Of a stretch of 64,000 nucleotides of DNA, positions 1 to 64,000 are shown one piece after another. The number at the start of each line of letters is the position of its first letter. Within the stretch, counting starts at the first letter, position 1. Position numbers and translations under genes: made by a program. Source of the DNA: Naegleria gruberi (Eukaryota); assembly GCA_000004985.1 (NCBI GenBank), contig GG738892.1. The stretch is one strand, 5' to 3'. The notes under the pieces are model-generated. The model did no database searches. It worked only from the letters and a program-made list of their open reading frames with translations, and was not told the DNA's origin.

Positions 1-2
1 AT

Positions 3-284
3 CAAACAGATGCTTCTAATGACAAACAAAAAAGACTTTTAGAGAGTTTGGCGAATCAACTTCAATTAATATCTTTTTCCTTGGCAAGTGTTATTCAAGA
101 TAGAGCAAGATGGATTGATAATGTTCTTGAAATACTAACAAATCTTATTACTGGTGAAATTGACAATCTCGATGAAGACCAACTCAATGACATTGTGAGA
201 GGACTATGTAATAGATGGCACTTTGCCAGAGATAAGAAACTCATTGATGAGAATGGTTCTGATGCTAGAGGAATAGGGCATTGA
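3..284 (+). CDS. 3' end of a gene that starts upstream of the window (hypothetical protein)
   Basis: The frame of ORF 48..284 stays open back to base 3 with no stop, so the N-terminus lies outside the window. No recognisable domain. Confidence 0.3.
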   Translation, partial: QTDASNDKQKRLLESLANQLQLISFSLASVIQDRARWIDNVLEILTNLITGEIDNLDEDQLNDIVRGLCNRWHFARDKKLIDENGSDARGIGH

Positions 285-476
285 AATAAATCAATTGAGA
301 ACATTGTAAACATTTATACTTTATTCCTTACAAATTAACTTCACCTTGTCAGTTTTGCTGAAGAAAATGAAAAGTATAGGAACACGTCTGCAAAGAGATG
401 AAAGCAGGCCAGTTTCGAATTTGGCACAACCTTCAAAAGACTATTGAAAAATCGTTTATATTGAGTGGATTCAATT

Positions 477-1130
477 TTATTCAACATGAAAAGTCCAAAC
501 TGGAAAGTGAAACTCCATCATTGATTGAGCAGGATTTGAGGGAGCTGCATTCTTTCTCTTCTTATACTTTCGTCTTCTTGTTAAATGTTCCTGATTGGAA
601 ATATAACAACTGCTCGTTGTGGAATTACTGGATGATATGGAGCATGAAGAGGATTTTCTCTTCTTGCCTATTTTTTTGTATTTAGCTCTTTCACCTACAG
701 GGTTGGTCCCGGCCAATGGTTGAACATTATTCGAATCTAAATTGTATGATGCAGTCAAGTTTGTATTGAATGTTGTTGGATCACATAACATATTGTTCAT
801 AGAACCTTCCAAAGACCTTTCATCTTTGATTTCAACAATTTGAATAGTTGGTGATTTGGCATTCGAATATTGAGTTTCTTCTCTTGCAACTTTCAATAAC
901 AACTCCCAACTTTGCATGATATCATCAACATCTAGCTTTAAACAACATTCTTCTCCTGAGCTCAGTATAACGTTATCATTGATTTTGGGTGAGAATCTAT
1001 GGGAATAATCATTCATCCGACATGTGGCAGAAACACTTGACATCTTTGTTGTTAATTTTCTTTTTAATTGTATTATGCAACACGTTTTCAAGGTAAGAGA
1101 ATCAAACCAAAAAGAAAGAGAATCCACCAC
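477..1130 (-). CDS. Hypothetical basic, S-rich protein
   Basis: ORF of 217 aa ending in a K/R-rich tail (RRRKYKKRKN). Possibly continues into upstream exons (ORF 1181..1480, minus). No known domain recognised. Confidence 0.3.
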   Translation of the reverse strand: MVDSLSFWFDSLTLKTCCIIQLKRKLTTKMSSVSATCRMNDYSHRFSPKINDNVILSSGEECCLKLDVDDIMQSWELLLKVAREETQYSNAKSPTIQIVEIKDERSLEGSMNNMLCDPTTFNTNLTASYNLDSNNVQPLAGTNPVGERAKYKKIGKKRKSSSCSISSSNSTTSSCYISNQEHLTRRRKYKKRKNAAPSNPAQSMMEFHFPVWTFHVE

Positions 1131-2223
1131 TACAATTTTGTCCAGTACACTTCCTTTCGTATTTTAAATGTTCCAATAGTTTAGAACGACATCATAACAT
1201 TATCTGAAACGGCAGTACTAATTGTACATAGTTGTTCATACACCACCAAAAAGTCAATCAGGATTCTCTCGATGTTTAGTGCGAAATGGGTAAATAAAAC
1301 TCCATGAAAATCAATAAGTTCTAAACTGTTTATAAAATACTGTTTTGAGATGTCAAAGCTGATGTTGCTATGGAGAAAACTGTTCTTTGACGTTGTTTGA
1401 TTGGGTTGGCAAAGAAGCATCGAGTGATTTTGCATGAAAGCGACAAGAGCTGAGTGGAGTCCATTGTTTACATTTGACAAGATTTGGATTTGAGAAATGA
1501 TATTCTACTTGTGTTGAGATATTCATAATTTTGTAATCATGTTAAAAGAGTAGTGATTTTAGTGATTTGTTGATGCCTATATGATGGCAATTAAACAAAT
1601 ATTCGAAAGTCCTTGATGATTAGTGGAGGACTAGAGTAATTGGCGCAGATTTCATTTCGTTTTGATTAGTCCAATTCAGAGAACGTACATGGAGCCTTAT
1701 TCTTTTTTAATACATCGTATTGATGAACCCCAACTAGTATTTATATGAAATACATCAATTTGACTGACTCAATGTTTCTAATGAAAACTTATCAACTTTG
1801 TTAAATTATGACAAATGTTTTTCAATTTCATACTACAAAAGATACAATAATTTTCAATACTCTTTGCAATTCATTAGCCAAATTAGAATTCTCAATTGAG
1901 AATACATACAACAGTACCTGGAATCCTCACTTAATACTCTTATCCTTTTGGGACAAATAAACCACTTGGCATGTTAGCCTTTCTTATCAAGAAATAAGGG
2001 TTGACTATAATTATAGTTCTTGCAAAAGACTTTAATGTTTTATTTATGAGACTTTGCATTCTTCAACAAGAAAGAAAACCAAAGCAAAAGCAATAATTTG
2101 TGCCTATTGTTACATCCAAAAGTTTAGTAAAAACACAAATGTTTTTGTTTCTGCAAAAAAGCCTTTAAAAAACCATGTCGAGCCCGCTCTCGATTTCAAA
2201 AATAAAAATAAATTTTAAAAAAA

Positions 2224-2586
2224 ATGAGCGAAGATACCAAAGACATTAAAGCTGAAGGAAAGGGTGAACAACACATTAACATCAAGGTTGTGAGTCAAGT
2301 AAGTAGTAATAGCAATGCGCAATCATCAGGAGGCTAACTATTTTTTATTATTTTTTTAATATATTTAAAATAGGATGGTGTTGAAGTTTTCTTCAAGATT
2401 AAGAGATCAACCCCTTTGAAGAAGTTGATGGATGCCTATTGCAAGAGACAAGGTCTTTCTCCAGCTTCCGTTAGATTTGTTTTTGACGGAAACAGAGTCA
2501 CTGGTACCGAAACTGCTGATCAACTTGAAATGGATGACCAAGACGTTATTGATGTTTTGGTTGAACAAACTGGTGGTTCATTCTAA
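2224..2586 (+). CDS. SMT3: SUMO / Smt3 ubiquitin-like modifier, two exons approx. join(2224..2298,2374..2586)
   Basis: Exon 1 reads [25 protein letters not shown], then a GTAAGT donor. The acceptor (aaatag) leads into [28 protein letters not shown]...VEQTGGSF. This is the canonical SUMO fold sequence ending in a di-glycine-like processing tail. It is missing from the ORF track because each exon is short. Confidence 0.85.
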
Positions 2587-2970
2587 ATTATTAAAACTAA
2601 GAATTTAAAATTGTAATACAATTTACTATCTTTTCATTATCTATTATTTTAATGCTAGCCTTTTTTGATGAAGAGTGAAACTTTGGAATTCCAACAAGCA
2701 AATTTGTTTATGATTCCCTCACCAATTATGATACAAATAATTTCTATGAATTAATTCTCTTCTTTTAACACCAATCATTGGGAAAGATATCTTTTAATAT
2801 CTGAAATACCTTATGCTAGGTCCAAATAATGAACATTCTTAAATCAGAAATAGCTGATAAAAGGAAATTTGCAAGTTCCAAGTTTTTTGAGCTTAAGGCC
2901 ATCCAATCTGACTCTACATTTTCATGAATCCACATTTCGCTGTTTATCATAATTTAACTAATTAGGTTTA

Positions 2971-3864
2971 CTAATGGATACTATAATTATCCAAATAGCT
3001 GTACCTACAAGCGAAAGGAACGACAACAAAGATCTGATTTTTCTCATCATATGCAATCGTTCCATTCCTTGATTCGTATACTTTTGGAAAGGTCAATCCA
3101 AAAAGCTCAATATCAAGTTCTGAAATCTCCTGTTCGAACCAAGTCTGAAAAGGAGTCTCCAAACAAAGAAACCTACCCACCTCTCCTATACTATCATCCT
3201 CATGTTTTTCGAAAGTTGTACATCGCTCATACATCAAAGATTGAGATTTAAATTCGGCTTTGAAGGATTTAAACTTGTCCAAGTAATGCAAGAGAAATTC
3301 GCCATCGTAGAGAGAAGTTGAGTAGACATTATTTCGAACGGTGACCCTTTTTGGCTCCTTATCACTTGTTTTCCATTTTGCTTTCGAATAGTCTATTAAA
3401 TAGTGAAATATGTCATGGTTGAATCTATTCGAAATTCTAAATAAATTGAGCAATAGTAAACAGGGCGACCATTTAACAATTTCCAAACATTGTCCTGTTT
3501 CTATTTCCAATCGCAGATTCAATCTTTCCAATAAAACAGACGAAATTTCAACTCTTGAAAATGTGTTATTGTAAAATTCTTCCAAAACTTTCCTAAATTT
3601 CACACATTTTCCCAATCCCCATTCGAATCCATCAAAATATTCCCTTTCCGATATAATTCCATCACAAAACTTGGTTGCCAACCTGAAAACAGCATTTCCA
3701 AAAACACATCTATCTGTATTCACTTGTTGTAATTGTTTATGGAAAAATCTATTCGATAGTTCCAACAAGTAAATTGATGGAATTTTCAAATAGGATAGAA
3801 TATGATTGCATAAATCTTCATTATCGGTAAAGAGTGCGTAGAGAACATGTTGTTCTTCTGACAT
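2971..3864 (-). CDS. Hypothetical protein with an N-terminal F-box-like motif
   Basis: 297-aa ORF. The N-terminus LCNHILSYLKIPSIYLLELSNRFF resembles an F-box; the rest is unrecognised. Confidence 0.45.
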   Translation of the reverse strand: MSEEQHVLYALFTDNEDLCNHILSYLKIPSIYLLELSNRFFHKQLQQVNTDRCVFGNAVFRLATKFCDGIISEREYFDGFEWGLGKCVKFRKVLEEFYNNTFSRVEISSVLLERLNLRLEIETGQCLEIVKWSPCLLLLNLFRISNRFNHDIFHYLIDYSKAKWKTSDKEPKRVTVRNNVYSTSLYDGEFLLHYLDKFKSFKAEFKSQSLMYERCTTFEKHEDDSIGEVGRFLCLETPFQTWFEQEISELDIELFGLTFPKVYESRNGTIAYDEKNQIFVVVPFACRYSYLDNYSIH

Positions 3865-3988
3865 TTTTTTTGATGGTTGACCGAATCTATTGTGTGAATT
3901 TGAATCTTCATTGTAAAAGATTAAATAATGTTAATATTTAATAGATTAAGAGTGTGATGAAACGTATTGATAATTTTTTGTTTATTAT

Positions 3989-4594
3989 TCAGACTAATCT
4001 TTCGAATAGATTATTTTGCATCATGTTTAGCAAGTGCATCAGAAGAATTGCATTCTCAATGTTTGGATTTTCTGGAGAATCAAACAATGATTCTGATGTG
4101 TTTTGTGGTTGGAATGTTGCTGGGATTGAATTTTGTTTACAATGGAATGCTAATTCATCAAGAATCGAATGATTGTTCGATTTCTTCTGGTTTAATTCAC
4201 AATTTCCTTCTGCACAACCAGTACTGGAAACTGTAGAACTGTATGTCTCAGATGTAGTGGTGGAGAAGGAGCTTGTCGTTCTCACTAATTGTAATCTTTC
4301 AGATACAACTATATTACTTTCGTCCTCTTTCTTTTGTACTTTAAATGTTGTCTATGTATCTTTACTATTGTTTTCCATTACAAAGTAGTTCTTGAGAAGA
4401 TTATTATCGTGAAGTGTCTTTCTCAATTTATAATTCTCTGGTTTCTGATAATCTTTCTTGTGGATTCGTCTTGTTGTTCGAACTGTTTCGTCAATAATTG
4501 AAAACTTTCTTCTTGGATTGCTTCCTCTTGAGTTGATCATATTGAGTTTCGAATAAGGATAATTTTTTGAATAATTAATTCTATTCTGTCGCAA
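3989..4594 (-). CDS. Small low-complexity protein, paralogue of the 4819..5883 gene, probably spliced (exon boundaries unresolved)
   Basis: ORF 4352..4594 carries RRKFSIIDETVRTTRR...KLRKTLHDNNLLKNYF, paralogous to RRVSIIDETNRTRDK...RLRKPLQNDQLLKNYF in the neighbouring gene. ORF 3989..4285 ends with an ILLMHLLNMMQNNLF motif that resembles the C-terminus (LLQILMQFTDN) of the neighbour. A GTAATG donor candidate follows NYF. Confidence 0.35.
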
Positions 4595-4818
4595 TAGTTA
4601 GTTTTGATTGATGAAAGAAAAGGCTCATTTGAGCAAAATCTGTATCAGGATTAATTAATTCCAAAAGAATCTTCATAAATGGGCTTCACCTTGTCGTGAT
4701 CTTCCTTTTTAAGATTGAGCCTTTCAATCTATGTCTATCCAAAAACATACATTGGACACGGACCGTTCAAACTCATTGGAAAAATCCAAACATTTTCAAA
4801 AACAAACTTTAACTTTAT

Positions 4819-5883
4819 CTACTTTTGTTCGTTGTTTTTTGAAATTGTCGTTGGTTGATCTGAATTGTCTGTAAACTGCATCAATATTTGTAAAAGATCC
4901 AAATTTTCAGAAGTAAAAGGTGAAAGCCCGCTCAAAAAACTTGAATTATCCATCTCGTTGAGAGTTTCATTGTTGTGAATGGAATATTGAGAGTTATTGA
5001 GAGAAGGTTCTGGATTTGGATCTTCATGCGTTAGAGGAGGATAAGGCGGAATGTCGGAGGGGATTGGCTGAGTATTACTTAACGAAAAGTTATTCGAATG
5101 TTGGGTAAAATTATGCATTATTTCAGAGTTCATTAATTCTTGTAAAGTCAATGAACTGTTTTGAAAATGTGCTGAAGTAGTGTTTTGAGAAGATTGGACG
5201 GATTGAGGCAAAACTTGCTGTTGTTGGGGTGGTGTAATCGATTTTCTAGAAGAATCCTCACTACTTTCAGATAATTTCGAATAAACTTGAAAGGTTTCCT
5301 TTTTGATAAAGCTTTCAGATGATGCAGAAGTGTTGCATGATTGTTGATCATGTGATGAATCTTGAGATGTTGTTTCTGATGGAATTATTTTAAAGGTTGT
5401 CACTTCATTAGACGAAACTCTGTCCATCTCAAAGTAATTCTTTAAAAGCTGATCGTTTTGGAGTGGTTTTCTCAGTCGTGTTGATTTCTTTCTTTTCCTT
5501 TTCGAAATTTTGTCTCGAGTTCTATTAGTTTCGTCTATTATTGAAACTCTTCTGTTTGAAGAAGTTTCGGATGGTTTTACATTAGTTACATGTTGTTGAT
5601 GTGTTTCACCTGTTTGGTGTTGATTAAGATCATGTTGATTCATTGTTTTTGGCTGGTTAGTTTCGGCACTCCATTGAATAGTTTCGTATTTTTGAAATTC
5701 ATTTCTTCTTTCCTGCTGTTGCAAGCTACTTTGAGGGTCTGTTGTTTGAACAGACATTACACGATTGTACTCTTCCTGACTAGTATTCGAATCTACAGAG
5801 AAATCAGACGAATGAACATCCTTCTCCTCTCTATCCATTCTTTTTTGAAGCAAGCACACAAGATTCATGGAGAGAGAACACAA
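4819..5883 (-). CDS. S/Q/N-rich hypothetical protein with a basic, NLS-like block
   Basis: 354-aa ORF. It has a basic segment KRKRKKSTRLRKPLQNDQLLKNYF and a conserved C-terminal LDLLQILMQF motif. It is a tandem paralogue of the 3989..4594 gene. Confidence 0.5.
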   Translation of the reverse strand: MCSLSMNLVCLLQKRMDREEKDVHSSDFSVDSNTSQEEYNRVMSVQTTDPQSSLQQQERRNEFQKYETIQWSAETNQPKTMNQHDLNQHQTGETHQQHVTNVKPSETSSNRRVSIIDETNRTRDKISKRKRKKSTRLRKPLQNDQLLKNYFEMDRVSSNEVTTFKIIPSETTSQDSSHDQQSCNTSASSESFIKKETFQVYSKLSESSEDSSRKSITPPQQQQVLPQSVQSSQNTTSAHFQNSSLTLQELMNSEIMHNFTQHSNNFSLSNTQPIPSDIPPYPPLTHEDPNPEPSLNNSQYSIHNNETLNEMDNSSFLSGLSPFTSENLDLLQILMQFTDNSDQPTTISKNNEQK

Positions 5884-6764
5884 ACAACAACTTGTTTTGA
5901 TTCTTTTTTGATTTATTTTGTAAAGTTATTTGTTATTCGAATGAAGTAACAAACTGTAATGTTCGTTCAATTGCATTATCAAGGTAATGTTTGGAAGGTT
6001 GTAACATAAAAGACTTGCCCTAAGTGACATGATCAGTCGAAGCGTGATATATTCTATCAATTGTGGTTCGGTAGCTAAAAGCTGTTAGCTCTCACCCCCA
6101 AAAAGGTCAAACACAATTACGACATTATTTGCAAATGGAATACATGTATCGAATAAAAAGTGTTTCGCTATGAACTTGAACGAAAAGGCCATTAATGATA
6201 ATGTCTGATAGCATTGAACTGCTTGAGGTTCATTTTTAATCAAAAATGGCCATTACTAATTTGTATTTGAATCAATCAGTTCTCTCGTTTCTCGTTTACA
6301 AATTGGAGATTCTTATATTGGATATTCCAATGTTAGTTGTTCACAATATTGAAGTTTAATTATTGTCTAAAAGTGTGTTTCCAGTATTATTATTATTATT
6401 AGCACAGGAAGTCTCAAACGATATTGAATTCTTATTGAAAGGCATCATCACATCTCTCATCTTTACAATAAAATCTCAATAAATCTCAATACTGTACAGA
6501 ACAACAATTTTCAATGTTCAAGTATAGAACTTTTGCTCACATCAAACTGGCTCGCTACTTGAACTCAATTCCAATTTGTGCGACTTTAGAGCGGAGCTCA
6601 ACTCGAGATTAAATCCAGACACATTGAGCTTGTAGTTTTCACTACCCTAAGAGTGGATGTAGTTGGTGGTGTAGCCGGTAGCCGGTTACAGCCGGATGGT
6701 AGTGCGGGTAGTCGGAAGCTGTTGAATACACCTTCAAAGCCAAAAATTAATAAAAGTTCTATTT

Positions 6765-8195
6765 TTAAAATTTAACTTTATGGAAATTCATGAAAAACGA
6801 GTATTGGTTGAACATTTCTTTGCCAGCAATATTATGAATCAAACATTTACCAATTATTTGATTTAGTGCAACATAGCCTGTTGTTACATGAATGTTTGAA
6901 TCAATTAATCTATATCCAATAATTGGATGAACCGAAGAGAGACACTTTTTGATGTTGGTGAAATATACTCTTTGCTCTTTAACCTCAACAAATTGACCAA
7001 CAAGTAAGGAACCATCCTTTGCCTTAAATAAAATAAATTCTTTGTTTTGTACAATTGGAATCCATTTCTTGTTTTCAGATTGATTTCTTACCCAAGGATA
7101 ATTGATGTTAATTTGTTTTTGAAGTTTTTCAAAATTCGCTCCTCGTTGTTCTAAATTTTTGTGATTGGAAGAGTCATTAAATTGTTTGAAAACTTTGTGT
7201 TTCAATTCAAAAAGCAATGCCCAGAAGAACCTGGCATTTCCCCACTTCAAACAATCTTCAAAAATATGAGAATTCCAATGAAAATTAGGATTTGTAAAAT
7301 TACCATTACCATATAGGGAAATGACTTGTTTCCTGAAATTGAAATGTTTCAATTTTGCAATTTCAATATTTGAAGGTGAAACCAAATCTTGAATCAAAGA
7401 AAGTACGTATTCTACGTGATTTGACCAACATATTATATGTTTCTTCTTCAAACTGAATGAAACATCACAGTGATTCTTATTATTAATAAGAAAATCATAC
7501 ATAATTGGGCAACTAAAAACCACGAATTCCAAAAAATGATCTGCTGAACAATCATTGTAATCTTTTGCAATCATTTTCAAAGGTTTACCATGATTGTTTG
7601 TATACTTGTCCATAACAGACTGAAAATCACTTAAAATGTTGGTGTAATTGAAATATTTGAAAAATTTTTTAAGGTGTCTCCTTAAATCACCTTGAATAGA
7701 ACCATGCATTAATTCAACAGTTGAATTTTCAAAAATATCACAATCCTTAATTTGTAAAAACGGACACTTCATTTGAGTATTGTTACTTTGTCGAACTTTT
7801 TCTTTTACCTGTTTGGATTTTTTGGACTTGGAATCAATCTGCATATCTTTGATTTGAATATCAGCGACTGTAATAAACTTGTAGCCATTACATGAGGTAC
7901 CAATTGATAATTTTTGTTGCATTTCAATTGCTTCAGTAACAGTTCTTAAAGGATAGACTAAAGGTGTTGAAATGTCATTAGGACATTTACAATAATCTCC
8001 TTTTGGGCATTTACATTTAGAACATGTATAGCTTTCAAGAAATAATGATAGCCATCTTTGTACAGAATCCCAAATCCAAGGACCTATTAGAATTCGAATC
8101 TTTTCAATTGAATCAGTGTAAGAGTTATAANNNNNNNNNNNNNNNNNNNNNNNNNNNNNNNNNNNNNNNNNNNNNNNNNNATTATTATTTTCCAC
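6765..8195 (-). CDS. Hypothetical Cys-rich protein; the N-terminal region is interrupted by a 50-N assembly gap
   Basis: 476-aa ORF containing a CSKCKCPKGDYCKCP cysteine cluster. I recognise no domain. The run of X residues near the N-terminus corresponds to the N-run at 8131..8180. Confidence 0.5.
   Translation of the reverse strand: MENNNXXXXXXXXXXXXXXXXXYNSYTDSIEKIRILIGPWIWDSVQRWLSLFLESYTCSKCKCPKGDYCKCPNDISTPLVYPLRTVTEAIEMQQKLSIGTSCNGYKFITVADIQIKDMQIDSKSKKSKQVKEKVRQSNNTQMKCPFLQIKDCDIFENSTVELMHGSIQGDLRRHLKKFFKYFNYTNILSDFQSVMDKYTNNHGKPLKMIAKDYNDCSADHFLEFVVFSCPIMYDFLINNKNHCDVSFSLKKKHIICWSNHVEYVLSLIQDLVSPSNIEIAKLKHFNFRKQVISLYGNGNFTNPNFHWNSHIFEDCLKWGNARFFWALLFELKHKVFKQFNDSSNHKNLEQRGANFEKLQKQININYPWVRNQSENKKWIPIVQNKEFILFKAKDGSLLVGQFVEVKEQRVYFTNIKKCLSSVHPIIGYRLIDSNIHVTTGYVALNQIIGKCLIHNIAGKEMFNQYSFFMNFHKVKF
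8131..8180. other. Assembly gap (50 N)
   Basis: Run of n characters in the sequence. Confidence 0.99.
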
Positions 8196-8433
8196 AATTA
8201 ATTAGAGCTATTGTTATGTCAGTAAGATATTCAGCAATCTGTGGAGTTCTTTTAAAAGAAAGAGTCTAATAGAATTAAAGAAAAAAGAGAAGCCAAAAAG
8301 AAAGAAGAATTCCAATGTAGAAGTTTCTAATATAGAAGGGGTTCCATCCTCAATTCAAGCAACAGCTATTCAACCTTCTACCTCTTCACCAACAAGAGAA
8401 CATGTCAGAGCCAACAATGGTCAATTCTCTTCA

Positions 8434-8625
8434 TTGCAGAGCTATGTTGCAGAAGATGAACAAGTTGTTTTTTTAACACTTGTTAAAGATTGGATCAAAA
8501 AACCTGACACAAGAGCAACACAACCTTCAGCAGACGCAATTAATTTGCTTGATATGGAATCAGATGGTGCAGATCTTTATTCAGATAATGGTCAATCAGA
8601 CTCAGAAGAAGCACAACAATTGTAA
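8434..8625 (+). CDS. Possible small acidic protein or terminal exon (weak)
   Basis: The ORF reads ...VVFLTLVKDWIKKPDTRATQP...LDMESDGADLYSDNGQSDSEEAQQL. The frame is open upstream toward the gap, so it could be a 3' exon. No homology recognised. Confidence 0.2.
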   Translation: MQSYVAEDEQVVFLTLVKDWIKKPDTRATQPSADAINLLDMESDGADLYSDNGQSDSEEAQQL

Positions 8626-8689
8626 ATAAATAAATCAGTTTTACTCAAATTATGAAAATTGTAATGGTCAACAGAGTAAATTAAGGGAA

Positions 8690-8830
8690 ACTTTCAGTCA
8701 AATACCAACACACTAAAAGCCGCATAGAAACTGAATGTTCACCGAATAGTCACTGAATGTTTACCATATAATAACTGAATGGTTACTGAATATTTATTGA
8801 ATAGTTACCCACCAATTTCATTCCTTTACC
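8690..8830. repeat. Degenerate tandem mini-repeat based on (c)actgaat(g/a)(g/t)tta(c)c in the 8196..9220 intergenic region
   Basis: The motifs actgaatgttcacc, gaatagtcactgaatgtttacc, aactgaatggttactgaatatttattgaatagttaccc follow each other directly. Confidence 0.6.
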
Positions 8831-9220
8831 CAACAATCAACCGACTACCAACCAACTAACACTGAACTAAAACGGTCAGGAGAGTATGGGCTGATATTCG
8901 ATTAATTTCTGGAAAATCGTTCAGTTGTTTTCGGAAACAAGTTGGGGAAAATTAGGGTTGTAGTCGGTGATAGTAGGGTTGTGGATGGGGTTTAGACGGA
9001 ACATAGCCAACTAAAAACCAACTATAACACTGTCTATTACCCAAGTACTCCACTCTTAGGACCCATGTGTTTCACACCACTACAACATACAACATCAAAA
9101 CAAATAGCTAAACATCATCTCTTAGAAGAAGTGCACCTTTGAATTTCTCTGTGCAATTCCGCGAGTTAAATACAACAAGACAATAATTAAATACTTTTTA
9201 ATATATATTCCAGATAGAAA

Positions 9221-10879
9221 ATGCCTAGAATTGGTATTGTAGGAGGTGGTCCAGGAGGACTTTCAACTGCCAGTATGTTTTATTTTGATTTTTATTATGT
9301 TTAAATACAATATTTTTTGTAAACTATTTAAAAACTATTGAAATACACTATTGAAATACTATTGAAATACTTAGTGATTTTGGCTAGTAAGGGATTTGAT
9401 GTAACCATTTTTGAAAAATCCAAAGTAATTGGTGGTAGAACTTCATCATTCAATGTTGGCCATTCCAAATTTGATTTGGGTCCAACTTTTCTCATGATGA
9501 AATTTGTTTTGGATAAAGTTTTTCAAGATGCTGGAAAGGATTCATCGAATTATATGAAATTCCAACAATTAAATCCAATGTACAGATTACAATATAATCC
9601 AGATAAGCATATGGATTGTTATGATTTAACACAAAAATCAAAAATGATTGGTGAAATGAAAAGATGTTTCCCACAAGATGTGAAAGGATATGAAGAATGG
9701 GTTGATTGGGAAACTCAAAGATATGAAAAGTTATTACCACTCTTACAAAAGGCTTACACTTCACATAGTGACGTTGTGTCAATGGACGCAATTCGTGCAA
9801 TTCCATATATGCAATTTCCAAAATCACTTCATGAAATGTTAGGTGGTTTCTATAAGGATCCATTGACCAAGTTATCTTTCAGTTTCCAAGCTAAATATTT
9901 GGGAATGAGTCCATATACTTGTCCTGCTTTTTATGGAATAATTCCATATGTTGAACATGCATTTGGTGTTTATCATGTTGAAGGAGGTCTTTCAGAAATT
10001 ACAAGAACTATGGCCATTGCTGCAACTGAGAATGGAACAAAGATTAAGCTTAATACTCCAGTGACACAATTAATTGTCGATCAAGCTAATAGACGTGTGA
10101 AAGGTGTCAAAGTTATGGAAGAAGGTCAAGAAGAGAATGAATATTATTTTGATGAAGTTGTTTTGAATGCTGACTTCCCTTATGCTGTAAATAATTTAAT
10201 TCCAAATGCTGAAAATTTAATGAAACAATGGAAACCAAGTAAGCTTGCCAAGATGAAATATTCATGTTCCACATTTATGCTTTATTTGGCACTTGACAAG
10301 GAATATCCTGAAATTCAACACCATACCATTTCATTTGCTGATGATTATGCTGCCAATTTGAAGGCCATTCAAGAGGGAAGATTAACAGAAGATTTGTCGA
10401 TTTATGTGAGAAATTCATGTGTTAATGACAAGACAGTTTCACCAAAGGGTAAATCTGGTATCTATGTTTTGGCTCCAATACCTAATCTCATTGATAGTCA
10501 AGGACAAATCGATTGGAATGATCAAAATACTGTAAAGAGATGTAGAGAAATTGTTTTGAACCATTTGGAAAAGAGAGTTGGAATGACTGATATAAGACAA
10601 CATATTGAAGATGAATTGGTCATTACTCCAAAGACATGGCAAAACAATAATATTTACAATGGTAGCGTCTTTTCATTGTCGCACAATCTCTTACAAATGT
10701 TATCCATGCGTCCAAGAAATAAGTTCAACGAATTGGAGGGATTGTACTTGACTGGTGCTCACACTTCTCCAGGTTCTGGACTTCCAACAATCTTTGAAAG
10801 TGGAAGAATGGTTACTGAACTATTGTGTAACAAATATGGTGTACAATATCAAAGATCTAGTTTGTTACATCAAAAATAA
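9221..10879 (+). CDS. crtI: CrtI-type phytoene desaturase (FAD-dependent carotenoid desaturase), two exons approx. join(9221..9272,9375..10879)
   Basis: Exon 1 MPRIGIVGGGPGGLSTAS carries a GxGxxG dinucleotide-binding motif, followed by a GTATGT donor. A ~100-bp intron ends at the cttag acceptor. Exon 2 begins ILASKGFDVTIFEK...GGR. The C-terminal blocks LSIYVRNSCVNDKTVSPKGKSGIYVLAPIPNL and GLYLTGAHTSPGSGLPTIFESG align closely with bacterial and fungal CrtI or Al-1. Confidence 0.8.
9334..9370. repeat. Short tandem repeat (actattgaaatac x ~3) inside the crtI intron
   Basis: The unit actattgaaatac repeats directly, immediately upstream of the intron acceptor. Confidence 0.7.
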
Positions 10880-10890
10880 AAATCTAGAGT

Positions 10891-12465
10891 TTATTGGAGA
10901 TCAGCAAGTTCAGTTTCCTTTTGCTTTAACAAATCAACAGTGCAAGCATATGGTGTTTCGAAATCCAAGTGATATTCACAAGTGGATGGTTCATCAACCT
11001 TACCCAAAACATTTTGAGGACCACACTTGAAGTGAACAATGGCCTTTCTGGCACCAACCTTCCAACAATGTTGACCATCAGTGAAGGACATTTGGTTAGT
11101 TTCAGTGTTGAATTCCTTAAAGTTACCAAGGAGAGTAGAGGAGTGACCTTCTTTTTGATGAGCATTATTGAATGGACAAACTTCATACTTGTATTTCTTT
11201 TGTTCCCATTCGAAACATCTTTCACTAATCTTGAAATATTCACCATTCTTACCATAATTGATAGCCAATTTCTTTTGGAGATCACTATGTGAGTTCTTTA
11301 AGGTGTCAAGTTCATTGTTAACTTCATTATACTTATTTCTAGCTTCCTCAGCATCTTTTAAAATTAAATTAAGGGATTGTTTGTCATGTACATTGTGGTG
11401 GAATCGGAGTTTATACAGGGAAATGATGTGTTTAAGGGATTGAATTGGTTCAGTAAGAATGGATGATAGGGCTTTGTTGATTATTTTAAAAATTTAAAAC
11501 TACTTACCTGGCAACTTGAAGTTATTAAGTTCATCATCATCAAAAAATTGGGCTGGTTCTTCAACTTTTGGAGGTTCAACATTTTCTCCAGTTGGTTGTT
11601 CTCCTTCAGTATTTTCTCCAGTTGGTTGGTCAACTGCAACAGGTGTTGGTGCTGGTTCTTCCTTTTCTTTGGCAGCTTGAGCTTCTTCCCAATCTCTCAT
11701 CTTCTTAGCTCTGAGCAAGTCCTTTTCGAGTCTTTCAACTCTTTCAGCTTCTTCCTTCTTTGTTTGCAATTCATTTAATGTGGTTTCCTTTTCAGTAATC
11801 TTGGATTGCAAATCATCTGATTGAGTTTTCATTTCAGCAAGCTTATTCTTACCATATTCAAGATCAGCATAGACAGAATGGATTGCTGATTTAATGGCAG
11901 CAATTTCATTTTGTAAACTAGCAACAATTTCCTTTCCTAAATCTTTACAGGTATCTTCACAAACTCTGAGAGATGCTTCACCCATAGAAGAGGCAAAGTT
12001 TTCATCGGAACCATCACAACAATCACAAACACCACTATTCAATTAATAATAATATTTAAATACATCTAAATGATCCTCGTATTCATGTACTTACTCGTTA
12101 ACCTTGCTGTGGGAAATGTATTGTGATTTGTAGTGCTTATTTCTACAATAGAATTTAACATCATCACTAAAAGAAAGATCGGAATTACTACAAGCACTTG
12201 TAGCTGGTTCATCACTTCCATCAGCACAATCACAATAATTATCATTTACAGAAGAGAAGGGAATTTCCTCATTCGATTTTAAACATTTAAATTTTTGGTT
12301 TTCAGATGTTTGTGTGTATTTATCCAACAAATCGCTTGGCACTCCGTATGTTGTTCTTTCCTTTGGAGTCAAGGATCCATTGACAGCAAAGATAGTGGCC
12401 ATCATCAGGATAACTACAACAGCCAACATACAACAACTAGTAGCTGAGGTTTTCATTGTATTCAT
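10891..12465 (-). CDS. Glucosidase II beta subunit (PRKCSH-like), at least three exons (approx. 12091..12465, 11500..12042, 10891..11268)
   Basis: Features in N-to-C order:
- a signal-peptide-like N-terminus (MNTMKTSATSCCMLAVVVILMMATIFA)
- two CDCxDGSDE LDL-receptor-like Ca-binding motifs (NYCDCADGSDE and GVCDCCDGSDE)
- a long coiled-coil with an acidic stretch
- a C-terminal mannose-6-phosphate-receptor-homology (MRH) domain (CFEWEQKKYKYEVCPF...HCWKVGARKAIVHFKCG...CEYHLDFETPYAC). Confidence 0.75.
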
Positions 12466-12654
12466 TTTTTTAGGATTTGAAAAACGTGTTTTCTTTGTAT
12501 CGATACATAAAGATCGGAAGTAAGCTTTAAGAATCATCATCATCATATGAATGTCTAATATTATTGGTAGAAATAGATTCTGAATATCAAGGTGAATGAA
12601 TATAGATAATAAGAGAACATGTGAGAGATTAGAGAATAAATTAGAGTTATATTT

Positions 12655-14224
12655 TTAAACAACATTTTCAGTGGAAAAGTTAATTGGTACACAATCAAGT
12701 GTTTTCAAATTAATGAGAACAATTGTTGGACAAGAAACAAATTCAGGAACACAAACCAAACGAGATTTAGTTTCTTTCACTGTCACGAGGGTTGTTTCAA
12801 ATTTAGGGCAATTACCACAAATCATAATGTGGGGTGTATGTTTCATTATAAATGGATCAGTATCTTTGAATGGATAACATCCTAATCATAAGTTTCAGTT
12901 TTACAAAGATAATTATCAAATACTTACTCATGGTATCAGGGGCACTTGGTGCATAATGTCCCCATTGTAATAAGTTCTTCATTACTTCCAATCTAGAGGA
13001 GTAGGTTGAGTACTTTTCAATTTCTGCAACAGTTTGACCAGAAGTAACAAAAACACTGAGAATTGTGTTAAGATTAAATTTGAACAAATTAGAAAACTTA
13101 CTCCAATCCATTCTCTTGAATCAAATGTGGATTAGTAACAAGACGACATGTAGAGAAAGGGGAACTTCTTTGAAGCATAAATGGGTGGATAGGCTGTTGT
13201 GGAATAGTTACGTTCGATGGATCATTAGGACCAGGCATTACATCAACGTCAACAGTATTCACCAATTGTTCTACGAGTCCATCGAATGATTTCATGTGAC
13301 CAGCAATCGAGCTCAATTCTTTTGGTCTCAATGACTAGATTGTAAATATAATGTCACTCGAAGGAAAAATGTTGAACTACTTACACCTCTGACATCAAAT
13401 CTCTTTCCTTCATCTTCAGCTGCAATAACACCATTTCCTGCAATAATTACACGTGAAATCTTAGCTGCAACATCATTAACAAAAGCTCCACTTCCAGCTA
13501 ATCCATTAATAAAATCAAATGCCATTTGTGTGGCAACAACATCATATTTTGGATGACCAACACAAACGCCAGAAATTACAGCCAAATAGGCATCCTTTTG
13601 AGGAACTGTGATAGATCTTTGAGGTGGTGGATCATTAAAAACGATATCTTTGGCGATAAATGTTCCAGAACTATCAATTTGTCCATACAAGCCAGCAATA
13701 ATACCTGTGACTAATTGACTTGTCATTAATCTATTCTTCTCAGAGTTCTTACTTTCAAAAACGACATTACATCTCGAACCATTCAAATCTTCCAAAATTA
13801 AATAATCACTATCTGATACAAAGTTGTCTAATAATTCAACCTTCTCAGCTTCAAAGTTTTTTTCGGTAGTGAATTCTCTCAAAATATTTGGCTTTAGTTT
13901 CATTTCCTTGTAAAGAGTACCAGCAACAGTATATTCCACTCCCATAGTGAGATCCAACATTGATTTTGCTGTTGTGGCATTTGGATACATTTTAGAAATT
14001 TTCTTCAAGAGAGCAGGCTTCATAGTCTTGATTCTATGAGCATATAATTTAGAAAATTGTTGTGTAAATGTTTTATCATTTAGAAGGAAAAGATCCTTTG
14101 ATGCGGAGGTGTGTTGTGTCTGTTCTCTTTCAACTTTTTCAGTGTGTGTTGTACTTGCCGATGATGGCTTGTTTAAAAGTGAAGAAGAAGCAATATTGTT
14201 GGCCAAAGTTTTTGATGATGACAT
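12655..14224 (-). CDS. POLD2: DNA polymerase delta small subunit (POLD2/Pol31), about four exons
   Basis: Exon 1 is 14224..~13340 (MSSSK...RFDVRG). The following exons contain AGHMKSFDGLVEQLVNTVDVDVMPGPNDPSNVTIPQQPIHP and a C-terminal PHIMICGNCPKFETTLVTV...VCVPEF. These are collinear with human POLD2 ([27 protein letters not shown] ... PHVYFCGNTPSFGSK). Confidence 0.8.
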
Positions 14225-14337
14225 TTTTTTTAAACTGGTTATTTTTTAAATATTTTGGCGGGGTTTTCACTTCTTGCAGGTATTGGAATTGTTCAATACA
14301 ATCCAAAGAGTAATTCAAAGTGATATGTTCTACAATT

Positions 14338-15171
14338 TTAATAACTCATTTCATCTGGTTGAGGACCCTCTTCTTCATCTGTATCATTGTAATAAGAATA
14401 ATAAGGAATATATTCACTGATAACATCGTTCACATTCGATTCTGCCTCTGTAAATTCCATTTCATCCATTCCTTCAGCTAAATACCAATTTACAAATGCT
14501 TTTCTTCTAAACAACTTTGAGAACTCCTCTGAAGTGAATTTCAAGTAGTTACTCATAGCACTTGAACTAGCCAGGAGAGAGCCACTTCTTTTGAATCCTT
14601 GTTGAGCAACTTTGCAATAGGAAGATTGAAAGTTATTTGGAATCCATTCATGAAAGTACGAGCTTTGATAAATACATGTTCTAAATAGTTCGTTTTCGGC
14701 ATTGGAGGTAGTAAAGTCTCCTCTAAAGGTGGCTGAACAAGTGTAATATCGTCCCTCTTTGGGATTGAGTGAGGCCAAAAAGTGCGAAGGAACCAACAAT
14801 TGGCGTACAATGTCTGTAAGTTGAATGTCAGTGTTATCCATCCCCTTAATTTGTTTTCCAAGAGGTGCCATTGAAGACACTAAAAAGTGAATACGAGGGA
14901 ATGGTATCATGTTAGTTGCCAGCTTTCTCATATCATTATTGACGAACCCATTAAATCTGAACGAGCAAGTTTCAGCACATAGCGACTGAGCAATAACCTT
15001 ATTCACATCTTCTAGATTTGCTTTTTCTAATTCAATCTTATTTCTACAAATATTATACACAGCTTCATTATCATAAAATTTCACATAATCAACAAATTCT
15101 ACAAGGTTTTGCAATTGTAGTATTGAGTTGTATGGTGCCAGCACTCCGTCTGACACGTTCTNNNNNNNNNN
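14338..15171 (-). CDS. Divergent beta-tubulin-like protein; the 5' part is lost in an assembly gap
   Basis: The C-terminal two-thirds of a tubulin is present. [17 protein letters not shown] matches beta-tubulin [27 protein letters not shown] matches SYFVEWIPNN, and [34 protein letters not shown] matches [34 protein letters not shown]. Several other blocks are strongly diverged. The N-terminus runs into the N-run. Confidence 0.75.
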   Translation of the reverse strand, partial: [277 protein letters not shown]

Positions 15172-15624
15172 NNNNNNNNNNNNNNNNNNNNNNNNNNNNN
15201 NNNNNNNNNNNNNNNNNNNNNNNNNNNNNNNNNNNNNNNNNNNNNNNNNNNNNNNNNNNNNNNNNNNNNNNNNNNNNNNNNNNNNNNNNNNNNNNNNNNN
15301 NNNNNNNNNNNNNNNNNNNNNNNNNNNNNNNNNNNNNNNNNNNNNNNNNNNNNNNNNNNNNNNNNNNNNNNNNNNNNNNNNNNNNNNNNNNNNNNNNNNN
15401 NNNNNNNNNNNNNNNNNNNNNNNNNNNNNNNNNNNNNNNNNNNNNNNNNNNNNNNNNNNNNNNNNNNNNNNNNNNNNNNNNNNNNNNNNNNNNNNNNNNN
15501 NNNNNNNNNNNNNNNNNNNNNNNNNNNNNNNNNNNNNNNNNNNNNNNNNNNNNNNNNNNNNNNNNNNNNNNNNNNNNNNNNNNNNNNNNNNNNNNNNNNN
15601 NNNNNNNNNNNNNNNNNNNNNNNN
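15172..15624. other. Assembly gap (453 N)
   Basis: Run of n characters. It removes the 5' end of the tubulin gene and the 3' end of the upstream membrane-protein gene. Confidence 0.99.
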
Positions 15625-16757
15625 TTCTGGCATAGTTCAGAGCTCTGATTGCAGGAATAGTTGTCAAAATTATTACTTGACTCATGGCATAAAAGGAAAG
15701 AATTACTGGAATAGGAATAATATAATCCACCAATTGATTCAAAATGTCAATGCGAGGAAGTGCAAAACTGAGTATGACACAAATTAACATTAAGGTTGTC
15801 GTAACTGATGCTTCCAATTTGATTCCCCAAGTGTCCTTTTCCCTAATAATTACCAATATTAAACAACAAAGAGTAATAATTCCATAAAGGCAATAGAATG
15901 CAATGTACAGAGGAACTGTATTTGGTTTGGTTAAACAACCAGTTCCGAATTGTTTCCATCCGAAACTTGGATAATTATGAGTAAAAGACTCTGGACCCAA
16001 AACCTCAATCATTCCAAGCACCAACCAAATAATTGAATGAAGAGAGAATAAACCAATTTGAACGATCAACAAGAACTTATTACTTAGAAGAAACTTGTAC
16101 ATAATCAAGAGTTTCTTCTGATAGTTACTAAATTGCACTTTCAATGATTGAGAACTGTCATCTTTTTCTTGAGAGATGATATCATTCACAACTTTCTGAA
16201 CTTGTGACCTGTTATTAGAAACATCACCAACTGCTTCTGGAAAACTTGATTTCATAGTTAATAATTGAAATAATCGACCTCGTATCACAAATGAAAAGCA
16301 AGCATACCTTAAAATTATTATTTCTAAAAAAGGGAACGAGAAAAACTACATACATGGCTGGAAGTGGCATAGCCCAACACAAATTGAACGCCACAAATGA
16401 AAATAATCCACAAGGAAAGATATCGCGTCCTATAATCCATCTTAGACACGGTATTAAAACATGTACAGTCCCAGCCATAATATTCGACAAAATCCAAAGC
16501 ATTCCTCTCGAATGAATATGTCCACTCTTTCGTTTCAGAAAGACAACAATCAAAGTAAAGCATAATATTGGAAGAAAGAAAAGCAACATAATAGAAGAAA
16601 ATATAGGAACAATAATGGTATCTGGACATGCTAACATCATCTTGTCTGCTGACGACGACGATAATGAGTTATTGAGCAGTAGAAGAGTATTGACACCTCT
16701 AAAGGGTATCCCTAATTCAAATAATAGAGGATTACAGGGTAAAGAAGATGTATTCAT
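15625..16757 (-). CDS. Multi-pass transmembrane protein, possibly two exons (16757..~16300 and ~16288..15625); C-terminus lost in the gap
   Basis: Both parts consist of several hydrophobic helices: ...IVPIFSSIMLLFFLPILCFTLIVVFL... and ...LLIVQIGLFSLHSIIWLVLGM...YIAFYCLYGIITLCCLILVII.... No family recognised. The X-containing ORFs 15089..16288, 15018..15635 and 15128..15787 are artefacts of translating the N-run. Confidence 0.35.
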
Positions 16758-17156
16758 CTGTTTTTTTCAATATAAAACTGTATCTCTCTACCGTGTTGAA
16801 GACAGATGACTCATTTCATTTTATGGCCAATTAACAACTTGTCAAGGCAATATCAAGAATAGAGATATCCCATTTCTGAATAGGAAACCATAATAACAAA
16901 ACTAGTATTCTTTCATCCGAGCGATGATGATTACAAGTGTGTTTGATGATGAGACTATTTTTTTTTGTATTTAATAAACAAATTCCTTACTAATTTGTAT
17001 TGTGAGGGCTGCTGACATTTTCCGTTGTGAACTTTGTAGGATCGCATTGCTTAGTTGTACAGCACTGGGTGGTTTTTGTCTGGTCGTAATGTTTCTATTT
17101 GGATTGGAGTGTTTTTTGGAGAGACTTATCCGTAAGTTGTTGTTCATTGATGATTA

Positions 17157-17798
17157 TTGATGACATCTTTAATTAGTGAAATTCGTGTAAAGGAGACTTT
17201 TCTTGAAACTAATTGTACGGTCACTAATAGGAATATCAATTCCTTTAAATGTTGTCAGAAAACATGCTCATACTGCTCGGAATGCAAAGGCAAAAATCCC
17301 AGCTGTCTGGAATCATATGTTTCCATCAATTCTTCAATGGATTGTTGTGATGGATATTCATGTTGTGGAAATTGTTGTGATACATGTGAATCATGTGACA
17401 GTGATGGGAAGTGCACCTCTTACTCATGTAATTGTGTGTGTTGTACAGAAGCCATTGATGAATTATGCACTTTGAGTTGCAGTGAATGTTGGTCTCCCAA
17501 TGTCACAATGCATTACTTGACAGTTGGGGGCTATGTTTCATCAATAATGAAAACGGAATGTAAAACAAATTTTGATTGTGTGGATCAGTATTTTGAAAAG
17601 TGGCAACAGAATGAAACCTATCTTTGTTATTACAATCCATATGATACCAAAGAATTTTCAACAACCAAGGAATATACGCCTTACAAATTTGGAATAATGT
17701 ACACATTTGCTGGCCTTAGTATTGCTTCAATTATTGGTTTAGTAATTTGTTGTGGTCTACTTGCAAGACCATTGTGGTCCAAACTATTAAATAGATAA
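17157..17798 (+). CDS. Cysteine-rich protein with a C-terminal transmembrane anchor
   Basis: Dense Cys spacing (CCQKTCSYCSECKG...CCDGYSCCGNCCDTCESCDSDGKC...) followed by a hydrophobic helix AGLSIASIIGLVICCGLLA near the C-terminus. A 5' exon encoding a signal peptide may lie upstream (unresolved). Confidence 0.45.
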   Translation: MMTSLISEIRVKETFLETNCTVTNRNINSFKCCQKTCSYCSECKGKNPSCLESYVSINSSMDCCDGYSCCGNCCDTCESCDSDGKCTSYSCNCVCCTEAIDELCTLSCSECWSPNVTMHYLTVGGYVSSIMKTECKTNFDCVDQYFEKWQQNETYLCYYNPYDTKEFSTTKEYTPYKFGIMYTFAGLSIASIIGLVICCGLLARPLWSKLLNR

Positions 17799-17803
17799 TC
17801 TAT

Positions 17804-18868
17804 TTATTTAAGATCTTCTCGTTTATAAGCTAATGGTGTTGGATTGAGGAGCATTTCCTTAAAATCATTGAGAGCTTCAACACCTCTGACTTCCTTTCCA
17901 AGAAGAGGCATTTGAATAATGTGGAAATCTTCGTAAAGTTCGAAAACTTGCTTCAAATATTTGGATTGAATGGCCTTTCTGGCTTGACACATTTCACATG
18001 GTTCCTTTACAGTATCCTTGAGTACAAGTTGGTTGACAACAATATTATGTGAGTCAATATTAGAATTTGTCAATTCTTGGACAAGTCTTTCAGTTTCATA
18101 GACAGACAAAAATTCTGGAATGCAAACACAGATAAAGGTTGTCTTGGTTGAATCTTGGAATTGTTGAGTAATTTGATCAACACTATCATAGAATTTGTGT
18201 AATTGTTCTTCAGCAATTTGAGGAGTAGCACCACTAGATCCAAAAACTGAACCAAATTGAGTTATCATTTTACCAATATTTGATCCTAAAATATTTCCGA
18301 GAGTACTCTTCAAAACATTTGGTAAAGAGAGCAATCTGAGAGTGTGACCAGTTGGAGCAGTATCAAAAACAACTACATCAAAGTTACTATTTCTAACTTG
18401 CTTTAAAATGTGTACAAAACTTTCAACTTCATCAAGACCTGGCATGTTACTAGAAACATTCTTCATTAAATTCTTGAAAATACCAGATTCTTCAGAGTTT
18501 TCATCTTCCTCACCAAATAATCCAGAAAGAGCACTCTTAGAATCACTTGGATCAATTTCAACACAATATAAATTATCAAATCCATTAACAAGTGTTGGAT
18601 CCTTGCTAAACTTTTGAGCAAAAGCATCAGATAAATTGTGAGCAGGATCTGTACTAATCAACAAGACATTCTTTCTAACTTTTGCCAAGTGCATAGCAAT
18701 CGAACTACTAATTGTTGTTTTTCCGACACCTCCTTTTCCTCCTACAAAAATCCATTGCAATGACTTTTGATCGAGAATGTTTTGAATTGTTGGTTCGAGT
18801 ACCAAATCTTCTCCATCAAATTCCTCATCACTCATAACCAAATCATCAGCATCGTGGTGTGATAACAT
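17804..18868 (-). CDS. GET3: GET3/ArsA-family ATPase (tail-anchored membrane protein targeting factor)
   Basis: Single exon. P-loop GGKGGVGKTTISSSIAMHLA, the DTDPAHNLSDAF switch, and the CEMCQARKA CxxC dimer-interface motif are present. It is collinear with GET3/ASNA1. Confidence 0.9.
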   Translation of the reverse strand: MLSHHDADDLVMSDEEFDGEDLVLEPTIQNILDQKSLQWIFVGGKGGVGKTTISSSIAMHLAKVRKNVLLISTDPAHNLSDAFAQKFSKDPTLVNGFDNLYCVEIDPSDSKSALSGLFGEEDENSEESGIFKNLMKNVSSNMPGLDEVESFVHILKQVRNSNFDVVVFDTAPTGHTLRLLSLPNVLKSTLGNILGSNIGKMITQFGSVFGSSGATPQIAEEQLHKFYDSVDQITQQFQDSTKTTFICVCIPEFLSVYETERLVQELTNSNIDSHNIVVNQLVLKDTVKEPCEMCQARKAIQSKYLKQVFELYEDFHIIQMPLLGKEVRGVEALNDFKEMLLNPTPLAYKREDLK

Positions 18869-19231
18869 TTTTAAAAATTTTTGATTTTCCGTTTTTAAAA
18901 GTTTTTAAATTTTTTTATTATCGGTTCATTCCGAAAGATGATTCAACACCAATTATTATATCATCAAATCTTAAATATTTAATGTATTAATAATAGAATC
19001 TGTCTTTCGTTGAACTTGAAACGTGTTAGTGTTATGTTTTATTCTCCATCACTATGGTAAATTAAAAAGTCAAAAAATTAAAAAGTACATCAATACTCGG
19101 AGTGGAATGCATTGTTGAGCACTGGTTGGATAAAATTGTCATCTTTAATAACCAACCGATTATGCATAATAATTCTCTCTCATCGCATTATAAAAAGCAA
19201 ATATATAGTATTACTAATAATAATAACCATC

Positions 19232-21718
19232 ATGCCATCATCAAGCTTCTTAATTCCTTCATCTCCAATTCCCTCAGCACTAACGACAACCACAGCAGCA
19301 ACAGTTTCATCATCAGCTGCAACAACAGCATCAATGGTGAGATTTGGAACTGCCAATGTTTATAAAGAAACCCCACCATACTCTCCACAATCACCAATGA
19401 TTGCCCTCCGAAGGCAATCCCTCCTCTTATCGGCCACTCAATTCCCTTCAACATCATCACAACAAATTAAATCTCGTTGGATGCTTGTTAGAGTATTGGA
19501 TGGTATAATTTATATAGTCTCTGAATATACTAAAACATTAATTAGAGAATTGATACTACTCCTTGGATATTTCCTCGATTTGATAGTAAGCCTTGTATTG
19601 TACGTGTTTCATATTCCTGGGAGTTATGATGAAACATCGTTGGCCCATCAGAAAGGACTTGTAGTACGTTCTGCTTCATCTGCCTCACTTATTCATCTTT
19701 CCGAAGAATTTAGAAAGGAAAGAACAAGAAGTAGAAGTAATTCAACCAAATCAAACAGTGGTGGATCCACCTATGAATATAATTCAAGTGAGGAAGAAAT
19801 GGAGAAGAAAATTTCATCAACTTCCTCTACTGGAACACTTTCTCCCATTAGAGAATTATCACCTACCACTACTGATGAAGATCATAATATTCAATTGGAT
19901 AATCAACAATTGGAAGATGATGTTCCTCCACCAATTACTACTAGTTTATTTTCTTCATCAACTTCCTCACATACCATGATTGGAAAAAACTCATTTAAGA
20001 AGATTTTGGAATCAACACTCAAAATGAAAAAAGCAAATAATACAAATCAAGTGGTGGTTGATTCTCCAACAACTATGACTACTTCAACTATTGAACCAGT
20101 TTCATTTGAAGAGGCACAGAAAGAACCTATTGCAGACGATGTGAGTGTTGCCAGTACAGCTGATTCTGAATGGAATGATTATGAAAATTTGGATGCAAAC
20201 TTTGATTATGACTTTGAAGATGATGTTAGAGATGATATCAAATTAATTTATGAGGAAAAGAAGTGGACATCCAGAGTGTTAAATTTCATTGGAGAAACCT
20301 TCTTGTGGTTTGTCATGCTGATAATTTATCTTCCAACTCTCTTCAAAACACCAATTACATCTAAAAAGACACCTATTGAGGCTGATAAGGTTCATCTCTA
20401 CGAGAAGAAATCTACTGGTCTATTGGAAGATTTTTACTATGCTGTTTTTGAGTGTATTGATTTACTTGCCAAGGCAAGTAGATTGTTCATTCGTCTCAAA
20501 CTTAGGGAATGTTTCAAAACCATCAAGGAATGCTTTGGATTATTCAAACTCTCTAACTTTTTATCCACAAGGGGTATTGATGACAGATCGATCAGTCAGG
20601 TCATTATTGACAATGGCTTCAAATCAAAGACCTACGTATGCTCCACTGAGGATGGATACAAAGTTCAACTCAACAGAATTCCAAATACTACAAGCAAAAC
20701 AGCAGTATATTTCCAACATGGTATTTTAGATAGTGGATTTACATGGATTGGCAGTAATCCAAATGTAGGACTTACTTGCGCCTCCAATGGATATGATGTC
20801 TTTCTTGGAAATTTCAGAGGATATGGTCTTGCTCGTTGCCATGGTAAACACCTGAATGAAAACATCAGTGCACGAGAATATTGGGATTTCAGTATCAATG
20901 AACATGCATTTTATGATGTTAAGGCATTCGTGAAAAAGATTAGAGAAATCAAACAAAAGGAGCTTGGAAATAACGATTTCAAATTAGTGGTGGTTGCCCA
21001 TTCGATGGGAGCAGGTAGTATTCTTGCCTACATGTCATGGTGTAAAGCACACAATGAAGAACATTATATTGACAAAGCAATTCTATTGTCTCCAGCAGGA
21101 AATCACCAAGAGATGCCAACACTTTTTGAATATGCTTCTATGGCAATTCCTATCGTTAGAAGGCTACCATTTTGGAATTATTTTGGATTTACTTCCAAGA
21201 CCGTTAAAATACTGGTTGCCAAACTCCTTCAAGATATTAACAATCATAAGGCTACTAGAAGTTTACTCTCTGCAGTAGTTTCATCTCTTATCCTTGGTGG
21301 AAGAACAAAGAATAATCCATTCCAATATGTTCACAATCTATTCTACCACACTTTTAATGCAACTTCTGTAAAGGTGGTTGAACATTTAATTCAACTCCAA
21401 AAGAGTGGTAAATTCTTAGCATATAATTATGGTCCAACAATGAATAAGCAATACTATGGAACTGAGAAACCTTATGACTTTTTTGATGCATATGACAAGT
21501 TGAATATTCCAATTTACATAGTTTATGCAGATGATGATAAGGTAATTCCAAAACAATGTATCGTTCGCCACTATAAGGAATTGAGAAAGTATCACTCCAA
21601 TACTTGTTTTGCCAAGAAATTCAAAGATATGGGGCACCTCGAACTCACACTCAGTAGTAATGATAGAGTTATTCAATATGTTCTTAAAGTGTTGGGACAG
21701 AATGAGGAAGTCAATTAA
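19232..21718 (+). CDS. Acid lipase / sterol esterase family alpha/beta-hydrolase with a long S-rich N-terminal extension
   Basis: The 'AB hydrolase lipase' N-domain is GILDSGFTWIGSNPNVGLTCASNGYDVFLGNFRGYGLAR and the nucleophile elbow is VVAHSMGAG. Both are typical of gastric/lysosomal acid lipase and the yeast Tgl1/Yeh family. The likely start is the internal MPSSS methionine at 19232 rather than the ORF start at 19112. Confidence 0.75.
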   Translation: MPSSSFLIPSSPIPSALTTTTAATVSSSAATTASMVRFGTANVYKETPPYSPQSPMIALRRQSLLLSATQFPSTSSQQIKSRWMLVRVLDGIIYIVSEYTKTLIRELILLLGYFLDLIVSLVLYVFHIPGSYDETSLAHQKGLVVRSASSASLIHLSEEFRKERTRSRSNSTKSNSGGSTYEYNSSEEEMEKKISSTSSTGTLSPIRELSPTTTDEDHNIQLDNQQLEDDVPPPITTSLFSSSTSSHTMIGKNSFKKILESTLKMKKANNTNQVVVDSPTTMTTSTIEPVSFEEAQKEPIADDVSVASTADSEWNDYENLDANFDYDFEDDVRDDIKLIYEEKKWTSRVLNFIGETFLWFVMLIIYLPTLFKTPITSKKTPIEADKVHLYEKKSTGLLEDFYYAVFECIDLLAKASRLFIRLKLRECFKTIKECFGLFKLSNFLSTRGIDDRSISQVIIDNGFKSKTYVCSTEDGYKVQLNRIPNTTSKTAVYFQHGILDSGFTWIGSNPNVGLTCASNGYDVFLGNFRGYGLARCHGKHLNENISAREYWDFSINEHAFYDVKAFVKKIREIKQKELGNNDFKLVVVAHSMGAGSILAYMSWCKAHNEEHYIDKAILLSPAGNHQEMPTLFEYASMAIPIVRRLPFWNYFGFTSKTVKILVAKLLQDINNHKATRSLLSAVVSSLILGGRTKNNPFQYVHNLFYHTFNATSVKVVEHLIQLQKSGKFLAYNYGPTMNKQYYGTEKPYDFFDAYDKLNIPIYIVYADDDKVIPKQCIVRHYKELRKYHSNTCFAKKFKDMGHLELTLSSNDRVIQYVLKVLGQNEEVN

Positions 21719-21730
21719 TTTTCTTTCATT

Positions 21731-23029
21731 CTACACATTCAAGATTGAAACGTCTGTGTATGGAATATTGTTAGATTTCTCAAAGAATGGCATACAATTA
21801 TCAATGAAGAAAGTCCTGTTTGAAAAGTAAACTACCTTCAACACCTTACCCAGCCCTACTAGTAACCGCTTTCTAAAAGTCAAAACCAAACACTGCCCTA
21901 AGGTTGGCTCTTTTTCAAATGGTTTTGTATAAAAATATTGAGAATAAGAATCAAACTTTCTCTTTTGGTTTTTGGAAATTAGTTCTGGTTCATGAGGGCT
22001 TAATCTTAACACTACCTTCTTGGAGCTTTCCTCAACAAAATCAAGAATCTGACATTTAACTTTCTTCAGGCCACACCTCACAATTATCGTTGGATTTTTA
22101 CAAAATGCATGCCACAATTCATTATTTTCAATGTCCAGCTCAATCCAGAAAGTCTCCACCTTGGCACATCTTGTTTCTTCTAAAGGTAGGCTCATCATTC
22201 TTTGATTGAAATAATCTCCAAAAAGACCACCAATAAAACCATCCGATGTAGAGAAATCCTCTCTCCCCAGGCAAAAAAATTGACCAGGTCCAATTTTTCT
22301 ATCCGAATAGTGATCTCCCCCAATCCATATCTTATTCAAAATTATTTTTTCATAACTGCTCCTTTCAAATACTGAAATAGTTTTCCAATCATAATTTAGT
22401 TCAAATACTCCACTCAGTACTTTACAATATATAAAACTATGTGCTGCAACAGCAACCAACATTGAGGTTTGAGGATCCTGTCTCAAGGCCTGAAACCTTG
22501 ATTTTGGTGTTAAATCTTCAATCCACTCATTGATGGTTCCTCCTTCAAACCATGAAAATTCTTGAAAGTCATTACCCTGCAAATAACTCCAAACTCTCAT
22601 TGGAATAAATGTAACATTGAGGTCTCTATCCAAATCCTCACATTCCAATTCCTTTCTTATCTTTTCTACATCCCTTTCAAATTCAAACTTGGTAACATTT
22701 TCTGTCTGATAATCCACTAGAATGGCCACCTTTCTAATAGATGAATTAATCAACACTCTCACTAAATCTTTATACGATTTTTGCCATCTTTCCATACCAA
22801 TTCTATACGAAATAATAGCATAATCAGACAAACAAACCACTCGGAACATATTCTTGATCGAAGCCTCATAACCAACATCCACAAACTGAAAAGGATAACT
22901 CCTATAAATTGATATTCTCCTATAGTTTCTATCAGAATAATTATGAGCTAATTTTTTACCTATTGAATACGGATACACCACTCCAAAGATACCAACTGAA
23001 ACAAATTCCTTCTCTTGTTCTTTAGACAT
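21731..23029 (-). CDS. Conserved hypothetical protein (432 aa), no family assigned
   Basis: Long intact ORF ending 12 bp from the convergent lipase gene. It contains an IWIGGDHYSD block, but I cannot place it confidently in any family. Confidence 0.45.
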   Translation of the reverse strand: MSKEQEKEFVSVGIFGVVYPYSIGKKLAHNYSDRNYRRISIYRSYPFQFVDVGYEASIKNMFRVVCLSDYAIISYRIGMERWQKSYKDLVRVLINSSIRKVAILVDYQTENVTKFEFERDVEKIRKELECEDLDRDLNVTFIPMRVWSYLQGNDFQEFSWFEGGTINEWIEDLTPKSRFQALRQDPQTSMLVAVAAHSFIYCKVLSGVFELNYDWKTISVFERSSYEKIILNKIWIGGDHYSDRKIGPGQFFCLGREDFSTSDGFIGGLFGDYFNQRMMSLPLEETRCAKVETFWIELDIENNELWHAFCKNPTIIVRCGLKKVKCQILDFVEESSKKVVLRLSPHEPELISKNQKRKFDSYSQYFYTKPFEKEPTLGQCLVLTFRKRLLVGLGKVLKVVYFSNRTFFIDNCMPFFEKSNNIPYTDVSILNV

Positions 23030-23092
23030 TTTTTTAGGTTGACTTAAAATCAGGATGAACTTTAATTACAAAAATAAACAACAGAAAAAAAA

Positions 23093-23593
23093 ATGTCTCA
23101 ACAAGAAGAATCACACTCTACCACCACAGCCACCACAGCTCACGCCACTATTGATCTCTTCTCGGTACCAAGAATCGGAGTTGCTTGCTTTATTGTTAAA
23201 AATATTAATGGATCGGAACATGTTTTAATTGGTCAGCGAAAGGGTTCTCATGGAAAGGGTTCTTATCAATTGCCTGGAGGTCATTTGGATTATGGAGAAA
23301 CATGGGAAGTTTGCGCGGAGAGAGAAATCAAGGAAGAAACCAACTTGGATGTTTGCAATTTAACCTTTATTACTTGTACTAATGATGTTTTTGAGGTTGA
23401 GAAGAGACATTATAATACAATTTTCATGAGAGCCTATTTGAAGGATGAAAATCAAGAGGCTGAATTGTTGGAGCCTAATAAGTGTGAAGGTTGGCAATGG
23501 GTTTCAATTCATGATTTGAAGAATTTCTCACCACTTTTCCTTCCATTAGATAATTTCCTCAAACTCTATCCACCTCAAAAGATTGTTCAATAA
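23093..23593 (+). CDS. Nudix hydrolase
   Basis: Nudix box GGHLDYGETWEVCAEREIKEETNL, consensus Gx5Ex7REUxEExGU. Confidence 0.8.
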   Translation: MSQQEESHSTTTATTAHATIDLFSVPRIGVACFIVKNINGSEHVLIGQRKGSHGKGSYQLPGGHLDYGETWEVCAEREIKEETNLDVCNLTFITCTNDVFEVEKRHYNTIFMRAYLKDENQEAELLEPNKCEGWQWVSIHDLKNFSPLFLPLDNFLKLYPPQKIVQ

Positions 23594-24082
23594 GAAAATT
23601 TCCAAATATCAAATTGTTAATTTTAAATATTTATCTTAATATTAGATGAACCTTTTGAGTACTTTAATTTGACGAAATAATGTATTAGATATATGAACAT
23701 GATAAGAGTTCCTAATTCCAAATGTATTAATACATCATTAATAGTGGTGAATCGTCTTATTGATTTACATTTATCGCAGTTCACCATTTTGTAAATCATT
23801 ACAATAAGGATTAGTTACAATAGTGCACTTTGCGTAATAATTGGACAAAGAATCCACGACAATGATGGCAGTTATTCATCTTTTCACTGCTTAATTGAAT
23901 CCTGTGCGCATTATTTTGCACTGACAATCATCAATCACCACACGAAGAGTTTAATTTCACGTTTTTGTGTAACTACCATCATTTTCATCTTTAAAAAAAA
24001 CAAGAACACCATTGAACAACATCTACTCTCTCACTAATTCTTAAAAAACAAATTGAAACCTTTCTAATATTTTATAAGAAGA

Positions 24083-24559
24083 ATGAATACAAGTCCAACA
24101 ACATCGTCACCATTTCGTCAAAAAAGCAAAACAATGGGATATAAATCCTCACCAACAGTAGCACATCAATTAGAATTGGCACTCCAAGATGAAGAAGAAC
24201 ATCGCATGCAACAACATTTAGAACATGCCTACAATCGTTCAAATTCCACTACTAAAACTAGTACTACTGCCACTAATCGTTCTCATTCCACTCTCAGGAA
24301 ACAATATTTTAGACATTGTAGAACTGATAGTGAGAATGAGAGGGAGAATTCCAAGAGAATGAGTAAAACACTGCAAGCTAATGATGAAAGAAACTGGAAG
24401 AAACATCAATCGTTAAAGATGGATCCTTTGGATAGGATTGGTTATTCTGCTTCTATGATGGATTCTTCTTGTGGAAGTCAATCAACAACTAACCGAAATA
24501 TTTTCAGCAAGTTTATTTCAAAACTCTCAAAGAAGAAGAGTTCGAATAATTTATTCTAA
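24083..24559 (+). CDS. Hypothetical S/T-rich basic protein
   Basis: 158-aa ORF. Low complexity, no domain. Confidence 0.3.
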   Translation: MNTSPTTSSPFRQKSKTMGYKSSPTVAHQLELALQDEEEHRMQQHLEHAYNRSNSTTKTSTTATNRSHSTLRKQYFRHCRTDSENERENSKRMSKTLQANDERNWKKHQSLKMDPLDRIGYSASMMDSSCGSQSTTNRNIFSKFISKLSKKKSSNNLF

Positions 24560-24821
24560 ACTCAAGTTTAGATATGGTGGAAAACACCATTTAGCATCAA
24601 AACGAGCATATTTATCGCGAATAATGTACATAACATGTTTCTCCTTCTACAACTTACTAACGACTATTGTTACCAAAAATAACAATAGTTTCTTCTACTT
24701 TCCAATAACAACAAACAACATGGTTTTCTACCAATAGAAATAAACATTTAAAATAGACATTAGATTAATTTTCAAATTTATTGTTGTTATTTAAAGTTAC
24801 AATTAGAATTGTTGAAATAAT

Positions 24822-25712
24822 TTACATGACCAATTTTCTAAACTGGTCGAAACTCAAAGTTTTTGAGCCCTCAAACAAAATACTCAATTCTTCATCAGAG
24901 AATGTTTGTTGAATTCCCAAATTTGAAATAACCTTCTTGAATTCACTCATTGAAACAACACCATCTTCATTAACATCAAGAATCTCAGAAAAGACAGCCC
25001 TCAAATCTTCATCTGTAAATCCATCGTCATCATCAATCTCTGACAGTGGTGAATGTTTATATGCAGAAATAGCCATTGATTGACTTCTACCACGTCCTTT
25101 CATAGGTGATTTTGATTCTCTCTTGTTGGAAGCTGCTGCTGCATCATCTCGACATAATTTAACAAATTCATCAAAAGTTACACCTTCCTTATGAGAATTC
25201 TTAATGAGTGAGAGAAATTCCTTACTCTCTGGACCATTATATACACTTGTTAGGAAATCGTTCATTTCTTCTGGGTTTAGTTTGTCATCGCCATCTTTAT
25301 CGAAAAGTCTGAAAACCATTGAAAGTCTTTCTCTACGTCCCTCTTTCTTTTGTTGATTTGGCGAGTTGACCACCCCTGTTGAAATTGATAATCTTCTAGT
25401 ATTTGAAATGGATTGACCACCACCACTAGCATTAGAAGGTGAACTTGGACTGGTCAACCCAGATGAAAAATCAAGAGGTCCCTTAGAAATTGGAGATGTC
25501 ATTCTATTAGAACTTGGAGTTTTAATCGTTGGAGTTAGATTTTGAGGTGGAATTGGTGAAGATTTTGCTCTTGATCTCGAGGCAACTATATTGTTGAGGG
25601 GAGAATCGATGGATTTTGAGCCTTTTCTGGTTGGTGTAGAAGGGGCATTGTCAATGAAACTAATTCTCTTGGTGGAGTTTTGTGGTGAGGTTGGTGTTGG
25701 ATGGGAGCTCAT
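24822..25712 (-). CDS. EF-hand calcium-binding protein with an S/P-rich N-terminal region
   Basis: Two canonical EF loops, DKDGDDKLNPEE and DVNEDGVVSMSE, lie in the C-terminal half. Confidence 0.6.
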   Translation of the reverse strand: MSSHPTPTSPQNSTKRISFIDNAPSTPTRKGSKSIDSPLNNIVASRSRAKSSPIPPQNLTPTIKTPSSNRMTSPISKGPLDFSSGLTSPSSPSNASGGGQSISNTRRLSISTGVVNSPNQQKKEGRRERLSMVFRLFDKDGDDKLNPEEMNDFLTSVYNGPESKEFLSLIKNSHKEGVTFDEFVKLCRDDAAAASNKRESKSPMKGRGRSQSMAISAYKHSPLSEIDDDDGFTDEDLRAVFSEILDVNEDGVVSMSEFKKVISNLGIQQTFSDEELSILFEGSKTLSFDQFRKLVM

Positions 25713-26649
25713 TGTTTCGTAAAAGAGAAATGTTTCGAATAAAAATGTATTCTAAAGAAAGGATTATGATACAAGGATGAAATTAGTGGATATTACTTTC
25801 AGATAATATTGAACATGTAGTTCCTATCAGGTCGAAGTCTTTGGGGTTTCCAATAGTTTTGTAGAGTTCAATATTGTGTTTCTTTTTTCGAATAATTTGA
25901 GAGATGAAGAATGAAGGGTGTAAATTTAAAACATCTTATTGCTCATTGGTATTCTCCCTCTCCATCTGTGCTACTAAAACTCATCACTGCTTGTACCTTG
26001 CTGTCTTGAGCTGTCACTTGTTATCAAGAGATTTACGAAAAATAAGGCTAATGATTCTATTTTGTGTAAACCATCTCCACAATGTTGTTGGGAACGAATG
26101 TATTGCGATATTGAAAATGATTTAACCTTATTGATGAATTTGTTTCGAATCTCTAACAACTTTCGTCAAGTTTCTTGGAAGTGAATAGCCTAATCTCTTA
26201 ACGATGGACTCCTGACGAAGTTGAGAAATTAATTAAATATTTTGAATCATAGAGTTCAGGAGATGAGCTCATAACTAGCTTGTCATTACAAATTTATTTT
26301 TCATTTCAAAAGAAATCACTCCCAAAAATGGAATTCATTTTACAAAATTTTCATTCTTTTTCAAAATTACAAATTTACATTTTACTTTGCAGAATTTATA
26401 TTTTTAGAAATTATTCTTGATTAAATCGTTAGTTTCCCATTTCTAAAACTAAAGTTGTAAAATTTAGGAGGGAAATGATAATTACCTGTATTGGAGTATT
26501 GTTCAAAAAATCTCTTTCTTTTTTTTTCATATATAATATAAATTTTCATTGTAATGGATCTACCTTTTTTAAATACTTTACAACAATTTAAATAATTAAA
26601 TACTTAAGAATTCCAAGCCATTATTAAATTTAAAAAAATCAAAAAAAAA

Positions 26650-27684
26650 ATGCTCAACAGAGTTCCCTTCTCCAATTACTTTGCTGCATCAGATTTTGAA
26701 TCAGAATCATCAGAATCAAATAATTCTCCATCAATTTTTCCCTTCCTTTCCTTACCATCGGAATTAAAAGCAAATATTCTCTCCTTTCTTCCATCGAATG
26801 AAATTATTAATTTCGGAAGCTTATCGAGATCGAGTTATGAATTGGTTGCTCCCTTCCTCTCTGATTCAATTGCTCACTTGTATGAAGATTATGCCGATGA
26901 GTATAGTATTGATATTTGGACTGAATTAATTAATAGAGTGGCAATTACGAGGCGGGAAAAGATTGGTTCCTTGAAAGATTGCAAGAATTTGTTTTTGAAA
27001 TTGTTTTTAGAGCAACGATCGTGTAGAATGTGTAGTAAGACAACACCAAGTTTTCAGAGTTTTTTGAGTAGAAAGATTGTAAAATCATGTTATTGTGATG
27101 GATTTATTTGTAGGAAGCCATGTTGGAATAAGGAAAGATTGGCTGATGAATCAGTGTCGAGATGTTCAAAGTGTGGATATGTGTATCAGTTTTCAAATCC
27201 TGAAAAGATTGGAATGATTCCAAAGGTCTTTTCTAGATATCCAATTTCTTCTCAATTTATATTAACAGCTCTTTCATCAATTTCTTGTATATTATTTGTA
27301 TATTCTTTGGTTTCTTCCTTGGGATATATTATGCCACACAATTCACAGAGTGAGCTTTGGTTGGAATTGGAAAATTTCTGGATTTTCAAATATTTTCCAT
27401 TTTGGAATTATTTCGTAAATGGAATGTCAGTGATTTCATTCATTATTTTTGTATTACTTATCATTGCAAGTATATTTAGTGGAAATGTCAATGTTGGAGC
27501 AAATGATTTGGGAGCAATGGAAGGAATTATTCTCATTATCACAGTTTTAATTGTAGTTGCAACTCCTTTCCTTCTTGGAAGTTATGTTAAAAAGGCAGTT
27601 CTAGAAAAATCAATTTATGGTTGCCCAGTTAAGGCACCAAGAAAACATGATTTGGATCGTGATGATCATCATAGACATCATTAA
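26650..27684 (+). CDS. F-box-like protein with a Cys-rich module and C-terminal transmembrane helices
   Basis: F-box-like LPSELKANILSFLPSNEIINFGSL, a zinc-finger-like CRMCSK...CYCDGFICRKPCW...CSKCGY cluster, then about four hydrophobic helices. Confidence 0.5.
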   Translation: MLNRVPFSNYFAASDFESESSESNNSPSIFPFLSLPSELKANILSFLPSNEIINFGSLSRSSYELVAPFLSDSIAHLYEDYADEYSIDIWTELINRVAITRREKIGSLKDCKNLFLKLFLEQRSCRMCSKTTPSFQSFLSRKIVKSCYCDGFICRKPCWNKERLADESVSRCSKCGYVYQFSNPEKIGMIPKVFSRYPISSQFILTALSSISCILFVYSLVSSLGYIMPHNSQSELWLELENFWIFKYFPFWNYFVNGMSVISFIIFVLLIIASIFSGNVNVGANDLGAMEGIILIITVLIVVATPFLLGSYVKKAVLEKSIYGCPVKAPRKHDLDRDDHHRHH

Positions 27685-27889
27685 TAATTCATTTAACCAA
27701 ATTGTAAATATTACGAAATCAGATAACCGAAATTGATAAACTCAATTTTAAATAATTTGAAATAGTTTGATAATTATTTCAACACTAACACGGAATATAA
27801 ACATTAACACAATTTCACTAATTAAATATAATTAATTCAATATTAATTTTCAACAAGTTGAATCATTTAAATTTTCGAAACCTAAAAAA

Positions 27890-29633
27890 ATGTCTGCAAT
27901 CACAAACGACGGAAGTTCCATCATTCAACAAGAAGTTTCAGTCTCAAGCTCCTCTCAAGGAACCTATCGATGCTTGAGTAGACACTTGGATGAATACAGT
28001 GTCGAACAATTTGATGCTTGTTATAAAATCAAGGAATCCGTTGATATCATCATCAAGAATGGATTCAAGAATGTAGCCTTGCAATTTCCTGATGAATTAC
28101 TCTCGGATGCATCACTTGTTTCCTTTCAATTAAAGTATTATTATTCAAAATATAAATTAGCTTCCTCATCATCGGAAGAAAATAGTACAGAGAAACAATC
28201 AGAACCATTGATTGGAGATATTGAAGATTTTTCAAATCATTCATCATTATCATTACTTTCCCAATTATCAATTGATTCTGAATTTTCAAAGAAGGCATAT
28301 GATACTGAATATTTGAGAGTGTATGTTCTCGGAGATACCTCTTATGGAAGTTGTTGTGTTGATGAAGTTGGAGCTCAACACATGCTCTGTGATTTTATTA
28401 TTCACTATGGTAATGCTTGTCTTCAACCGTAGGTTTTTATTCTCTCTTTAATAGTTGACCAATTATAATAATAGAGTTAAGAGAACACCAGTCTATCACG
28501 TTTTTGGAATGAATTATAAGTTGGATATTAATCAATGTTTGGAGAATTTGAATAAGTTTGTTGATGAAAATAGTGAAGGAGAAGTTATTGTGATTTATGA
28601 TTTGGTAAATTATGAGAGAATTAAGAAGGAATTAATTCCTTTGGTTACATCGGATCGTGTCATCTTTTCAAGATTGTACGATTCTAGAGTTTTACAGAAT
28701 GTTAGTGAAAGTACAGTGACTGAAATTGGAGAAAATGAAAACAAGATTAGTAATCAAATTTTCCCAAAGCCAAGTGAAAAAGCTCGTTTCTTCTTCATTG
28801 GAGAATTGGGCTCATTTATTACACAATTTATGGTTGAGCACAATACACATACATTCAAAGTATATTCTGCCTACAAGAACAAGATTGAAAGTGATGGAAG
28901 TGGAACAATTTCTAGAACTTTGGGAAGAAGATTTGCCATGGTTCAAAAAGCTAAGGAATCTCAAGTTTTTGGTATTCTCGTTGCAACAGTTTCTGTTGAG
29001 AATTATTTAAAGATGGTTGAATATGTCAAGAGACTCATTATCGATAACAATAGAAAGTTTTATTTATTCTTTGTTGGTAAACTTAACGTTCCAAAATTGG
29101 CCAACTTTATGGAAATTGACATGTTTGTGTTGATTGGATGTTCACAAAATTCATTAATTGAATCTAGAGAATATGTTAAACCAATTATTACTCCATTCGA
29201 ATTGGAATTAGCTCTTAAATATGGCAAGGAATGGACAGGATATTATCAACTCGATTTTAACAGAATTTTCGAAGACGACAATTGTTGTAGTGAAGAACCA
29301 ATCAGTAATGAAGAAACTGAAGAGGATAGATATGAAGTTTCGCTCATGAGTGGCTCTGTATACCGAGTTGGAAAATCAACAGCATCAAGTAAGGAAGTTC
29401 TCTTGAGTAAGGATGATGGAAAATCACTCATCCTCCAACAACAGCAACAAAATCAACTCATGGAAACTCAATACACACCTTCAATGCTCTATCTCAAGAG
29501 TAGAACCTATAAAGGACTGGGTCAGGATGCAGAAGATGAAGACGAGTCTGCCAATTCTCAAACTTTTGCAACCATTGAAAAAGGAAAGACTGGTATTGCA
29601 TCCAATTATGTTGATGAACCAAAACTCAAATAA
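27890..29633 (+). CDS. DPH2: Diphthamide biosynthesis protein 2 (DPH2), two exons approx. join(27890..28428,28475..29633)
   Basis: Collinear with DPH2 in three blocks:
- [14 protein letters not shown] matches ERVALQFPDQLLGDA
- [36 protein letters not shown] matches ILGDTAYGSCCVDVLGAEQ...IHFGPACLSP
- [16 protein letters not shown] matches KLANFPEVDVFVLLAC
A 46-bp intron (gtaggt...taatag) is required to bypass the in-frame TAG after ACLQP. Confidence 0.8.
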
Positions 29634-29867
29634 AATAAATGGTGGAAGTGAAATTTTTTAATTGATTGGTCATTAATCGTCAGCAAGCTTTTTTTTTAAA
29701 TTTTAAAATTAAATCTAATAATATTTGCTAAATTTGGATTACAAATCAAAATAGGACATTATATTTTAAACGGTTCCAAGTTCTGTCACAGATATCTATT
29801 ACAACATGCCAAACTTTTCAATTTGATGATGACTTTCTAATAATGAACAAAAAACAAACTTCAAAAA

Positions 29868-32800
29868 ATGGCACCAAAGAAGAAAGACAGCATTTCAAAG
29901 AGAAAGCTGTCACTTCCTGCTGCTTCTGCATCACCAATTGCTAGTAGCAGTGAAGGAACATTAGAATCACCACATTCGAATACATCAGATCTTTCTTTAA
30001 CACCACATTTAAACTTCCGATCATTATCAATAATAGAAAACGATGATCACCAATTAGTGTTGGAATCTCCAATGATGAATCACAACTTGAATTATGAAGA
30101 ATTAATTTCTCCCTCTTTGAATAACATTTCGAATACAACAAATATTGTAAATATTGTGAATAATACAATAGTCAGCACCACAACACCAATTACTACATCC
30201 TCCACTCCCACTACCACCACAACAACTATTACTACTACTAATATTTCTTCAACTCCTAACATTACAACAACTCCAAATCTTCACATTTCACAAATTCCAT
30301 CATCACTTGGTGAATTGCCGACTGATATTATTTATTATGTGATTGGTTTTCTGGATTTGAAAGATGTTTTGCATTTTCGTTTGAGTTTCAGATTGTTTCA
30401 TATTTTGGCTGAAAATGAATGGCAAAGATTTTATAAATCAGTTTGGCAGGTAGCCCATCGTTTGGTATTTTGGGATTTTAGTGATAATCATTCGAATAAT
30501 AATCATTTTTCTAAACGTGGAAGTATTATTGATTTTTCTAATAAGGGAATTTATTCAACTCATTCAATTTTGGAGTATAATAATCCATGGAAAGATTTAT
30601 TTATTGAAAGATTTAGAATAATTCATGAAAATACTTCACCTTCCAATAAGAAGAAACTTGGAATTTTCTCTCCCAGAAATACTTCAAGTGAGGATTACAT
30701 TGAAAAAGGATATAGACACGTGTATAGAAATGAATATACGAAAGCAATTCAATCATTTGAGAAAGCTATTTCATTAGATAGAGGTGGAAGTGCAAGAGCT
30801 TGGGAAGGTCTTGCAAAGATTTGTTGGCAAAGAGATTTACCTCAATATGTGATTGTTTATGCAGAAGAAGCTCTCAAATGCAAACCAGTCAATCCTGGTG
30901 AGCTGTTCTTTATTAGAGGAAAGGCGTTGATGAAATTACAGAGAATTGGAGAAGCTTTACCTGATCTCACAAAGGCTGTTTCATTGCTAACAATGTCACC
31001 AGTCAATTATCATTTATTTTTAAAAATTAGTGAAGTTTATTATGAGAGAATGATTTGTCACTTGGAACTTGGAAACATTCAACAAGCTTTTTCAGATGCA
31101 GAGACAATTATTACAACAGACAGGTGTTTTGAAACTGATTGTTTTTTCAAAGCTGCCAAGCTGCTATACGAAAAGCAACAATTTGAAGATGCTGAAAAGT
31201 TCATGAAGAGCCAATATGTGAAAAAGACCCCAGAATTTTATTTACTCTATTTACAAATAACAAGTGCAACTGGAAATTATGTAGAGTCACTGAAACATTT
31301 GAAATCCTTTGAGGAGTTGGAAGAGAAGAGGAAATCCAATACTTTTAACTATGCTCCAACAAAGATCAACAAGGAGTCAAATATTGATATTGGAATAGTA
31401 TTATTGATGAATAATTGTATCCATCAAGCTGTAGAGTACTTCTCAAAGGGAGCCCTTTTAAGGAGTGGCAACCATAATGAAACATCACCACCTACAATTG
31501 GAGTCAATGCTAATTCAGAGGATTACATGTTCAGCTCTTTGCTGCGAAGAAGCTCTCTTTCGTTCGCTTTCTCACCCAACAAGATTATTGATGAAGAGGC
31601 AACAAGAAGGGCAAAACTCAAAGTAATAGAGGCATCCACACGCCAAACTGTAGAATATTCCAACTATTTTGGCACGAGTAATATCAGCTCGTGTATAGAT
31701 ATTAACATGGCATGGAGCTTTTACTATTTATTGCTGGCTCTATTGTACTATTGTAGAAATACTGTTTCATTTAATATTTCAAAGAATAGGTGGTCGTCTT
31801 CATCGGCTGCCTTTTCACCTCGATCCACCACTTCTCAACTTCTCTCTTTGGAAGGGGAATATGCAGAAGCTACTGGATCAGCATCGAGGATGATCTTACT
31901 CATCAAGAGTCAGAAAAATCATGTCTATCAACAGAGAAAAATGTCTCTGAGATTTATCAACGAATATTTGGAGAATGATTTGAAAAATTCAATCACCAAC
32001 CTAACTAGATCTATAACTTTGAATCCAACGCTTTGTGAAGGATTCTATTATCGCTCCTTACTTAAATGTTTTTTACAGATTGATAATTATTTAGTGTCAA
32101 TTTGTTCCTCTCCATTATTTGGCTCTAGCTTGACGCAAACTGGAATTGTTTCCTTTCTGGTTGAAAAGTTCAAGAAGGCAAATACAAATACTGAAGCAAT
32201 CACTAGTGGATTCAAAAAGAATCACAAAAAGATGCATAAGGATATTTCGGATAAGATTAATATTGTCACCTCCATGAGAGAATCTCTCAACGATTGTGAT
32301 AATGCCTTCACTCTAATAACATTGGAATTTAAAATTAATGGGCTAGATGATATGGAAGAGATTGAATTCAAGTTGAATAACGATCCTTCACTGTTAGACA
32401 TTTCCAACAAATCGAAGAGGCACACAGAATTATTAATTGATATTTTGCTTTTGAGAACCTTTTTATTCTACTGTTTTGGTAAGAACGCTGAGGCCTTACA
32501 GTGTGCTAGGGTTGCATTATCTCTATGTGAAACCGCAGCCAAACTTTTTGGTTATTCTTCTGATCAGTTGAATGGAGTCCATAACCGTCATTCCTCTCCA
32601 ATCCTGTTACATCCCTCACCTAAACATTCAGATGCTGAGGCTTTTCTTCTCAATTCTAGTATTGAGAGGCAATCTCTGGCTTGTCAAGGATTGTTAGCAC
32701 TTCTGGAAGATTTTACTATTTTAAAGGAAAAACAACCACGTTTTCTCAATATGAAAAATGATAGTATTCAAAGAGGAGTGAATCAACTCATTATGAATTA

Positions 32801-32918
32801 TTTAACAGACACAGAGTATAGTCTCATCTCTCAAGAGTTAGATTTTCTATTAGTTATGATTCACTCACAATTATTACAGACAGAGGAGAATCAGTATAAC
32901 TTTACTCAAACTCAATAG
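29868..32918 (+). CDS. Large F-box / TPR-repeat protein
   Basis: An S/T/N-rich N-terminus, then the F-box LPTDIIYYVIGFLDLKDVLHFRLSFRLFHIL, then TPR-like helical repeats (AIQSFEKAISLD...AWEGLAKICW..., EALPDLTKAVSL...). Confidence 0.6.
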   Translation: MAPKKKDSISKRKLSLPAASASPIASSSEGTLESPHSNTSDLSLTPHLNFRSLSIIENDDHQLVLESPMMNHNLNYEELISPSLNNISNTTNIVNIVNNTIVSTTTPITTSSTPTTTTTTITTTNISSTPNITTTPNLHISQIPSSLGELPTDIIYYVIGFLDLKDVLHFRLSFRLFHILAENEWQRFYKSVWQVAHRLVFWDFSDNHSNNNHFSKRGSIIDFSNKGIYSTHSILEYNNPWKDLFIERFRIIHENTSPSNKKKLGIFSPRNTSSEDYIEKGYRHVYRNEYTKAIQSFEKAISLDRGGSARAWEGLAKICWQRDLPQYVIVYAEEALKCKPVNPGELFFIRGKALMKLQRIGEALPDLTKAVSLLTMSPVNYHLFLKISEVYYERMICHLELGNIQQAFSDAETIITTDRCFETDCFFKAAKLLYEKQQFEDAEKFMKSQYVKKTPEFYLLYLQITSATGNYVESLKHLKSFEELEEKRKSNTFNYAPTKINKESNIDIGIVLLMNNCIHQAVEYFSKGALLRSGNHNETSPPTIGVNANSEDYMFSSLLRRSSLSFAFSPNKIIDEEATRRAKLKVIEASTRQTVEYSNYFGTSNISSCIDINMAWSFYYLLLALLYYCRNTVSFNISKNRWSSSSAAFSPRSTTSQLLSLEGEYAEATGSASRMILLIKSQKNHVYQQRKMSLRFINEYLENDLKNSITNLTRSITLNPTLCEGFYYRSLLKCFLQIDNYLVSICSSPLFGSSLTQTGIVSFLVEKFKKANTNTEAITSGFKKNHKKMHKDISDKINIVTSMRESLNDCDNAFTLITLEFKINGLDDMEEIEFKLNNDPSLLDISNKSKRHTELLIDILLLRTFLFYCFGKNAEALQCARVALSLCETAAKLFGYSSDQLNGVHNRHSSPILLHPSPKHSDAEAFLLNSSIERQSLACQGLLALLEDFTILKEKQPRFLNMKNDSIQRGVNQLIMNYLTDTEYSLISQELDFLLVMIHSQLLQTEENQYNFTQTQ

Positions 32919-33502
32919 CTTGAACTCTACCTTAATTCGAAATACAGCAGCACCGTGTTGGTATATTAGGTAGATAATAATATGGATCAATCTCTTCCTG
33001 TTCCTTGTTTATATTGTAGGAATCTAGTAACTTCGAAATTACCACATGCTATATCGAAGAGATGTTACTTTTGGCAATTTTTGCAAATAATACACAGACT
33101 CATAACATAAATGATTATTTCTCACGTTCAGCTCTGTTAAATGTAGTTCACTAATATGTTTCGCTCCAATACTAGTTAGGGAGTTCCAACTACAGTCCAG
33201 ATATTCTAGCAGAGGAAATGCCTTACAAATTTGCTCACATTATCTTTGGTATAACCAAAGGTAATTGAGAGATGTTTCAATTTTATCAAACCTGTGGAAG
33301 AATGCTTCAGTTTTGTCAAAGCTGTAAGATATATTCTAAATGTTGGACAACAATGATCACTAATCCTTGCTACTATTTTATAATGAGTGTGCCCAGTCTT
33401 CAACTTCAGTCGATTTTTTAATTGGAGATGACGCAGATTATCAGCCCAAATCATCTCCCTCCAAAAGTAAGTAAGGAATCAATGAAAATCTTATGAAAAA
33501 AA

Positions 33503-34844
33503 ATGACGCAGAGGTTCTATGCGAATACAACTCGTTTTGTTCCTCGACCCGAGAAGAAGGGACGTAATCTTCGTCAAATTGAAGAACAATTTCGTATTTT
33601 GGATGAGAAGGAGAAAAAATTGAGGGAAAAGTTTGTTGAGGAAGAAGAGAAGGACACAAATTCAAGTTTGAATACGAGTGCTTTTAATTCTAGTATTTTA
33701 TCAGCAGCTAATGAATCTCTTAATCAGAGTTCAAACACTGTTGAGGGAATTGATAATACATTTATCATGACCTTTGAAAAGAGAGCAAAAAGCACTAACA
33801 GCCATCATAACCCTTTCCGATCAGTTCCTCCCAAACCAAAACCACCAAAGCTGATTGTTGTGCCAAACACTACAACACAATTTAGATCATCTCTTCATCT
33901 TAAACAAACAGCAAGAAAACGATCACAACCAAATATTCTCACCCAAAGCACTCCAAACAATACAAGCTATTACTCTGAAGCGGAAACAGAAGAGGAAATC
34001 AACATTCAAGATCGTACTACATTGGACAATGAAGAAGAAACTGAAGAGAAGGAAATTGCTGAGGAGCTTCCAACAATATTTACATTATCCTCTGGAATGG
34101 ATCCAAAAGTAACTGAGATTTTCTCCTTTGAGGTGAGAGTCCACCAACTAGCAGAACATCCAAATGGTTTGTTTGATGTAAAGGTTTATGACGAATCCAA
34201 GCCATTCGAAAGAGTATTTATCTTGAAAGATTTGAGAATTAATAGAGATTGCTATATTATTTTCCATGAACCAAGTTTTATCAAATTCAATGCTCTTACC
34301 CTTCCTTGGGTTGAAAGGCCAGAGAATCTGGTGAATCACACGTAAGTAGTTATTCTTATATGTTTTATTAATTAAGTGGAACAGAATTGTAGTTGAGGTG
34401 CAAGGAACCTATCCAACGAAAACAAAGATTGCAAAGAGCACCATCAAATTCTCTCACAAACAATCACCAGTTTCCGATTTCCTTAACAGAAGCAAAAGAT
34501 CCATTACTCCTCCCGAATCTAAAACAATGTCACCATCCAGGTCAACACCAAAAGTTCTCAATCTTTCATTCAATAATACTCTTCCATTCACCACAACCCC
34601 ATCCGTACCAAAAGAGAATGATCTTCAAAGAAGTTTGAGTTGCATTCCAGTTACAAGTCTATCCCTTAAAATACAGACACCAGCTGTTCCTATCGAAGAA
34701 GATATGATACAAAGACACAAACTTGAGAGATCCAACTCTATCGATTCTCAGCTTTCCCCAAGTTCTCAAAAATACAGGCAATTACAGGCACTCAGAGAGA
34801 ACATGAAACTCAATTTAATGCTTCAACAAAAATTGCTTAGTTAA
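33503..34844 (+). CDS. Hypothetical low-complexity protein, probably two or three exons (33503..34342 plus 343xx..34844)
   Basis: ORF 33503..34345 ends at a GTAAGT donor. The downstream ORF 34398..34844 can be joined through a very short intron (acceptor aattaag at ~34376). A possible alternative 5' exon exists at 33424..33462 (see findings). Confidence 0.4.
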
Positions 34845-35416
34845 TTCTTTTACTCAAGAGATAAGACGAGAAGGGAAATGGAATATCATTGATTTGGAAT
34901 ACTATTAAAGCATGAATATGGGCATGATACTAGTTACATCATTACGAGTTGTGTGAAACGAACTCTATCCTCCATGTATCAAAGATGTACCAGTAATATC
35001 TATTGAACAGAATGCAAAGTGTCTATTTGTTTGGATAATACACCAGCCGCAACCAACGAATGATGCAAGATAATCATAAAAAATATTCACAACTGTCTTT
35101 GACCATTGCTGTTTAAGGATCCTGATGTTAGATCTTGACAAAATCTGAATACTGCTTTTCTTTAACATTGTTACTCCCGTTATTCAACTTATTACATATC
35201 TCTCAATAGCGACATAAACTGAAATCTTGTGCTAGGGCTGAAACTTTTTCCTTCTAACAATTCAAAAGCCATCAAAAGGAGAGAGAACATAAAATTCATA
35301 CTGTCAAAAAAACAGAAAAAAACGAGTAAGAAAAACCGCTGTTCATCTACAGCAACAACAGCCTCAACAAGAATAACAAGAAGCCTCAACAACTTTGGAA
35401 AATAATTTTAATACTG

Positions 35417-38200
35417 ATGGGAGCAGCATTATCTTCTCCCTGCGCTATAAAACTTGATCGAGTGGATGAACCATCTCCTGTTTCATCATATCCGGGAGGA
35501 GGAAGTACTTCATCATTAAATCAAAAGACAAAAGAAAGAGAAAGATCTTCATCAAAAACTGAACAACGAGTTGTAAAAGACAATTCAGCTAATGAAGCCG
35601 CCTTATCTAAAAAACAAAATGATTTTGAAAAAAGTCCCTCTTCAGGTAAGAATGGCAACAGTTCTACTACTCCTCAAAAAAGACCTCCTAAAATTGTTGT
35701 CGCTCATTCTGAAACCCTAAGCACTGCAGAAGTTGATGGTGCTAGTAAGGTTTCAATGGAAACAACAAGTAACTCCCCTAATGAAGCCAAATCTTCAACC
35801 TCTCTTCCAAGCAGTGTATACAATGTTCAATTCCACCAATCACCAAGTAATAGGAGTTCAAAATCAGAACAAGTTGCTTTTAGTGAGGCAAACAATAGTA
35901 TTCAGCCACAACAACAACTGAATCCGATAGTAGTTCAACAAGGTAGTAATCCACTTCCAATACCAAGTCAAACACTTCCAGTGAGGTCCCCAAAGAATTA
36001 TGAGTTGAGGTCTGGCTCAACAGAAGACCCTCCAACCTTACAACCTCTAAGGAGATTTCAATCGCCTACTAATAGTTCCTATGAAAACAAACCAACCTTT
36101 AACTCCCCTTCTACCCCTGTAAACCTTCAATCACCAACAAGAACTCCAGCATCCACTTCAAGAAATAGGCCTCATTATCTCAGTAAAATATCCTCACCAC
36201 CAACAAGAGGAAACTCTCCCACCTCAATGCTTAGCTCTTTAAGACAATCTAGAGACCAAAAGAGTAACAGTGATAGTAGTGTATATGATGTTTCCTCTTC
36301 TTTCACTTTAAGTGAGAGCACTGAATTGGCAGTAACCCCAACCCCAAGTTCAAAGAAATCATTGTCCTCATCATCTGTTTCAGAAAGTCATCCCTATTCT
36401 TTGAAACAAAAATCATCCTCCTCCGCTTCTATATCTACAAATGTCAATAATAATGTCAAAAATATGAAATCACAAATTGAAGAATCTGTAATGAAATTTA
36501 ATGCCTCCATAGGCACAGACAGTAAGAGAATTTTACCAAAAAGAAGACACTCACTTCTTGCTTCTGGGAGAAACTCACCCAGTTTGCTTAATGAGCTGAA
36601 ACAAAATGAAAAATCAGATTCAACTTGCTCACCTTCAACAGTTTATAACCCAAGCATTCCGATAGGTCAGAGCAATATTGAAAAAATCCAACAGGAACGA
36701 AGATTTTCAGACTTTGTAACTCCACTCACCAAAAAACGAAGCGCATTTAATCAGGCAACTAAACCTGTAAACAATTCTAAGAATTCAAGAAATAGATTGA
36801 GAGCCTCAGTAGAAAATCCAGCAACTTTGACTCCTGTTAGGGCTCCAGCTAGAAGAAGAATGAGTATTTCAGTTTCTCCTCAGCATAAGGTTGAAATGAC
36901 TACAACTGCCCAAGTTGGTAGAGATCAACACGGAAGAAAGATAATCAACCAATACACAATCATCAAAAAGTTAGGTAAGGGATCTTATGGATCAGTAAAG
37001 CTCGGTAAAAATGAACAGACAGGACAATTGGCTGCCATTAAGGTTATTAACCGATCTCTTCTCAATAATATTAAGAAGAAATGGAGTGCTCCTGGACAAC
37101 AACAAAATAATCAAATCAGTAAGATTAAGTTGGAAATTGCCATTCTTAAGAATCTGGATCACCCTAATATTGTTCGTTTGCTCGAGGTGATTGATGATCC
37201 AATGAATGACAAGATTTGCCTTGTTTTCGAATTTATTGATGGTGGCGAATTGATGAAACTTAATGATGATGGTGTTCTTGTTGATGGAAAACCATTCACA
37301 GAAGATGAAGCAAGATACTATTTCAGACAAATGCTAAACAGTTTAGAATATTTACACTTCAACAGAGTTGTACATAGAGATATCAAACCTTCTAATATTC
37401 TTTTAACTAAGACTAGGGATGTAAAATTATCTGACTTTGGTGTCAGTAAATTATTGGCAGAGGACGAAGAGGATACACTTGATGACTCTCAAGGAACTCC
37501 TGCTTTTTTGCCTCCTGAAGCATGCTACAAAGGTAAAATACAAGGTAAACCAGCCGATATTTGGGCACTAGGGATTACATTATATTGTATGGTGGTGGGA
37601 CAAGTTCCTTTCCGTTCTGACGAACCTGGAGCATCCAAGCTTCTCTATCTGTACTATGTTATTCAACATGAAGATCCACAAATACCTGAAAATCTGAGTC
37701 CAGAATTGAAGGATATCATAACTAGGATGTTGGATAAAAACGCAAAATCAAGAATTACAATGGATGATCTTCAAGAGCACCCTTGGGTTACTAAGGATGA
37801 AGAGTCCTTCATAGAAGAGCCACAAAAGACATTGTCAGAATTATATCCAGATTTCTCTTCACCAAATATTCAATACTTGGAATCCAGAAGAAAATCTGCA
37901 ATTCCAACAAACAGAACCTATGTACACCACGCTCAACTCAGAAAGATGCACAGTACAAGAAAGGTTGTTGTTGATTCTGAAGATATCGACAATGCCATTA
38001 AAGAAAAAGAATACGACCCAAATACTCCTAAGAAAACCAGTTTCAAGAAGGAACATCACCATAACCACAATGCATCAATTGAAAAGATTTCCCTTGTAAG
38101 AAACAGAAGCTCGTGTAAAATTTTGGTTTCACAAGAACCATCTAAACAGGAAGTTAGGACTTCCATTCCAACAATTGAGATAAATTCCAAAACAGAATAA
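35417..38200 (+). CDS. Ca2+/calmodulin-dependent protein kinase kinase (CaMKK)-like Ser/Thr kinase with a long S/T/N-rich N-terminal region
   Basis: Kinase domain LGKGSYGSVKL...AIK, HRDIKPSNILL, DFGVS, GTPAFLPPE. It has the CaMKK-type insert between subdomains II and III and is collinear with CaMKK1/2 (ILKNLDHPNIVRLLEVIDDP). Confidence 0.8.
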   Translation: MGAALSSPCAIKLDRVDEPSPVSSYPGGGSTSSLNQKTKERERSSSKTEQRVVKDNSANEAALSKKQNDFEKSPSSGKNGNSSTTPQKRPPKIVVAHSETLSTAEVDGASKVSMETTSNSPNEAKSSTSLPSSVYNVQFHQSPSNRSSKSEQVAFSEANNSIQPQQQLNPIVVQQGSNPLPIPSQTLPVRSPKNYELRSGSTEDPPTLQPLRRFQSPTNSSYENKPTFNSPSTPVNLQSPTRTPASTSRNRPHYLSKISSPPTRGNSPTSMLSSLRQSRDQKSNSDSSVYDVSSSFTLSESTELAVTPTPSSKKSLSSSSVSESHPYSLKQKSSSSASISTNVNNNVKNMKSQIEESVMKFNASIGTDSKRILPKRRHSLLASGRNSPSLLNELKQNEKSDSTCSPSTVYNPSIPIGQSNIEKIQQERRFSDFVTPLTKKRSAFNQATKPVNNSKNSRNRLRASVENPATLTPVRAPARRRMSISVSPQHKVEMTTTAQVGRDQHGRKIINQYTIIKKLGKGSYGSVKLGKNEQTGQLAAIKVINRSLLNNIKKKWSAPGQQQNNQISKIKLEIAILKNLDHPNIVRLLEVIDDPMNDKICLVFEFIDGGELMKLNDDGVLVDGKPFTEDEARYYFRQMLNSLEYLHFNRVVHRDIKPSNILLTKTRDVKLSDFGVSKLLAEDEEDTLDDSQGTPAFLPPEACYKGKIQGKPADIWALGITLYCMVVGQVPFRSDEPGASKLLYLYYVIQHEDPQIPENLSPELKDIITRMLDKNAKSRITMDDLQEHPWVTKDEESFIEEPQKTLSELYPDFSSPNIQYLESRRKSAIPTNRTYVHHAQLRKMHSTRKVVVDSEDIDNAIKEKEYDPNTPKKTSFKKEHHHNHNASIEKISLVRNRSSCKILVSQEPSKQEVRTSIPTIEINSKTE

Positions 38201-38466
38201 ACTCCCTTAGAAATGTCATCAAGGTTTGTATTTGAAAATAACTATCCAGTGACATGATTCTAAAATCACTAAAAATGGGAAAATCCTTAAAAGCTAACTA
38301 AGCTCAAATTGTAAACCTACACATTCTTGATTCTTTTGAAGAGGAATGGTACAATAAACCAACTTATCAGCAAACTCAATATAACAATCAATATCAAATG
38401 AAGAGCTCCATATGGTAATATTCCAAATTGCAATTCTTCCAAGACTGTTTCGAATAAATCACAATT

Positions 38467-39084
38467 TCAATATCTCACAAACTTACCAATATTATAGTAG
38501 ATAAGAGAATTGGTATTATCAATAGTTGAAGGTGCCTCCACCTTGGCACTCACTAAAGCAAATCTATTCAGTAACTTTCCATCCTCACCATCCAATTTAA
38601 ACATTATCTTCTCAATATTCAATAATTTCCTCGAATGTTTGGAAGGTTTACTCATTTTGATTCTATTTTCCAATTCTTCCTCCGAGAGTATATCAATAGA
38701 AAAGACAGCAGGAGTATAAGAAGGATAACTAATTCTCAATTCATATTGAGTATGTGGCTTCATGTTCACCAATTTATAAATCCTAACACTTGATTTCTGT
38801 TCCGATACTTTTTCATCATAGAAAGGGGTTGGTCGAATTGATTCGGAAATGAATTCTCTCCCTGGTTGAAGCAATACTATTCTTCTTCCCTCTTCACCAC
38901 CAATATCTACATTATTAAATTCATCATGACTTTTAGCCTCCACTAAAAAGTTCATCATCATTACTCCAATCATGAATCCAATCAATATTAACACAATATG
39001 CTGCTTCCGAGAACTATTAGTCATTCGATTACGATCATCACAAAATAGACCAATCAAAGTCTTCTTCCTCTGCTGTTCAATCAT
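38467..39084 (-). CDS. Hypothetical secreted or ER-lumenal protein; a signal peptide is present if translation starts at the internal Met near 39024
   Basis: MTNSSRKQHIVLILIGFMIGVMMMNFLVEA/KSHDE looks like a signal peptide or signal anchor. The remaining ~170 aa are unrecognised. Confidence 0.4.
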   Translation of the reverse strand: MIEQQRKKTLIGLFCDDRNRMTNSSRKQHIVLILIGFMIGVMMMNFLVEAKSHDEFNNVDIGGEEGRRIVLLQPGREFISESIRPTPFYDEKVSEQKSSVRIYKLVNMKPHTQYELRISYPSYTPAVFSIDILSEEELENRIKMSKPSKHSRKLLNIEKIMFKLDGEDGKLLNRFALVSAKVEAPSTIDNTNSLIYYNIGKFVRY

Positions 39085-39128
39085 TTTTCTCTATTATTAA
39101 ATTTGCAAAGAGAGAAAAACAAGAAAAA

Positions 39129-39281
39129 ATGTCCAGGTTTTTGGCTTTTGTGTTTGGTCTCGGCGTTGGAGCCTACATTGGAGATCGTTATGATATTAAG
39201 CAATTATATGCCAAGATTGGAGATCCAGAGAAGGCTATTGAATATTTGAAGGAGGAGGAACAGAAATATAGAAAAAAGTAA
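39129..39281 (+). CDS. Small (50 aa) single-transmembrane protein, possibly a mitochondrial inner-membrane small subunit (Mic10 or ATP synthase subunit e-like)
   Basis: MSRFLAFVFGLGVGAYIGDRYDIKQLYAKIGDPEKAIEYLKEEEQKYRKK. A GxGxGxxxG glycine-zipper transmembrane helix is followed by a charged helix. It is absent from the ORF track because it is shorter than 60 aa. The assignment is tentative. Confidence 0.4.
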   Translation: MSRFLAFVFGLGVGAYIGDRYDIKQLYAKIGDPEKAIEYLKEEEQKYRKK

Positions 39282-39511
39282 TTCAGCAACCACTACTGAT
39301 CAATTTATATTATCTTGTATAAATATTATTAATTTATGATGGAAATAGGATTTTTTAAAACAATTAATCCATCAATGTTGAATCTTTTTATTAAATCTCT
39401 AATTTATTATTAATTTGATGATTGTAAAATCTTTTCTTCTCTTAACTGGAAATTTAATTGTAGCGCCTTTTCATCAAGCTAAATTTATTAATCAATTCAA
39501 ATAAGAAAAAA

Positions 39512-40801
39512 ATGCTTCAACAACATCAAATGTTCAACGTGTATGCATCATCGGAAGAGGATGAATATATCATGGATGTGGAAGATTTTGCTCCATCAGT
39601 GATCGAAAAATTGAAGGCTAAAAAACTAAATATTAAAAGTTTAAAAACAATGAAACTCTCCGAACTGGCAAATTATATTGAAGAACCTTTTGAAGTTTGT
39701 GCTAATATATTAAAATATGTAAAGGGAGAAAATTCATTCATGAAAAACAAATTACTGCAAGGAAAGATTTCTTCTCCAATGAAACCACAACAAGGTCTTG
39801 TAAATAATATTTCACTAACTCAGGTTGGATCACATTCTACTTTGGCAAGATTGGAACAAGAATCAACTCCATCGAGATTTATTAAAACATTTTGTAAAGA
39901 TTTGGATGATGCTCTTGGTGGATTCGGAATCAAAACTGGAATAATTACAGATATTTGTGGTGTTCCTGGAGTTGGTAAAACTCAATGTGTAATGCAATTG
40001 GCAGTTGATGTTCAAATGCCTAGCGTATTTGAAGGTATTGATGGAGAGTGTATATATATTGATACTGAAGGAAGTTTTACAATTGAGAGAACTAAAGAGA
40101 TTGGTGAAGCATTTATTACTCACTTGAATGGTATAGCCTCCAAGAGAGGAGATACTGATCTTACTAAAAAAGATGAGATGATGGAAGTATTGAACAATTT
40201 TACAATTGAAAAGATTTTGAGTAGTATTTATTATTATAGAGTAATGTCGATTTGGGAATTAACAGGTTTATTGTTAGTTCTTCCAGAATTCCTCAAATCA
40301 CATACAAAAGTCAAGCTAATTGTTGTAGATAGTATTGCATTCCATTTGAGAAAGAGTAGCTCTGATGATACAAAAGACTCGTTGAAGAAATCAATTGCAC
40401 AATCCCTAAGTGATATGGCCAAAACATTTGATTTGGCTGTCGTGACAACAAATCAAGTTACTACCAAATTTGCCCAGCAACAAGGTGATTTTTCCAATAA
40501 GAAGATTGCCTATGTTGCTCCTGCCTTAAATCACTTATGGGTCAACCAAGTGACAACTAGTATTTTCATGGAATTTGTTGGCTCAGGAAGATTTGCCAGA
40601 CTTGTAAAAGGATATTTTGGAAAGGATGTTTCAATTCCATTCAGAATTACACCAGCAGGTTTTAGAGGCTTACCTCCTCAACCAAAAACCATTGCAGATG
40701 AAGTCAATGCATCAGAAGAACCTTCTGCTTCACGACAAAATCTTAGTAGCACTGATTACTCACTGGAAACTGATGCCAACAATAAGAGAAAGAGAAAATA
40801 A
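39512..40801 (+). CDS. RAD51C: RAD51 paralogue, best matching RAD51C
   Basis: Matches to RAD51C: Walker A [24 protein letters not shown] matches [35 protein letters not shown] matches NILSHIYYFRC; Walker B [15 protein letters not shown] matches KVRLIVVDGIAFPFR. Confidence 0.8.
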   Translation: [429 protein letters not shown]

Positions 40802-40849
40802 TTGTATTTAAATGTAAATAGCTTAATTGTACAGTGCAGTTTTTTATTT

Positions 40850-42118
40850 TTACAAATCGATGACCTTTGACAATTTTTGAATTCTGTTCAAGAGATGATC
40901 ACCTTGTTTAAGAGTATGATTATACAAAGTATTCTTTTCGTCTGTTCGGCTTGATTCAATGACACCAGAAACCTTATCAATCTTGGCGTTCAATTTATCA
41001 GCTGAAATAAATCTGGAAAGTTCCATATCCAAGAAATCAGGACTCAATCCAAATTGTTCAGCCATAGCATCTAAAGTTACACTCTTGTAAGCTTGCAAGA
41101 ATTGTGAATAAGCACGAACTCTCATTTCTCTTGAATAGAATCGAACATGCTTTGACAAATAACGATCCTTGATTAATTGGTTATCCATCAATTCAACCAA
41201 TGAAACCAAGAACAAGTTATATTGACAGTTATAGAATGATCTAACAAATTGTTCAGCATTTGGCAACTTGTGAATAACTGATAATACATCAGAAGATTCA
41301 AGAATATTCTTCTTCATCTCTGGTCTACCAAGTGAGAAGGTAGTCACAACAATTGTATAGAAAATGAATTGTTCAAAAGTCATAATTTCACTGGAAGAGA
41401 AAGTAGAAATTGAATCCAAGAAAAGCTTAGCAGCCTTTGAGAAGTTTCTAATTGTCATCAAGTGAATTCCTTCATAGACCTTTAATCTATTTCTTCTTTC
41501 CCAGTCACCACCTTCAACAATCAAACTATTTGCTCTTTCGAGATTTCTTTTCACAATATCCTTATCATCAAAAGCAAATCCAATACGAAGCAAAGCGAAT
41601 AAAATGTCTAATTTTTGTCCTAAAGCAACAGTTTTTGTTTCTGTTTCTCTGAAAGCAGAGAGAGCATTTTCCTTGTCTCCGATAGAGTAATAATATTGAG
41701 CTTTAGCAAGGAGAGCTTCTCTAACTTCATTTTCACCAAGATTTTGATTAGCATCAGAGATTTTATCTTCCAATTCCTTGAGTTTGTTTTGGTTAGCCTC
41801 CTTCAAAGATTGGAGCAATGTTTGATCCAACTTGAAATATGTTGGTAATTGTTGAGTGAGAACATTTTCATAATATGGTCCCATTTCTATTAATGTATTG
41901 ATGGTAAATTGTACAATGATGAAGAAGGTAAATTATACAATAATCACAAATTATGATCAATAATACATGATCGGAGCATATTACATACCCTTTTGTTTAA
42001 CAAGATCCAAAATTTCTTGAGCAAGGGCAGTCTTATTAGTTTTAGGGAAATCATTGCTTACCAAGAACTTCTTCTCGGCAAGGACAAGCAAGTGGCATAC
42101 TGGTTCGACTTCTTCCAT
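40850..42118 (-). CDS. PSMD6: 26S proteasome regulatory subunit RPN7 / PSMD6 (PCI domain), two exons approx. join(41989..42118,40850..41886) on the minus strand
   Basis: Exon 1 reads MEEVEPVCHLLVLAEKKFLVSNDFPKTNKTALAQEILDLVKQK, then a GTATGT donor. Exon 2 reads EMGPYYENV...ILFALLRIGFAFDDKDIVKRNLERANSLIVEGGDWERRNRLKVYEGIH...KGDHLLNRIQKLSKVIDL. It is near-collinear with human PSMD6. Confidence 0.85.
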
Positions 42119-42523
42119 TTTTTATGAATTATTGTTGTATGGCTTTAAAGAGTTATTTTTAGTTTTATTTTCCAGCAGCAAAAATAAAAATAAATCACAA
42201 CAATGTTTTGCTGAAGTGATGCTCATCATAGAATCATATTTCGGAATACAGTATTGTGATGGGAAGCCTCAACCTTGAAAATATCAATAAATTGATTATG
42301 GCATTGAGTTTTATTATTTATAACATGGGCAGGAATGAAATTTGGAATTAATTTGATATTTAATTTTATGATAATTATTTCAATAGTTTGATGAAATTAA
42401 TTTGATTACATTTTTATCAACATTTTCACAAAATAATCAGCAAATGGTATCCTATTGCCATTATTTAGAAATATTATTGGAAAGGTTAATTAATTTTATT
42501 AAATTATTTATGAATAGTTTAGA

Positions 42524-43372
42524 TTATTCTTGGAAACTTGTACCTGAGGTCAAATCTTTAATATTGGCAAGTTCCTCTAAATTCTTCTCATATTTGGATG
42601 AAACAAATGGATAAGCATCATCACCAATTGGTAATCTAAATGGAATTTCTCTTCCTTGAGCAGATCCACTTTGAGTAACAACATCGAATAATCTTTCGGC
42701 AAGTTTCTTTGGATCACCTGATTGTTTGTGATGAATACTAGTCAAATCAAACTCATTGTAATGTTGATCATAGTCAGAAACAGTTCTTTTCACAATAACC
42801 ATATTATTTGGAGAAGCAAGCTCAGTTCTAAAGAATCCAGGCTCCACTACCAAAACCTTAATACCAAGATGTTGAACTTCATCTTTCAAAGATTCAGATA
42901 AACCTTCCAATGCAAACTTTGTGGCTGGATACAAACTTGATGCCTTGAAACCACTGACACCTGCAAGTGAGCTAATATTAACAATTACTCCAGTCCTTCT
43001 TGAACGCATATGAGGAAGAACAGCCTTAATTAACTTGAGTGGACCGAAGAAGTTTGTGGAAAATAGTTTTTCAGTTTCTTCTTCAGAGGTTTCTTCTATT
43101 GAACCCCAAATTGCAAATGCTGCATTATTGACAAGAATGTCAATTTGACCATATACATTGATGGCATCATTCATTAATGAGGAGAGTTGCTTTTCGGAAA
43201 GTGTAACATCGAGTTGCAATGTATGTGCTCCTAATTCTTTCAAATCCTTAATGCTGTCTAAATTACGAGCTGCAGCAATGACCTTGTCACCTCCCTTTAA
43301 GACTGCCTTCGCAATTTCTTTTCCAATTCCTGAGCTAGTACCAGTAACAAACCATACACGATTTTGAGACAT
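42524..43372 (-). CDS. Short-chain dehydrogenase/reductase (SDR)
   Basis: TGTSSGIG cofactor motif, NNAAF, and the catalytic YxxxK in SLYPATKFALEGLSESL. Confidence 0.75.
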   Translation of the reverse strand: MSQNRVWFVTGTSSGIGKEIAKAVLKGGDKVIAAARNLDSIKDLKELGAHTLQLDVTLSEKQLSSLMNDAINVYGQIDILVNNAAFAIWGSIEETSEEETEKLFSTNFFGPLKLIKAVLPHMRSRRTGVIVNISSLAGVSGFKASSLYPATKFALEGLSESLKDEVQHLGIKVLVVEPGFFRTELASPNNMVIVKRTVSDYDQHYNEFDLTSIHHKQSGDPKKLAERLFDVVTQSGSAQGREIPFRLPIGDDAYPFVSSKYEKNLEELANIKDLTSGTSFQE

Positions 43373-43579
43373 TTTGAGAGTTATATATTGATTATTGTAT
43401 TTGTTTTTTTTTGTGAACTATGTTGTGTTGCCCTCATTGAGTTTTATTCGTTTCTGAATAAAAATTATACGCACGAGCTTGGTTGAATTCGAGCGAGGTT
43501 TCAAAATTTGTGCTCCATCAAAGGTTGTCCAGAGAAAGTCATGCCACACTTGTATAATAGATTCACCGAGCTGGTTTTA

Positions 43580-44551
43580 TTATCGTTTTGTTGTGCCTCT
43601 ACTTGCTGGCTTCTTTTTGTCTCCAACCATTTGTTCCAACTCTGCAATTCTTGATTCAAGTTCTGCAATTCTATTGAGTGACATTTCTTCAATTTCCTTC
43701 TTGATTGGTTCCAATTGTTTGAGAATTTGAGGGTGAGGAACAGATTTCTTTGGCTCCTCAATTTTTGGATGTTCTTCCTTAGTTGGTACTTCAATCTTTG
43801 GAGGAGGTGATTCTTGTTGCTGTTGTTGTTGCTGTTGTTGCTGGATAATGGCTATTCTCTTTGCCTCCTCTTCATGTTCAATTCTCTTCTTTTCTGAATG
43901 TTCAGCCTCTGTGATTGCTTTATTAAGTGGCAACATTGAAAATGGTTGTTCCATAACCAGTAATTTCGATAAAGGTTGAATAATATCCAAAGTTGCATTT
44001 TGTTTTGGGCAAAACACATACTGATACATTTTGTAATGTCTATAAAAACTATTTACATAATATTGTATCCTTTAAAATTAGTGATTAATCTTTAAACCTA
44101 CGTATTGTAAACATAATCTGAAATCTTCTTTACATCATCAACATGAAACACTTCAACACTGAATGGGGGTCTATGTACACTGTATTTTGTCATTAATTGT
44201 TTGAAATGAATAAAACTATCATAAAGAGTAATGTCATTATTTGATGTATCCCTATGAATATCCTTTATGATTGTAAATATTGCTGAAATCTTTTCTAGGG
44301 TAAATTTGTTTCTTATTGCAAACATGATTGTATGAACAAAAAGATCGGAAAGAATTTGATATTGTTTTAAGGATAAATCGGGATACATTTCATAAAGATC
44401 CATAACCTCTTGCAAATTCCTATTGTTATTTCATTCCGATGTGATTTCAAATTCCAACAAGATGATTTACCTACTTTTTCAGATCATCAACACATGCAAT
44501 ATTGCCCAGTATTGCATGAATTTGTTCCGCAGTCAAATCTAACCATAACAT
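43580..44551 (-). CDS. Conserved hypothetical protein with a coiled-coil and poly-Q C-terminal region, three exons (approx. 44475..44551, ~44107..44419, 43580..~44056)
   Basis: Exon 1 is MLWLDLTAEQIHAILGNIACVDDLK, then a GTAGGT donor. Exon 2 is NLQEVMDLYEMYPD...DYVYNT, then a GTAGGT donor. Exon 3 is FYRHYKMYQYVFCPKQ...QQQQQQQQQQQ.... No family assigned. Confidence 0.45.
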
Positions 44552-44766
44552 GTTTTTTTCTGTAACTTGTAAAACTACAATAAGGCGCCAAAATTTTTGA
44601 TATTTAAATTGGAGAGTATTGTTTTATTTTGATATAAATCTTATTCTATACAAATGTTTTAATAACAAATTACTATATATTGTTATTCTAATAATTAGAT
44701 GGGTTTAAAGTTATATATGTATGATACATTAAATAAATAAATCTAGAGAAATTGTGTGAGGAGAAA

Positions 44767-45254
44767 TTACTCATTGGAAGGATTGGATCCGTTTTGAGGT
44801 GTTGATGAAGGTGGCATGTTTGACATCATTGAAGATGAAGATGATCTAGTTTGTACTAATTCGTTGGCTAAACTGTCAGAATAATATTCAGGCTTTTGAA
44901 TGTTAATTCCGTAATCTTTCAATGAATGATATAAATCCTCAGTGGCCAAAACATAACGTGGTTCCTTTCCTTGTTGTTTGGCTGTTCTTCTAGCACAAAA
45001 TCCGTGGGATTCCTTGCAAATTTCGGCCAAGAATTTATGTGCAGAGAGGGAAACTAATCGGAGCACTCTCTTGTCTGTTGTTTTAAATCCTGATTGTTGA
45101 AGATAATATGAAATTATTTGATCCGGAATCTGTTATACAAATGATCCACATTCCAATTAATTTTTAATCATTATGCTAATATACATACAGCTGGATTATA
45201 GTCTTCCATAGAATCCAAAAACTCTTGCATATCCTTGTATTTTTGATCCGACAT
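44767..45254 (-). CDS. TAF10: TFIID subunit TAF10, two exons approx. join(45189..45254,44767..45129) on the minus strand
   Basis: Exon 1 is MSDQKYKDMQEFLDSMEDYNPA, then a GTATGT donor. Exon 2 is IPDQIISYYLQQSGFKTTDKRVLRLVSLSAHKFLAEICKESHGFC...RYVLATEDLYHSLKDYGINIQKPEYY. This matches the TAF10 histone-fold region (EDYTPTIPDAVTGYYL...IRLISLAAQKFISDI...YTLTMEDLTPALSEYGINVKKPHYF). Confidence 0.75.
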
Positions 45255-45412
45255 TTTTTTCACTTTTATTTTTAAAATCATTGCAAGTTATCACCATCAT
45301 TCTTTTGCATTATTCAATTAAACAAAATAATCCTGTTTTGCTACTGACGTCTTAATGCTTGTTTTTGAAATTTTTACTCGGAAGTGTTTTATAAATTTAT
45401 ATTTTATTAGGT

Positions 45413-45790
45413 TTAGATGTTTGATGGGAAAAGGAAAACTCTAACTGGTTGAGCAAGAGCAGTAGTTGGCAATTGAGGAGCGAATTTAGCTCTAACAACA
45501 CCAGAGTTACCGTGAGCTCTAGTAATCTTACCCCAGACAACTCTCAAACCCTTGAATGTGTTTGAACCAGAGGTCAATGACTTTTCACCCTTGTAGAGAT
45601 AAGCAACTCTCTTACCAATGTAGAATTGAGCAGCTTCCTTGGTGGAGACACCTTCGAGTTGGAGGAGGGAGGTGTTTTCGTATTGTCTAACCTTTGATCT
45701 CTTGTAACCCAAGACACGTCCTCTAACCCAGAGTCTGCTTTCCTTAACCTTTCCTTGGAAGGTAACTCTCTTGCTTGTGGTGGTGACCAT
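45413..45790 (-). CDS. RPL35A: 60S ribosomal protein L35a (eL33)
   Basis: Single exon: MVTTTSKR...[30 protein letters not shown]...[10 protein letters not shown]...[20 protein letters not shown]. Confidence 0.9.
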
Positions 45791-46148
45791 TCTCTGTTAA
45801 TGTAAAAGTTTATGTTGAAAATATTTGTTTGGTGATGAAAATCCTTTGGTAAGAAAAATGAAGTATGTTGACTACGTACGAATTTTGCTATTTTTTTTTC
45901 GAAACAATTTCCTAGTTGTTTGGGAGGTATTGTATTTTACAATGAAAAAATGAGCCTGGTAAAAGCCAACAAGCAAAGCACCGTCATAAAAAAATTCTTC
46001 GCAGTCTAATAAACACACAACCCAGTTTTTCAACACATATTTGTGATTATTATTGGGAGTTTATTCTCTCTTGGATTGTATTATACATTATTGTCTTCTA
46101 TTTTACAAGTTTATTTTTCTGATGGTGGTGCCTCTTTTCGAAAAGCAT

Positions 46149-46457
46149 CTACTGCTCGCTATTCTCTTCAAGATCATCAGATGAAGGAATAATCTTACGC
46201 ATATCGGATGCTATCTTCATCTTTTCCTCTAAATTATACATGGCCTGTAAGAGCATGGAACTCTTCAATTCTCTCATCAACAATTGTTGTTCGTCTTCAT
46301 TGTGAAGGGAGTTCTTGTCCTTTCTAAATTTCTCTTGAATCTTTTCGTACTTGGCAATCTCCTTATCTATAATTTCAGCAGCAACATCCATGTTTTGCTC
46401 ACTCTTATAATCTAAACCCTTTCCTTCCAACAACCATTTTACTTTATCAGATGGCAA
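46149..46457 (-). CDS. Hypothetical small coiled-coil protein; 5' exon not located
   Basis: The ORF has no ATG. A strong ttttacag acceptor sits just upstream of LLPSDKVKWLLEGKGLDYKS..., so at least one upstream exon is missing from my model. Confidence 0.3.
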   Translation of the reverse strand: MPSDKVKWLLEGKGLDYKSEQNMDVAAEIIDKEIAKYEKIQEKFRKDKNSLHNEDEQQLLMRELKSSMLLQAMYNLEEKMKIASDMRKIIPSSDDLEENSEQ

Positions 46458-46680
46458 TAATTCTGTAAAACCCCTAATATTATTATTTCCAAAAGATATT
46501 ACAAGAAAGTCAAGATCCGATATTCCACATTCAACAATTAATATTTACCATAATAACGTTCAAAACAACATCATTGACTAAGAACCTTACTATAAGTCTA
46601 ACCTACATTTTTTTAATTCCTTAAACTTTAAACATTTTTCGAGAGAAGCAAACTTGGCGCCAATTTCAAATTCAAAAAAA

Positions 46681-49600
46681 ATGAAAAGAAGAATAATCCA
46701 AGACGAAGATGATGAAATGATGAATAGTGTGAATATCAAAGATGAATCGAGTAATGATTCCAATGGAAATGTTGCATCACAATTTCGGAGATTGTCAATA
46801 CATAATGTGATGAATGAAACTCTTCTTCCTCTTCCTTCCGATATCGATACACCCATCCTATCCGAAAAGGAGAAGAAGAAACAATATAACAACTTGATCC
46901 GTACAGCAAGAGATTTGGAAAAGAAAGGGGAAGATCCAGTTAAATTCATTCACATGTTCGAACAGGCCTATTCTCTCTTCAGTGTTGATGATAAATTATC
47001 AAAAAAAATTGAAAAATATAAGAGATTATTGGCAGAAAGGATTTTTCTAGAACAGACTCAAATGTTACAAACTGAAACTAATCAAAATATTGTAAAGAAT
47101 GAACCAATTAGGACCTCGTTTGCAACCAATTCTTCAATCAACTTGCAAATTAAAGAGGAAAAGCTCATTCTTCCAACAACTCCAAAAAGTTCAAGAGAAA
47201 TTCCAGCCAGCTCTATAATATCACCCTTCATGTCTCCTCAATCTGAAAAAACAAAACGATTTGAAAAGCTTCCTAATGGATTCATTTATGATAAGAAGGC
47301 TGATATTTATATTCTCATGGATGCCAAATCAAAACAAGATAGAAAGATACCATTTAAACTCTCCTCAAAAATTTATAATCAACTTTATGACTATCAAAAG
47401 GAAGGCCTCTTATGGTATTGGGGAAAACATATCAGTATTCGAAATGATATTTCAGGAGGAATATTGGCTGATGATATGGTAAGTTTTTCAAATTTCACAT
47501 ATTCTATAACACAACATTTTCAATTTAACTTTATAGGGTCTTGGAAAAACAGCAACAACAATTTCATTCCTGTCTGGACTCTTCTCTGGTGATAGTGTTA
47601 AACATGTTCTAATTGCAATGCCTGTGAGTTTAGTAGAAAATTGGAGAAAGGAATTTAATGTTTGGAGTGAAGGAGATTTTAATATTTTCATTTTCCACTC
47701 ACTTACCAAGAAACAACGTACTGATATTTTGGATCAATATAAGCAGGAGGGTGGTGTACTACTAACAACGTACGGTACTATATCATCTCAGATAGATTTA
47801 TTCACAGATAGTTATGTGAAGGATGGATATCAGTTTGATTATATTATTCTGGACGAAGGTCACAAGTTGAAAAACCCAAGCACCCTTTTATCTAAATGCT
47901 TACACAAACTCCCAAGCACCATGTGTAGAATTGTTATTAGTGGTACACCTGTCCAAAATAACTTGATGGAAATGCATGCATTAATGGATTGGATATTTAA
48001 GGGAACATTATTAGGAGATAGAAAAACATTTAAGGATGAGTTTGAAAAGAAGATTGTCAGAGCCAATGAAAAGGATGCCACTAGTTTCGAACAAAAGTTA
48101 GGCGCTGAGATTTTGAGACGTTTCAGAGAAGTCATTAGCCCACACATGTTGAGAAGAGAAAAATCACAAGTTCTGCAGCGTATTCAACCTGCTGACGCAA
48201 ACAACTTGAGAAAATCCATTGGAGGATCGTTACAAAAGAAAATTAGTAAGAAGAACGATTTGGTAATTTGGATCAAGTCCACTAATTATCAATTGGAGCT
48301 CTACAGAGAATTTCTTAAAAGTGAGGATGTGCATGAGGTTATTCACGAATCTACCTCTCCTCTTGCAGGTAAGTTACTATTTCAAATTAATTCAATTTAC
48401 AACAATCCAAGCCATTACAATTTTGAAGCAAATATGTTGCCATCCTGATCTGCTCCCAAAAGTACAAAAGAAATCTAAAAATATCAAGGAAATGATTGCC
48501 ATGAGTGGTAAAATGATTTTCCTTCGAAAACTGGTTCAACAACTTTATGAAGAGGATGAAAAATGTTTAATATTCAGTCAAAGTTCAAAAATGTTAGACA
48601 TGATAGCCTCAATGCTCAAATACATTAATATTTCCTACACGAGAATAGATGGTACTATTAACGATACTAAAGAAAGACAGAGAAGAGTTGACTCATTTAA
48701 TAGTGAAAATTCACCATATTTTTGTTTCTTATTGACCTCTCAAACAGGAAGTGTAGGGCTTACTTTGACAGCTGCCACTAGAGTTATTTTGTTTGATCCG
48801 TCATGGAATCCAACTCAAGGTAAGTTTTATTTCATATAACAAAACTAGACAATATTTTAGATAACCAAGGTATGTAAAGTGAATGATACTTATGTAAATT
48901 AATAATTTCTAGCTGCTGACAGATGTTACAGAATTGGCCAACTGAAGGATGTTGTTGTATATAGACTTATTTCATGCTCTACTATTGAGGAGAAAGTATA
49001 TAGAAAGCAAGTTTTTAAAGATGCCATCTTTAGATCTACCACAGAAAAGGAAAACCAATATAGGTACTTTACAAAATCAGAGTTAAAAGAACTATTCTCT
49101 TTGCCTCAGAACCCTAATGCATCTGAAACACAATTACAACTCGAAAATATTCATACACCATCTCCCAATCATCATAGTGAGAAACTGAAACAACATTTGG
49201 AAACGATCAAAAACTTGGCAAAGGATGTAATGACAGGATTCAGCAATCATGATCTTCTCTACTCAAAGGAAGCTGATGACTATGAAGATGGAACAGCCGA
49301 TAATGAAAGAGAAATATCAATGCTTGCTGACAATTCAGCAAGAGCTTTGAACTATCCTTCTCATATGACTGATTCTCCACAAAATAAGAAAAAATCAACT
49401 AAAACCAAGACAAAAACATCACAAAAATCAACAGATGCAGAGTGGAAAGTTGCTGGTGATGCACCACCTCCTTCAGAATTTCTTTTGACCTCCCTTTCTG
49501 ACATACAGAAGGATAAGAGTATCAACGAGGAAGCATTCCTCACTCAAATCAACACAACAAATCTATCAAACGAGAATTGTAAACAAATGATAAAAGGGGT

Positions 49601-50712
49601 GAGGACTCACGGTGAAACAGGATTTTGGAAGAGAATATTGGATAACTTTTTACCGAAGTCTTTACTTACACAAAATCAATTGGAAAATGAGTGGAAGAAT
49701 TTCAAGATGGGAAAGACTATTGAGCATTTGAATCAAATACTTACACATTTTGATCATGAGTTTACTGTAAAACCAGAAATGCCAAAGATTAGATCTCAAG
49801 TGGCTCTAGTGGGTAATAATCCTTCTCAACTTCCTCCAAAAGTCAACTCTAAGGCAGAGGTTCCATCCTTTAAAAATCCAGCAAAAAAGACACTGATAAA
49901 ACCACCACCAAAAGATCCTAAAACACCAATTAGAAAAGAGGATAGAGAGCCAGAATTGAGTCCATCAGATGATGATAATGATGACATGATGATGAGCCCA
50001 CCAGCCATCCTCTCTCCAGATATTCTTCCAAAGAGAAAATCCTTAGTTGCAGATCCAGATAAGTTCAGAAGAAGACTTTCTTCCATCTTTGGCTTGATCA
50101 ATGAAGATGAAGATGATTTTGAACCATCTGATAAGGAAGAGGAAGAAATTATGGACTCGTCAAGAAAATGAAAATGAAAAAACCACACAAGTTAAGGATG
50201 AGTTTCCAATTGTTGGGAAGAGCACTTTCATCGATGATGCTGCTGATACAGAGGAAGATGACGGAGATTATGAACCATCTGATGAAGAGGAAATTGATTC
50301 AGATGATGATTTTATTGACGATGACGATACCATCTATGATGACGAAGAGGATGACCCAATGCAAATGACACCAATGACACCAAAGCCAAAATTCAATAAG
50401 GTAATTGATGATGACGAAGATTATGGAATGGAAACACAGAGTGCAGGTGGAAATAACAGAGATGACATGCTCTTCTCTCCAATGTTAGAAACACCAATGA
50501 CTCCAGAGGCTTCCAATGCCAATATGATAACAACAAGTGAAGATAAGTCTGCACACTATCTCAGTATGCTTCGTCAGGCAAGAGCTGTTGAGTTGAGTGG
50601 TGATATTTTGAAAGCTATCAATCTTTATATGAATGCATTGGAAATCGATGATAGCGACATTAATCTGCATTGCAAGATTAATCATTTAGCTAAAGCACTT
50701 TCATTCGAATAA
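46681..50712 (+). CDS. SNF2-family DNA translocase with N- and C-terminal TPR-like regions (PICH/ERCC6L-like or ERCC6/Rad26-like), at least four exons; the C-terminal part is in a different frame
   Basis: Exon 1 runs 46681..47478 and contains an N-terminal TPR-like helix (NLIRTARDLEKKGEDPVKFIHMFEQAYSLF) and DYQKEGLLWYW...GGILADDM, then a GTAAGT donor. Exon 2 runs 47537..48368: GLGKTATTISF...ILDEGHKLKN (DEGH box)...SPLAG. Exon 3 runs ~48412..48819 after a ~43-bp intron: AITILKQICCHPDLL...helicase-C (FLLTSQTGSVGLTLTAATRVILFDPSWNPTQ). Exon 4 starts ~48912: AADRCYRIGQ...to a stop at 50171. The +1 frame (ORF 50101..50712) continues with an acidic DYEPSDEEE repeat and a TPR-like LSMLRQARAVELSGDILKAINLYMNALEIDD. 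Confidence 0.7.
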
Positions 50713-50739
50713 ATGTCATGAAGAAAAACATTGAAAAGT

Positions 50740-53196
50740 TTAATCCGAGAGATCTGCATCTTCAATTTCACCTTCAGAGAACAGTACTGTGAAGGCATCT
50801 TGAGGTACTGAAACAGAACCGAGTTGTTTCATCTTCTTCTTACCTTCCTTTTGCTTTTCTAACAATTTACGTTTTCTGGTAATATCACCACCATAACACT
50901 TGGCTGTGACGTTCTTTCTGAAAGCTTTCAACTTTTCACTAGCAATAATCTTCAATCCTACAGCACATTGAATGTTAACTTCGAAGAGTTGTCTGGAAAT
51001 GAGCTTCTTCAATCGTTGGACAACATCTCTTGCTTTAAAGTATGCCTTACTTTCGTGTACAATGTACGACAAGGCATCAACAGGATCCTTATTGAGCATG
51101 ACAGTCAATTTTACAACGTCAGATCTTTCAAATCCAGCTTCCTCGTAATCTAAGGTGGCATAACCCTTGGTCATGGATTTCAATTTGTCAAAAAAGTCCT
51201 GAAAGTGTTGTTAGATCTATTTTCAAATAATTATGAAATACTTACATAAATCATTTCGTTGAGTGGAATCTTGTATTGCATGGAAACTCTTTCAGCAGAG
51301 AAGTATTCCATATGAATTTGGACACCTCTTCTTTCCTGACACAAGGTAATAATATCACCAACAAACTCTCTTGGAGTCATAATTGTACAGTTAGCCATAG
51401 GTTCATAAACTTCAGCTTCTGGATTTTCTGGGAAATCATTAGGGTTATCGATATATTCAATGATTTCATCTTCTACAGTATTAAAAGATGTCTTCTTTCC
51501 AGTATTCTTTGTTACAATCTTGTAAGTAACTGTTGGAGCAGTGATAATTGTTTCAATGGTAAATTCTTGGGCTAATCTTTGCTTAAATACGTCCATGCTA
51601 TTGAGGTTTAGAAAAAAAGAGAAATTTGGGTTTAAAACTTACTGAAGCAATCCCAAGAATCCACATCTGAATCCAGTTCCTAGAGCAGCACTAGTTTCTT
51701 TTTCAATAGTGACGCTTCTGTCTGTCAAGAGTAACTTGTCAATGACATCTCTCAACTTATCAAATTCAGCAGTATTCAGAGGATAAATACCAGCATAAAC
51801 CATAGGTTTGGCTTGCTTAAAACCAGGTAATGGTTCAATCTTTGAATCCCAAATATAGAGGGTGTCACCAATCTGGGCTTCCTTTGTACTCTTCATTCCA
51901 CAAATGAGATAACCAACTTGACCTTGATATAATTTATCAGTTGGAACTTGGTCAGGATTCATGATACCCAACTTGGTAACTTGATATTTGGTTGGTTTTG
52001 CAGAGTTTTTAACATTTGCATGTGAGTAAATGAAATCACCAACCTCAACAGAACCTTGGGCAATATAAACAAGTGAAACAACTCCAAAATATTCATCATA
52101 CCATGAATCGAAAATCAAAGATTTTAAGGCCCCAGGAGTTTCTCCTTCACTAACTTTTGGTGGTTCAGGTGCTGGAATTTTCTCAATAACTGCAGGAATA
52201 ATCTTTTGACAATTCAAACCAGTTTTAGCACTCACTTTGATAATTTCATCTTTTTCTACGCCCAAAATTCCAGTCATATCTTCTTCTACAAGCTCAGGTT
52301 GAGCTGTTTGTTGGTCAATCTTAGTCATAATTGGAATAATTTCAAGATTTTCTTCCAATGCCAAGAAATAATTGGCCAATGTTTGAGCTTGGACGCCTTG
52401 TCCAGAGTCAACAAGTAATAAAGCACCATCACAAGCACCCATACTTCTACTGACTTCATAACTAAAGTCAACGTGTCCCTATATAAATTTGAATTTCAAA
52501 ATTCCACACATTTCCATTATTTCTTCAACTACTTACTGGTGTATCAATCAAATTTAATAAATATTTCTTTCCATTATATTCGTAAAACATTGCACATGAT
52601 TGTGCCTTCACAGTAATACCTCTTTCTCTCTCAACTTGTAATCTATCGAGAAATTGTGCATTATCCTTCAAAAGTTCAGCAGTAATTGTATTAGTTTCCT
52701 TCAGTAAATAATCAGCCAATGTACTTTTTCCGTGGTCAATGTGTGCAATGATACAAAAATTACGAATATATTCAGGAGTGAATCCCGATAAATCCAAAGC
52801 AGATTTGTTATGTTCCTTGATCTTTTTAGCATTGGTTGGAAGGACAGAATAATTTCTAACTTGTTGTTGTTTACTAAATCCAATATTTCTCATCCAAACA
52901 TTACTATAGATATTATTTCTATTCATGATGGAAAGTCTCTTCAATTCCTCTTTTAATTCCGAGCATTCAAAAACCAATCCATTCTTGTTACTTTTGCTCA
53001 CATAATTTCTCCTATTATTTTCATTATCATTGGACAAGGAGGATGACAACATTTTGATACTATTTCCATTATGATGATGACTATGACTATGATTCAAATG
53101 GCATTGATGATGAAGAAGCGAATTCAAGCTCTCCGAACAAGTGCTGCTGCTAAAACTCGTCGTCCTATTCGGAAGGAAGAATAATCGATATTGCAT
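50740..53196 (-). CDS. GUF1: Translation factor GUF1 (mitochondrial LepA/EF4 GTPase), four exons approx. 52537..53196, 51643..52478, 51246..51597, 50740..51198 (minus strand)
   Basis: Exon 1 has an N-terminal presequence-like region, then G1 [20 protein letters not shown]...RGITVKAQ...LIDTP, then a GTAAGT donor. Exon 2 is [24 protein letters not shown]...[10 protein letters not shown]. Exon 3 is [28 protein letters not shown].... Exon 4 is [19 protein letters not shown]...[37 protein letters not shown], the LepA C-terminal domain. Introns are 45-58 bp. Confidence 0.85.
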
Positions 53197-53690
53197 TTTT
53201 TATTCTTTTTGCAATTTTATTATTCTGTCTCATAGCCATGTAGAACTAAAAAGTGAAGTGATTCAGGAAAATAAGATTAATAATATTATTCTCAATATTT
53301 AAATCTTTATTTTCCTTAATTAAATTAATTTTATGTCAACAATTAAAATAACATTTACTATTGAGAGAATTCAATATCGATTCAAATTATCCATCTCAAA
53401 TGAGAAACTTATACTCATTACAATCCTGATAATTCTGATGATTCTCTCCTCTCTTCACTATCAATATTTTCTTTGATTCGCACCAATTCAAGCAAGAGAA
53501 CCAACAACAAGTCATGGTCAATTCATGTACCCACCTCAATTTCTTTAAAAGCAAGATTACCAACCTTGCTTCTTATTCTCCCTCTCGAAAAAAAACCTCC
53601 AAAATCGACGGCGAGCAGAGAAGAAGGCTTTTTTCGGGGAGCAAAGAGACATTAAAAACATCAGCAACATAACAGAAGAAGAACACGAGA

Positions 53691-55178
53691 ATGGAAACCA
53701 CCACAACTATTGATATTCAAGCCTTGAAGAAGGAATTGGTTTTAGATTTGATTCAAATTGGTGCTTTGAAATTTGGTAGATTTACATTAAAGTCCGGCAT
53801 TGTTTCTCCTTTCTATGTGGATTTGAGAATTATTGGACCAAAAATGTTGCGCCAATTTTCTGTACTGTTATATCATGTGATGACAGTAAAGGGATTGACA
53901 AACATGGAAAAGAGAGTTATTTGTGGTGTTCCTTATAGTGCATTGACATTCTCATCCTGTATGTCCATGACTTATGATTTACCTATGGTTATCTGTAGAA
54001 AGGAAAGAAAGCAATATGGTACTGGAAATATGGTTGAAGGTATCTACACTAAGAATGAAACTAATTGTATCTTAATTGAGGATGTCATTACTAGTGGAGC
54101 TAGTATTGTAGAAACTGCTGAAAAATTGGAAAATGAAGGACTTTTGGTGACAGATGCTCTCGTCTTTTTGACAAGAGAACAACTTCCACTCACCAATGGT
54201 ATGCACATCTTGAAGAAGGGAGAAAAGGTTTACAATGTTCATCCATGTTTGACCATGACAGAAGTCACACAAGTTTTACTTGACGAAGGTAAAATGTCAC
54301 AAGAACAAAGAGAAGATATTCTTCAATTTATTGGCACTAATACTTTCTCGGAAACCAAGACAACTGCTGTGCCACAAAAGAAGAAGGAACTCACATTTAC
54401 TGAAAGAGCTGAATTGACAAACAATGAATTCTCAAAGAAATTGTTCAAGTTGATGGAAGAAAAGCAAACTAATTTATGTGTTGCTGCTGATATTACTAGT
54501 AAGGATGACCTTTTGAAATTGGCTGATGAAACTGGTCCAGAAATTTGCATGTTAAAGACTCACATTGATACTTTGGATGATCAACCAGATGAACAATTCA
54601 CTCAACAACTCAAAGAATTGGCTAAGAAGCACAACTTTTTAATTTTCGAAGATAGAAAGTTGGCTGATATCGGCCAAGTTGTCAAGCAACAATATGCCAG
54701 AGGTCCATTCAAAATTGCTCAATGGTCTGATCTCTGTAATTCTCACTTGGTTAGTGGTGGATCTGCTACTGTTAAGGCTTTGAAGGAATCTCTCAAGGAA
54801 GAAAATATTACTGAACCAAGAGGTTTGCTCTTGATTGCTCAAATGAGTACTGAAGGTGCCACTACTGGTGAATCCACAAAGCAAGAAGCACTCAAGGTTG
54901 CTTTGGAAAATCCAGATTTTGTCAGTGGTTTCATTTGTCAAAGCAAATTGAGAGATGATCTCGATCAATTCCTCTACTGCACTCCTGGTGTTAGACTCGA
55001 TGTTAAGGGAGATTCATTGGGCCAACAATACAACTCTCCAGAGTATGTAGTTTGTGAAAAGAAGTGTGATGTCATTATTGTGGGTAGAGGTATTTACCAC
55101 GACAAGGAACGTCAAAATGCTGCCAAGTTGTACAGAAAGCTTGGTTGGGAAGCTTATCAAAAGAGAATCCAACAATAA
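53691..55178 (+). CDS. UMPS: Bifunctional UMP synthase (orotate phosphoribosyltransferase fused to orotidine-5'-phosphate decarboxylase)
   Basis: Single exon. The N-terminal OPRTase has the PRPP-binding LIEDVITSGASI. The C-terminal OMP decarboxylase has DRKLADIG and the Asp/Lys catalytic blocks (LCVAADI...LKTHID). Confidence 0.9.
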   Translation: METTTTIDIQALKKELVLDLIQIGALKFGRFTLKSGIVSPFYVDLRIIGPKMLRQFSVLLYHVMTVKGLTNMEKRVICGVPYSALTFSSCMSMTYDLPMVICRKERKQYGTGNMVEGIYTKNETNCILIEDVITSGASIVETAEKLENEGLLVTDALVFLTREQLPLTNGMHILKKGEKVYNVHPCLTMTEVTQVLLDEGKMSQEQREDILQFIGTNTFSETKTTAVPQKKKELTFTERAELTNNEFSKKLFKLMEEKQTNLCVAADITSKDDLLKLADETGPEICMLKTHIDTLDDQPDEQFTQQLKELAKKHNFLIFEDRKLADIGQVVKQQYARGPFKIAQWSDLCNSHLVSGGSATVKALKESLKEENITEPRGLLLIAQMSTEGATTGESTKQEALKVALENPDFVSGFICQSKLRDDLDQFLYCTPGVRLDVKGDSLGQQYNSPEYVVCEKKCDVIIVGRGIYHDKERQNAAKLYRKLGWEAYQKRIQQ

Positions 55179-55324
55179 ATTTCTGATGAAATTGTAGGCA
55201 AAAAACAAAGTTGTTAAGTGATTTTCAAAGTTTCAAAAAATGTTGCCCTACTGTTCGTCGGGGAGCGGCGAAAATAGGTAAGCTAGTGGGTGGTAAATTT
55301 TTGTAAATATTTTTAATAAGTTAT

Positions 55325-58141
55325 TTAAAAGTGAAGATCCAAACCAGAAACATCACCAATTTCACTATCGTCGACTAAATTGATATTTTCAGTATCAACC
55401 TCATCATCAGAGCTAAAATGGGCAGCATCCTCAAAGTCTTCCTTATCAGTATTGTTGTATTTTGTTTCTGGGAGCTTTAAAGTTGATTTTTTAGGTGTTT
55501 CAACCATACGTTGTTTTGTCTTTTGTTCTGGTTTTTCTGTGACCTCAGAAACAGTTCTCTTCTTTGAAGATTCTGGTTCCTTTTCCACTTCCTTGGTCTT
55601 TTTAAGCACATCCTTGAGTTTGTTCAATCTTCCTTCAACAGCTGTAGAAGCAGCCTTTAGGACTTCCTTGACAGGTTCTTCTTGTTCTTCTTCGTCGTCT
55701 TCCTTAGTGTTTTTAAGCACGTGCTTAAGTTTGTTCAATCTTCCTTCAACAGCCTTAGAAGCAGCCTTTAGGACTTCCTTGACAGGTTTCTCTTGTTCTT
55801 CTTCGTCATCTTGCATTTGTTCTTCTTGACTTGATTCTTCCTCAGCTTGTTCTTCCTCTTCATCTTCGCTTTCTTGATTTTCAGACAATGACATTAATCT
55901 GTTGGCAAATCGTGATTGACTATCATTTTCGTGAATTTGACTCTTTCTAGAATTGACAGACGATTCATTTACAGATTCTGCAGAAGGAACATACAATGGA
56001 GCAGACTTTGGATGCAAAAAGCTTTCAAAGATATTAAGACCCATCATTGAAGAAGAGACAATTTCTGGAATGGCACTTGATTTACCTCTTTGAAGAGCAT
56101 TCAAAGCAATAGTTGTGAATGGGGATTGTGTATGAACGGATGAAGTAGATAAAAGGGATGGAACAAGAGCATCGTACATGGCTGTAATAATCGGTATTAA
56201 ATCTTCATGATAACTTTTAACTTGTGAAGCACTGTAAATTGAAATGTTACTTGTCGAGAAGAATTCATCCAATTCATGCCACTTGTTAATAAATCCGAGA
56301 GAATTTGTAATAAAGTCAACCAATGTTGAAAGAACGTCAACAACTGAATTTTCAGCCTCAGAAGCTGATCTGTATCGTGAAGAGTCAACTTGACGAGTTG
56401 TTGACACAAGAACACTAGTATTATTCATCATATGTTGAATACACTTGAGTGTGACAAACACAACTCGAGAGTATTGAGAGAAAATTTCTGGATTCAAAAT
56501 CAAATCATCTTCAACCTTCATAACCTTCTTCTTCTTCTTTTTCTTCAATGAGAGCTCGTAATTTTCAACATGATTTTGTTGTTGTAATTGAGTGAGTGGA
56601 AGTGAAAATACTTGATGATCAACAAAGTGAGTAAATTGAGAAATAATATCCACCAAGTGAGGTAAAACAACTTGAGTACATTTTTCACTGACTTTGGCGC
56701 CATGTTTGGCAGTCATGATTGATAAACATCTCATCAATTCCTTATAAACTTCAAAGTATGGTTCACTGTTGCAATAGTCACACAAAGCTATCAGCATTGA
56801 GCTCTTCCAATTTCTAGTTTCAGTAACAAGAATTTGACAAATACTGTTCATATATGGGAGTAATTGTTCTCCACCCAAATTAATCAAGGCAGAGAGTGAC
56901 TTTAAGCATTCAGAGTGAATGGTTGGAAGGATGACTGCGTAGAAAGAGGATTGTAATTTGGTACCATCAGTTGTGGTTGTGTACAAGATTGATCTGATTT
57001 CCTTGTTTGGTTTTTGCAAAACTTGAGTAGAAATAGCTTGAAGGAGGAAAGCTTCTTGAAGGACTCTATTAATCAAAAGTTGGGTGTTAATGTTAAGAGT
57101 GAAAGGATAAGCTGTAGTGAGGGCTCTTTGTAACATTGTGCTGTAAACCTTGAAAAGTTGACAGAATTCCAAAGGAGAGAGAATGGTATCTTCCAAAGGA
57201 GCTGGTTCTTCGCTATCCTTATTGGATGGATTCAAATTAAAAATCTTTTGAATATGTTCCAAGTGAGCATCAGCAATGTCATCCTTACGGCCACCGTATA
57301 ATAAATCTCTTGGATCTGGATAGATGAGTTTGTAACATTCGTTAATCAAAAATTGGAGAACGTGACATGTTAGTTCAATGAAACTCTTGTGAGCTTCTTG
57401 TTGATTAGTTTCGAAATAACACAAAACTGAAGCAACCATAGCCTTCAAAAATACAATATTATTGGTCTGTTCTCTCTTTCCTTTCAATGTTGAAATAAGT
57501 CCTGACAAGGATTCTAGATAGGATGTACCAGCAACTGTATTTTCCAATTCATTGATTGATTTTTCTTTTGTTATCTCCTTACAAAGATATGAAGAAATTG
57601 ATTTCAAATCATCAAAAGGACCTCCCTTTTGAGTTGTGATAACCTTAAGACCATTTCTCAATAATCCATTATGTAAAATTTCAAAAATCAAAGTTAAACA
57701 ATCTTCAATTGAAGCATAATTCTTATCTGAAGCATTTTCCATAGCTTTAACACATTTAATGAGCATATTCAATCTCTTTTTAGTTTCTCTTTGAACATCT
57801 TCAAAATTCAAAGTTTGATATTGTTGTTTTTGAAGAACTTGTGTTCTCTTCTTTCCACCATCAAGAATTTCCAAAATATCCTCCTTTTTAAGTGGCACAA
57901 ACTCTCCCCAAGCTTCCGACTCTTTCTTTTCAATCTTTGGTTGTTTTTGTGTACTAGATGAAAGAACTGATTCATCAAGTGTACTTTCTAAATTATCAAT
58001 CTTTGAAAAAAGGTCACGGAAGCTTTGAATAAGTAATTTTTGGGAATTTCCATCCGAAGAAGCATTCAAAGAAGTTGATGATGACATTTTTTTGTTGCAA
58101 CTTTTTTTGAAGCCTTTTTTTATTGAATTTATTTTCATCAT
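55325..58141 (-). CDS. Large helical hypothetical protein (938 aa) with an acidic C-terminal region containing a tandem 39-aa repeat
   Basis: Long intact ORF that appears helical-repeat rich (my impression, no confirmed domain). The C-terminus carries EEEQEKPVKEVLKAASKAVEGRLNKLKHVLKNTKE twice, and it ends in an acidic patch DDEVDTENINLVDDSEIGD. Confidence 0.5.
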   Translation of the reverse strand: MMKINSIKKGFKKSCNKKMSSSTSLNASSDGNSQKLLIQSFRDLFSKIDNLESTLDESVLSSSTQKQPKIEKKESEAWGEFVPLKKEDILEILDGGKKRTQVLQKQQYQTLNFEDVQRETKKRLNMLIKCVKAMENASDKNYASIEDCLTLIFEILHNGLLRNGLKVITTQKGGPFDDLKSISSYLCKEITKEKSINELENTVAGTSYLESLSGLISTLKGKREQTNNIVFLKAMVASVLCYFETNQQEAHKSFIELTCHVLQFLINECYKLIYPDPRDLLYGGRKDDIADAHLEHIQKIFNLNPSNKDSEEPAPLEDTILSPLEFCQLFKVYSTMLQRALTTAYPFTLNINTQLLINRVLQEAFLLQAISTQVLQKPNKEIRSILYTTTTDGTKLQSSFYAVILPTIHSECLKSLSALINLGGEQLLPYMNSICQILVTETRNWKSSMLIALCDYCNSEPYFEVYKELMRCLSIMTAKHGAKVSEKCTQVVLPHLVDIISQFTHFVDHQVFSLPLTQLQQQNHVENYELSLKKKKKKKVMKVEDDLILNPEIFSQYSRVVFVTLKCIQHMMNNTSVLVSTTRQVDSSRYRSASEAENSVVDVLSTLVDFITNSLGFINKWHELDEFFSTSNISIYSASQVKSYHEDLIPIITAMYDALVPSLLSTSSVHTQSPFTTIALNALQRGKSSAIPEIVSSSMMGLNIFESFLHPKSAPLYVPSAESVNESSVNSRKSQIHENDSQSRFANRLMSLSENQESEDEEEEQAEEESSQEEQMQDDEEEQEKPVKEVLKAASKAVEGRLNKLKHVLKNTKEDDEEEQEEPVKEVLKAASTAVEGRLNKLKDVLKKTKEVEKEPESSKKRTVSEVTEKPEQKTKQRMVETPKKSTLKLPETKYNNTDKEDFEDAAHFSSDDEVDTENINLVDDSEIGDVSGLDLHF
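55589..55822. repeat. Tandem direct duplication of ~117 bp (two copies, ~90% identical), in frame within the 55325..58141 CDS
   Basis: cttccttggtctttttaagcacatccttgagtttgttcaatcttccttcaacagctgtagaagcagcctttaggacttccttgacaggtt... is repeated immediately downstream with a few substitutions. Confidence 0.8.
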
Positions 58142-58299
58142 TAAAATTCTTCTCCAGCTCCCTGATGATGAATCTAAATAATAGAGAATAAGAGAAGAAC
58201 TCGCAACAATTGTACATATAACATTCCAATTTTATCTTCCTATCTGTTTCATATGTAAAATAAGAAAAATCAAATTGATAGAAGGAGAGGACAAGAATT

Positions 58300-60000
58300 T
58301 TGATAGAGAAAAAAAGAATGTCCACAACAGAATCATCATCAACTCCATCAACAACAGCAAAACCCACAACAGACCAAGTTTTCAAACAATTCCTTCAACA
58401 ATCCAAGACTAAAAAGGAGGAACAAGCATCAGCGGCAAATCAATCATCATCTAATCGATTTGGAGGAAGAACTCTATCTTCTCTCATTGTGGAAAATTCT
58501 CTTCCGAAGAGTGCTCTTGGTAGTGATGATGTAAAACCAACAACATTTACTGAGGAAGAATTGGATAGGGATGATACCTTTACTCGTGTTCAGAAGAAGT
58601 ATCACTTGAGAAATGTCTACCGATTGATGAATATGTGGAGCAAGTGTTCTTCATTACCACAGGAACCAATCCCAAATCATCCCTTTGTTACAAATCAGAA
58701 GAGTTTGGATGTATTGAAATTGGCTTGTAATGTGAGTGGTATGCTAGATAGGAATGAATCATTGAATCTTGCCAATAGATGTCTTCCATCAACTGTAACA
58801 ATTAATGCAATTTGTGGACTGAATGCACAAAATGTTTTGACAAAGGAAGAAGCTTTGGATATGATTACTCAATGTTCGGATTGTTTGGAAGGAAATGATA
58901 GAAATACACAAGCTATGAAACAAGTTTATTTGGAAACAACAGAAATGATTCAAGAACCAACATCTCTCAATGCCTTCCTTCCAAAAGTAAGCTCAATATT
59001 ATCATTTGTTTCAGATGTGGATGGAATGACTGAAGGTCCACAAGCTGAAAAGAGAGAACTATTTGCTGTGAATACTCATCATGACAGCAATAAGAAAATT
59101 ATTTCTAAATTGAAGTTTGCACAAGCAAATTTCTTCAAACCAGAATTCAATGAAATGAGCAAATGCTTGGAAGAGAATGAAAATAATGTAAATAAGTGTA
59201 AATTTGAAACTATGAACTATACAACTCAAACGAGAGCTGTTGCCTGCAGTCGAGAAATCTCACAATGTTTGGATAATTTTTCCTCAATTGCAGCCAAATT
59301 ACATGATTACCAAAAGAGACATACTAAATCGGGAGCAGCCATAGGATTTGGATCCACTTTTAACAGAGAAGAAGAGGAGGAGGATATTTTTGGAGATGAA
59401 GAGGAGAAGAAACCTACAACAGTAAAACAAAAGAAACAACAAAAGAAATCCAAAATACCTGAACCAGTTGTTACTACTCCACCACCTACTGTGGATGAAG
59501 ATGCAAACGATGAGGGTGATGATGGAGTTTTTGGAGCAGACAATGAAGATTACAATGATTCATATAACAGTAGTTCAGTAATTAATTCGAGTAGAAATAG
59601 AGAAAGGAAAAATACTAGTACAAGTAGCAGCAGTATCATTGGAGGACTTTTCTCATCGAGTAACATTCTGAAAGCTTCACAAAAGCAAAAAGAATACGAA
59701 GAAACGATTGAATTTGTTGGAAATTCTGATAGTGCAGCATTTGAAACAACTCCAAAAGAATCCAAAAATGAAATACCAACCAAAGATGACATGGACAATA
59801 TTGAAAGAACCACCATGGAACGATTCACTAAATGCATGTCTCTCTATCAACCTACCATTTCATGTTTAAGGAGAGTTGATAAGGCTCTCCAAAACTCCCT
59901 ATCAAGAGCTCAACGTGCCAATGGAAAAAAGAAGAAAAAAGCCAAGAAACCTAAAAGCCCCTCTGAGCAAATGTATCACTTTGCGGACGAGGATGAATAA
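58300..60000 (+). CDS. Hypothetical protein (566 aa) with acidic and lysine-rich low-complexity regions; the likely start is the Met at 58318
   Basis: Intact ORF. It is transcribed divergently from the 55325..58141 gene with a ~160-bp shared upstream region. No domain recognised. Confidence 0.45.
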   Translation: MIEKKRMSTTESSSTPSTTAKPTTDQVFKQFLQQSKTKKEEQASAANQSSSNRFGGRTLSSLIVENSLPKSALGSDDVKPTTFTEEELDRDDTFTRVQKKYHLRNVYRLMNMWSKCSSLPQEPIPNHPFVTNQKSLDVLKLACNVSGMLDRNESLNLANRCLPSTVTINAICGLNAQNVLTKEEALDMITQCSDCLEGNDRNTQAMKQVYLETTEMIQEPTSLNAFLPKVSSILSFVSDVDGMTEGPQAEKRELFAVNTHHDSNKKIISKLKFAQANFFKPEFNEMSKCLEENENNVNKCKFETMNYTTQTRAVACSREISQCLDNFSSIAAKLHDYQKRHTKSGAAIGFGSTFNREEEEEDIFGDEEEKKPTTVKQKKQQKKSKIPEPVVTTPPPTVDEDANDEGDDGVFGADNEDYNDSYNSSSVINSSRNRERKNTSTSSSSIIGGLFSSSNILKASQKQKEYEETIEFVGNSDSAAFETTPKESKNEIPTKDDMDNIERTTMERFTKCMSLYQPTISCLRRVDKALQNSLSRAQRANGKKKKKAKKPKSPSEQMYHFADEDE

Positions 60001-60140
60001 ATCCACTAATTTATCTCAATATGAGAAATATCAAATCTTAATCGGGGAAATTGATATTTCACAAGACGAATTGCCAGCAAATAGTTTAGGTTTTCAGTTC
60101 ACTAGTTGGTGAGTTATTACTTTTCACAAATCACATAAAA

Positions 60141-60587
60141 AATGTCTTCAAGTGTTACTCTCTCTGTTGATGGAAGTATGTTGTTTAATCTTTGATTTTA
60201 ATTGACTGAAATGATGACAATTATTTGAAATATTAACTAACGTTGCACTGATAAATATTATGTGATGATGCTTGATTATTATTGATTATTATGATGACCA
60301 TTTTGATCCGATCACAGTGTCCTGCGAAGGTAAGAAGAAGATTTTTACTCTCAATATTGAAATTAATAATCATCAAACAATACTGTTCAATAATATATTC
60401 ATTGAAAATTAAAACAGGATGTGCTGGAAGTGTTTCCAAAATTCTCCAACGTGTTCCAGGAGTTGTAAATGTTGTTCAAGTTAGTGTCAAGGAAAAGAAT
60501 GCCAAAGTTAATGTTGATGAATCATTCAAGGCTGAAGATGCTGTTCAATCTCTTGGAAAAGCTGGTTTTACTGCCAAGCAATTGTAA
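60141..60587 (+). CDS. ATX1: Copper chaperone ATX1/ATOX1 (HMA domain), three exons approx. join(60141..60174,60318..60329,60418..60587), including a 12-nt micro-exon
   Basis: Exon 1 is MSSSVTLSVDG plus one base, then a GTATGT donor. The micro-exon is tgtcctgcgaag, flanked by an AG acceptor and a GTAAGA donor. Exon 3 is (G)CAGSVSKILQRVPGVVNVVQVSVKEKNAKVNVDESFKAEDAVQSLGKAGFTAKQL. The spliced product has the MxCxxC metal-binding motif (GMSCEGCAGSV) and is collinear with ATOX1 (FSVDMTCGGCAEAVSRVLNKLGGV). Confidence 0.8.
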
Positions 60588-61817
60588 ATTGTTAAATAAT
60601 ATATTTAAATGTTAATAGATATTGTAAATTAAAGTAAAGAATAAAATTCTTTCCAATCGTCTTCAAGTCGTCTTCAATTATCATCAACATTGAGTAATAA
60701 TTAAACTATTATTTGAGTCTGGAGGTTCTGATTTTCCACACAGAATGCCTTTATAGACGTCATTTGTCAAGACATATCAAAAGGACTTTGGTAAATCAAG
60801 AGCCAAAAAAATTGTTAGAAGAATTAACACTTTATCTTCTCACCATTGCAACATCATCTCCTTTGAAAATCATAAATTCTTTAGAGAATCCAAATCAAAT
60901 CGATGAGTCAACAATTCTCTCCAAGAAACATTCCCTCTCGATTATTAATTGATGTCAATGCTTCCCGAACCACCACCACTACCAGTGGAGGAGGGATTGC
61001 CATTATTAATAATAACAACAATAATAGTCCTCTCCTTTCGGGTACTCCAAGAATCAATTATCCACCATCACCAACAACAATTTCATTATTGGAAGAATCA
61101 ATGTTTAAAATTCCCCTCTCACCAAAGCAAATAGGTTAGTTTCGAGTGATGATTTTTCAAATATTAATTTTCTGTTAATTTCTACTGTTGCTACCATCTA
61201 TGTCCATTGCTTCACTTTGTTAAATTCATATAATTAATATTTTATCGATTAATTGGTGATATCTTTGACAATCGATTTGACATGTACCCTCTCATATTCT
61301 TATTAAAAAAATAACGACGCTTTAAATCACCTTTACTGTGCGTGGTATGATTGGTTCATTCCGCTTTCTCTGAACCACCACGACAAATCATTTTTTCTTC
61401 CACACAACAACTCTACTCAATCCTATCAACTACAACAATTTTGTCTTTTTTGTTTTTGCAAAATTGTGTGCTGATTTGTTTCTCTGACTACAATTCTCTT
61501 TGCCGCCAAATTTTAAAAACAAATTTGTAACGGACCATTTTCTATCTATTTTACGTTTCTTTTGATTGATACAACAATATATATATTAACGTGGTATCCC
61601 ATTCCCTTTTTCCTGCCTATTCCTACTACTATTTTCTTCCATTTTCCCCTCTATTACTCTATTATTATTTTGATTATTATTATTATTTGTTATTATAATT
61701 TATTATCTATTACAACATCAACAACAACAACATTCCTTCGATTTATACTGCTTGCTCTTTTTCCTCCCCCAACAAAACTGTACCCTATAATTATTACCAA
61801 TCAACAATAACAACATC

Positions 61818-63440
61818 ATGATAAACACAACACAACAACAACAACAACCTAAATCTGCTAAATTACTAGATGCCACCAATAAGATTCAAGCCATTCTCGA
61901 TAAACAATTTGATAAGCTGCCAGTGACCAAAGATATTCCAAGATTACTGAAGAAGATTTATTTGATTTCTCCCAAGACAAGATCAGAACAAGCCGAAGAA
62001 GCACACGATGAATCTCTTGCCAATCAACAACAAGAAGATTCTTGGAAACACAAAACCAACATTTCCTTTAATCCTGAAAACCATTCAGATCTTATCACTC
62101 CTGATGACATTCCAAAAGAAATTATATTCTATCAATTCATTGAATCAATAGTGAAAGATGTGTTAAATTCAACCGATCAATTTAATCTTCCAACTTATGA
62201 AGAATATATTTCACACATTGATTTCAATGATCATCGTACTCTCAACAATTATTTGATGCATGCCGTAAAATTTGGAGATTTGGATTTGACAACACCAACT
62301 GAGTCGGAACCTCCAACTGGAAAGGATGAAAACAAGAATCATCTTTTACTTCTCCTCAAATGTTGTCAACAAACTATTGTCATCAATGTTCTGATGGGAT
62401 TACGTGAATTTACAATGAAACATAAGATTCATTTCAAGGATGCTCGTGGTGCTTGGCGTATTTATATTGGTTCTGATAGTCCAAATATTTCAACTTCCTA
62501 CTCTTCATTCTATGTTGCTCATGAACGTTCTGAACAACTATATATGAAACGTCTAGATTGGATGCAACAATACGGAATATCTGATGAAGAATTGGTCAAA
62601 CTTGAAGAAAACGATCCAAGAGAACAAGTCAACTTTGCTAAAGCAGCTATGAAACAATTATTCCAATTTAAGTGGCAAATCAAATTGTGTTTTTCAAAAG
62701 ATGTTGATGGTAGTGATTTCACATTAACACATGTCAATATTTCTCTCCTTGGTATTGATTACAGCAATGAAGATTTAACAGTCAGTCACCAAAAGTATTG
62801 TGAAAAGGAAGTTTCTTTATTGGAACAATACTTTAATATGTTTAAATCTCAAAGTCAAAATGTATCATCACCAATGAGTGCATCATCTGACAATGTGTTC
62901 ACTCCAAGTACACTTGAATTCTCAAAGATAAGTCTTGGAAGTCCATTCAACTCTCCAAGGACGCCTGGTACAGTTAGCAGTCCATCGACTACTGTTAAGC
63001 CATCACCTCTCACAAAACATATTGTGACGACGATTGCTTCACCAGAGGATAACTCTGAATCAAACACAGTTGTAATAACAAATAATAACAATAATAATAA
63101 TACGACATCATCTGTAGTAGTGGAAAATAGAGAGCAGGAAAAAGAGGTTAGTGAAACTGATACTTTAATTTTTAAATCTTCTAACAAATCTTCTTCAACA
63201 CATAACAATTTTGATAATAGCCAAACTCAAATACTGAAAACTAGAGAGTACGGGTCAACTAGCTCAAACCATTCTGATAATGTTCATATTTCAGATATTT
63301 CGAATGAAAATGTTTTATTTTGCATACCACGATCGTTACTAGTGGCGATCCCTGTTGTTGGTAGTTTATTTTCAAAAGTATCCAAATCAGCTCTATCCAA
63401 AGAACAAGACACTGAAGAGAAAAAACTGCTTGATAATTAA
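61818..63440 (+). CDS. Hypothetical protein (540 aa) with a poly-N tract and S/T-rich C-terminus
   Basis: Intact ORF preceded by ~1.2 kb of low-complexity upstream sequence. No family assigned. Confidence 0.45.
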   Translation: MINTTQQQQQPKSAKLLDATNKIQAILDKQFDKLPVTKDIPRLLKKIYLISPKTRSEQAEEAHDESLANQQQEDSWKHKTNISFNPENHSDLITPDDIPKEIIFYQFIESIVKDVLNSTDQFNLPTYEEYISHIDFNDHRTLNNYLMHAVKFGDLDLTTPTESEPPTGKDENKNHLLLLLKCCQQTIVINVLMGLREFTMKHKIHFKDARGAWRIYIGSDSPNISTSYSSFYVAHERSEQLYMKRLDWMQQYGISDEELVKLEENDPREQVNFAKAAMKQLFQFKWQIKLCFSKDVDGSDFTLTHVNISLLGIDYSNEDLTVSHQKYCEKEVSLLEQYFNMFKSQSQNVSSPMSASSDNVFTPSTLEFSKISLGSPFNSPRTPGTVSSPSTTVKPSPLTKHIVTTIASPEDNSESNTVVITNNNNNNNTTSSVVVENREQEKEVSETDTLIFKSSNKSSSTHNNFDNSQTQILKTREYGSTSSNHSDNVHISDISNENVLFCIPRSLLVAIPVVGSLFSKVSKSALSKEQDTEEKKLLDN

Positions 63441-63557
63441 GCAACACTAGTAAACATATTAATGTATTATAATATTTAAATTATCTAGTTTATTCTTCTC
63501 TGTTTAGATTTTAATCTAAATTCGAAACATTCACAAATTAAATAAGAAAATTCCAAT

Positions 63558-63998
63558 TTAATCTTGTTTCTTTTCTGCTTCAACATTGACAGGCAAGTCA
63601 TTTCTTCCACGTTCAATATATGAAATGAAAGCAACTAGTAAACCAATAACTAATTGCACTACTTCAAATTTAACAATTTCTTGCAACTCCGAAGACAAAG
63701 TATCATGCGGATTATTCTTTGTAATGTAATGAATTTTAACAGATGTTGTAATAATCATCACCAAAGACATGACAAACAATAACATGGATCTTCTCTTGAA
63801 GAACAAGGCTAAAAATCCTAAAATTCCCAAAACCATATAAATCCAACCCAATTGTGTAAGTAAAAGAGAAAGAATTCCTACAATTTTCGTTGATCCTGGT
63901 GTAGTAACTGGATCCGATTCAAAAATTACCATCGACTGAATAGCATTTTCTGTATAATTTACATATCCAAATCCGCTGATGAAAAAATCCAAACACAT
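63558..63998 (-). CDS. Small three-helix transmembrane protein (146 aa)
   Basis: The ORF starts 2 bp from the window edge. It has three hydrophobic segments (IVGILSLLLTQLGWIYMVLGILGFLALFF; LLFVMSLVMIITTSV; VVQLVIGLLVAFISYI). No family recognised. Confidence 0.4.
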   Translation of the reverse strand: MCLDFFISGFGYVNYTENAIQSMVIFESDPVTTPGSTKIVGILSLLLTQLGWIYMVLGILGFLALFFKRRSMLLFVMSLVMIITTSVKIHYITKNNPHDTLSSELQEIVKFEVVQLVIGLLVAFISYIERGRNDLPVNVEAEKKQD

Positions 63999-64000
63999 TA

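What the first reader, a model, noticed from the sequence alone, without database searches (positions are those of the whole stretch)
6640..9010. Unknown Cys-rich gene bracketed by G-rich blocks, a mini-satellite and a short inverted repeat
The 476-aa ORF 6765..8195 has no recognisable family and contains a CSKCKCPKGDYCKCP cluster. It sits in an atypically large non-coding neighbourhood for this compact genome. Immediately 3' of it is a strand-biased G-rich block (gtagccggtagccggttacagccggatggtagtgcgggtagtcgg, ~6650-6710). On the 5' side, beyond the 50-N gap, lie a degenerate actgaat tandem array (8690-8830) and an imperfect ~25-bp inverted repeat (caaccgactaccaaccaactaac at ~8836-8858 versus ggttgtagtcggtgatagtagggttgtgg at ~8958-8990). 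These share the core gtagtcgg / ccgactac with the 3' block, so a ggtagtcgg (6700s) / ccgactacc (8840s) inverted pair brackets ~2.1 kb that includes the gene. Possible explanations are a degraded DNA-transposon or other inserted element carrying the gene, a structured non-coding RNA locus, or unusual promoter architecture. The 50-N gap may hide more repeat.
Basis: seen in the sequence. Interest (0 to 1): 0.5.

Follow-up and report, generated by a model that had tools for sequence, protein, structure and literature searches.

The report
Naegleria cut-and-paste DNA transposon copy
The "unknown Cys-rich gene" is the transposase of a multi-copy cut-and-paste DNA transposon (CACTA/Transib/RAG1-like type) of the amoeba Naegleria gruberi, and the G-rich block, mini-satellite and inverted repeats are the transposon's own ends, so this is an ordinary kind of mobile element that is simply unannotated here.

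Summary
The window is Naegleria gruberi. ORF 6765-8129(-) is the C-terminal 454 aa of a ~750-860 aa DDE transposase. The 50-N scaffold gap removes its N-terminus, including the first catalytic Asp.

Evidence that it is a transposase:
- A family profile hits plant CACTA/En-Spm transposases (hmmsearch E 2.9e-11; hhalign 96.6%).
- The "Cys cluster" holds the conserved C(2)C zinc motif, paired with H(3)H.

The "non-coding" 5' side contains exon 2 (8206-8625, +) of a second, divergently transcribed element gene. Both genes occur as neighbours, 99-100% identical, on at least two other N. gruberi scaffolds.

The true terminal inverted repeats are 6646-6666 and 9041-9060 (CCTAAGAGTGGA...). The same terminal motif sits downstream of the homologous transposase in two other assemblies. 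The G-rich block and the ccgactacc region are subterminal TAGYYGG motif clusters in inverted orientation: 9 of the window's 20 matches fall in about 240 bp.

Verdict: a recently active CMC/Transib-clade DNA transposon, a new member of a known kind. The target-site duplication and the exact lineage remain open. No evidence supports an ncRNA or a special promoter.

The parts
6644..6645 (.). Left flanking dinucleotide AC. Candidate 2-bp target-site duplication, paired with 9061-9062. Weak evidence.
   Evidence: Read directly. The alternative reading is termini CAC(6640)...GTG(9069) with TTT/TTT flanks. Neither can be verified from one copy.
6646..6666 (+). Left terminal inverted repeat, CCTAAGAGTGGATGTAGTTGG.
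   Evidence: Best inverted local alignment between the two flanks, 20 of 21 positions with one gap. The 12-mer is exact only here and at 9049-9060 in 64 kb, against 0.16 matches expected at up to 1 mismatch. The motif CYTARGAGTGG is also found 175-290 nt downstream of the homologous transposase, facing inward, in L001 and L003, and nowhere else in 107 kb.
6659..6716 (+). Four TAGYYGG motifs, all on the + strand.
   Evidence: matches at 6660, 6672, 6679, 6709. (GTAGCCG x2.3). Composition.
6765..8130 (-). 3' part of the transposase gene (stop codon 6765-6767). It encodes aa 288-741 of the 741-aa paralog model P0004. Second catalytic Asp D308 at 8067-8069; C(2)C C323/C326 at 8022-8024 and 8013-8015; H429 at 7704-7706; H(3)H H571/H575 at 7278-7280 and 7266-7268; catalytic Glu E595 at 7206-7208.
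   Evidence: 100% identity to P0004 and residue mapping. Conserved columns. hhalign to a CACTA transposase. RAG1-like fold.
8131..8180 (.). Scaffold gap of 50 N inside the element. It hides at least transposase aa 1-287 (with the first catalytic Asp D220 and the N-terminal zinc-finger region), the divergent promoter region, and exon 1 plus part of the intron of the accessory gene.
   Evidence: Gap located. Missing parts inferred from paralogs P0004 and P0086. tblastn finds no N-terminal coding anywhere else in the window.
8181..8205 (+). 3' end of the intron of the accessory gene (...aattag|AGC).
   Evidence: P0084 and P0086 read ...VQSI|(S)YCYVSK across this point, whereas the window has a stop codon just upstream in frame.
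8206..8625 (+). Last exon (139 codons plus stop) of the element's second gene. It encodes a 193-241 aa protein with a basic KKKEKPKRKK stretch and an acidic C-terminus. Function unknown.
   Evidence: 99% identity to NAEGRDRAFT_79192. (4-member cluster). (100% identity to P0086). No Pfam match. Partly conserved in L003, E 5e-9.
8729..8808 (+). Degenerate 11/22-nt tandem array (ACTGAATRKTTAC) in the right subterminal region.
   Evidence: Four exact ACTGAAT within 62 nt. The motif is not enriched window-wide.
8830..9024 (-). Right subterminal motif cluster. TAGYYGG at 8841, 8852, 9007 and 9018 on the - strand and at 8961 on the + strand.
9041..9060 (-). Right terminal inverted repeat, CCTAAGAGTGGAGTACTTGG on the - strand.
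9061..9062 (.). Right flanking dinucleotide AC. Candidate 2-bp target-site duplication.
   Evidence: Weak evidence.

Best explanation
Window 6646-9060 is one copy of a two-gene, cut-and-paste (class II) DNA transposon of Naegleria gruberi. An assembly gap interrupts it.

The minus-strand ORF is the C-terminal three-fifths of its DDE transposase. That enzyme belongs to the CACTA/Mirage/Chapaev/Transib (CMCT) clade and has a RAG1-like fold.

Inferred mechanism:
- The transposase recognises the 20-21-bp terminal inverted repeats (CCTAAGAGTGG...) and/or the clustered subterminal TAGYYGG motifs. In full-length relatives it carries N-terminal C2H2 zinc fingers that could do this.
- It pairs the two ends.
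- It uses the D220-D308-E595 triad of an RNase-H-like domain to cut the element out and reinsert it with a short target-site duplication. A C323xxC326 / H571xxxH575 zinc site, as in RAG1, would buttress that domain.

The second, divergently transcribed gene (exon at 8206-8625) travels with the transposase. It is presumably an accessory factor, but its role is unknown. The element sits in the roughly 0.9-kb divergent intergenic region between a low-complexity protein gene and an amine-oxidase-family gene, which explains the apparently oversized non-coding neighbourhood.

Shown: homology, fold, motifs, inverted repeats, motif clustering, multi-copy status, and co-occurrence of the two genes. Inferred: DNA-binding assignments, chemistry, current activity, and what the gap hides.
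For: Organism and copies:
- The ORF is 99% identical to N. gruberi XP_002679140.
- Its >=90% identity cluster holds 4 N. gruberi proteins recorded on contigs of four different lengths, 530, 362, 342 and 7.7 kb.
- The window's 454 aa are 100% identical to P0004 and differ from P0001 at 3 residues.
- The accessory exon is 99-100% identical to a parallel cluster whose members include two on contigs of the same lengths (530 and 362 kb). Their UniProt accessions are adjacent to the transposase accessions: D2VAA4/5 and D2VNN7/8.

Homology:
- Exhaustive phmmer finds 76 relatives.
- Among 27 aligned relatives, D220, D308, C326, H429, G434, H571, H575 and G584 are >=90% conserved and C323 is invariant.
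- The profile hits plant proteins carrying PF02992 Transposase_21 and PF13960 DUF4218, E 2.9e-11.
- hhalign gives 96.6% probability, E 5e-10, over 415 columns. It aligns DGFNP, DFPA, CPVC, D.MH and the H...H...GP...W.YP.ER blocks.
- Two direct phmmer hits pass Pfam's Transposase_21 cut-off, at 49.3 and 43.1 bits against 28.6. Other relatives match DUF4218, Plavaka and DUF1258.

Structure:
- The model has pLDDT 82.3 and pTM 0.81.
- Foldseek's top 25 PDB hits are RAG1, E 1.3e-10, followed by ProtoRAG and HzTransib.
- The N-terminus of the family profile matches C2H2 fingers, E 1.9e-5.

Ends:
- The terminal motif CYTARGAGTGG is conserved at the homologous position in L001 and L003.
- A distant relative on a 5.5-kb metagenome contig has 17/18 inverted repeats starting with the same CCTAGG. 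All 5 of its CCATGG motifs lie within 300 nt of its ends, and it has the same divergent small-gene plus transposase layout. The P0007 locus shares that layout.

Mobility:
- The N. lovaniensis homolog lies in a non-syntenic neighbourhood and carries frameshifts.

Literature:
- RepeatModeler already lists 'CMC-EnSpm' repeats in N. lovaniensis (PMC6125883).
Against: - No other N. gruberi copy could be read as DNA, so termini, target-site duplication and dispersal rest on one complete pair of ends plus protein-level copy counts.
- In an unbiased flank-against-flank scan, the inverted-repeat score is reached by 13 of 200 shuffles. It is convincing only together with the cross-locus conservation.
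- The conserved terminus begins CC, not the CA/CAC usual in this clade.
- The only matching flanks are AC/AC, which is weak.
- The first catalytic Asp and the zinc-finger region are not visible in this copy.
- The protein itself has no Pfam hit.
- The accessory protein has no assignable function. Its model is unusable, with pLDDT 40.
Confidence: 0.9

Rival explanations
1. Same transposon family, but this particular copy is an internally deleted, non-autonomous derivative. On this reading the gap really is about 50 bp, and roughly 1.7 kb or more has been lost: the transposase N-terminus, the promoter region and accessory exon 1.
For: The assembly's gaps appear to be size-estimated, since the other gap in the window is 463 N. 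A 50-N gap may therefore mean a short gap. Deletion derivatives are common in CACTA-type families (general knowledge).
Against: The sequence on both edges of the gap continues in register with the full-length paralogs (codon for V287 on the left, intron on the right). Both deletion breakpoints would therefore have to fall inside the 50 unread bases. Assembly breaks inside near-identical repeats are common, and 50 N may be a floor or placeholder value.
Confidence: 0.2
2. The copies are segmental duplications or unmerged haplotigs of a single locus that holds a domesticated, immobile transposase-derived gene pair. They are not products of recent transposition.
For: The window copy and the copy on the 362-kb scaffold are 100% identical in protein. 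Two cluster members sit on ~7-kb contigs that could be haplotigs. Flanks of the other copies could not be inspected.
Against: Inverted repeats lie exactly where a transposon's ends should be. The terminal motif is conserved in other genomes and subterminal motifs cluster at both ends. Three large scaffolds are involved, and a third copy differs at 3-5 residues. The N. lovaniensis position is non-syntenic and that copy is decayed. Relatives are patchy and often fragmentary, as expected for transposons.
Confidence: 0.06
3. The repeats mark a structured non-coding RNA locus, or an unusual promoter architecture serving an ordinary host gene.
For: There are strand-biased G-rich motifs, a tandem array and local inverted repeats in intergenic DNA.
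Against: An Rfam E-value scan of 6400-9300 gives only a chance-level mir-200 match, 20 bits against an 86-bit gathering score. No tRNA was found. The motifs are arranged as mirror-image clusters next to terminal inverted repeats around a transposase gene, which fully accounts for them.
Confidence: 0.02

Closest known systems
En/Spm (CACTA) superfamily DNA transposons (Pfam Transposase_21 / DUF4218 type transposase)
   Same: Profile-level sequence homology across the whole catalytic region. [quoted passage not shown] Short terminal inverted repeats plus clusters of short subterminal motifs in both orientations. Two element-encoded genes. RepeatModeler already labels Naegleria repeats 'CMC-EnSpm'.
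   Different: The protein does not reach Pfam thresholds itself. The conserved terminus reads CCTAAGAGTGG rather than CACTA/CAC. A 3-bp target-site duplication is not demonstrated. The two genes are divergent rather than produced from one transcription unit. Full-length relatives have an N-terminal C2H2 finger region and a C-terminal Sm-like beta-barrel.
RAG1 / ProtoRAG / Transib
   Different: About 10% sequence identity and no sequence-level PDB hit to RAG1. No CACAGTG-type heptamer at the ends. No RAG2-like partner. A 5-bp target-site duplication is not seen.
Plavaka, Mirage and Chapaev (other CMCT lineages)
   Same: They share the motif architecture. One phmmer relative matches Pfam Plavaka at 3.4e-10, and two match DUF1258 (my recollection, untested here, is that DUF1258 is a C. 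elegans family of Mirage type). The possible 2-bp duplication would fit Mirage or PlavakaA.
   Different: No TGT..ACA termini. The Naegleria protein itself matches none of these models. No phylogeny was run.
KDZ (Kyakuja-Dileera-Zisupton) transposons with CxC zinc clusters
   Same: A Cys-rich cluster next to a DDE transposase suggested this at first sight.
   Different: No KDZ or CxC Pfam family appears among the 25 families listed (of 31 matched) for the 27 relatives. The sequence and fold links go to Transposase_21 and RAG1 instead. An 8-bp duplication is not supported.

Membership tests
CMC / CMCT clade of DDE transposons (EnSpm-Mirage-Chapaev-Transib and allies) | [quoted passage not shown] | tested here: met
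   D220, D308, C323xxC326 and H571xxxH575 are conserved in 27 relatives; E595 is invariant among the five closest. All except D220, which lies in the gap and is seen only in paralogs, map into the window ORF. The criterion is taken from PMC12730594.
CMC / CMCT clade of DDE transposons (EnSpm-Mirage-Chapaev-Transib and allies) | Detectable homology of the catalytic region to recognised members | tested here: met
   hmmsearch E 2.9e-11 to proteins with PF02992 and PF13960. hhalign 96.6% over 415 columns. Two direct phmmer hits pass Transposase_21 gathering scores.
CMC / CMCT clade of DDE transposons (EnSpm-Mirage-Chapaev-Transib and allies) | RAG1/Transib-like RNase-H fold | tested here: met
   [not shown]
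CMC / CMCT clade of DDE transposons (EnSpm-Mirage-Chapaev-Transib and allies) | Terminal inverted repeats, usually 5'-CA..TG-3', and a 2-5 bp target-site duplication | tested here: inconclusive
   Inverted repeats are present at 6646-6666 / 9041-9060, but they start with CC. The flanks are AC/AC (2 bp). The alternative boundaries CAC(6640)..GTG(9069) with TTT/TTT are not supported by cross-locus conservation. Only one complete copy was available.
EnSpm/CACTA superfamily in the strict sense | Direct match to Pfam Transposase_21 / DUF4218 at curated thresholds | tested here: not met
   No Pfam family for the window ORF, P0001, P0004, P0007 or others. Only weak DUF4218 in P0012, E 0.014.
EnSpm/CACTA superfamily in the strict sense | CACTA (CAC..GTG) termini and a 3-bp target-site duplication | tested here: inconclusive
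   CACTAC lies just outside the left repeat and CACATG (reverse complement) 9 nt outside the right one, with TTT on both sides. These outer bases are neither symmetrical nor conserved in L001, L002 or L003.
EnSpm/CACTA superfamily in the strict sense | Subterminal clusters of short repeated motifs in direct and inverted orientation | tested here: met
   TAGYYGG has 9 of its 20 window matches in about 240 bp at the two ends, + strand on the left and mostly - strand on the right. The relative in L002 shows analogous CCATGG clusters.
Active or autonomous transposon family | Several near-identical dispersed copies with intact ORFs | tested here: inconclusive
   At the protein level there are 4 transposase and 4 accessory cluster members, three of the latter N. 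gruberi proteins, on contigs of several different lengths at 99-100% identity. This copy is interrupted by the gap.
Transib / RAG1-like elements | CACAGTG-like heptamer termini and a 5-bp target-site duplication | tested here: not met
   The termini read CCTAAGAGTGG, and there is no 5-bp flank match.
KDZ (Kyakuja/Dileera/Zisupton) | KDZ transposase and CxC domains; 8-bp target-site duplication (Zisupton) | tested here: not met
   No KDZ or CxC Pfam family among the listed families for the 27 relatives. The flanks share TTTCAC only at unequal distances from the repeats.

The most novel reading that the evidence does not exclude
Probability: 0.35. Interest if true: 0.45.

Novelty: new member of a known kind. 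Interest (0 to 1): 0.27.

Why it matters
The result turns four 'predicted protein' and three accessory gene models of N. gruberi into transposon genes. It also explains a local assembly gap and an oversized intergenic region.

Near-identical intact copies suggest a recently active DNA transposon in a genome that has very few. That could be of practical use for insertional genetics in Naegleria. It also adds a discoban data point for the deep history of RAG1/Transib/CACTA-type transposases.

It does not reveal a new kind of system.

Tried and rejected
- **Direct Pfam scans** of the ORF, its paralogs and the accessory protein found nothing.
- **Fetching the other N. gruberi copies** failed. They are not on record in the contig index, so target-site duplications and boundaries could not be checked on paralogs.
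- **Two metagenome scans** found nothing: protein patterns from alignment A2, and the terminal-repeat pattern.
- **The afdb50 fold library** was unavailable.
- **My first reading of the termini**, CACTAC... (6640) / ...CATGTG (9069) with a TTT 3-bp duplication, looked like a textbook CACTA element. I downgraded it because the conserved, symmetrical sequence starts at CCTAAG in the window and at the homologous CCTAGG/CTTAGG in L001, L002 and L003, with nothing conserved outside it.
- **A KDZ/CxC transposase**, suggested by the Cys cluster, was rejected.
- **A weak tblastn hit** of the transposase to 15920-16276, next to the second gap, lies in a hydrophobic membrane-protein ORF and is chance.
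- **A single-sequence AlphaFold model of the accessory protein** was unusable, with pLDDT 40.
- **Short ENA contigs** for P0009 gave no flanks.
- **Self-BLASTN** found no second copy of the element in the window.
Full report
**Observation.** I read 6000-9600 and listed its ORFs and repeats.
These are the minus-strand ORF with CSKCKCPKGDYCKCP, the G-rich block just beyond its stop codon, the degenerate ACTGAAT array (Tandem Repeats Finder 8729-8808, period 11/22), the local imperfect inverted repeat near 8830-8977, and the unique GGTAGTCGG (6707) / CCGACTACC (8841) pair.
- The local inverted repeat scores 25, and 1 of 1000 shuffles reaches that.
- Two corrections matter. First, the ORF's first 22 codons are N's read from a bacterial GTG, so only 8129..6768 (454 aa) is real and the protein has lost its N-terminus to the 50-N gap at 8131-8180. 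Second, the '5' non-coding side' contains a 139-codon open frame on the plus strand, 8206-8625.

**Organism and copy number.**
- The ORF is 99% identical to a 645-aa 'predicted protein' of Naegleria gruberi and 43% identical to an N. lovaniensis protein.
- Its >=90% identity cluster has four N. gruberi NEG-M members recorded on contigs of four different lengths: 530, 362, 342 and 7.7 kb.
- The 385-aa member, NAEGRDRAFT_71659, is the gene model of this window. It starts at the first Met after the gap.
- The window's 454 residues are 100% identical to the 741-aa member P0004. They differ from P0001 at three residues.
- The plus-strand exon is 99-100% identical to a second four-member cluster (193-241 aa; NAEGRDRAFT_79192, _80659). 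Two of its members sit on contigs of the same lengths (530 and 362 kb), and their UniProt accessions are adjacent to those of the transposase genes (D2VAA4/5, D2VNN7/8). The two genes are therefore neighbours at two or more other loci.
- The window sequence just upstream of 8206 ends in ...aattag, and the paralog proteins splice across it. Exon 1 therefore lies in the gap.
- The two genes point away from each other, with both 5' ends in the gap.

**What the protein is.** Direct Pfam scans are empty. The sequence evidence runs as follows.
- An exhaustive phmmer search of 1.84 billion representatives gives 76 relatives. The long ones are 830-930 aa.
- In an alignment of 27 relatives, C323 is invariant and D220, D308, C326, H429, G434, H571, H575 and G584 (P0004 numbering) are >=90% conserved. 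The consensus blocks are LYxDxFxK, DxPQR, CxxC, VDxFHxxxxGL and PNFHxxxHxF...GPPxxWxxxFExKH.
- The alignment profile hits plant proteins annotated with PF02992 (Transposase_21, 'tnp2'), PF13960 (DUF4218), PF13952 and PF13963 at E 2.9e-11 in a 5.8-billion-sequence database.
- hhalign gives 96.6% probability, E 5e-10, over 415 columns, matching each block to the DGFNP / DFPA / CPVC / D.MH / H..VHL..GP..WMYP.ER blocks of the CACTA transposase.
- Two of the direct phmmer hits pass Pfam's curated Transposase_21 threshold themselves (49.3 and 43.1 bits against 28.6). Others match DUF4218, Plavaka and DUF1258.
- The N-terminal part of the family profile matches C2H2 zinc fingers, E 1.9e-5.

The structure evidence agrees.
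- An AlphaFold model of P0004 built on the 27-sequence alignment is confident, with pLDDT 82.3 and pTM 0.81.
- Foldseek's 25 best PDB hits are all RAG1 core structures (E 1.3e-10, target TM 0.60), followed by amphioxus RAG1-like and Helicoverpa Transib.
The extra cysteines are lineage-specific.
- D308, H429, H571/H575 and E595 lie in the visible ORF. D220 lies in the gap.

**The ends.**
- An alignment of the left flank against the reverse complement of the right flank picks out CCTAAGAGTGGATGTAGTTGG (6646-6666) against CCTAAGAGTGGA-GTACTTGG (9060-9041).
- The 12-mer occurs exactly twice in 64 kb, in inverted orientation, against 0.16 matches expected at up to 1 mismatch.
- Taken alone this is only marginal. 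In an unbiased 766 x 975 nt flank comparison, 13 of 200 shuffles reach the score.
- The degenerate motif CYTARGAGTGG has only four exact matches in 107 kb of window plus fetched loci. Two are these, and one each lies in N. lovaniensis (L001 11102-11112) and in another assembly (L003 10826-10836). Each of the latter lies 175-290 nt beyond the stop codon of the homologous transposase and points inward.
- A distant relative (30% identity) on a 5.5-kb metagenome contig has 17/18 inverted repeats, CCTAGGAAGGTCAAAACA, that begin with the same hexamer. They lie 14 and 97 nt from the contig ends.
- Nothing outside the motif is conserved or symmetrical. I therefore place the termini at 6646 and 9060, not at the CAC(6640)/GTG(9069) that first caught my eye.
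- The flanks then read AC|...|AC, which is a weak candidate 2-bp duplication. The alternative is TTT/TTT with the outer boundaries. The target-site duplication is unresolved.

**Subterminal repeats.**
- TAGYYGG occurs 20 times in the window, against 9.9 +/- 2.8 expected.
- Nine of those matches fall in about 240 bp. Four on the minus strand and one on the plus strand are at 8841-9024.
- The ACTGAAT array sits between the accessory gene's stop codon and these motifs.
- The metagenome relative shows the same design with a different motif. All five CCATGG in 5.5 kb lie within 300 nt of its ends.
- Short inverted terminal repeats plus clustered subterminal motifs are the classic anatomy of CACTA-type elements.

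**Mobility and context.**
- The N. lovaniensis homolog covers the whole protein but in three frames. It lies among unrelated genes (BTB, GST-like, VWD) with no synteny to this window.
- Here the element lies between a low-complexity protein gene (start near 5883, minus strand) and an amine-oxidase-family gene starting at 9222. It sits in about 0.9 kb of divergent intergenic DNA.
- That placement, plus the element's own untranslated ends, explains the 'atypically large non-coding neighbourhood'.
- An Rfam E-value scan and a tRNA scan of the region are negative.
- No second copy exists in the window.

**The gap.**
- From the paralogs, the gap must hide at least transposase residues 1-287 (861 nt), probably a further zinc-finger-coding stretch, the divergent promoter region, and accessory exon 1 (103 codons) with part of its intron. 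That is about 1.7 kb or more, for a full element of roughly 4-5 kb.
- Sequence on both edges of the gap continues in register with the paralogs.
- Collapse or non-placement of reads from a near-identical repeat is the likeliest cause. An internally deleted copy with both breakpoints inside the 50 N cannot be excluded, and I give it about 0.2.

**Mechanism (inferred).**
- The proposed chemistry is cut-and-paste transposition by a RAG1-like DDE enzyme.
- End recognition would use the terminal repeat and/or the TAGYYGG clusters, possibly through the C2H2 fingers or the accessory protein.
- Catalysis would use D220/D308/E595 with a Cys2/His2 zinc site.
- Reinsertion would create a short staggered-cut duplication.
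- Homology, fold, motifs, repeats and copy number are shown. Binding assignments, chemistry and present-day activity are inferred.
- The accessory protein has a basic stretch and an acidic tail, and it is partly conserved in L003 at E 5e-9. It has no Pfam match, and its model is unusable.

**Comparison and novelty.**
- The element works like, and is homologous to, CACTA/CMC transposons and structurally resembles RAG1/Transib.
- Strict EnSpm membership is not established. It has no direct Pfam match, its termini start with CC, and a 3-bp duplication is unproven.
- KDZ and Transib membership tests fail.
- 'CMC-EnSpm' repeats are already tabulated for N. lovaniensis (PMC6125883), so the kind is known in this genus. 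I could not check whether Repbase or Dfam already hold this family.
- I rate it a new member of a known kind, with modest interest.
- The main residual novelty would be that it represents a distinct CMCT lineage with unusual termini and a still-active, two-gene organisation in a discoban.

Noticed in passing
L001 8272-8336 and 11113-11177 (N. lovaniensis PYSW02000058.1): A perfect 65-bp direct repeat brackets the decayed N. lovaniensis copy. The right copy starts immediately after the element's terminal motif CCACTCCTAGG. The left copy abuts the zinc-finger ORF, and there is no accessory gene or left inverted repeat. It is far too long for a DDE target-site duplication. It may reflect aberrant transposition, gap repair or a local duplication, and it remains unexplained.
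   Followed up: partly
window 15162-15624: A second assembly gap (463 N) lies inside a minus-strand tubulin-family gene (Tubulin_C E 7.9e-18 for 14341-15159). It is unrelated to the transposon. The weak transposase tblastn hit next to it (15920-16276) is a hydrophobic membrane-protein ORF and is chance.
   Followed up: yes
[not shown]
   Followed up: no
L003 1438-2174(-) versus 8001-10550(+) (GCA_041937235.1): In this assembly the accessory-gene homolog (E 5e-9) lies about 6 kb from a fragmented transposase homolog. Kelch, RCC1 and myosin-head genes lie between them, and an aldo-keto-reductase fragment lies between the transposase pieces. This may be two separate relics or a rearranged copy.
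   Followed up: no
window 9322-9370: An 11/24-nt tandem repeat (AACTATTGAAAT x4) lies in what looks like the first intron of the amine-oxidase-family gene, whose ATG is at 9222 and whose coding sequence resumes near 9375.
   Followed up: no
window 6355-6368 and 9178-9191: A perfect 14-nt AT-rich inverted pair (TTTAATTATTGTCT / AGACAATAATTAAA) also brackets the element from outside (I20). It is probably chance in 33% GC DNA and was not seen in relatives.
   Followed up: partly
window 6637-6642 and 9070-9075: TTTCAC occurs on both sides of the element, but at unequal distances from the inverted repeats: 3 nt on the left and 9 nt on the right. It was considered as a longer target duplication and judged probably coincidental.
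   Followed up: partly

Follow-up and report, generated by a model that had tools for sequence, protein, structure and literature searches.

An intron-bearing, stand-alone gene for a CrtN-type desaturase in Naegleria gruberi with a probable role in squalene-based polyene formation

The plus strand of the 64,000-nt stretch of Naegleria gruberi DNA analyzed here (contig GG738892.1; hereafter the window) encodes at positions 9221–10879 a 518-aa FAD enzyme, the gene being split by one 102-nt GT-AG intron. Judged by sequence comparison, the protein belongs to the CrtN-type subfamily, grouping with crtN of C30 carotenoid clusters. CrtN is the C30 desaturase acting on squalene or dehydrosqualene. With a probability of about 0.55, the gene codes for a laterally acquired, light-induced squalene/diapophytoene desaturase (CrtN-type, C30), for which we infer substrate, product and a photoprotective role. 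The features of the gene are as follows.

9221..9272, plus strand: exon 1, 52 nt, opening with the ATG at 9221; positions 108–160 of contig L097 align here
9221..9272, plus strand: exon 1 product, MPRIGIVGGGPGGLSTA and the first base of Met18
9242..9259, plus strand: N-terminal dinucleotide (FAD) binding motif GGGPGG, aa 8–13
9273..9374, plus strand: spliceosomal intron, phase 1, GT...AG, 102 nt, 15.7% GC, with a short ACTATTGAAATAC repeat
9375..10879, plus strand: exon 2, remainder of the putative CrtN-type FAD-dependent desaturase, stop codon TAA at 10877–10879
9878..9910, plus strand: subfamily signature block FSFQAKYLGMS, aa 186–196
10463..10489, plus strand: conserved block YVLAPIPNL, aa 381–389
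10742..10786, plus strand: C-terminal block LYLTGAHTSPGSGLP, aa 474–488

The spliced product is 100% identical to the N. gruberi protein XP_002673172.1/EFC40428.1 (NAEGRDRAFT_71660), deposited as "predicted protein", and the spliceosomal intron that a preceding sequence-only reading had proposed is thereby borne out. In contig L097, derived from a close relative (86–89% nucleotide identity), an uninterrupted ORF matches both exons and omits exactly positions 9273–9374, an intron-free state to be read in the light of a sample that may be of genomic or of RNA-seq origin. The N. fowleri orthologue carries a 145-nt intron, located 12 nt further upstream in the coding sequence. No N-terminal targeting extension is present in the start of the protein encoded by exon 1. 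Several homologues bear the database name "phytoene desaturase", and the N. fowleri protein is listed as "hypothetical protein" or "amine oxidase domain-containing protein".

The family model TIGR02734 (crtI_fam) scores the protein at 397.7 bits (cutoff 238.1, E 7e-119) over aa 6–504, while Pfam Amino_oxidase (PF01593) matches at 9e-28 and the sequence of PDB entry 4dgk (CrtI of Pantoea ananatis) at 1.6e-56. These matches exclude chance and uphold the earlier view that the stretch 9221–10879 is a real gene of the CrtI superfamily. An AlphaFold (AF2) model (pLDDT 91, pTM 0.91) has as top PDB fold matches the carotenoid desaturase 4rep (TM 0.84/0.88) followed by 4dgk; structure prediction and PDB fold search confirm the fold, C30 and C40 substrates being indistinguishable by them. 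Based on the score above the family-level cutoff, the FAD motif and the predicted carotenoid-desaturase fold, the protein is classified as a member of the CrtI superfamily. It stays far below the cutoff in each of the equivalog models for CrtI, CrtD, CrtO, CrtISO and HpnE. The latter, hydroxysqualene dehydroxylase, is excluded by TIGR03467 (50.7 bits versus a cutoff of 283), and a Palleronia FAD oxidoreductase in the HpnE position shares 19% identity with the Naegleria protein.

The signature block reads FSFQAKYLGMS here and FTFQSKYLGMS in prokaryotic CrtN-type proteins, and canonical CrtI differs from it at most positions. When 185,579 species genomes were scanned with this block as pattern, 80 close relatives were recovered. 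A C30 carotenoid cluster surrounds the homologue in 44 of them, either of the type crtN–aldehyde dehydrogenase–crtP(–GT2), as in Methylomonas, Methylobacter, Acidobacteria, Verrucomicrobia, Kiritimatiellia and Brocadia/Planctomycetes, or, in Bacillaceae, composed of crtN, a second CrtI-like gene and a crtM-like synthase. Identity of the Naegleria protein to the cluster crtN products amounts to 44–47% for Methylococcaceae, Verrucomicrobia, Acidobacteria and Planctomycetes and to 39–42% for Bacillaceae, to CrtI of Pantoea, Roseobacter and Deinococcus to 27–30% (fungal Al-1 lying outside this comparison), and to CrtP to 24–26%. Profile scores are graded likewise, with 647–653 bits for CrtN-type, 300 for CrtI and 263 for CrtP, and the CrtID equivalog NF058655 gives 279.5 bits versus a cutoff of 640. 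In trees, for which neighbour-joining from Kimura distances was the sole method, the sequences from eukaryotes form one clade (96–100%) nested in the CrtN-type radiation, whereas CrtI of Pantoea, Roseobacter and Deinococcus form a clade of their own (98% bootstrap); backbone bootstraps are 0–28. References of the "NAD(P)/FAD-dependent oxidoreductase" and CrtD types are 21–23% identical and distant in the tree. Taken together, identity, separate CrtI clade and a CrtI profile of 300 against about 650 bits contradict the CrtI/Al-1-type (C40) assignment of the sequence-only reading.

At the level of single residues, the motifs pointed out beforehand (GGGPGG, YVLAPIPNL and LYLTGAHTSPGSGLP) are all found. 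The proline at position 11 of GGGPGG is typical for the CrtN-type subfamily, CrtI having F, L or I there, and the C-terminal block we take to be the C-terminal FAD-binding motif. Across 84 prokaryotic CrtN-type proteins, 105 alignment columns are at least 95% conserved; the Naegleria protein keeps 94 of these residues, many of them different in CrtI. The 11 changes are mostly conservative, with the exception of the otherwise invariant GGGTHPGSG, which is GAHTSPGSG in the Naegleria and Willaertia orthologues.

The likeness to the squalene-route CrtN of Methylomonas, Planctopirus limnophila, Verrucomicrobia and Acidobacteria thus comprises sequence identity, the 647-bit profile of cluster crtN and the retained residues, and the host, in line with the squalene synthase transcript of a Naegleria sp., probably resembles Methylomonas in having a single-enzyme squalene synthase instead of CrtM. 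On the other hand, the Naegleria gene is eukaryotic, intron-bearing, located outside any crtP/aldH/crtQ cluster and altered in the motif just described. With Staphylococcus CrtN, the dehydrosqualene desaturase of the staphyloxanthin pathway, it would share an identical reaction type and the C30 backbone, but identity is 29%, association in the tree is weak and Staphylococcus relies on CrtM, not on squalene synthase. Canonical CrtI (P. ananatis, 4dgk) and fungal Al-1/CarB resemble the protein in superfamily, length, N- and C-terminal FAD motifs, fold and light-induced transcription (as in fungi); canonical CrtI is set apart by the lower identity, the separate clade, half the profile score and a phytoene synthase partner, none being seen for the Naegleria gene.

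The gene is an ordinary resident nuclear gene under purifying selection. Its GC content (34.1%, GC3 24.3%) is similar to that of neighbouring genes, dN/dS versus the close relative is about 0.06, downstream synteny is common to N. gruberi and N. fowleri, and the protein has counterparts throughout Heterolobosea, namely in N. fowleri, N. lovaniensis, Willaertia, Acrasis and Pharyngomonas. Together with the intron, these properties agree with the previous statement that the gene is resident and not contamination. Among the matches listed, the closest relatives outside Heterolobosea are all prokaryotic, and the earlier proposal of a prokaryotic origin is accepted.

In the Pfam scan of all window ORFs of at least 150 aa and one shorter neighbour, only housekeeping-type domains were encountered, including glucosidase II beta, DNA polymerase subunit B, tubulin, ArsA/GET3, lipase and NUDIX as well as kinase, Rad51, RPN7, SDR and UMP synthase. 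HMMs for squalene/phytoene synthase, ABC1, aldehyde dehydrogenase, GT2, acyltransferase and HpnE, run against all frames of the window, retrieved nothing else at E ≤ 1, the best tblastn hit for an ABC1 homologue having an E value of 0.22. No further carotenoid genes were found elsewhere in the 64 kb, and a cyclase, oxygenase, opsin or CrtP was likewise not found there, so that the gene does stand alone among unrelated genes, as had been noticed from the sequence. Beside the copies of N. fowleri, N. lovaniensis and Acrasis and eukaryote-like metagenome copies, too, no partner genes (squalene/phytoene synthase, CrtP, aldehyde dehydrogenase, GT2, acyltransferase, ABC1, cyclase, oxygenase or opsin) are located. 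This lack of pigment-gene partners by any eukaryotic copy examined and the GAHTSPGSG change in Naegleria and Willaertia count against the C30 reading.

Published biochemistry on the bacterial side provides a precedent for the squalene route. E. coli with squalene synthase and the downstream Planctopirus genes from crtN on forms 4,4'-diapolycopene, squalene is the substrate route in most CrtN-bearing prokaryotes, nearly all surveyed bacteria with CrtN have a source of squalene, and C40 substrates may be accepted by a small number of CrtN-like proteins from Cyanobacteria, Chloroflexi and Myxococcota (PMC9907078); in Methylomonas, solely Sqs and the crtN cluster are present (PMC10745290). In a Naegleria sp., a single "phytoene desaturase" contig is up 530–710-fold on illumination by qRT-PCR, ranking among the most strongly light-induced transcripts, and H2O2, rose bengal and chlorophyll raise it as well (PMC6898599). 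The same up-regulated set holds squalene synthase (K00801) and two squalene epoxidases, and the list of light-induced genes also names a contig for geranylgeranyl-diphosphate synthase, whereas phytoene synthase is absent from the KEGG-annotated light-responsive Naegleria contigs, Acanthamoeba showing the fungal AL1/AL2/carT set (PMC6898599). The published light-induced contig might be a paralogue of the window gene. Literature joining Naegleria and CrtN was not found in our searches, which also returned nothing useful on carotenoids of Acrasis or Heterolobosea.

Under the favored C30 reading, a heterolobosean ancestor would have gained a CrtN-type gene from bacteria. The FAD-dependent and presumably membrane-peripheral enzyme would take squalene (or dehydrosqualene) from the squalene synthase of the sterol pathway and introduce successive conjugated double bonds, resulting in 4,4'-diapophytoene, diaponeurosporene or diapolycopene-type polyenes. 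Light and oxidative stress would strongly switch on this step, and the polyenes might serve to quench singlet oxygen as well as sensitisers in the excited state, ingested chlorophyll among them. Naegleria makes sterols, and every sterol-making eukaryote already makes squalene; because squalene is thus supplied, a CrtN-type enzyme would not need a phytoene synthase, and consequently its gene could stand alone.

A classical C40 phytoene desaturase, with a phytoene synthase and maybe a cyclase or oxygenase encoded elsewhere in the genome and lycopene- or retinal-type carotenoids as products, appears quite improbable. Membership in the CrtI superfamily and the database name of the homologues would suit such an enzyme, and eukaryotic pathway genes are normally unlinked. 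The geranylgeranyl-diphosphate synthase contig among the light-induced Naegleria sp. genes (PMC6898599) and the possible use of C40 substrates by some CrtN-like proteins (PMC9907078) point in the same direction, but are countered by the low identity to CrtI, its well-supported separate clade, a CrtI profile reaching half of the CrtN-type score, the CrtID result and the KEGG-annotated light-responsive Naegleria contigs, among which no phytoene synthase appears, Acanthamoeba of the same study showing AL1, AL2 and carT (PMC6898599). The sequence-only reading had also allowed for another substrate, naming retinol saturase and PYROXD2-like proteins; the direction was right, as CrtN fits, while the examples are judged wrong via the CrtISO model. 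A non-carotenoid saturase or oxidoreductase of the RetSat/PYROXD2/CrtISO branch, with which the superfamily fold is held in common, is accordingly very hard to credit: TIGR02730 (carot_isom) yields 54.5 bits versus a cutoff of 586.9, compared to 397.7 for crtI_fam, placing the protein outside the CrtISO branch, and the oxidoreductase and CrtD-type references are remote in identity and tree position. RetSat, PYROXD2 and CrtISO share the broad flavoenzyme superfamily and are set apart by the CrtISO model only, RetSat and PYROXD2 sequences lying outside the comparison. Finally, the idea that the gene is contaminating bacterial DNA, was newly transferred or is a functionless pseudogene in decay, for which the exclusively prokaryotic affinity beyond Heterolobosea might speak, is refuted by the evidence in hand, namely intron, host-like composition, low dN/dS, eukaryotic flanking genes, N. 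fowleri synteny, homologues across Heterolobosea and the very strong and specific induction of a related transcript in Naegleria sp. (PMC6898599).

A more serious alternative arises from the genomic setting of the prokaryotic relatives. At 21 loci of prokaryotes belonging to many phyla, among them Patescibacteria and Woesearchaeota, the homologue adjoins a gene of about 400 aa of the ABC1/UbiB family; no further neighbour is conserved, and a squalene/phytoene synthase is missing within 6–10 kb. To our knowledge, squalene synthesis is not expected in Patescibacteria and Woesearchaeota. These modules, found in Verrucomicrobia, Patescibacteria, Woesearchaeota, Acidobacteria, Fibrobacter and others, contain those proteins of prokaryotes that resemble the Naegleria protein most (46–49% identity, 653-bit profile), and 12 of the 19 most identical ones are ABC1-linked; the Naegleria gene differs in having no ABC1 neighbour in the window. 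As the nearest prokaryotic relatives are mostly in ABC1 modules, not in pigment clusters, part of the subfamily may have a different substrate. Hence, a CrtN-like flavoenzyme acting on another lipid (polyprenyl chain, quinone side chain, sterol intermediate or acyl chain), perhaps with an ABC1/UbiB-type lipid-handling ATPase, and induced by light or ROS without forming a carotenoid pigment, is conceivable, albeit unlikely. Besides the ABC1-linked loci, the altered C-terminal motif in Naegleria and Willaertia would fit this, and we do not know of Naegleria as a pigmented organism. Against it stand the 94 retained subfamily residues, the window being devoid of an ABC1 homologue, the source of squalene that almost every surveyed bacterium with CrtN has (PMC9907078) and the relation of the two gene types to each other. 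A distinct ABC1-linked clade apart from pigment genes had been considered, as the first four contexts were ABC1-adjacent and a 58-sequence tree gave 100%, and was overturned with 80 further loci, in which genes of the ABC1-linked and the C30-cluster-linked type are intermingled and reach equal scores (653 versus 647 bits). Judged by this, the proteins seem to constitute a single functional family that occurs in two kinds of gene neighbourhood.

Extending the C30 reading to the whole group, Heterolobosea (Naegleria, Willaertia, Acrasis and Pharyngomonas) may run a eukaryotic "squalene route", in which a laterally acquired CrtN, induced by light and ROS several hundred-fold, turns squalene of the sterol pathway into photoprotective C30 diapocarotenoids; we offer this broader proposal tentatively and at somewhat below even odds. 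Carotenoid synthesis in eukaryotes is regarded as a matter of C40 compounds, with a pathway that derives from plastids or follows the fungal Al-1/Al-2 type, and we know of no description of C30 carotenoid synthesis in any eukaryote. If true, this would, as far as known, make Heterolobosea the first eukaryotes with a C30 carotenoid pathway and establish a third, bacterial route in which one acquired gene is added to sterol synthesis, so that a single gene would suffice for turning any sterol-making cell carotenogenic. It would furthermore provide a functional name for the N. gruberi "predicted protein" and for its counterpart in the pathogen N. fowleri, and identify an enzyme without human counterpart.

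Independently of the Naegleria gene, the widespread prokaryotic pair of CrtN-type and ABC1 genes merits study of its own. An earlier description of this pair was not found in the literature, nor was any work linking ABC1, CarH and phytoene desaturase, and an ABC1/ADCK kinase is absent from the supplement listing of PMC6898599. A general association with CarH/LitR-type (MerR plus B12-binding) regulators was considered and discarded, the only other instance beyond two of the 21 ABC1-linked loci being one Paenibacillus locus detected with a two-sequence HMM; this rarity means either that the link is not general or that the HMM is too weak. At the two loci in question (L001 and L003), a gene for a MerR/B12-binding, CarH-like regulator (by Pfam domains) lies adjacent, which would parallel the light induction reported in Naegleria.

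The desaturase gene at 9221-10879 (+) comprises two exons, and its 518-aa product is a 100% match to XP_002673172.1 / EFC40428.1 of Naegleria gruberi (NAEGRDRAFT_71660, UniProt D2VRP7), for which the database name is 'predicted protein' only. The motifs quoted in the sequence-only reading are found in this protein at aa 8-13, 381-389 and 474-488. The gene model and the downstream neighbours are:

9221-9272 (+), exon 1 of the two-exon model
9273-9374 (+), GT-AG intron, 102 nt, 15.7% GC
9375-10879 (+), exon 2, with TAA at its end
10891-12546 (-), multi-exon gene for the glucosidase II beta subunit (PRKCSH)
13328-14224 (-), gene for DNA polymerase subunit B

The exon structure is confirmed by L097, a 1670-nt contig from a close relative with an uninterrupted ORF (86-89% nt identity), which aligns to both exons and skips exactly the 102 nt in between. 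A single phase-1, 5'-proximal intron is present in the N. gruberi and N. fowleri genes at differing sites, after CDS nt 52 in the former and after CDS nt 40 (145 nt, L098 10041-10185) in the latter, which suggests that the intron has slid, that it was gained independently, or that one of the two annotations misplaces the splice site.

Gene GC (34.1%) and GC3 (24.3%) match the values of the neighbours (33-37% and 23-33%, respectively), dN/dS is about 0.06 against L097 (dN 0.05, dS 0.81) and about 0.1 against the N. fowleri orthologue (78% identity), and the glucosidase II beta subunit and DNA polymerase subunit B genes also lie downstream in N. fowleri. With the intron, host-like GC, low dN/dS and synteny, the gene is a resident nuclear gene, as had been proposed from the sequence, and is under constraint; an artefact or pseudogene hardly deserves consideration. 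Likewise, the proposed stand-alone position holds, as a Pfam scan of the window (ORFs of at least 150 aa plus one shorter neighbour) finds only unrelated housekeeping-type genes around the desaturase, and custom HMMs for squalene/phytoene synthase, ABC1, aldehyde dehydrogenase, GT2, acyltransferase and HpnE detect nothing else in the window. In N. fowleri, one additional 467-aa gene, function not assigned, is located between the desaturase and PRKCSH genes. Further along the window, at 14338-16288 (-), two long ORFs overlapping in different frames (14338-15633 and 15089-16288) match tubulin C-terminal and partial GTPase domains and look like a divergent tubulin-family gene split by an intron or frame change.

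Membership in the CrtI superfamily is evident from matches to Pfam Amino_oxidase (9e-28) and NCBIfam TIGR02734 (phytoene desaturase family; 397.7 bits, cutoff 238.1), with Pantoea CrtI 4dgk (1.6e-56) and the gamma-carotene desaturase 4rep as best solved relatives. The AlphaFold model (pLDDT 91, pTM 0.91) superposes best on 4rep (TM 0.84/0.88), followed by 4dgk. All functionally specific models score well below cutoff (CrtID 279.5 vs 640, CrtD 206.8 vs 580, CrtO 53.6 vs 1000, HpnE 50.7 vs 283), and a carotenoid isomerase (CrtISO) was rejected at 54.5 vs 586.9. Compared with annotated plasmid genes, identity is 27-30% to CrtI of Pantoea, Roseobacter and Deinococcus, all three adjoining crtB, 29% to Staphylococcus CrtN, and 36-38% to the first desaturase of alphaproteobacterial squalene-route clusters with hpnC/D/E-like genes. 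Closer relatives (80 loci) were obtained by scanning one genome per bacterial or archaeal species; ORFs were called at these loci and the neighbours scored with small HMMs. More than half (44/80) are C30 carotenoid clusters, mostly crtN-aldehyde dehydrogenase-crtP(-GT2) in Methylomonas, Methylobacter and other Methylococcaceae, Acidobacteria, Verrucomicrobia, Kiritimatiellia and Brocadia/Planctomycetes, and including eight Bacillaceae/Paenibacillus loci with a second CrtI-like gene and a crtM-like synthase; an ABC1-family gene is adjacent in 17 loci and neither context applies to 19. Identity reaches 44-47% with Methylococcaceae crtN and 39-42% with Bacillaceae crtN.

Profile HMMs of the context classes gave the window protein 653 bits (ABC1-linked), 647 (aldehyde dehydrogenase/crtP cluster), 532 (Bacillaceae), 443 (alphaproteobacterial), 300 (CrtI) and 263 (CrtP). 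A neighbour-joining tree of 116 sequences (500 columns, 100 bootstraps) groups the eukaryote sequences together (96%; 76% including Pharyngomonas) within a CrtN-type radiation whose weakly supported backbone does not allow naming the donor, with CrtI in a separate clade (98%) and CrtP and CrtD further out. Judged by the CrtISO score and the CrtD-type references, a RetSat-like saturase is considered very improbable. Among 84 prokaryotic CrtN-type proteins, 105 alignment columns show conservation of at least 95%, and the Naegleria protein keeps 94 of these columns, many of which differ in CrtI (e.g., FQxKYLGMS vs FHxLLVGGN). Hence, of the designation 'CrtI-type phytoene desaturase' the superfamily stands by TIGR02734 and fold, while the CrtI subtype is contradicted by identity, separate clade and profile score; judged from sequence comparison, the label needs changing to a predicted CrtN-type C30 desaturase.

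Squalene synthase is already present in eukaryotes that make sterols, so that one acquired crtN could suffice for conjugated C30 polyenes, and by analogy with bacteria we infer that this may be the case in Naegleria. CrtN of Planctopirus acts downstream of squalene, according to mutants and E. coli reconstruction, and HpnCDE is replaceable by a plain squalene synthase; prokaryotes with CrtN most often use squalene as the precursor, and Methylococcales have Sqs only (Santana-Molina et al., PMC9907078). In a Methylomonas survey, crtM and hpnCDE were absent and one SQS_PSY gene accompanied the crtN cluster, the sole strain without crtN being unpigmented (PMC10745290). In Naegleria sp., illumination induced a single 'phytoene desaturase' contig 709-fold with green prey, 545-fold with pale prey and 530-fold without prey (qRT-PCR); H2O2 induced it in the dark as well, and the response was stronger with rose bengal or chlorophyll-stained prey (Uzuka et al., 2019, PMC6898599). 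The contig is assumed here to be the same gene as in the window and not a paralogue of it; the published table gives it no KEGG orthologue, consistent with a protein that does not belong to the usual CrtI groups. The list of up-regulated genes also contains squalene synthase, two squalene epoxidases and further sterol genes (PMC6898599).

The likeliest mechanism, at a probability of roughly 55%, would be a light/ROS-induced, FAD-dependent desaturation of sterol-pathway squalene or of dehydrosqualene to photoprotective C30 polyenes. The FAD-binding strand starts without a preceding N-terminal extension, and the enzyme would be cytosolic and membrane-peripheral, at the site of squalene synthesis. 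C40 phytoene desaturation with an unlinked synthase gene appears improbable. In the Naegleria study, a supplementary figure shows GGPP synthase alongside carotenoid genes and phytoene synthase is not listed, Acanthamoeba having AL1, AL2 (cyclase/phytoene synthase) and carT (PMC6898599). A better, albeit still rather unlikely candidate is a non-pigment lipid substrate other than squalene, used by part of the subfamily and possibly by the eukaryotic branch, as the ABC1 module, a pair of a CrtN-type desaturase and an ABC1/UbiB-family gene, accounts for 12 of the 19 prokaryotic sequences with the highest identity to the Naegleria protein. To our knowledge, squalene synthesis is unlikely in some module hosts (Patescibacteria, Woesearchaeota). 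However, ABC1-linked and pigment-cluster classes are interleaved in the tree and indistinguishable in profile score, and the window lacks an ABC1 homologue. The family has been described before, and database entries for the gene exist under no name or a generic one; what seems new is the CrtN assignment, the conservation of the gene throughout Heterolobosea and the squalene route that this would imply for a eukaryote, and Naegleria together with CrtN gave no match in the literature searched.

In all of the first four prokaryotic contexts (Patescibacteria, Verrucomicrobia and Woesearchaeota MAGs and one metagenome contig), an ABC1/UbiB-family gene of about 400 aa directly adjoins the homologue. 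Including the genome scan, 21 such loci were found, listed here with the regulator genes near two of them:

L001 6790-9524, ABC1 module, Patescibacteria MAG
L001 5682-6521 (-), MerR + B12-binding gene, CarH/LitR-like by Pfam domains
L003 8001-10750, ABC1 module, Verrucomicrobia MAG
L003 5960-6877 (-), MerR + B12-binding gene, CarH/LitR-like by Pfam domains
L004 8001-10778, ABC1 module
L007 6144-8951, ABC1 module
L017-L019, L021-L024, L026, L033-L038, L047, L081, L086, further ABC1-module loci

Hosts are Verrucomicrobia, Kiritimatiellia, Lentisphaerae, Acidobacteria, Fibrobacter, Fusibacter, Patescibacteria and Woesearchaeota. Clustering of all neighbouring ORFs shows that only the desaturase and ABC1 genes are conserved across the 21 loci, with no squalene/phytoene synthase within 6-10 kb. 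With 157.6 bits for the UbiB model (cutoff 487.55), the ABC1 protein belongs to the family but is not UbiB itself. A description of this pair was not found in the literature searched. The CarH-like genes sit just upstream of the pair and would parallel the light induction of the Naegleria transcript; a small HMM did not find a MerR/B12-binding gene in the remaining module loci. A cyanobacterial CrtN-like gene on a Chondrocystis plasmid (L012 4337-7491), annotated as 'zeta-carotene desaturase', is flanked by a TetR regulator and a gene annotated as 'homoserine kinase', and is a further desaturase-plus-kinase-like pairing outside pigment clusters.

Homologues are present in N. lovaniensis, Willaertia magna, Acrasis kona (two copies), Pharyngomonas kirbyi and eukaryote-like metagenome contigs. 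The Pharyngomonas sequence (P0016, EukProt EP00761) scores 743-750 bits against the prokaryotic profiles, compared with 549-653 for other eukaryotic sequences. Either this copy branched early and has evolved slowly, or it comes from bacteria contaminating the transcriptome; the choice between the two bears on dating of the transfer. Willaertia (P0014) and N. lovaniensis (P0015; L099 10001-12005) have a second, more divergent paralogue (47-51% identical) with several otherwise invariant residues altered, e.g., H333, Y342, P385 and H454; none from N. gruberi or N. fowleri is among the database matches listed. P0015 bears an Arg/Ser-rich N-terminal extension of about 38 aa that looks like a mitochondrial presequence. 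The C-terminal motif GGGTHPGSG does not vary among the 84 prokaryotic CrtN-type proteins and resembles AGTHPGAG of CrtI. Orthologues from Naegleria and Willaertia have GAHTSPGSG instead (window 10754-10780, aa 478-486), the conserved His being changed to Ser and a new His appearing two residues earlier, while the conserved His is kept in Acrasis, Pharyngomonas and the paralogues.

Follow-up and report, generated by a model that had tools for sequence, protein, structure and literature searches.

The minus strand of a 64,000-nucleotide stretch of Naegleria gruberi DNA (the window; GC content 33.8%) carries a tubulin-like reading frame that runs into a scaffold gap, and the locus raises the question of which tubulin it encodes and whether the copy is still under constraint. 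The multi-tubulin hypothesis originated with Naegleria, whose sets of flagellate and mitotic tubulins have since been described in detail. The translation is 100% identical to XP_002673246.1/EFC40502.1, "beta-tubulin, partial [Naegleria gruberi]", which lies on an N. gruberi scaffold of 342,059 bp; the reading frame represents the 3′ ~60% of the protein-coding N. gruberi NEG-M gene annotated under this accession (Table 1). The gene is not new: besides the GenBank entry, the published tubulin phylogeny of Velle et al. (2022) very probably includes it. An 819-nt N. gruberi tip in that tree (272 codons plus stop) is very probably this gene, as indicated by its length and sister relationship. Peptides of XP_002673246.1 gave no match in the part of the supplementary alignment of that study that was examined, and no literature mention of XP_002673246 or EFC40502 was found. 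We consider it highly probable that the gene is a catalogued member of a group of hyperdivergent beta-like tubulins confined to N. gruberi and standing apart from the flagellate and mitotic sets. What the present scan adds is not a new entity but a more precise description, together with the warning that the gene's 5′ half was never sequenced.

Table 1 Features of the hyperdivergent beta-like tubulin locus (positions refer to the window).
Feature	Position	Strand	Remarks
Stop codon TAA	14338..14340	-	directly after the C-terminal Tyr
Coding sequence of the hyperdivergent beta-like tubulin, C-terminal ~60%	14341..15161	-	from translation; collinear alignment with beta-tubulins
C-terminal tail, 23 residues, short and acidic	14341..14409	-	without EGEF axoneme motif; ends in Tyr
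H11 end + H11′ + H12, conserved, 34 residues	14410..14511	-	outer ridge of the tubulin fold
H10–S9 loop block, conserved, 10 residues	14632..14661	-	
Helix H10	14668..14718	-	1/17 residues match the beta consensus
M-loop (lateral protofilament contact), 15 residues	14821..14865	-	consensus identity 0.13; one inserted residue
T7 loop end + H8 + S7, conserved, 17 residues	14884..14934	-	beta-specific Lys kept
Core helix H7	14968..15015	-	identity 0.19; base-stacking Tyr/Phe replaced by Leu; Asn of DxN kept
T5 loop + H5 start, 10 residues	15130..15159	-	VVEPYN changed to VLAPYN; Glu-to-Ala change common to the sister XP_002673357.1
Scaffold gap, 463 N	15162..15624	.	from gap coordinates

The tubulin ORF comprises 273 stop-free codons and is open to the gap edge; an open frame of this length would arise by chance, given the sequence composition, with p ~9e-10. 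The visible part aligns to beta-tubulin from residue ~174 to the C-terminus, and no intron is needed. The N-terminal GTPase half, with its T1 and T4 loops for nucleotide binding, falls within the gap, and we agree with the sequence-only reading that intactness cannot be judged without it. The same reading had correctly noted the presence of the gap but gave its length as 453 N instead of 463 N, and its end coordinate for the feature, 15171, lies 10 bases within the gap, the coding sequence ending at 15161. On the far side, another reading frame encoding a multi-pass membrane protein (the upstream gene) also runs into the gap. Three pieces must fit into the gap: the missing 5′ part of the tubulin (~500–520 nt, ~167–174 codons), the spacer between the two genes, and the membrane-protein gene's 3′ end. 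At 463 N, the gap is shorter than the roughly 520 nt taken up by the missing codons alone, so that an intact gene could not be accommodated at the stated size. The gap sizes of draft scaffolds are estimates, and either this estimate is wrong or the tubulin gene is truncated in the genome. A tblastn search of the 64-kb window gave no match to the tubulin N-terminal half elsewhere. An ATG at 15631–15633 ("MPE…"), in frame with the tubulin ORF, was rejected as the start codon since it lies within the upstream membrane-protein frame; its in-frame status is uninformative because the gap length is only estimated.

The visible part of the protein is clearly of the beta class rather than alpha. The Pfam domain Tubulin_C (PF03953) was detected at E = 7.9e-18 (65.3 bits versus a cutoff of 26.6), with residues 88–207 corresponding to profile positions 1–122 of 126. 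PF00091 is represented by its last 37 positions only, and its score of 21.7 bits is under the 33-bit cutoff. Solved beta-tubulin chains in the PDB matched at E = 1e-68 over residues 175–438 of the chains, and the best 60 PDB sequence matches were all beta chains. The phmmer scores were 195–234 bits against 12 beta references and 135–148 bits against 5 alpha references, and the identities to the references were 37–42.5% with beta and 28–29% with alpha. Alpha-tubulin is distinguished by a catalytic Glu at the T7/H8 position and an 8-residue insertion in the S9–S10 loop. In XP_002673246.1, T7/H8 reads NNDMRKL (NSDLRKL in beta and NVDLTEF in alpha) with Lys where alpha has Glu, and the alignment indicates a beta-length S9–S10 loop without the insertion. 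The AlphaFold2 model of the fragment, of moderate confidence (pLDDT 68.5, pTM 0.65), has the tubulin order of elements from H5 to H12 and from S6 to S10. A Foldseek search with this model returned tubulin entries as its top 50 PDB matches, and the top ones were beta chains with TM-scores of 0.76–0.79 and E ~1e-23 (3e-24 at a TM-score of 0.77). The description of the ORF as a highly divergent, gap-truncated beta-tubulin paralogue, made before any database search, is thus borne out by the translation, gap coordinates, Pfam and PDB matches, phmmer, and alignment.

The degree of divergence is large and its distribution is uneven. Over a 253-residue core, the identity is 42.5% to the N. gruberi flagellate beta-tubulin (JGI 83350) and 40.5% to pig beta-tubulin; as a yardstick, beta and alpha are 39–41% identical. 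Among the 113 positions that are invariant across 12 reference beta-tubulins, 50 (44%) are changed, and XP_002673246.1 keeps 56% of the invariant columns versus 31% of the variable ones. The sole indel relative to canonical beta-tubulin is the residue inserted in the M-loop. The identity to the beta consensus is 0.83 for the H10–S9 loop and 0.76 for H12, and falls to 0.29 for H11, 0.11 for S10 and 0.06 for H10. The H11 and S10 values belong to the region aligning to KGLKMSxTFIGNSTAIQELFKR, which the sequence-only reading had named together with the M-loop as strongly diverged, and both are among the most diverged segments. Conversely, the three blocks it had taken as diagnostic of beta-tubulin were all found, and these are the conserved T7/H8/S7, H10–S9, and H11–H12 blocks of Table 1. 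The tail ends in …PQPDEMSY and that of the flagellate beta-tubulin in …EEQPADY. A C-terminal tyrosine is a feature of Naegleria beta-tubulin (PMC9081340), and EGEF is the axoneme motif of beta-tubulin tails (PMC3382179).

Relatives were sought exhaustively with HMMER among 1.84 billion cluster representatives, including JGI, ENA, and Logan proteins. The closest sequence was the N. gruberi paralogue XP_002673357.1 with 47% identity, a distance at which synonymous sites are saturated; an orthologue from another organism was not found among these representatives. The four apparent best database matches were rejected as close relatives, being chimeric assemblies in which duplicated tubulin segments inflate the bit scores. 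In a neighbour-joining tree of 253 columns, in which the deep position is not resolved, XP_002673246.1 and XP_002673357.1 are sisters with 64% bootstrap. The maximum-likelihood tree of Velle et al. (2022) pairs the 819-nt tip with JGI 44710 (support 95.3/0.999/98), and this pair belongs, along with 53354 and 44804, to a clade restricted to N. gruberi, close to which lies 44840. The long-branch group containing this tip forms the sister group of the canonical beta-tubulins within a node of support 93/0.988/99, and a basal position of such divergent sequences was likewise obtained by Findeisen et al. (2014; PMC4202323). Fritz-Laylin et al. (2010) catalogued the divergent beta-tubulins of N. gruberi, and they are discussed by Fulton (2022; PMC9081340), who described five "bonus" beta-tubulins. 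XP_002673246.1 is one of this small N. gruberi-only group of hyperdivergent beta-like paralogues.

Derived motifs common to XP_002673246.1 and the other "bonus" copies compared (XP_002673357.1, XP_002671050.1, and XP_002670151.1) comprise an 11-residue H7 motif, SFRF, KLATN, and FDN.AL. XP_002673357.1 is probably JGI 44710 and, even as the sister, is less than half identical to XP_002673246.1; its gene model retains GGGCGSG but has no T1 loop (GQCGNQ). Among the four copies, XP_002673246.1 has the most canonical H11′–H12 block and is the sole one ending in Tyr. It is also the only partial one, being cut by the gap.

The textbook example of distinct tubulins for mitosis and for flagella comes from Naegleria, whose mitotic tubulins are divergent (PMC9036621). 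The sequence-only reading had cited this division as a possible parallel, but the example is not applicable here: the identity to the mitotic JGI 55748 and 55900 is just 38–39%, while the flagellate and mitotic beta-tubulins are 66–73% identical to each other. It is extremely improbable that XP_002673246.1 is one of the spindle beta-tubulins of Naegleria, since it is slightly nearer to the flagellate beta-tubulin and has the C-terminal Tyr that is absent from the mitotic ones. Moreover, the mitotic clade of the published tree includes orthologues from N. fowleri and Acrasis kona and leaves the 819-nt tip outside, and the clade was recovered without XP_002673246.1 in 99% of our neighbour-joining bootstraps. 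Orthology with 55748 and 55900 is refuted by identity, tree position, and bootstraps; this concerns descent, and not a possible role in mitosis. The two mitotic proteins resemble XP_002673246.1 as divergent N. gruberi beta paralogues with altered M-loop and taxane-site residues, but they have orthologues in N. fowleri and A. kona and shown mitotic expression; the HMMER scan and the literature yielded neither for XP_002673246.1. The qPCR of Velle et al. (2022) covered 55748 and 55900 only (PMC9036621). Membership in the flagellate set, defined by near-identity to canonical beta-tubulin (74–75% to human TUBB1) and the EGEF axoneme motif, was rejected as well; besides the 42.5% identity to JGI 83350, the tail reads EEEGPQ instead of EEEGEF, and only the C-terminal Tyr is common to both.

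Descent from an ancient, separate tubulin class in common with ciliates, comprising the tubulins formerly called theta and iota and the beta-like tubulins, in place of a recent N. gruberi-specific offshoot of beta-tubulin, is quite improbable. Ciliate divergent tubulins are near neighbours in both trees: the closest non-Naegleria sequences in the neighbour-joining tree include ciliate proteins, e.g. from Blepharisma, and in the published tree the clade adjoins divergent Stentor sequences. However, the branches are very long (0.5–2 substitutions per site), for which long-branch attraction is the simpler explanation, and the joint grouping is poorly supported (61.7/0.862/3 and 28.1/0.719/32). 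The clade contains no N. fowleri or A. kona member in the published tree, the resemblance of the tail to the flagellate one hints at local descent from the flagellate lineage, and Findeisen et al. themselves assign such sequences to the beta-tubulins (PMC4202323). The likeness extends to individual residues. The beta-like tubulins BLT1 and BLT4 of Tetrahymena thermophila (Pucciarelli et al., 2012; PMC3382179) are, like XP_002673246.1, non-canonical beta paralogues with a rebuilt M-loop and without the EGEF motif; the one-residue M-loop insertion is common to BLT1 and XP_002673246.1, and the change of the base-stacking Tyr to Leu to BLT4 and XP_002673246.1. The residue comparison leaves room for convergence in the M-loop insertion and the Tyr-to-Leu change, and the grouping with ciliates may be a product of long-branch attraction. 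The identity to canonical beta-tubulin is 65% for BLT1 and 56% for BLT4, and XP_002673246.1 is far more diverged at 42%. In Paramecium, very divergent beta-tubulins (formerly theta and iota) include some without the P-loop, which were proposed to be structural and non-polymerising (PMC4202323); the P-loop region of XP_002673246.1 lies in the gap.

The sequence-only reading had also raised the possibility of a pseudogenising copy. On this account, a duplicated beta-tubulin would be in decay after losing either its function or its 5′ half. This is unlikely, though it has several points in its favour: nearly half of the beta-invariant positions are changed, nucleotide-contact ones included; the 463-nt gap is too small for the ~174 missing codons together with the spacer and the upstream gene end; and neither an orthologue in other organisms (in the HMMER scan) nor expression evidence for the XP_002673246.1 gene in the literature was found. 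Against these, the 273 codons contain no stop or frameshift. When neutral drift to 42.5% identity was simulated, the copies acquired a mean of 10.5 stop codons and 0/300 remained stop-free. In addition, only a single 1-residue indel separates the frame from canonical beta-tubulin, conservation follows the structural elements rather than being uniform (H12 and the H10–S9 loop versus H10), and the invariant columns are kept in preference to the variable ones. The stated gap size, moreover, is an estimate. A long-dead pseudogene is therefore disfavoured for most of the history of the gene; a more recent inactivation, or a genuine loss of the 5′ end, is conceivable. The gene of XP_002673246.1 is as far from canonical beta-tubulin (~40% identity) as beta is from alpha, yet it is open, poor in indels, and selectively conserved in H8, the H10–S9 loop, and H12. 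Such divergence in an open, patterned frame makes it a reasonable candidate for studying the limits of tubulin drift.

The best-kept elements of this hyperdivergent beta-like tubulin are the T7/H8 contact with the beta-type Lys, the H10–S9 loop, S8, the H11′–H12 ridge, and the acidic, Tyr-ended tail. In canonical tubulin, T7/H8, the H10–S9 loop, S8, and H11′–H12 contribute to the minus-end (intradimer) face and the ridge that binds motors and MAPs. By contrast, the canonical lattice and taxane-pocket elements (the M-loop, H9, H10, the S9–S10 loop, S10, and H7) are almost wholly replaced, and two nucleotide contacts are changed, Glu to Ala in T5 and Tyr/Phe to Leu in H7. The protein keeps the intermediate and C-terminal domains and is probably still folded as a tubulin. 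It may also be able to dock on an alpha-type partner, for which the seven alpha paralogues of similar divergence are candidates; the conserved residues hint weakly at such docking, because H10, which is partly on the intradimer face, is almost wholly replaced. With the lattice elements replaced and the nucleotide contacts changed, co-polymerisation into ordinary flagellar or spindle microtubules is unlikely. By analogy with the Tetrahymena beta-like tubulins, the protein would more probably be a minor, specialised component of one particular structure, or alternatively a non-dynamic structural tubulin. The best experimental precedent is that of BLT1 and BLT4, which enter specific (nuclear) microtubule arrays and are kept out of cilia (PMC3382179). 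Fulton (2022) asked whether the extra hyperdivergent alpha and beta paralogues of N. gruberi serve specifically in basal bodies, in parts of the axoneme, or in the cytoskeleton of the flagellate (PMC9081340). A more far-reaching proposal, which we regard as a long shot, is that the hyperdivergent beta-like clade and the seven divergent alpha-like paralogues constitute a third tubulin system besides the flagellate and mitotic sets, made of co-evolved pairs whose lateral contacts are rebuilt and whose nucleotide handling is altered. If this were true, XP_002673246.1 would be one member, and such pairs might form a non-canonical polymer or serve as dedicated structural subunits of a specific organelle, for example the basal body, rootlet, or cyst.

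The window tubulin is one of the lineage-specific, hyperdivergent beta-like tubulins of N. gruberi and is already known, being annotated in GenBank as a partial protein and present in a published phylogeny. Its frame (273 residues, minus strand) is open from the gap edge to the stop codon, and the chance of an open frame of this length in sequence of the same composition is ~9e-10; the G+C content of the window is 33.8%. The three beta-tubulin blocks quoted in the sequence-only reading were all located, while its values for the gap (453 N) and for the end of the feature (15171, which is 10 bases inside the gap) are corrected to 463 N and a last real base at 15161. On the far side of the gap, a different frame on the same strand, encoding a multi-pass membrane protein, enters the gap. 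The gap must therefore hold the 3' end of that gene, a spacer, and ~500-520 nt of tubulin coding sequence for the ~174 missing codons, which exceeds the 463 nt stated. The size given for the gap in the scaffold is an underestimate, or else the tubulin gene is truncated in the genome. Underestimated scaffold gaps are common in draft assemblies. With tblastn, no match to the N-terminal part of a tubulin was obtained in the rest of the window. An in-frame ATG, the start of a 431-aa ORF ("MPE…") in the ORF list, was rejected as the tubulin start because it lies inside the upstream membrane-protein gene.

Features of the window tubulin locus and its surroundings (window positions)
Feature	Position	Strand	Remark
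N run	8131-8180		50 N; inside long minus-strand ORF 6765-8195
Glucosidase II beta-subunit homologue (PF12999)	~11500-12546	minus	exons; beyond polymerase delta subunit 2 gene
DNA polymerase delta subunit 2 homologue (PF18018)	13328-14224	minus	first exon; downstream, 113 bp from tubulin stop
Stop codon TAA	14338-14340	minus	ends tubulin frame
Tubulin frame	14341-15161	minus	open to gap edge
Beta-tubulin block	14410-14511		
Beta-tubulin block	14632-14661		
M-loop	14821-14865	minus	one-residue insertion
Beta-tubulin block	14884-14934		
H7	14968-15015	minus	base-stacking Tyr to Leu
N run	15162-15624		463 N; adjoins tubulin
Multi-pass membrane protein gene	15625-16757	minus	upstream of tubulin; C-terminus lost in 463-N gap
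In-frame ATG	15631-15633		rejected tubulin start
Apparent short intron	near 16230-16306		GT…AG; in membrane-protein gene
213-aa cysteine-rich ORF	17157-17798	plus	many CxxC/CC motifs; C-terminal hydrophobic segment

The assignment as a divergent beta-tubulin paralogue, proposed from the sequence alone, was supported by profile, database, alignment and structural comparisons. The Pfam matches were PF03953, the C-terminal domain of tubulin (E = 7.9e-18), and the final 37 profile positions of the GTPase domain. In a search of all PDB chains, the 60 highest-ranking distinct sequences were all beta-tubulins (top match E = 1.2e-68, beta residues 175-438), and local phmmer scores were 195-234 bits for 12 reference beta-tubulins versus 135-148 bits for five alpha-tubulins. 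In the alignment, the NNDMRKL segment carries the beta-type Lys (Glu in alpha), and the S9-S10 loop is of beta length without the 8-residue insertion of alpha. In an AlphaFold2 model of the fragment, helices and strands succeed one another from H5 to H12 as in tubulin; confidence is moderate (pLDDT 68.5), as expected because the N-terminal domain is missing, and the top Foldseek matches of the model in the PDB were beta chains (TM-score 0.77, E ~ 3e-24).

Over a 253-residue core, the protein shows 42.5% identity to the N. gruberi flagellate beta-tubulin (JGI 83350), 40.5% to pig beta-tubulin, 38-39% to the two N. gruberi mitotic beta-tubulins, and 28% to alpha-tubulins. For comparison, flagellate and mitotic beta-tubulins share 66-73% and beta- and alpha-tubulins 39-41%. 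By these values, the distance of the protein from canonical beta-tubulin is about that between beta and alpha, with the protein still clearly on the beta side. The observation of strong divergence is thus confirmed and the interpretation supported, except that the mitotic tubulins mentioned as an example are not this gene; the mitotic beta-tubulins of Naegleria are JGI 55748 and 55900 (Velle et al., 2022; PMC9036621). Fifty of the 113 columns invariant among the 12 reference beta-tubulins, mitotic ones included, are altered, and the extent of divergence differs sharply between structural elements. Relative to the canonical beta consensus, identity is high in the H10-S9 loop (0.83), H12 (0.76), H11' (0.75), S8 (0.70) and H8 (0.62) and low in H7 (0.19), the M-loop with its one inserted residue (0.13), H9 (0.12), S10 (0.11) and H10 (0.06). 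Two nucleotide-contacting positions of canonical tubulin are altered, with VVEPYN turned into VLAPYN in the T5 loop and the base-stacking Tyr/Phe of H7 into Leu. T7/H8 retains its Asn, Asp and Lys. The tail is acidic, has a terminal Tyr and is devoid of the EGEF axoneme motif.

The translation matches at 100% identity a 272-residue protein encoded on a 342,059-bp scaffold, EFC40502.1/XP_002673246.1 ("beta-tubulin, partial [Naegleria gruberi]"), whose "partial" label is due to the same 463-N gap. An 819-nt N. gruberi tip in the pruned tree of Velle et al. is very probably this gene, since 819 nt corresponds to 272 codons plus a stop. The tip, with a terminal branch of 0.876 substitutions per site, is sister to JGI 44710 (support 95.3/0.999/98); the two belong to a clade restricted to N. 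gruberi that also holds 53354 and 44804, has 44840 nearby and includes no member from N. fowleri or Acrasis (PMC9036621). Fulton (2022; PMC9081340) described "bonus" tubulins, seven alpha and five beta paralogues that are too divergent for typical microtubule assembly to be likely, and left their role as an open question.

In a word-indexed search of 5.8 billion proteins, the matches below the self-match were only ordinary beta-tubulins (39-44% identity). The few matches with higher bit scores (P0002-P0005), which are metagenome-derived and animal "beta-tubulin" proteins, carry internal duplications of tubulin segments, by which they outrank true full-length beta-tubulins in bit score despite lower identity; the duplications probably come from chimeric assemblies or gene models, and these were rejected as close relatives. 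A single closer relative, P0121 (N. gruberi XP_002673357.1, 339,217-bp scaffold, 47% identity), emerged from an exhaustive HMMER scan of 1.84 billion cluster representatives, which also matched the divergent N. gruberi beta-tubulins XP_002671050.1 and XP_002670151.1. Neither search found an orthologue in another organism. A neighbour-joining tree joins the window protein and P0121 as sister sequences (64% bootstrap), and the four N. gruberi divergent proteins have derived motifs in common (an 11-residue motif, SFRF, and KLATN). In its first 45 residues, the P0121 gene model, which opens MPKPIEATQTPP…, has neither strand S1 nor the T1 loop (MREI…GQCGNQIG); it retains T3 (SGNNWAKG) and T4 (GGGCGSG). 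Either the first exon is mispredicted or the phosphate-binding T1 loop is truly lost, as has been reported for some of the divergent beta-tubulins of Paramecium (Findeisen et al., 2014; PMC4202323).

Neutral drift was simulated from the window frame at the window base composition (300 runs). Reaching 42.5% amino-acid identity took ~340 substitutions and introduced 10.5 stop codons on average; none of the runs (0/300) was stop-free. The real frame contains no stop codon and a single one-residue indel relative to canonical beta-tubulin, and 56% of beta-invariant columns are kept versus 31% of variable ones. Taken together, these features indicate that most of the divergence accrued under selection for an intact tubulin-fold protein. 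Recent inactivation would be compatible with the same data. The N-terminal GTPase half is unseen.

In canonical tubulin, T7/H8, the H10-S9 loop and H11'-H12 with the tail contribute to the minus-end (intradimer) face and to the outer ridge where motors and MAPs bind, and the M-loop, H9, H10, S9-S10 loop and S10 provide lateral lattice contacts and the taxane pocket. The former group is the best kept in the window protein and the latter is replaced. In the simplest reading, the protein would be a tubulin-fold subunit still able to dock on an alpha-type partner, possibly among the divergent alpha paralogues, and would misfit the ordinary lattice; axonemal or spindle microtubules would therefore not contain it in bulk. 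Binding to an alpha partner is only weakly suggested because H10, which is partly on the intradimer face, is almost wholly replaced. The best experimental precedent is Tetrahymena BLT1 and BLT4, which have analogous changes (M-loop insertion, Tyr222Leu, and EGEF loss), are kept out of cilia, and are used in nuclear microtubule arrays (PMC3382179). However, they are far less diverged, with 56-65% identity to the canonical form versus 42.5% to flagellate beta-tubulin here. The one-residue M-loop insertion recurs in BLT1 (Ser283) and the H7 Leu in BLT4 (Y222L) (PMC3382179), which may represent convergence among non-canonical beta-tubulins.

Neither a second tubulin nor a tRNA gene was found in the window, and no Pfam match was obtained for either exon of the upstream membrane-protein gene or for the cysteine-rich ORF. 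Nothing suggests a functional link between the tubulin and its neighbours. Genes at the tubulin locus are closely packed, as is usual for N. gruberi.

What the first reader, a model, noticed from the sequence alone, without database searches (positions are those of the whole stretch)
46681..50712. Helicase gene whose TPR-bearing C-terminus lies in a shifted frame (PICH/ERCC6L-like architecture)
The SNF2 translocase (DEGH box, helicase-C, AADRCYRIGQ) has an N-terminal TPR-like helix pair. The +1-frame ORF overlapping its stop (50101..50712) encodes an acidic repeat (DYEPSDEEE, echoing DDFEPSDKEEEE in the main frame) followed by a TPR-like segment (LSMLRQARAVELSGDILKAINLYMNALEID). TPR, then SNF2, then TPR is the architecture of PICH/ERCC6L, so the two frames very likely belong to one protein. 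The frame change falls at a gaaaatgaaaatgaaaaaacc homopolymer run near 50165-50195, which suggests a 1-bp assembly indel. A second possible frame discontinuity lies between the predicted acceptor (~48911) and 49100, which I could not resolve by eye.
Basis: partly seen in the sequence, partly recalled or inferred. Interest (0 to 1): 0.5.

Follow-up and report, generated by a model that had tools for sequence, protein, structure and literature searches.

The report
Frame-split PICH-type helicase gene, Naegleria
This is the Naegleria gruberi copy of the mitotic DNA translocase PICH/ERCC6L; one extra base in the draft genome puts its last 180 amino acids, including the C-terminal TPR, out of frame, so the public protein record is truncated, which is an ordinary sequence or allele defect rather than new biology.

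Summary
The window is Naegleria gruberi NEG-M, a Sanger draft. The gene is NAEGRDRAFT_71679 (XP_002673181.1, 1101 aa), and my five-exon model reproduces that record exactly. The main frame stops at TGA 50169-50171, and the +1 frame stays open for 180 more codons to TAA 50710-50712.

Orthologues from Willaertia, N. lovaniensis, Acrasis and an unnamed run all end with the motif encoded in that +1 frame. The Willaertia tail aligns collinearly across the break. It matches frame +3 up to 50168 and frame +1 from 50158.

Profiles built only from animal PICH sequences find the N-terminal TPR in exon 1 and the C-terminal TPR at the end of the +1 ORF. The PICH family domain is also present. So this is one PICH/ERCC6L orthologue split by a single-nucleotide frame error within 50158-50171.

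No intron fits. A programmed +1 frameshift has no support.

I could not determine whether the extra base is a consensus error or a real allele, because no independent sequence covers the site.

Side finding: heterolobosean PICH orthologues carry a TRF1-type Myb domain that the animal sequences compared here lack.

The parts
46681..47478 (+). Exon 1: start codon, acidic N-terminus, N-terminal TPR, start of the SNF2 ATPase (ends ...ILADDM|GLGKT)
   Evidence: The spliced translation equals public protein P0127 / XP_002673181.1 exactly.
46870..47037 (+). N-terminal TPR-like helix pair (aa 64-119)
   Evidence: A profile of 87 animal PICH N-termini hits here, E 2.4e-7 among 1765 six-frame ORFs. It aligns with animal PICH N-TPRs.
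47479..47536 (+). Intron 1 (58 nt, GTAAGT..TAG)
47537..48368 (+). Exon 2: SNF2 N-lobe including the DEGH box
   Evidence: Pfam SNF2-rel_dom covers aa 238-557, 1.1e-55.
48369..48411 (+). Intron 2 (43 nt, GTAAGT..AAG)
   Evidence: It restores ...SPLA|AITILKQICCHPDLL, as in the orthologues.
48412..48819 (+). Exon 3: Helicase_C lobe
   Evidence: Pfam Helicase_C covers aa 580-691, 4.8e-24.
48861..48869 (+). 9-nt microexon ATAACCAAG, supplying D-N-Q in NPTQ-DNQ-AADRCYRIGQ, flanked by introns 48820-48860 (41 nt) and 48870-48912 (43 nt)
   Evidence: DNQ/DSQ is conserved in the orthologues. The microexon is already in the public model.
48913..50171 (+). Exon 5, main-frame part: end of the ATPase, PFD, Myb domain, basic and acidic tail, ending in TGA 50169-50171
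   Evidence: Continuous frame. tblastn of the Willaertia tail gives a frame +3 match over 49458-50168.
48999..49280 (+). PICH family domain (PFD), aa 712-805, including GFSNHDLLY
   Evidence: 42% identity over 92 aa with bat PICH residues 597-683, E 4e-21.
49569..49712 (+). TRF1-type (telobox-like) Myb domain core, aa 902-949, within a roughly 90-aa helical module (49470-49799)
   Evidence: - Profile A1 against PDB sequences: human TRF1 Myb, E 4e-6.
- AF2 model pLDDT 82.
- Library hits beyond the PICH-like proteins are Myb and TRF proteins.
50158..50171 (+). Frame-break interval: ..tcg tca aga aaa TGA, with A4 run 50165-50168. The reading continues in the +1 frame as caa gaa aat gaa aat gaa aaa acc
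   Evidence: The frame +3 match ends at 50168 and the frame +1 match begins at 50158, with abutting query residues 238 and 237. Conserved EEEEI(M/L)xxxRK lies upstream and DEFPI(V/Y) downstream.
50170..50712 (+). Exon 5, +1-frame part: acidic tail and C-terminal TPR, true stop TAA 50710-50712 (about 180 aa missing from the public protein)
   Evidence: No differences from an independent N. gruberi-like metagenome contig over 50232-50712.
50539..50703 (+). C-terminal TPR-like helix pair (YLSMLRQARAVELSGDILKAINLYMNALEIDDSDINLHCKINHLAKAL) at the extreme C-terminus
   Evidence: A profile of 61 animal PICH C-termini hits only here, E 3e-6. The same motif ends P0001, P0002, P0006 and P0007. Pfam TPR_11 matches only weakly, 0.0064.
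50121..50132 (+). First copy of the GAACCATCTGAT (E-P-S-D) repeat, in main-frame codon phase. The second copy lies at 50272-50283 in shifted-frame codon phase

Best explanation
Positions 46681-50712 hold one gene, the Naegleria gruberi orthologue of the SNF2 DNA translocase PICH/ERCC6L. Its domain order is N-terminal TPR, SNF2 ATPase, PICH family domain, a lineage-specific TRF1-type Myb domain, an acidic tail, then a C-terminal TPR.

In this assembled sequence a single extra nucleotide within 50158-50171 throws the last 180 codons into the +1 frame. The most economical reading is one extra A in the A4 run 50165-50168. The public model NAEGRDRAFT_71679 therefore stops at TGA 50169-50171 and lacks the C-terminal TPR.

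The extra base is either a consensus error of the Sanger draft or a variant carried by one haplotype of this heterozygous diploid. In both cases the organism would still make the full-length protein of about 1281 aa.

Shown: the gene structure, its identity with the public record, the collinear frame switch, and orthology and domain content. Inferred: that the cause is a one-base insertion, that an intact copy exists, and that the protein acts as a PICH-like dsDNA translocase in mitosis.
For: 1. Identity. The spliced model equals XP_002673181.1.
2. Orthologues. N. lovaniensis, Willaertia, Acrasis and a Logan protein all end in the TPR motif that N. gruberi encodes in the +1 frame. In Willaertia DNA the whole tail is one frame.
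3. Collinearity. tblastn of the Willaertia tail matches frame +3 over 49458-50168 (query 17-238) and frame +1 over 50158-50706 (query 237-418), with no query residues missing.
4. No intron fits. The only frame-restoring GT..AG candidates use poor donors and delete the conserved DEFPI(V/Y) motif.
5. The tail is still coding. It has 180 open codons (chance about 6e-7). An animal-only C-TPR profile hits it at E 3e-6. The EPSD repeat sits in phase with each frame. There are no differences from a second strain over 481 nt.
6. The rest of the gene is under purifying selection. All 4 exonic SNPs against the second strain are synonymous.
7. The sequence is a draft. The window contains N-run gaps, and NEG-M was sequenced by Sanger and is treated as a heterozygous diploid (PMC9928731).
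8. With the stop at 50712 the gene ends 27 nt from the convergent GUF1 gene. With the stop at 50171 a 568-nt gap would be left.
Against: No independent read, contig or transcript covering 50158-50171 could be obtained, so the extra base is inferred and not observed.

About 5.1 kb of independent N. gruberi-like contigs (L003, L004) show no single-base indel disagreement with the window. The local consensus error rate is therefore not high.

Homopolymer miscounts are not a typical Sanger error, and A4 is a short run.

A fixed, recent truncating mutation in the long-cultured axenic strain NEG-M would look identical in this sequence.
Confidence: 0.8

Rival explanations
1. Genuine, fixed truncation. 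Strain NEG-M carries the 1-nt insertion on all copies and makes an 1101-aa PICH that lacks the acidic tail and the C-terminal TPR. The downstream ORF is a very recent relic.
For: The sequence as assembled reads this way, and the public model follows it. No homopolymer disagreements appear in 5.1 kb of independent contigs. NEG-M is an old axenic laboratory strain (my own knowledge).
Against: The relic shows no second lesion in 180 codons and keeps a conserved TPR. The tail is conserved across Heterolobosea, animals, Dictyostelia and Thecamonas, so its loss should be costly. Neither point excludes a very recent event.
Confidence: 0.13
2. Programmed +1 ribosomal frameshift at AAA-UGA-A. With Lys-tRNA in the P site and the UGA stop in the A site, the ribosome skips the U and continues with GAA, giving ..SSRK-ENEK... 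This would resemble Euplotes AAA-UAA shifting or antizyme UCC-UGA shifting.
For: The site has the formal shape of known +1 sites: a shift-prone AAA followed by a stop, with an open and conserved +1 frame. The comparison with Euplotes and antizyme rests on my own knowledge.
Against: The shift is not conserved. Willaertia and N. lovaniensis read straight through the equivalent position. The downstream RNA has no structure beyond shuffled controls (z 0.21). No other ORF in the window shows an unexplained long +1 extension of this kind. Searches linking Naegleria with PICH or ERCC6L found no paper, and I know of none reporting frameshifting in Naegleria.
Confidence: 0.03
3. An unconventional or very short intron, or other mRNA-level correction such as transcriptional slippage, removes or adds bases at the junction.
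For: The gene has four short introns (41-58 nt) and even a 9-nt microexon.
Against: The interval between conserved residues is about 35 nt, shorter than any intron in this gene. No GT..AG pair of length 3n+1 preserves DEFPIV. The orthologue alignment is collinear with nothing missing. An A4 run is too short for known polymerase slippage (my own knowledge).
Confidence: 0.02
4. Two genes: the helicase really ends at 50171, and 50101-50712 is an independent small TPR protein with its own ATG.
For: An ATG exists at 50101.
Against: The first 20 codons of that ORF are the unconserved alternate frame of the acidic tail. All orthologues carry the tail fused to the helicase. An internal promoter would be required. 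No such separate protein appears in any database searched.
Confidence: 0.01

Closest known systems
PICH / ERCC6L (Plk1-interacting checkpoint helicase, animals)
   Same: The order is the same: N-terminal TPR, SNF2 ATPase with HELICc, PICH family domain, a long low-complexity region, and a TPR at the extreme C-terminus (architecture as in PMC8565832). The best named hits are animal ERCC6L at 40-43% identity and about 470-507 bits over the ATPase. The PFD is 42% identical. Animal-only profiles recognise both TPRs.
   Different: The Naegleria protein carries a TRF1-type Myb domain between the PFD and the tail that the animal, dictyostelid and Thecamonas sequences compared here lack. The tail is far more acidic. 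Conservation of the PLK1 docking site, SUMO-interacting motifs and BEND3, BLM or RIF1 partners was not examined. In this assembly the C-terminal 180 aa are out of frame.
ERCC6 / CSB / Rad26 (transcription-coupled repair translocase)
   Same: It is the closest SNF2 subfamily with solved structures, at 286 bits over aa 204-755.
   Different: It scores much lower than ERCC6L (about 500 bits). It gives no match to the TPR regions or to the distal part of the PFD.
Stop-codon-directed +1 programmed frameshifts (Euplotes AAA-UAA/UAG, antizyme UCC-UGA, bacterial RF2 CUU-UGA)
   Same: The local sequence AAA-UGA with an open, conserved +1 frame has the same formal layout (family features from my own knowledge).
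   Different: The shift is not conserved in relatives. No stimulatory structure is present. No regulatory rationale is apparent. A one-base sequence defect explains it more simply.
TRF1/TRF2/Tbf1/plant TRF-like telobox Myb domains
   Different: The third-helix motif reads LENEWKNFK where TRF1 has LKDRWRTMK (alignment). The first Myb tryptophan is absent, as far as the first-helix sequence NENCKQM shows. DNA binding and sequence specificity are untested. It sits inside a SNF2 translocase and not in a shelterin-type protein.

Membership tests
PICH / ERCC6L | SNF2-type ATPase with both RecA-like lobes (GxGKT, DEGH, helicase C, ..DRxxRIGQ) | tested here: met
   Pfam SNF2-rel_dom 1.1e-55 and Helicase_C 4.8e-24. 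The motifs GLGKT, DEGH and AADRCYRIGQ are read directly from the sequence.
PICH / ERCC6L | Closer to ERCC6L than to other SNF2 subfamilies | tested here: met
   Outside Heterolobosea and plant CHR24, the top named hits are animal 'ERCC-6-like' proteins at 470-507 bits. The best PDB relative, ERCC6/CSB, scores only 286 bits. This is a one-directional test. No phylogeny was made.
PICH / ERCC6L | PICH family domain directly after the helicase C lobe, described as specific to PICH orthologues (PMC8565832) | tested here: met
   aa 712-805 are 42% identical over 92 aa to bat PICH 597-683, including G(I/F)S(D/N)HDLLY, E 4e-21.
PICH / ERCC6L | N-terminal TPR | tested here: met
   An animal-only profile hits 46870-47037 at E 2.4e-7.
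PICH / ERCC6L | C-terminal TPR at the end of the same polypeptide | tested here: inconclusive
   The motif is present and specific: an animal-only profile gives E 3e-6 at 50539-50703. It is encoded in the +1 frame relative to the ATPase in this assembly. It is contiguous in Willaertia.
PICH / ERCC6L | dsDNA translocase activity, binding to ultrafine anaphase bridges, PLK1 docking | not testable with these tools
   These are biochemical and cell-biological properties. No PLK1-site analysis was attempted.
Programmed +1 ribosomal frameshift | Shift-prone P-site codon followed by a stop or slowly decoded codon, with an open +1 frame | tested here: met
   AGA AAA UGA A, with a +1 frame open for 180 codons.
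Programmed +1 ribosomal frameshift | Conservation of the shift site and two-frame arrangement in related species | tested here: not met
   Willaertia and N. lovaniensis read through the homologous position in one frame.
Programmed +1 ribosomal frameshift | Stimulatory element (RNA structure or similar) | tested here: not met
   The 120 nt downstream fold no better than shuffles, z 0.21. Not every +1 site needs such an element.
Programmed +1 ribosomal frameshift | Trans-frame protein product observed | not testable with these tools
   No N. gruberi transcript or proteome data could be reached. Exact look-ups suggest no N. gruberi RNA-seq in the collection.
Myb / telobox (TRF-type) DNA-binding domain | Three-helix Myb fold with sequence similarity to TRF Myb domains | tested here: met
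   [not shown]
Myb / telobox (TRF-type) DNA-binding domain | Sequence-specific binding to telomeric repeat DNA | not testable with these tools
   The third-helix motif differs from TRF1 (LENEWKNFK against LKDRWRTMK). A 2013 survey stated that no information was available on N. gruberi telomeres (PMC3622300).

The most novel reading that the evidence does not exclude
The A4 run is correct on every haplotype, and N. gruberi makes full-length PICH through a stop-codon-directed +1 ribosomal frameshift at AAA-UGA-A. That would be the first programmed frameshift reported in a heterolobosean, and it would use the same P-site codon as Euplotes shifting. A separate and much more likely novelty is that heterolobosean PICH has acquired a TRF1-type Myb domain, which hints at sequence-directed recruitment of the translocase.
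Probability: 0.03. Interest if true: 0.7.

Novelty: new member of a known kind. Interest (0 to 1): 0.22.

Why it matters
**For databases.** XP_002673181.1 / D2VRR6 should be flagged as C-terminally truncated. It lacks about 180 aa, including one of the two TPRs that define PICH. Comparative studies that use the N. gruberi proteome would wrongly score the C-terminal TPR as absent.

**For biology.** The full PICH architecture (N-TPR, SNF2, PFD, C-TPR) is present in Heterolobosea as well as in animals, Dictyostelia and Thecamonas. The machinery that in animals handles ultrafine anaphase bridges is therefore probably very old.

**The Myb insertion.** The TRF1-type Myb domain inside the heterolobosean proteins is a testable lead on how the translocase might be targeted to particular repeats. 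It is a modest finding.

**The frame break.** The break itself is most likely an ordinary sequence or allele defect.

Tried and rejected
**Introns.** I enumerated every GT..AG pair of length 3n+1 that bridges the stop. The donors are GTTGCA, GTTCAG and GTCAAG, none like the GTAAGT/GTATGT used in this gene. Every candidate deletes conserved residues. Rejected.

**Independent sequence for the shift site.** None was found.
- Exact-product look-ups of 203-, 199-, 147- and 121-aa ORFs.
- Twenty further candidate products, covering frameshifted forms and repaired A3, K and KN variants, full-length and truncated at a contig end.
- Two DNA pattern scans of JGI metagenomes.

**N. gruberi-like contigs that were found.** They come from ENA metagenome ERZ929261 / run ERR1078381. 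L003 covers 44878-48845. L004 and L005 cover 50232-51400 and 50231-51225. All stop short of 50158-50171.

**RNA-seq.** The highly expressed RPL35a protein is on record only on that one contig. N. gruberi RNA-seq therefore seems absent from the collection.

**Homology searches.** The search with the tail alone returned nothing at E <= 1e-3. It is acidic, low-complexity and only about 50 aa of it is conserved. The homology tool did not list near-identical N. gruberi entries such as P0125-P0127.

**Other negative results.**
- RNA folding downstream of the stop showed no signal.
- Literature searches for the locus tag and for Naegleria with PICH or ERCC6L found nothing.

I did not model the full-length protein.
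Full report
**What the window is.** The sequence is AT-rich (about 33% GC) and gene-dense, with short GT..AG introns. Exact look-ups identify it as Naegleria gruberi. The downstream convergent gene is GUF1, NAEGRDRAFT_71680. The gene under study is NAEGRDRAFT_71679 (XP_002673181.1 / EFC40437.1 / D2VRR6), annotated 'predicted protein', 1101 aa, on a 342-kb scaffold. The NEG-M genome was sequenced by Sanger, and Naegleria is regarded as a heterozygous diploid (PMC9928731). The window contains two N-run scaffold gaps, so it is draft sequence.

**Gene model.** The model is exon 1 at 46681-47478, exon 2 at 47537-48368, exon 3 at 48412-48819, a 9-nt microexon at 48861-48869, and exon 5 from 48913. 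Introns are 58, 43, 41 and 43 nt, with GTAAGT or GTATGT donors. The microexon supplies D-N-Q in NPTQ-DNQ-AADRCYRIGQ, which is conserved in relatives. Translating this model to the TGA at 50169-50171 gives 1101 aa, identical to the public protein.

The frame is continuous from 48913 to 50171. It probably arose because ORF tables start at the first TTG (49101).

**The frame break.** Past the TGA, the +1 frame stays open for 180 codons to TAA 50710-50712. At the local base composition the chance of that is about 6e-7.

The orthologues found are N. lovaniensis P0001 (56% identity), Willaertia magna P0002 (52%), Acrasis kona P0007 and a Logan protein, P0006. All end with the motif that N. gruberi encodes at the end of the +1 ORF: Y..L...A...E..GD.L.AI..YM.AL...D.D..LHCKI..L...L.F. 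In Willaertia DNA the whole tail lies in one frame.

tblastn of the Willaertia tail against the window gives two collinear matches:
- frame +3 over 49458-50168, query residues 17-238, ending ...EEEEIMDSSRK;
- frame +1 over 50158-50706, query residues 237-418.

No query residue is skipped and the window coordinates overlap by 11 nt. The change is therefore a +1 shift confined to 50158-50171: tcg tca aga aaa TGA, read in the other frame as caa gaa aat gaa aat gaa aaa acc.

The 12-mer GAACCATCTGAT (E-P-S-D) occurs at 50121 in main-frame phase and at 50272 in shifted-frame phase.

**What causes the break.** Four causes were considered.

*An intron.* None fits. Every GT..AG pair of length 3n+1 spanning the stop has a poor donor and removes the conserved DEFPI(V/Y) motif. 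The interval between conserved residues is shorter than any intron in the gene.

*A programmed +1 frameshift.* It is formally possible, since AAA-UGA-A resembles Euplotes or antizyme sites (from my own knowledge). It lacks support for three reasons:
- the arrangement is not conserved in Willaertia or N. lovaniensis;
- the downstream RNA folds no better than shuffles (z 0.21);
- nothing comparable appears elsewhere in the window.

*A single extra nucleotide in the assembled sequence.* This is what remains. It is most simply A4 in place of A3 at 50165-50168, which would give ...IMDSSRNENEKTTQVKDEFPIV... and a 1281-aa protein.

*Error or real allele.* I could not decide between these. N. gruberi-like contigs from ENA metagenome ERZ929261 / run ERR1078381 cover 44878-48845 (99.3% identity) and 50232-51400 (99.8%). 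None covers the site. Thirty-odd exact-product look-ups and two metagenome DNA scans found nothing more.

Those contigs do show three things:
- there are no single-base indel disagreements in about 5.1 kb;
- all four exonic SNPs in the helicase part are synonymous;
- there are no differences in the 481 nt of the tail ORF that they cover.

The tail is thus intact and conserved, which argues against an old truncation. I put about 0.8 on 'one gene, one-base insertion that is an error or a single-haplotype variant, full-length protein still made'. A consensus error and a heterozygous allele are roughly equally likely within that. I put about 0.13 on a genuine fixed truncation in NEG-M, and a few percent in total on recoding, splicing or two genes.

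**Family assignment.** PICH is defined by a SNF2 ATPase with HELICc, an N-terminal and a C-terminal TPR, and a PICH family domain specific to its orthologues (PMC8565832). All four features were tested.
- ATPase: Pfam finds SNF2-rel_dom (1.1e-55) and Helicase_C (4.8e-24).
- Subfamily: outside Heterolobosea and plant CHR24, the best named hits are animal 'ERCC-6-like' proteins at about 470-507 bits. The best solved relative, ERCC6/CSB, reaches only 286 bits.
- PFD: aa 712-805 are 42% identical over 92 aa to bat PICH 597-683, including the GxSxHDLLY signature.
- TPRs: profiles built only from animal PICH termini, searched against all 1765 six-frame ORFs of the window, hit exon 1 at 46870-47037 (E 2.4e-7). 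They hit the end of the +1 ORF uniquely at 50539-50703 (E 3e-6; next best 0.29).

Function as a mitotic dsDNA translocase is inferred from orthology only. No paper in the library links Naegleria with PICH or ERCC6L.

**An unexpected domain.** Between the PFD and the acidic tail, the N. gruberi, N. lovaniensis, Willaertia and P0006 proteins share a helical module of about 90 aa (49470-49799). It is absent from Acrasis and from the animal, plant, dictyostelid and Thecamonas sequences in hand. Pfam does not detect it. The evidence that it is a TRF1-type Myb domain is:
- a four-sequence profile matches the human TRF1 Myb domain at E 4e-6 against PDB sequences;
- Foldseek alone was not significant;
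- in 1.84 billion representative proteins only 40 match at E <= 1e-3. Of the ten scanned, two were SNF2/Helicase_C fragments and five were Myb proteins, one of which also has a TRF homology domain.

The third-helix motif (LENEWKNFK) differs from that of TRF1 (LKDRWRTMK), so DNA specificity is unknown. A 2013 survey stated that no information was available on N. gruberi telomeres (PMC3622300).

**Verdict.** The second discontinuity is an artefact of reading ORFs by eye.

The result is useful as an annotation correction. It adds a heterolobosean member, with a Myb-bearing variant architecture, to the PICH family. It is not a surprising biological mechanism.

Noticed in passing
[not shown]
   Followed up: yes
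window 48861-48869: A 9-nt microexon (ATAACCAAG, D-N-Q of the conserved SNF2 motif) sits between introns of 41 and 43 nt. The public gene model already includes it.
   Followed up: yes
L001 14353-14402 (N. lovaniensis GCA_003324165.2, PacBio assembly): The N. lovaniensis orthologue also changes frame in its tail, at a different place. The annotation bridges the change with an atypical 50-nt 'intron' (GTGGAG..CCATAG) of coding-like composition, while the other four introns use GTAAGT or GTATGT. In the other frame the 'intron' encodes DDSMIMSPPPP, a third copy of a DDxMxxSP motif seen elsewhere in these tails. It is probably an assembly indel covered over by the gene predictor.
   Followed up: partly
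window 8131-8180 and 15162-15624: Two runs of N (50 and 463 nt) mark scaffold gaps. The second interrupts a tubulin-like gene on the minus strand (14338-15633).
   Followed up: partly
L003 (= window 44878-48845), L004 (= 50232-51400), L005 (= 50231-51225): An ENA 'metagenome' (ERZ929261 / ERR1078381, PRJEB11402) contains a strain 99.3-99.8% identical to N. gruberi NEG-M. Differences are SNPs (all four exonic ones in the helicase gene are synonymous) and multi-base intergenic indels. Logan contig L005 still carries Illumina adapter sequence at both ends.
   Followed up: partly
window 50712-50740: The corrected stop of the helicase gene (50710-50712) lies only 27 nt from the stop of the convergent GUF1 gene (50740, minus strand). 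Their 3' UTRs must overlap.
   Followed up: no
window 49980-50010 and 50460-50500: A short motif DD(x)M(M/L)(M/F)SP recurs in the tail, once in the main frame (DDMMMSPPAILSP) and once in the shifted frame (DDMLFSPMLETPMTP). Counterparts occur in N. lovaniensis and Willaertia. These may be proline-directed phosphorylation sites. This was not analysed.
   Followed up: no
tool behaviour: The large homology search did not list near-identical N. gruberi entries (P0125-P0127), although exact look-up shows they are in the collection. Absence of self-hits from that tool is therefore not evidence of absence.
   Followed up: partly
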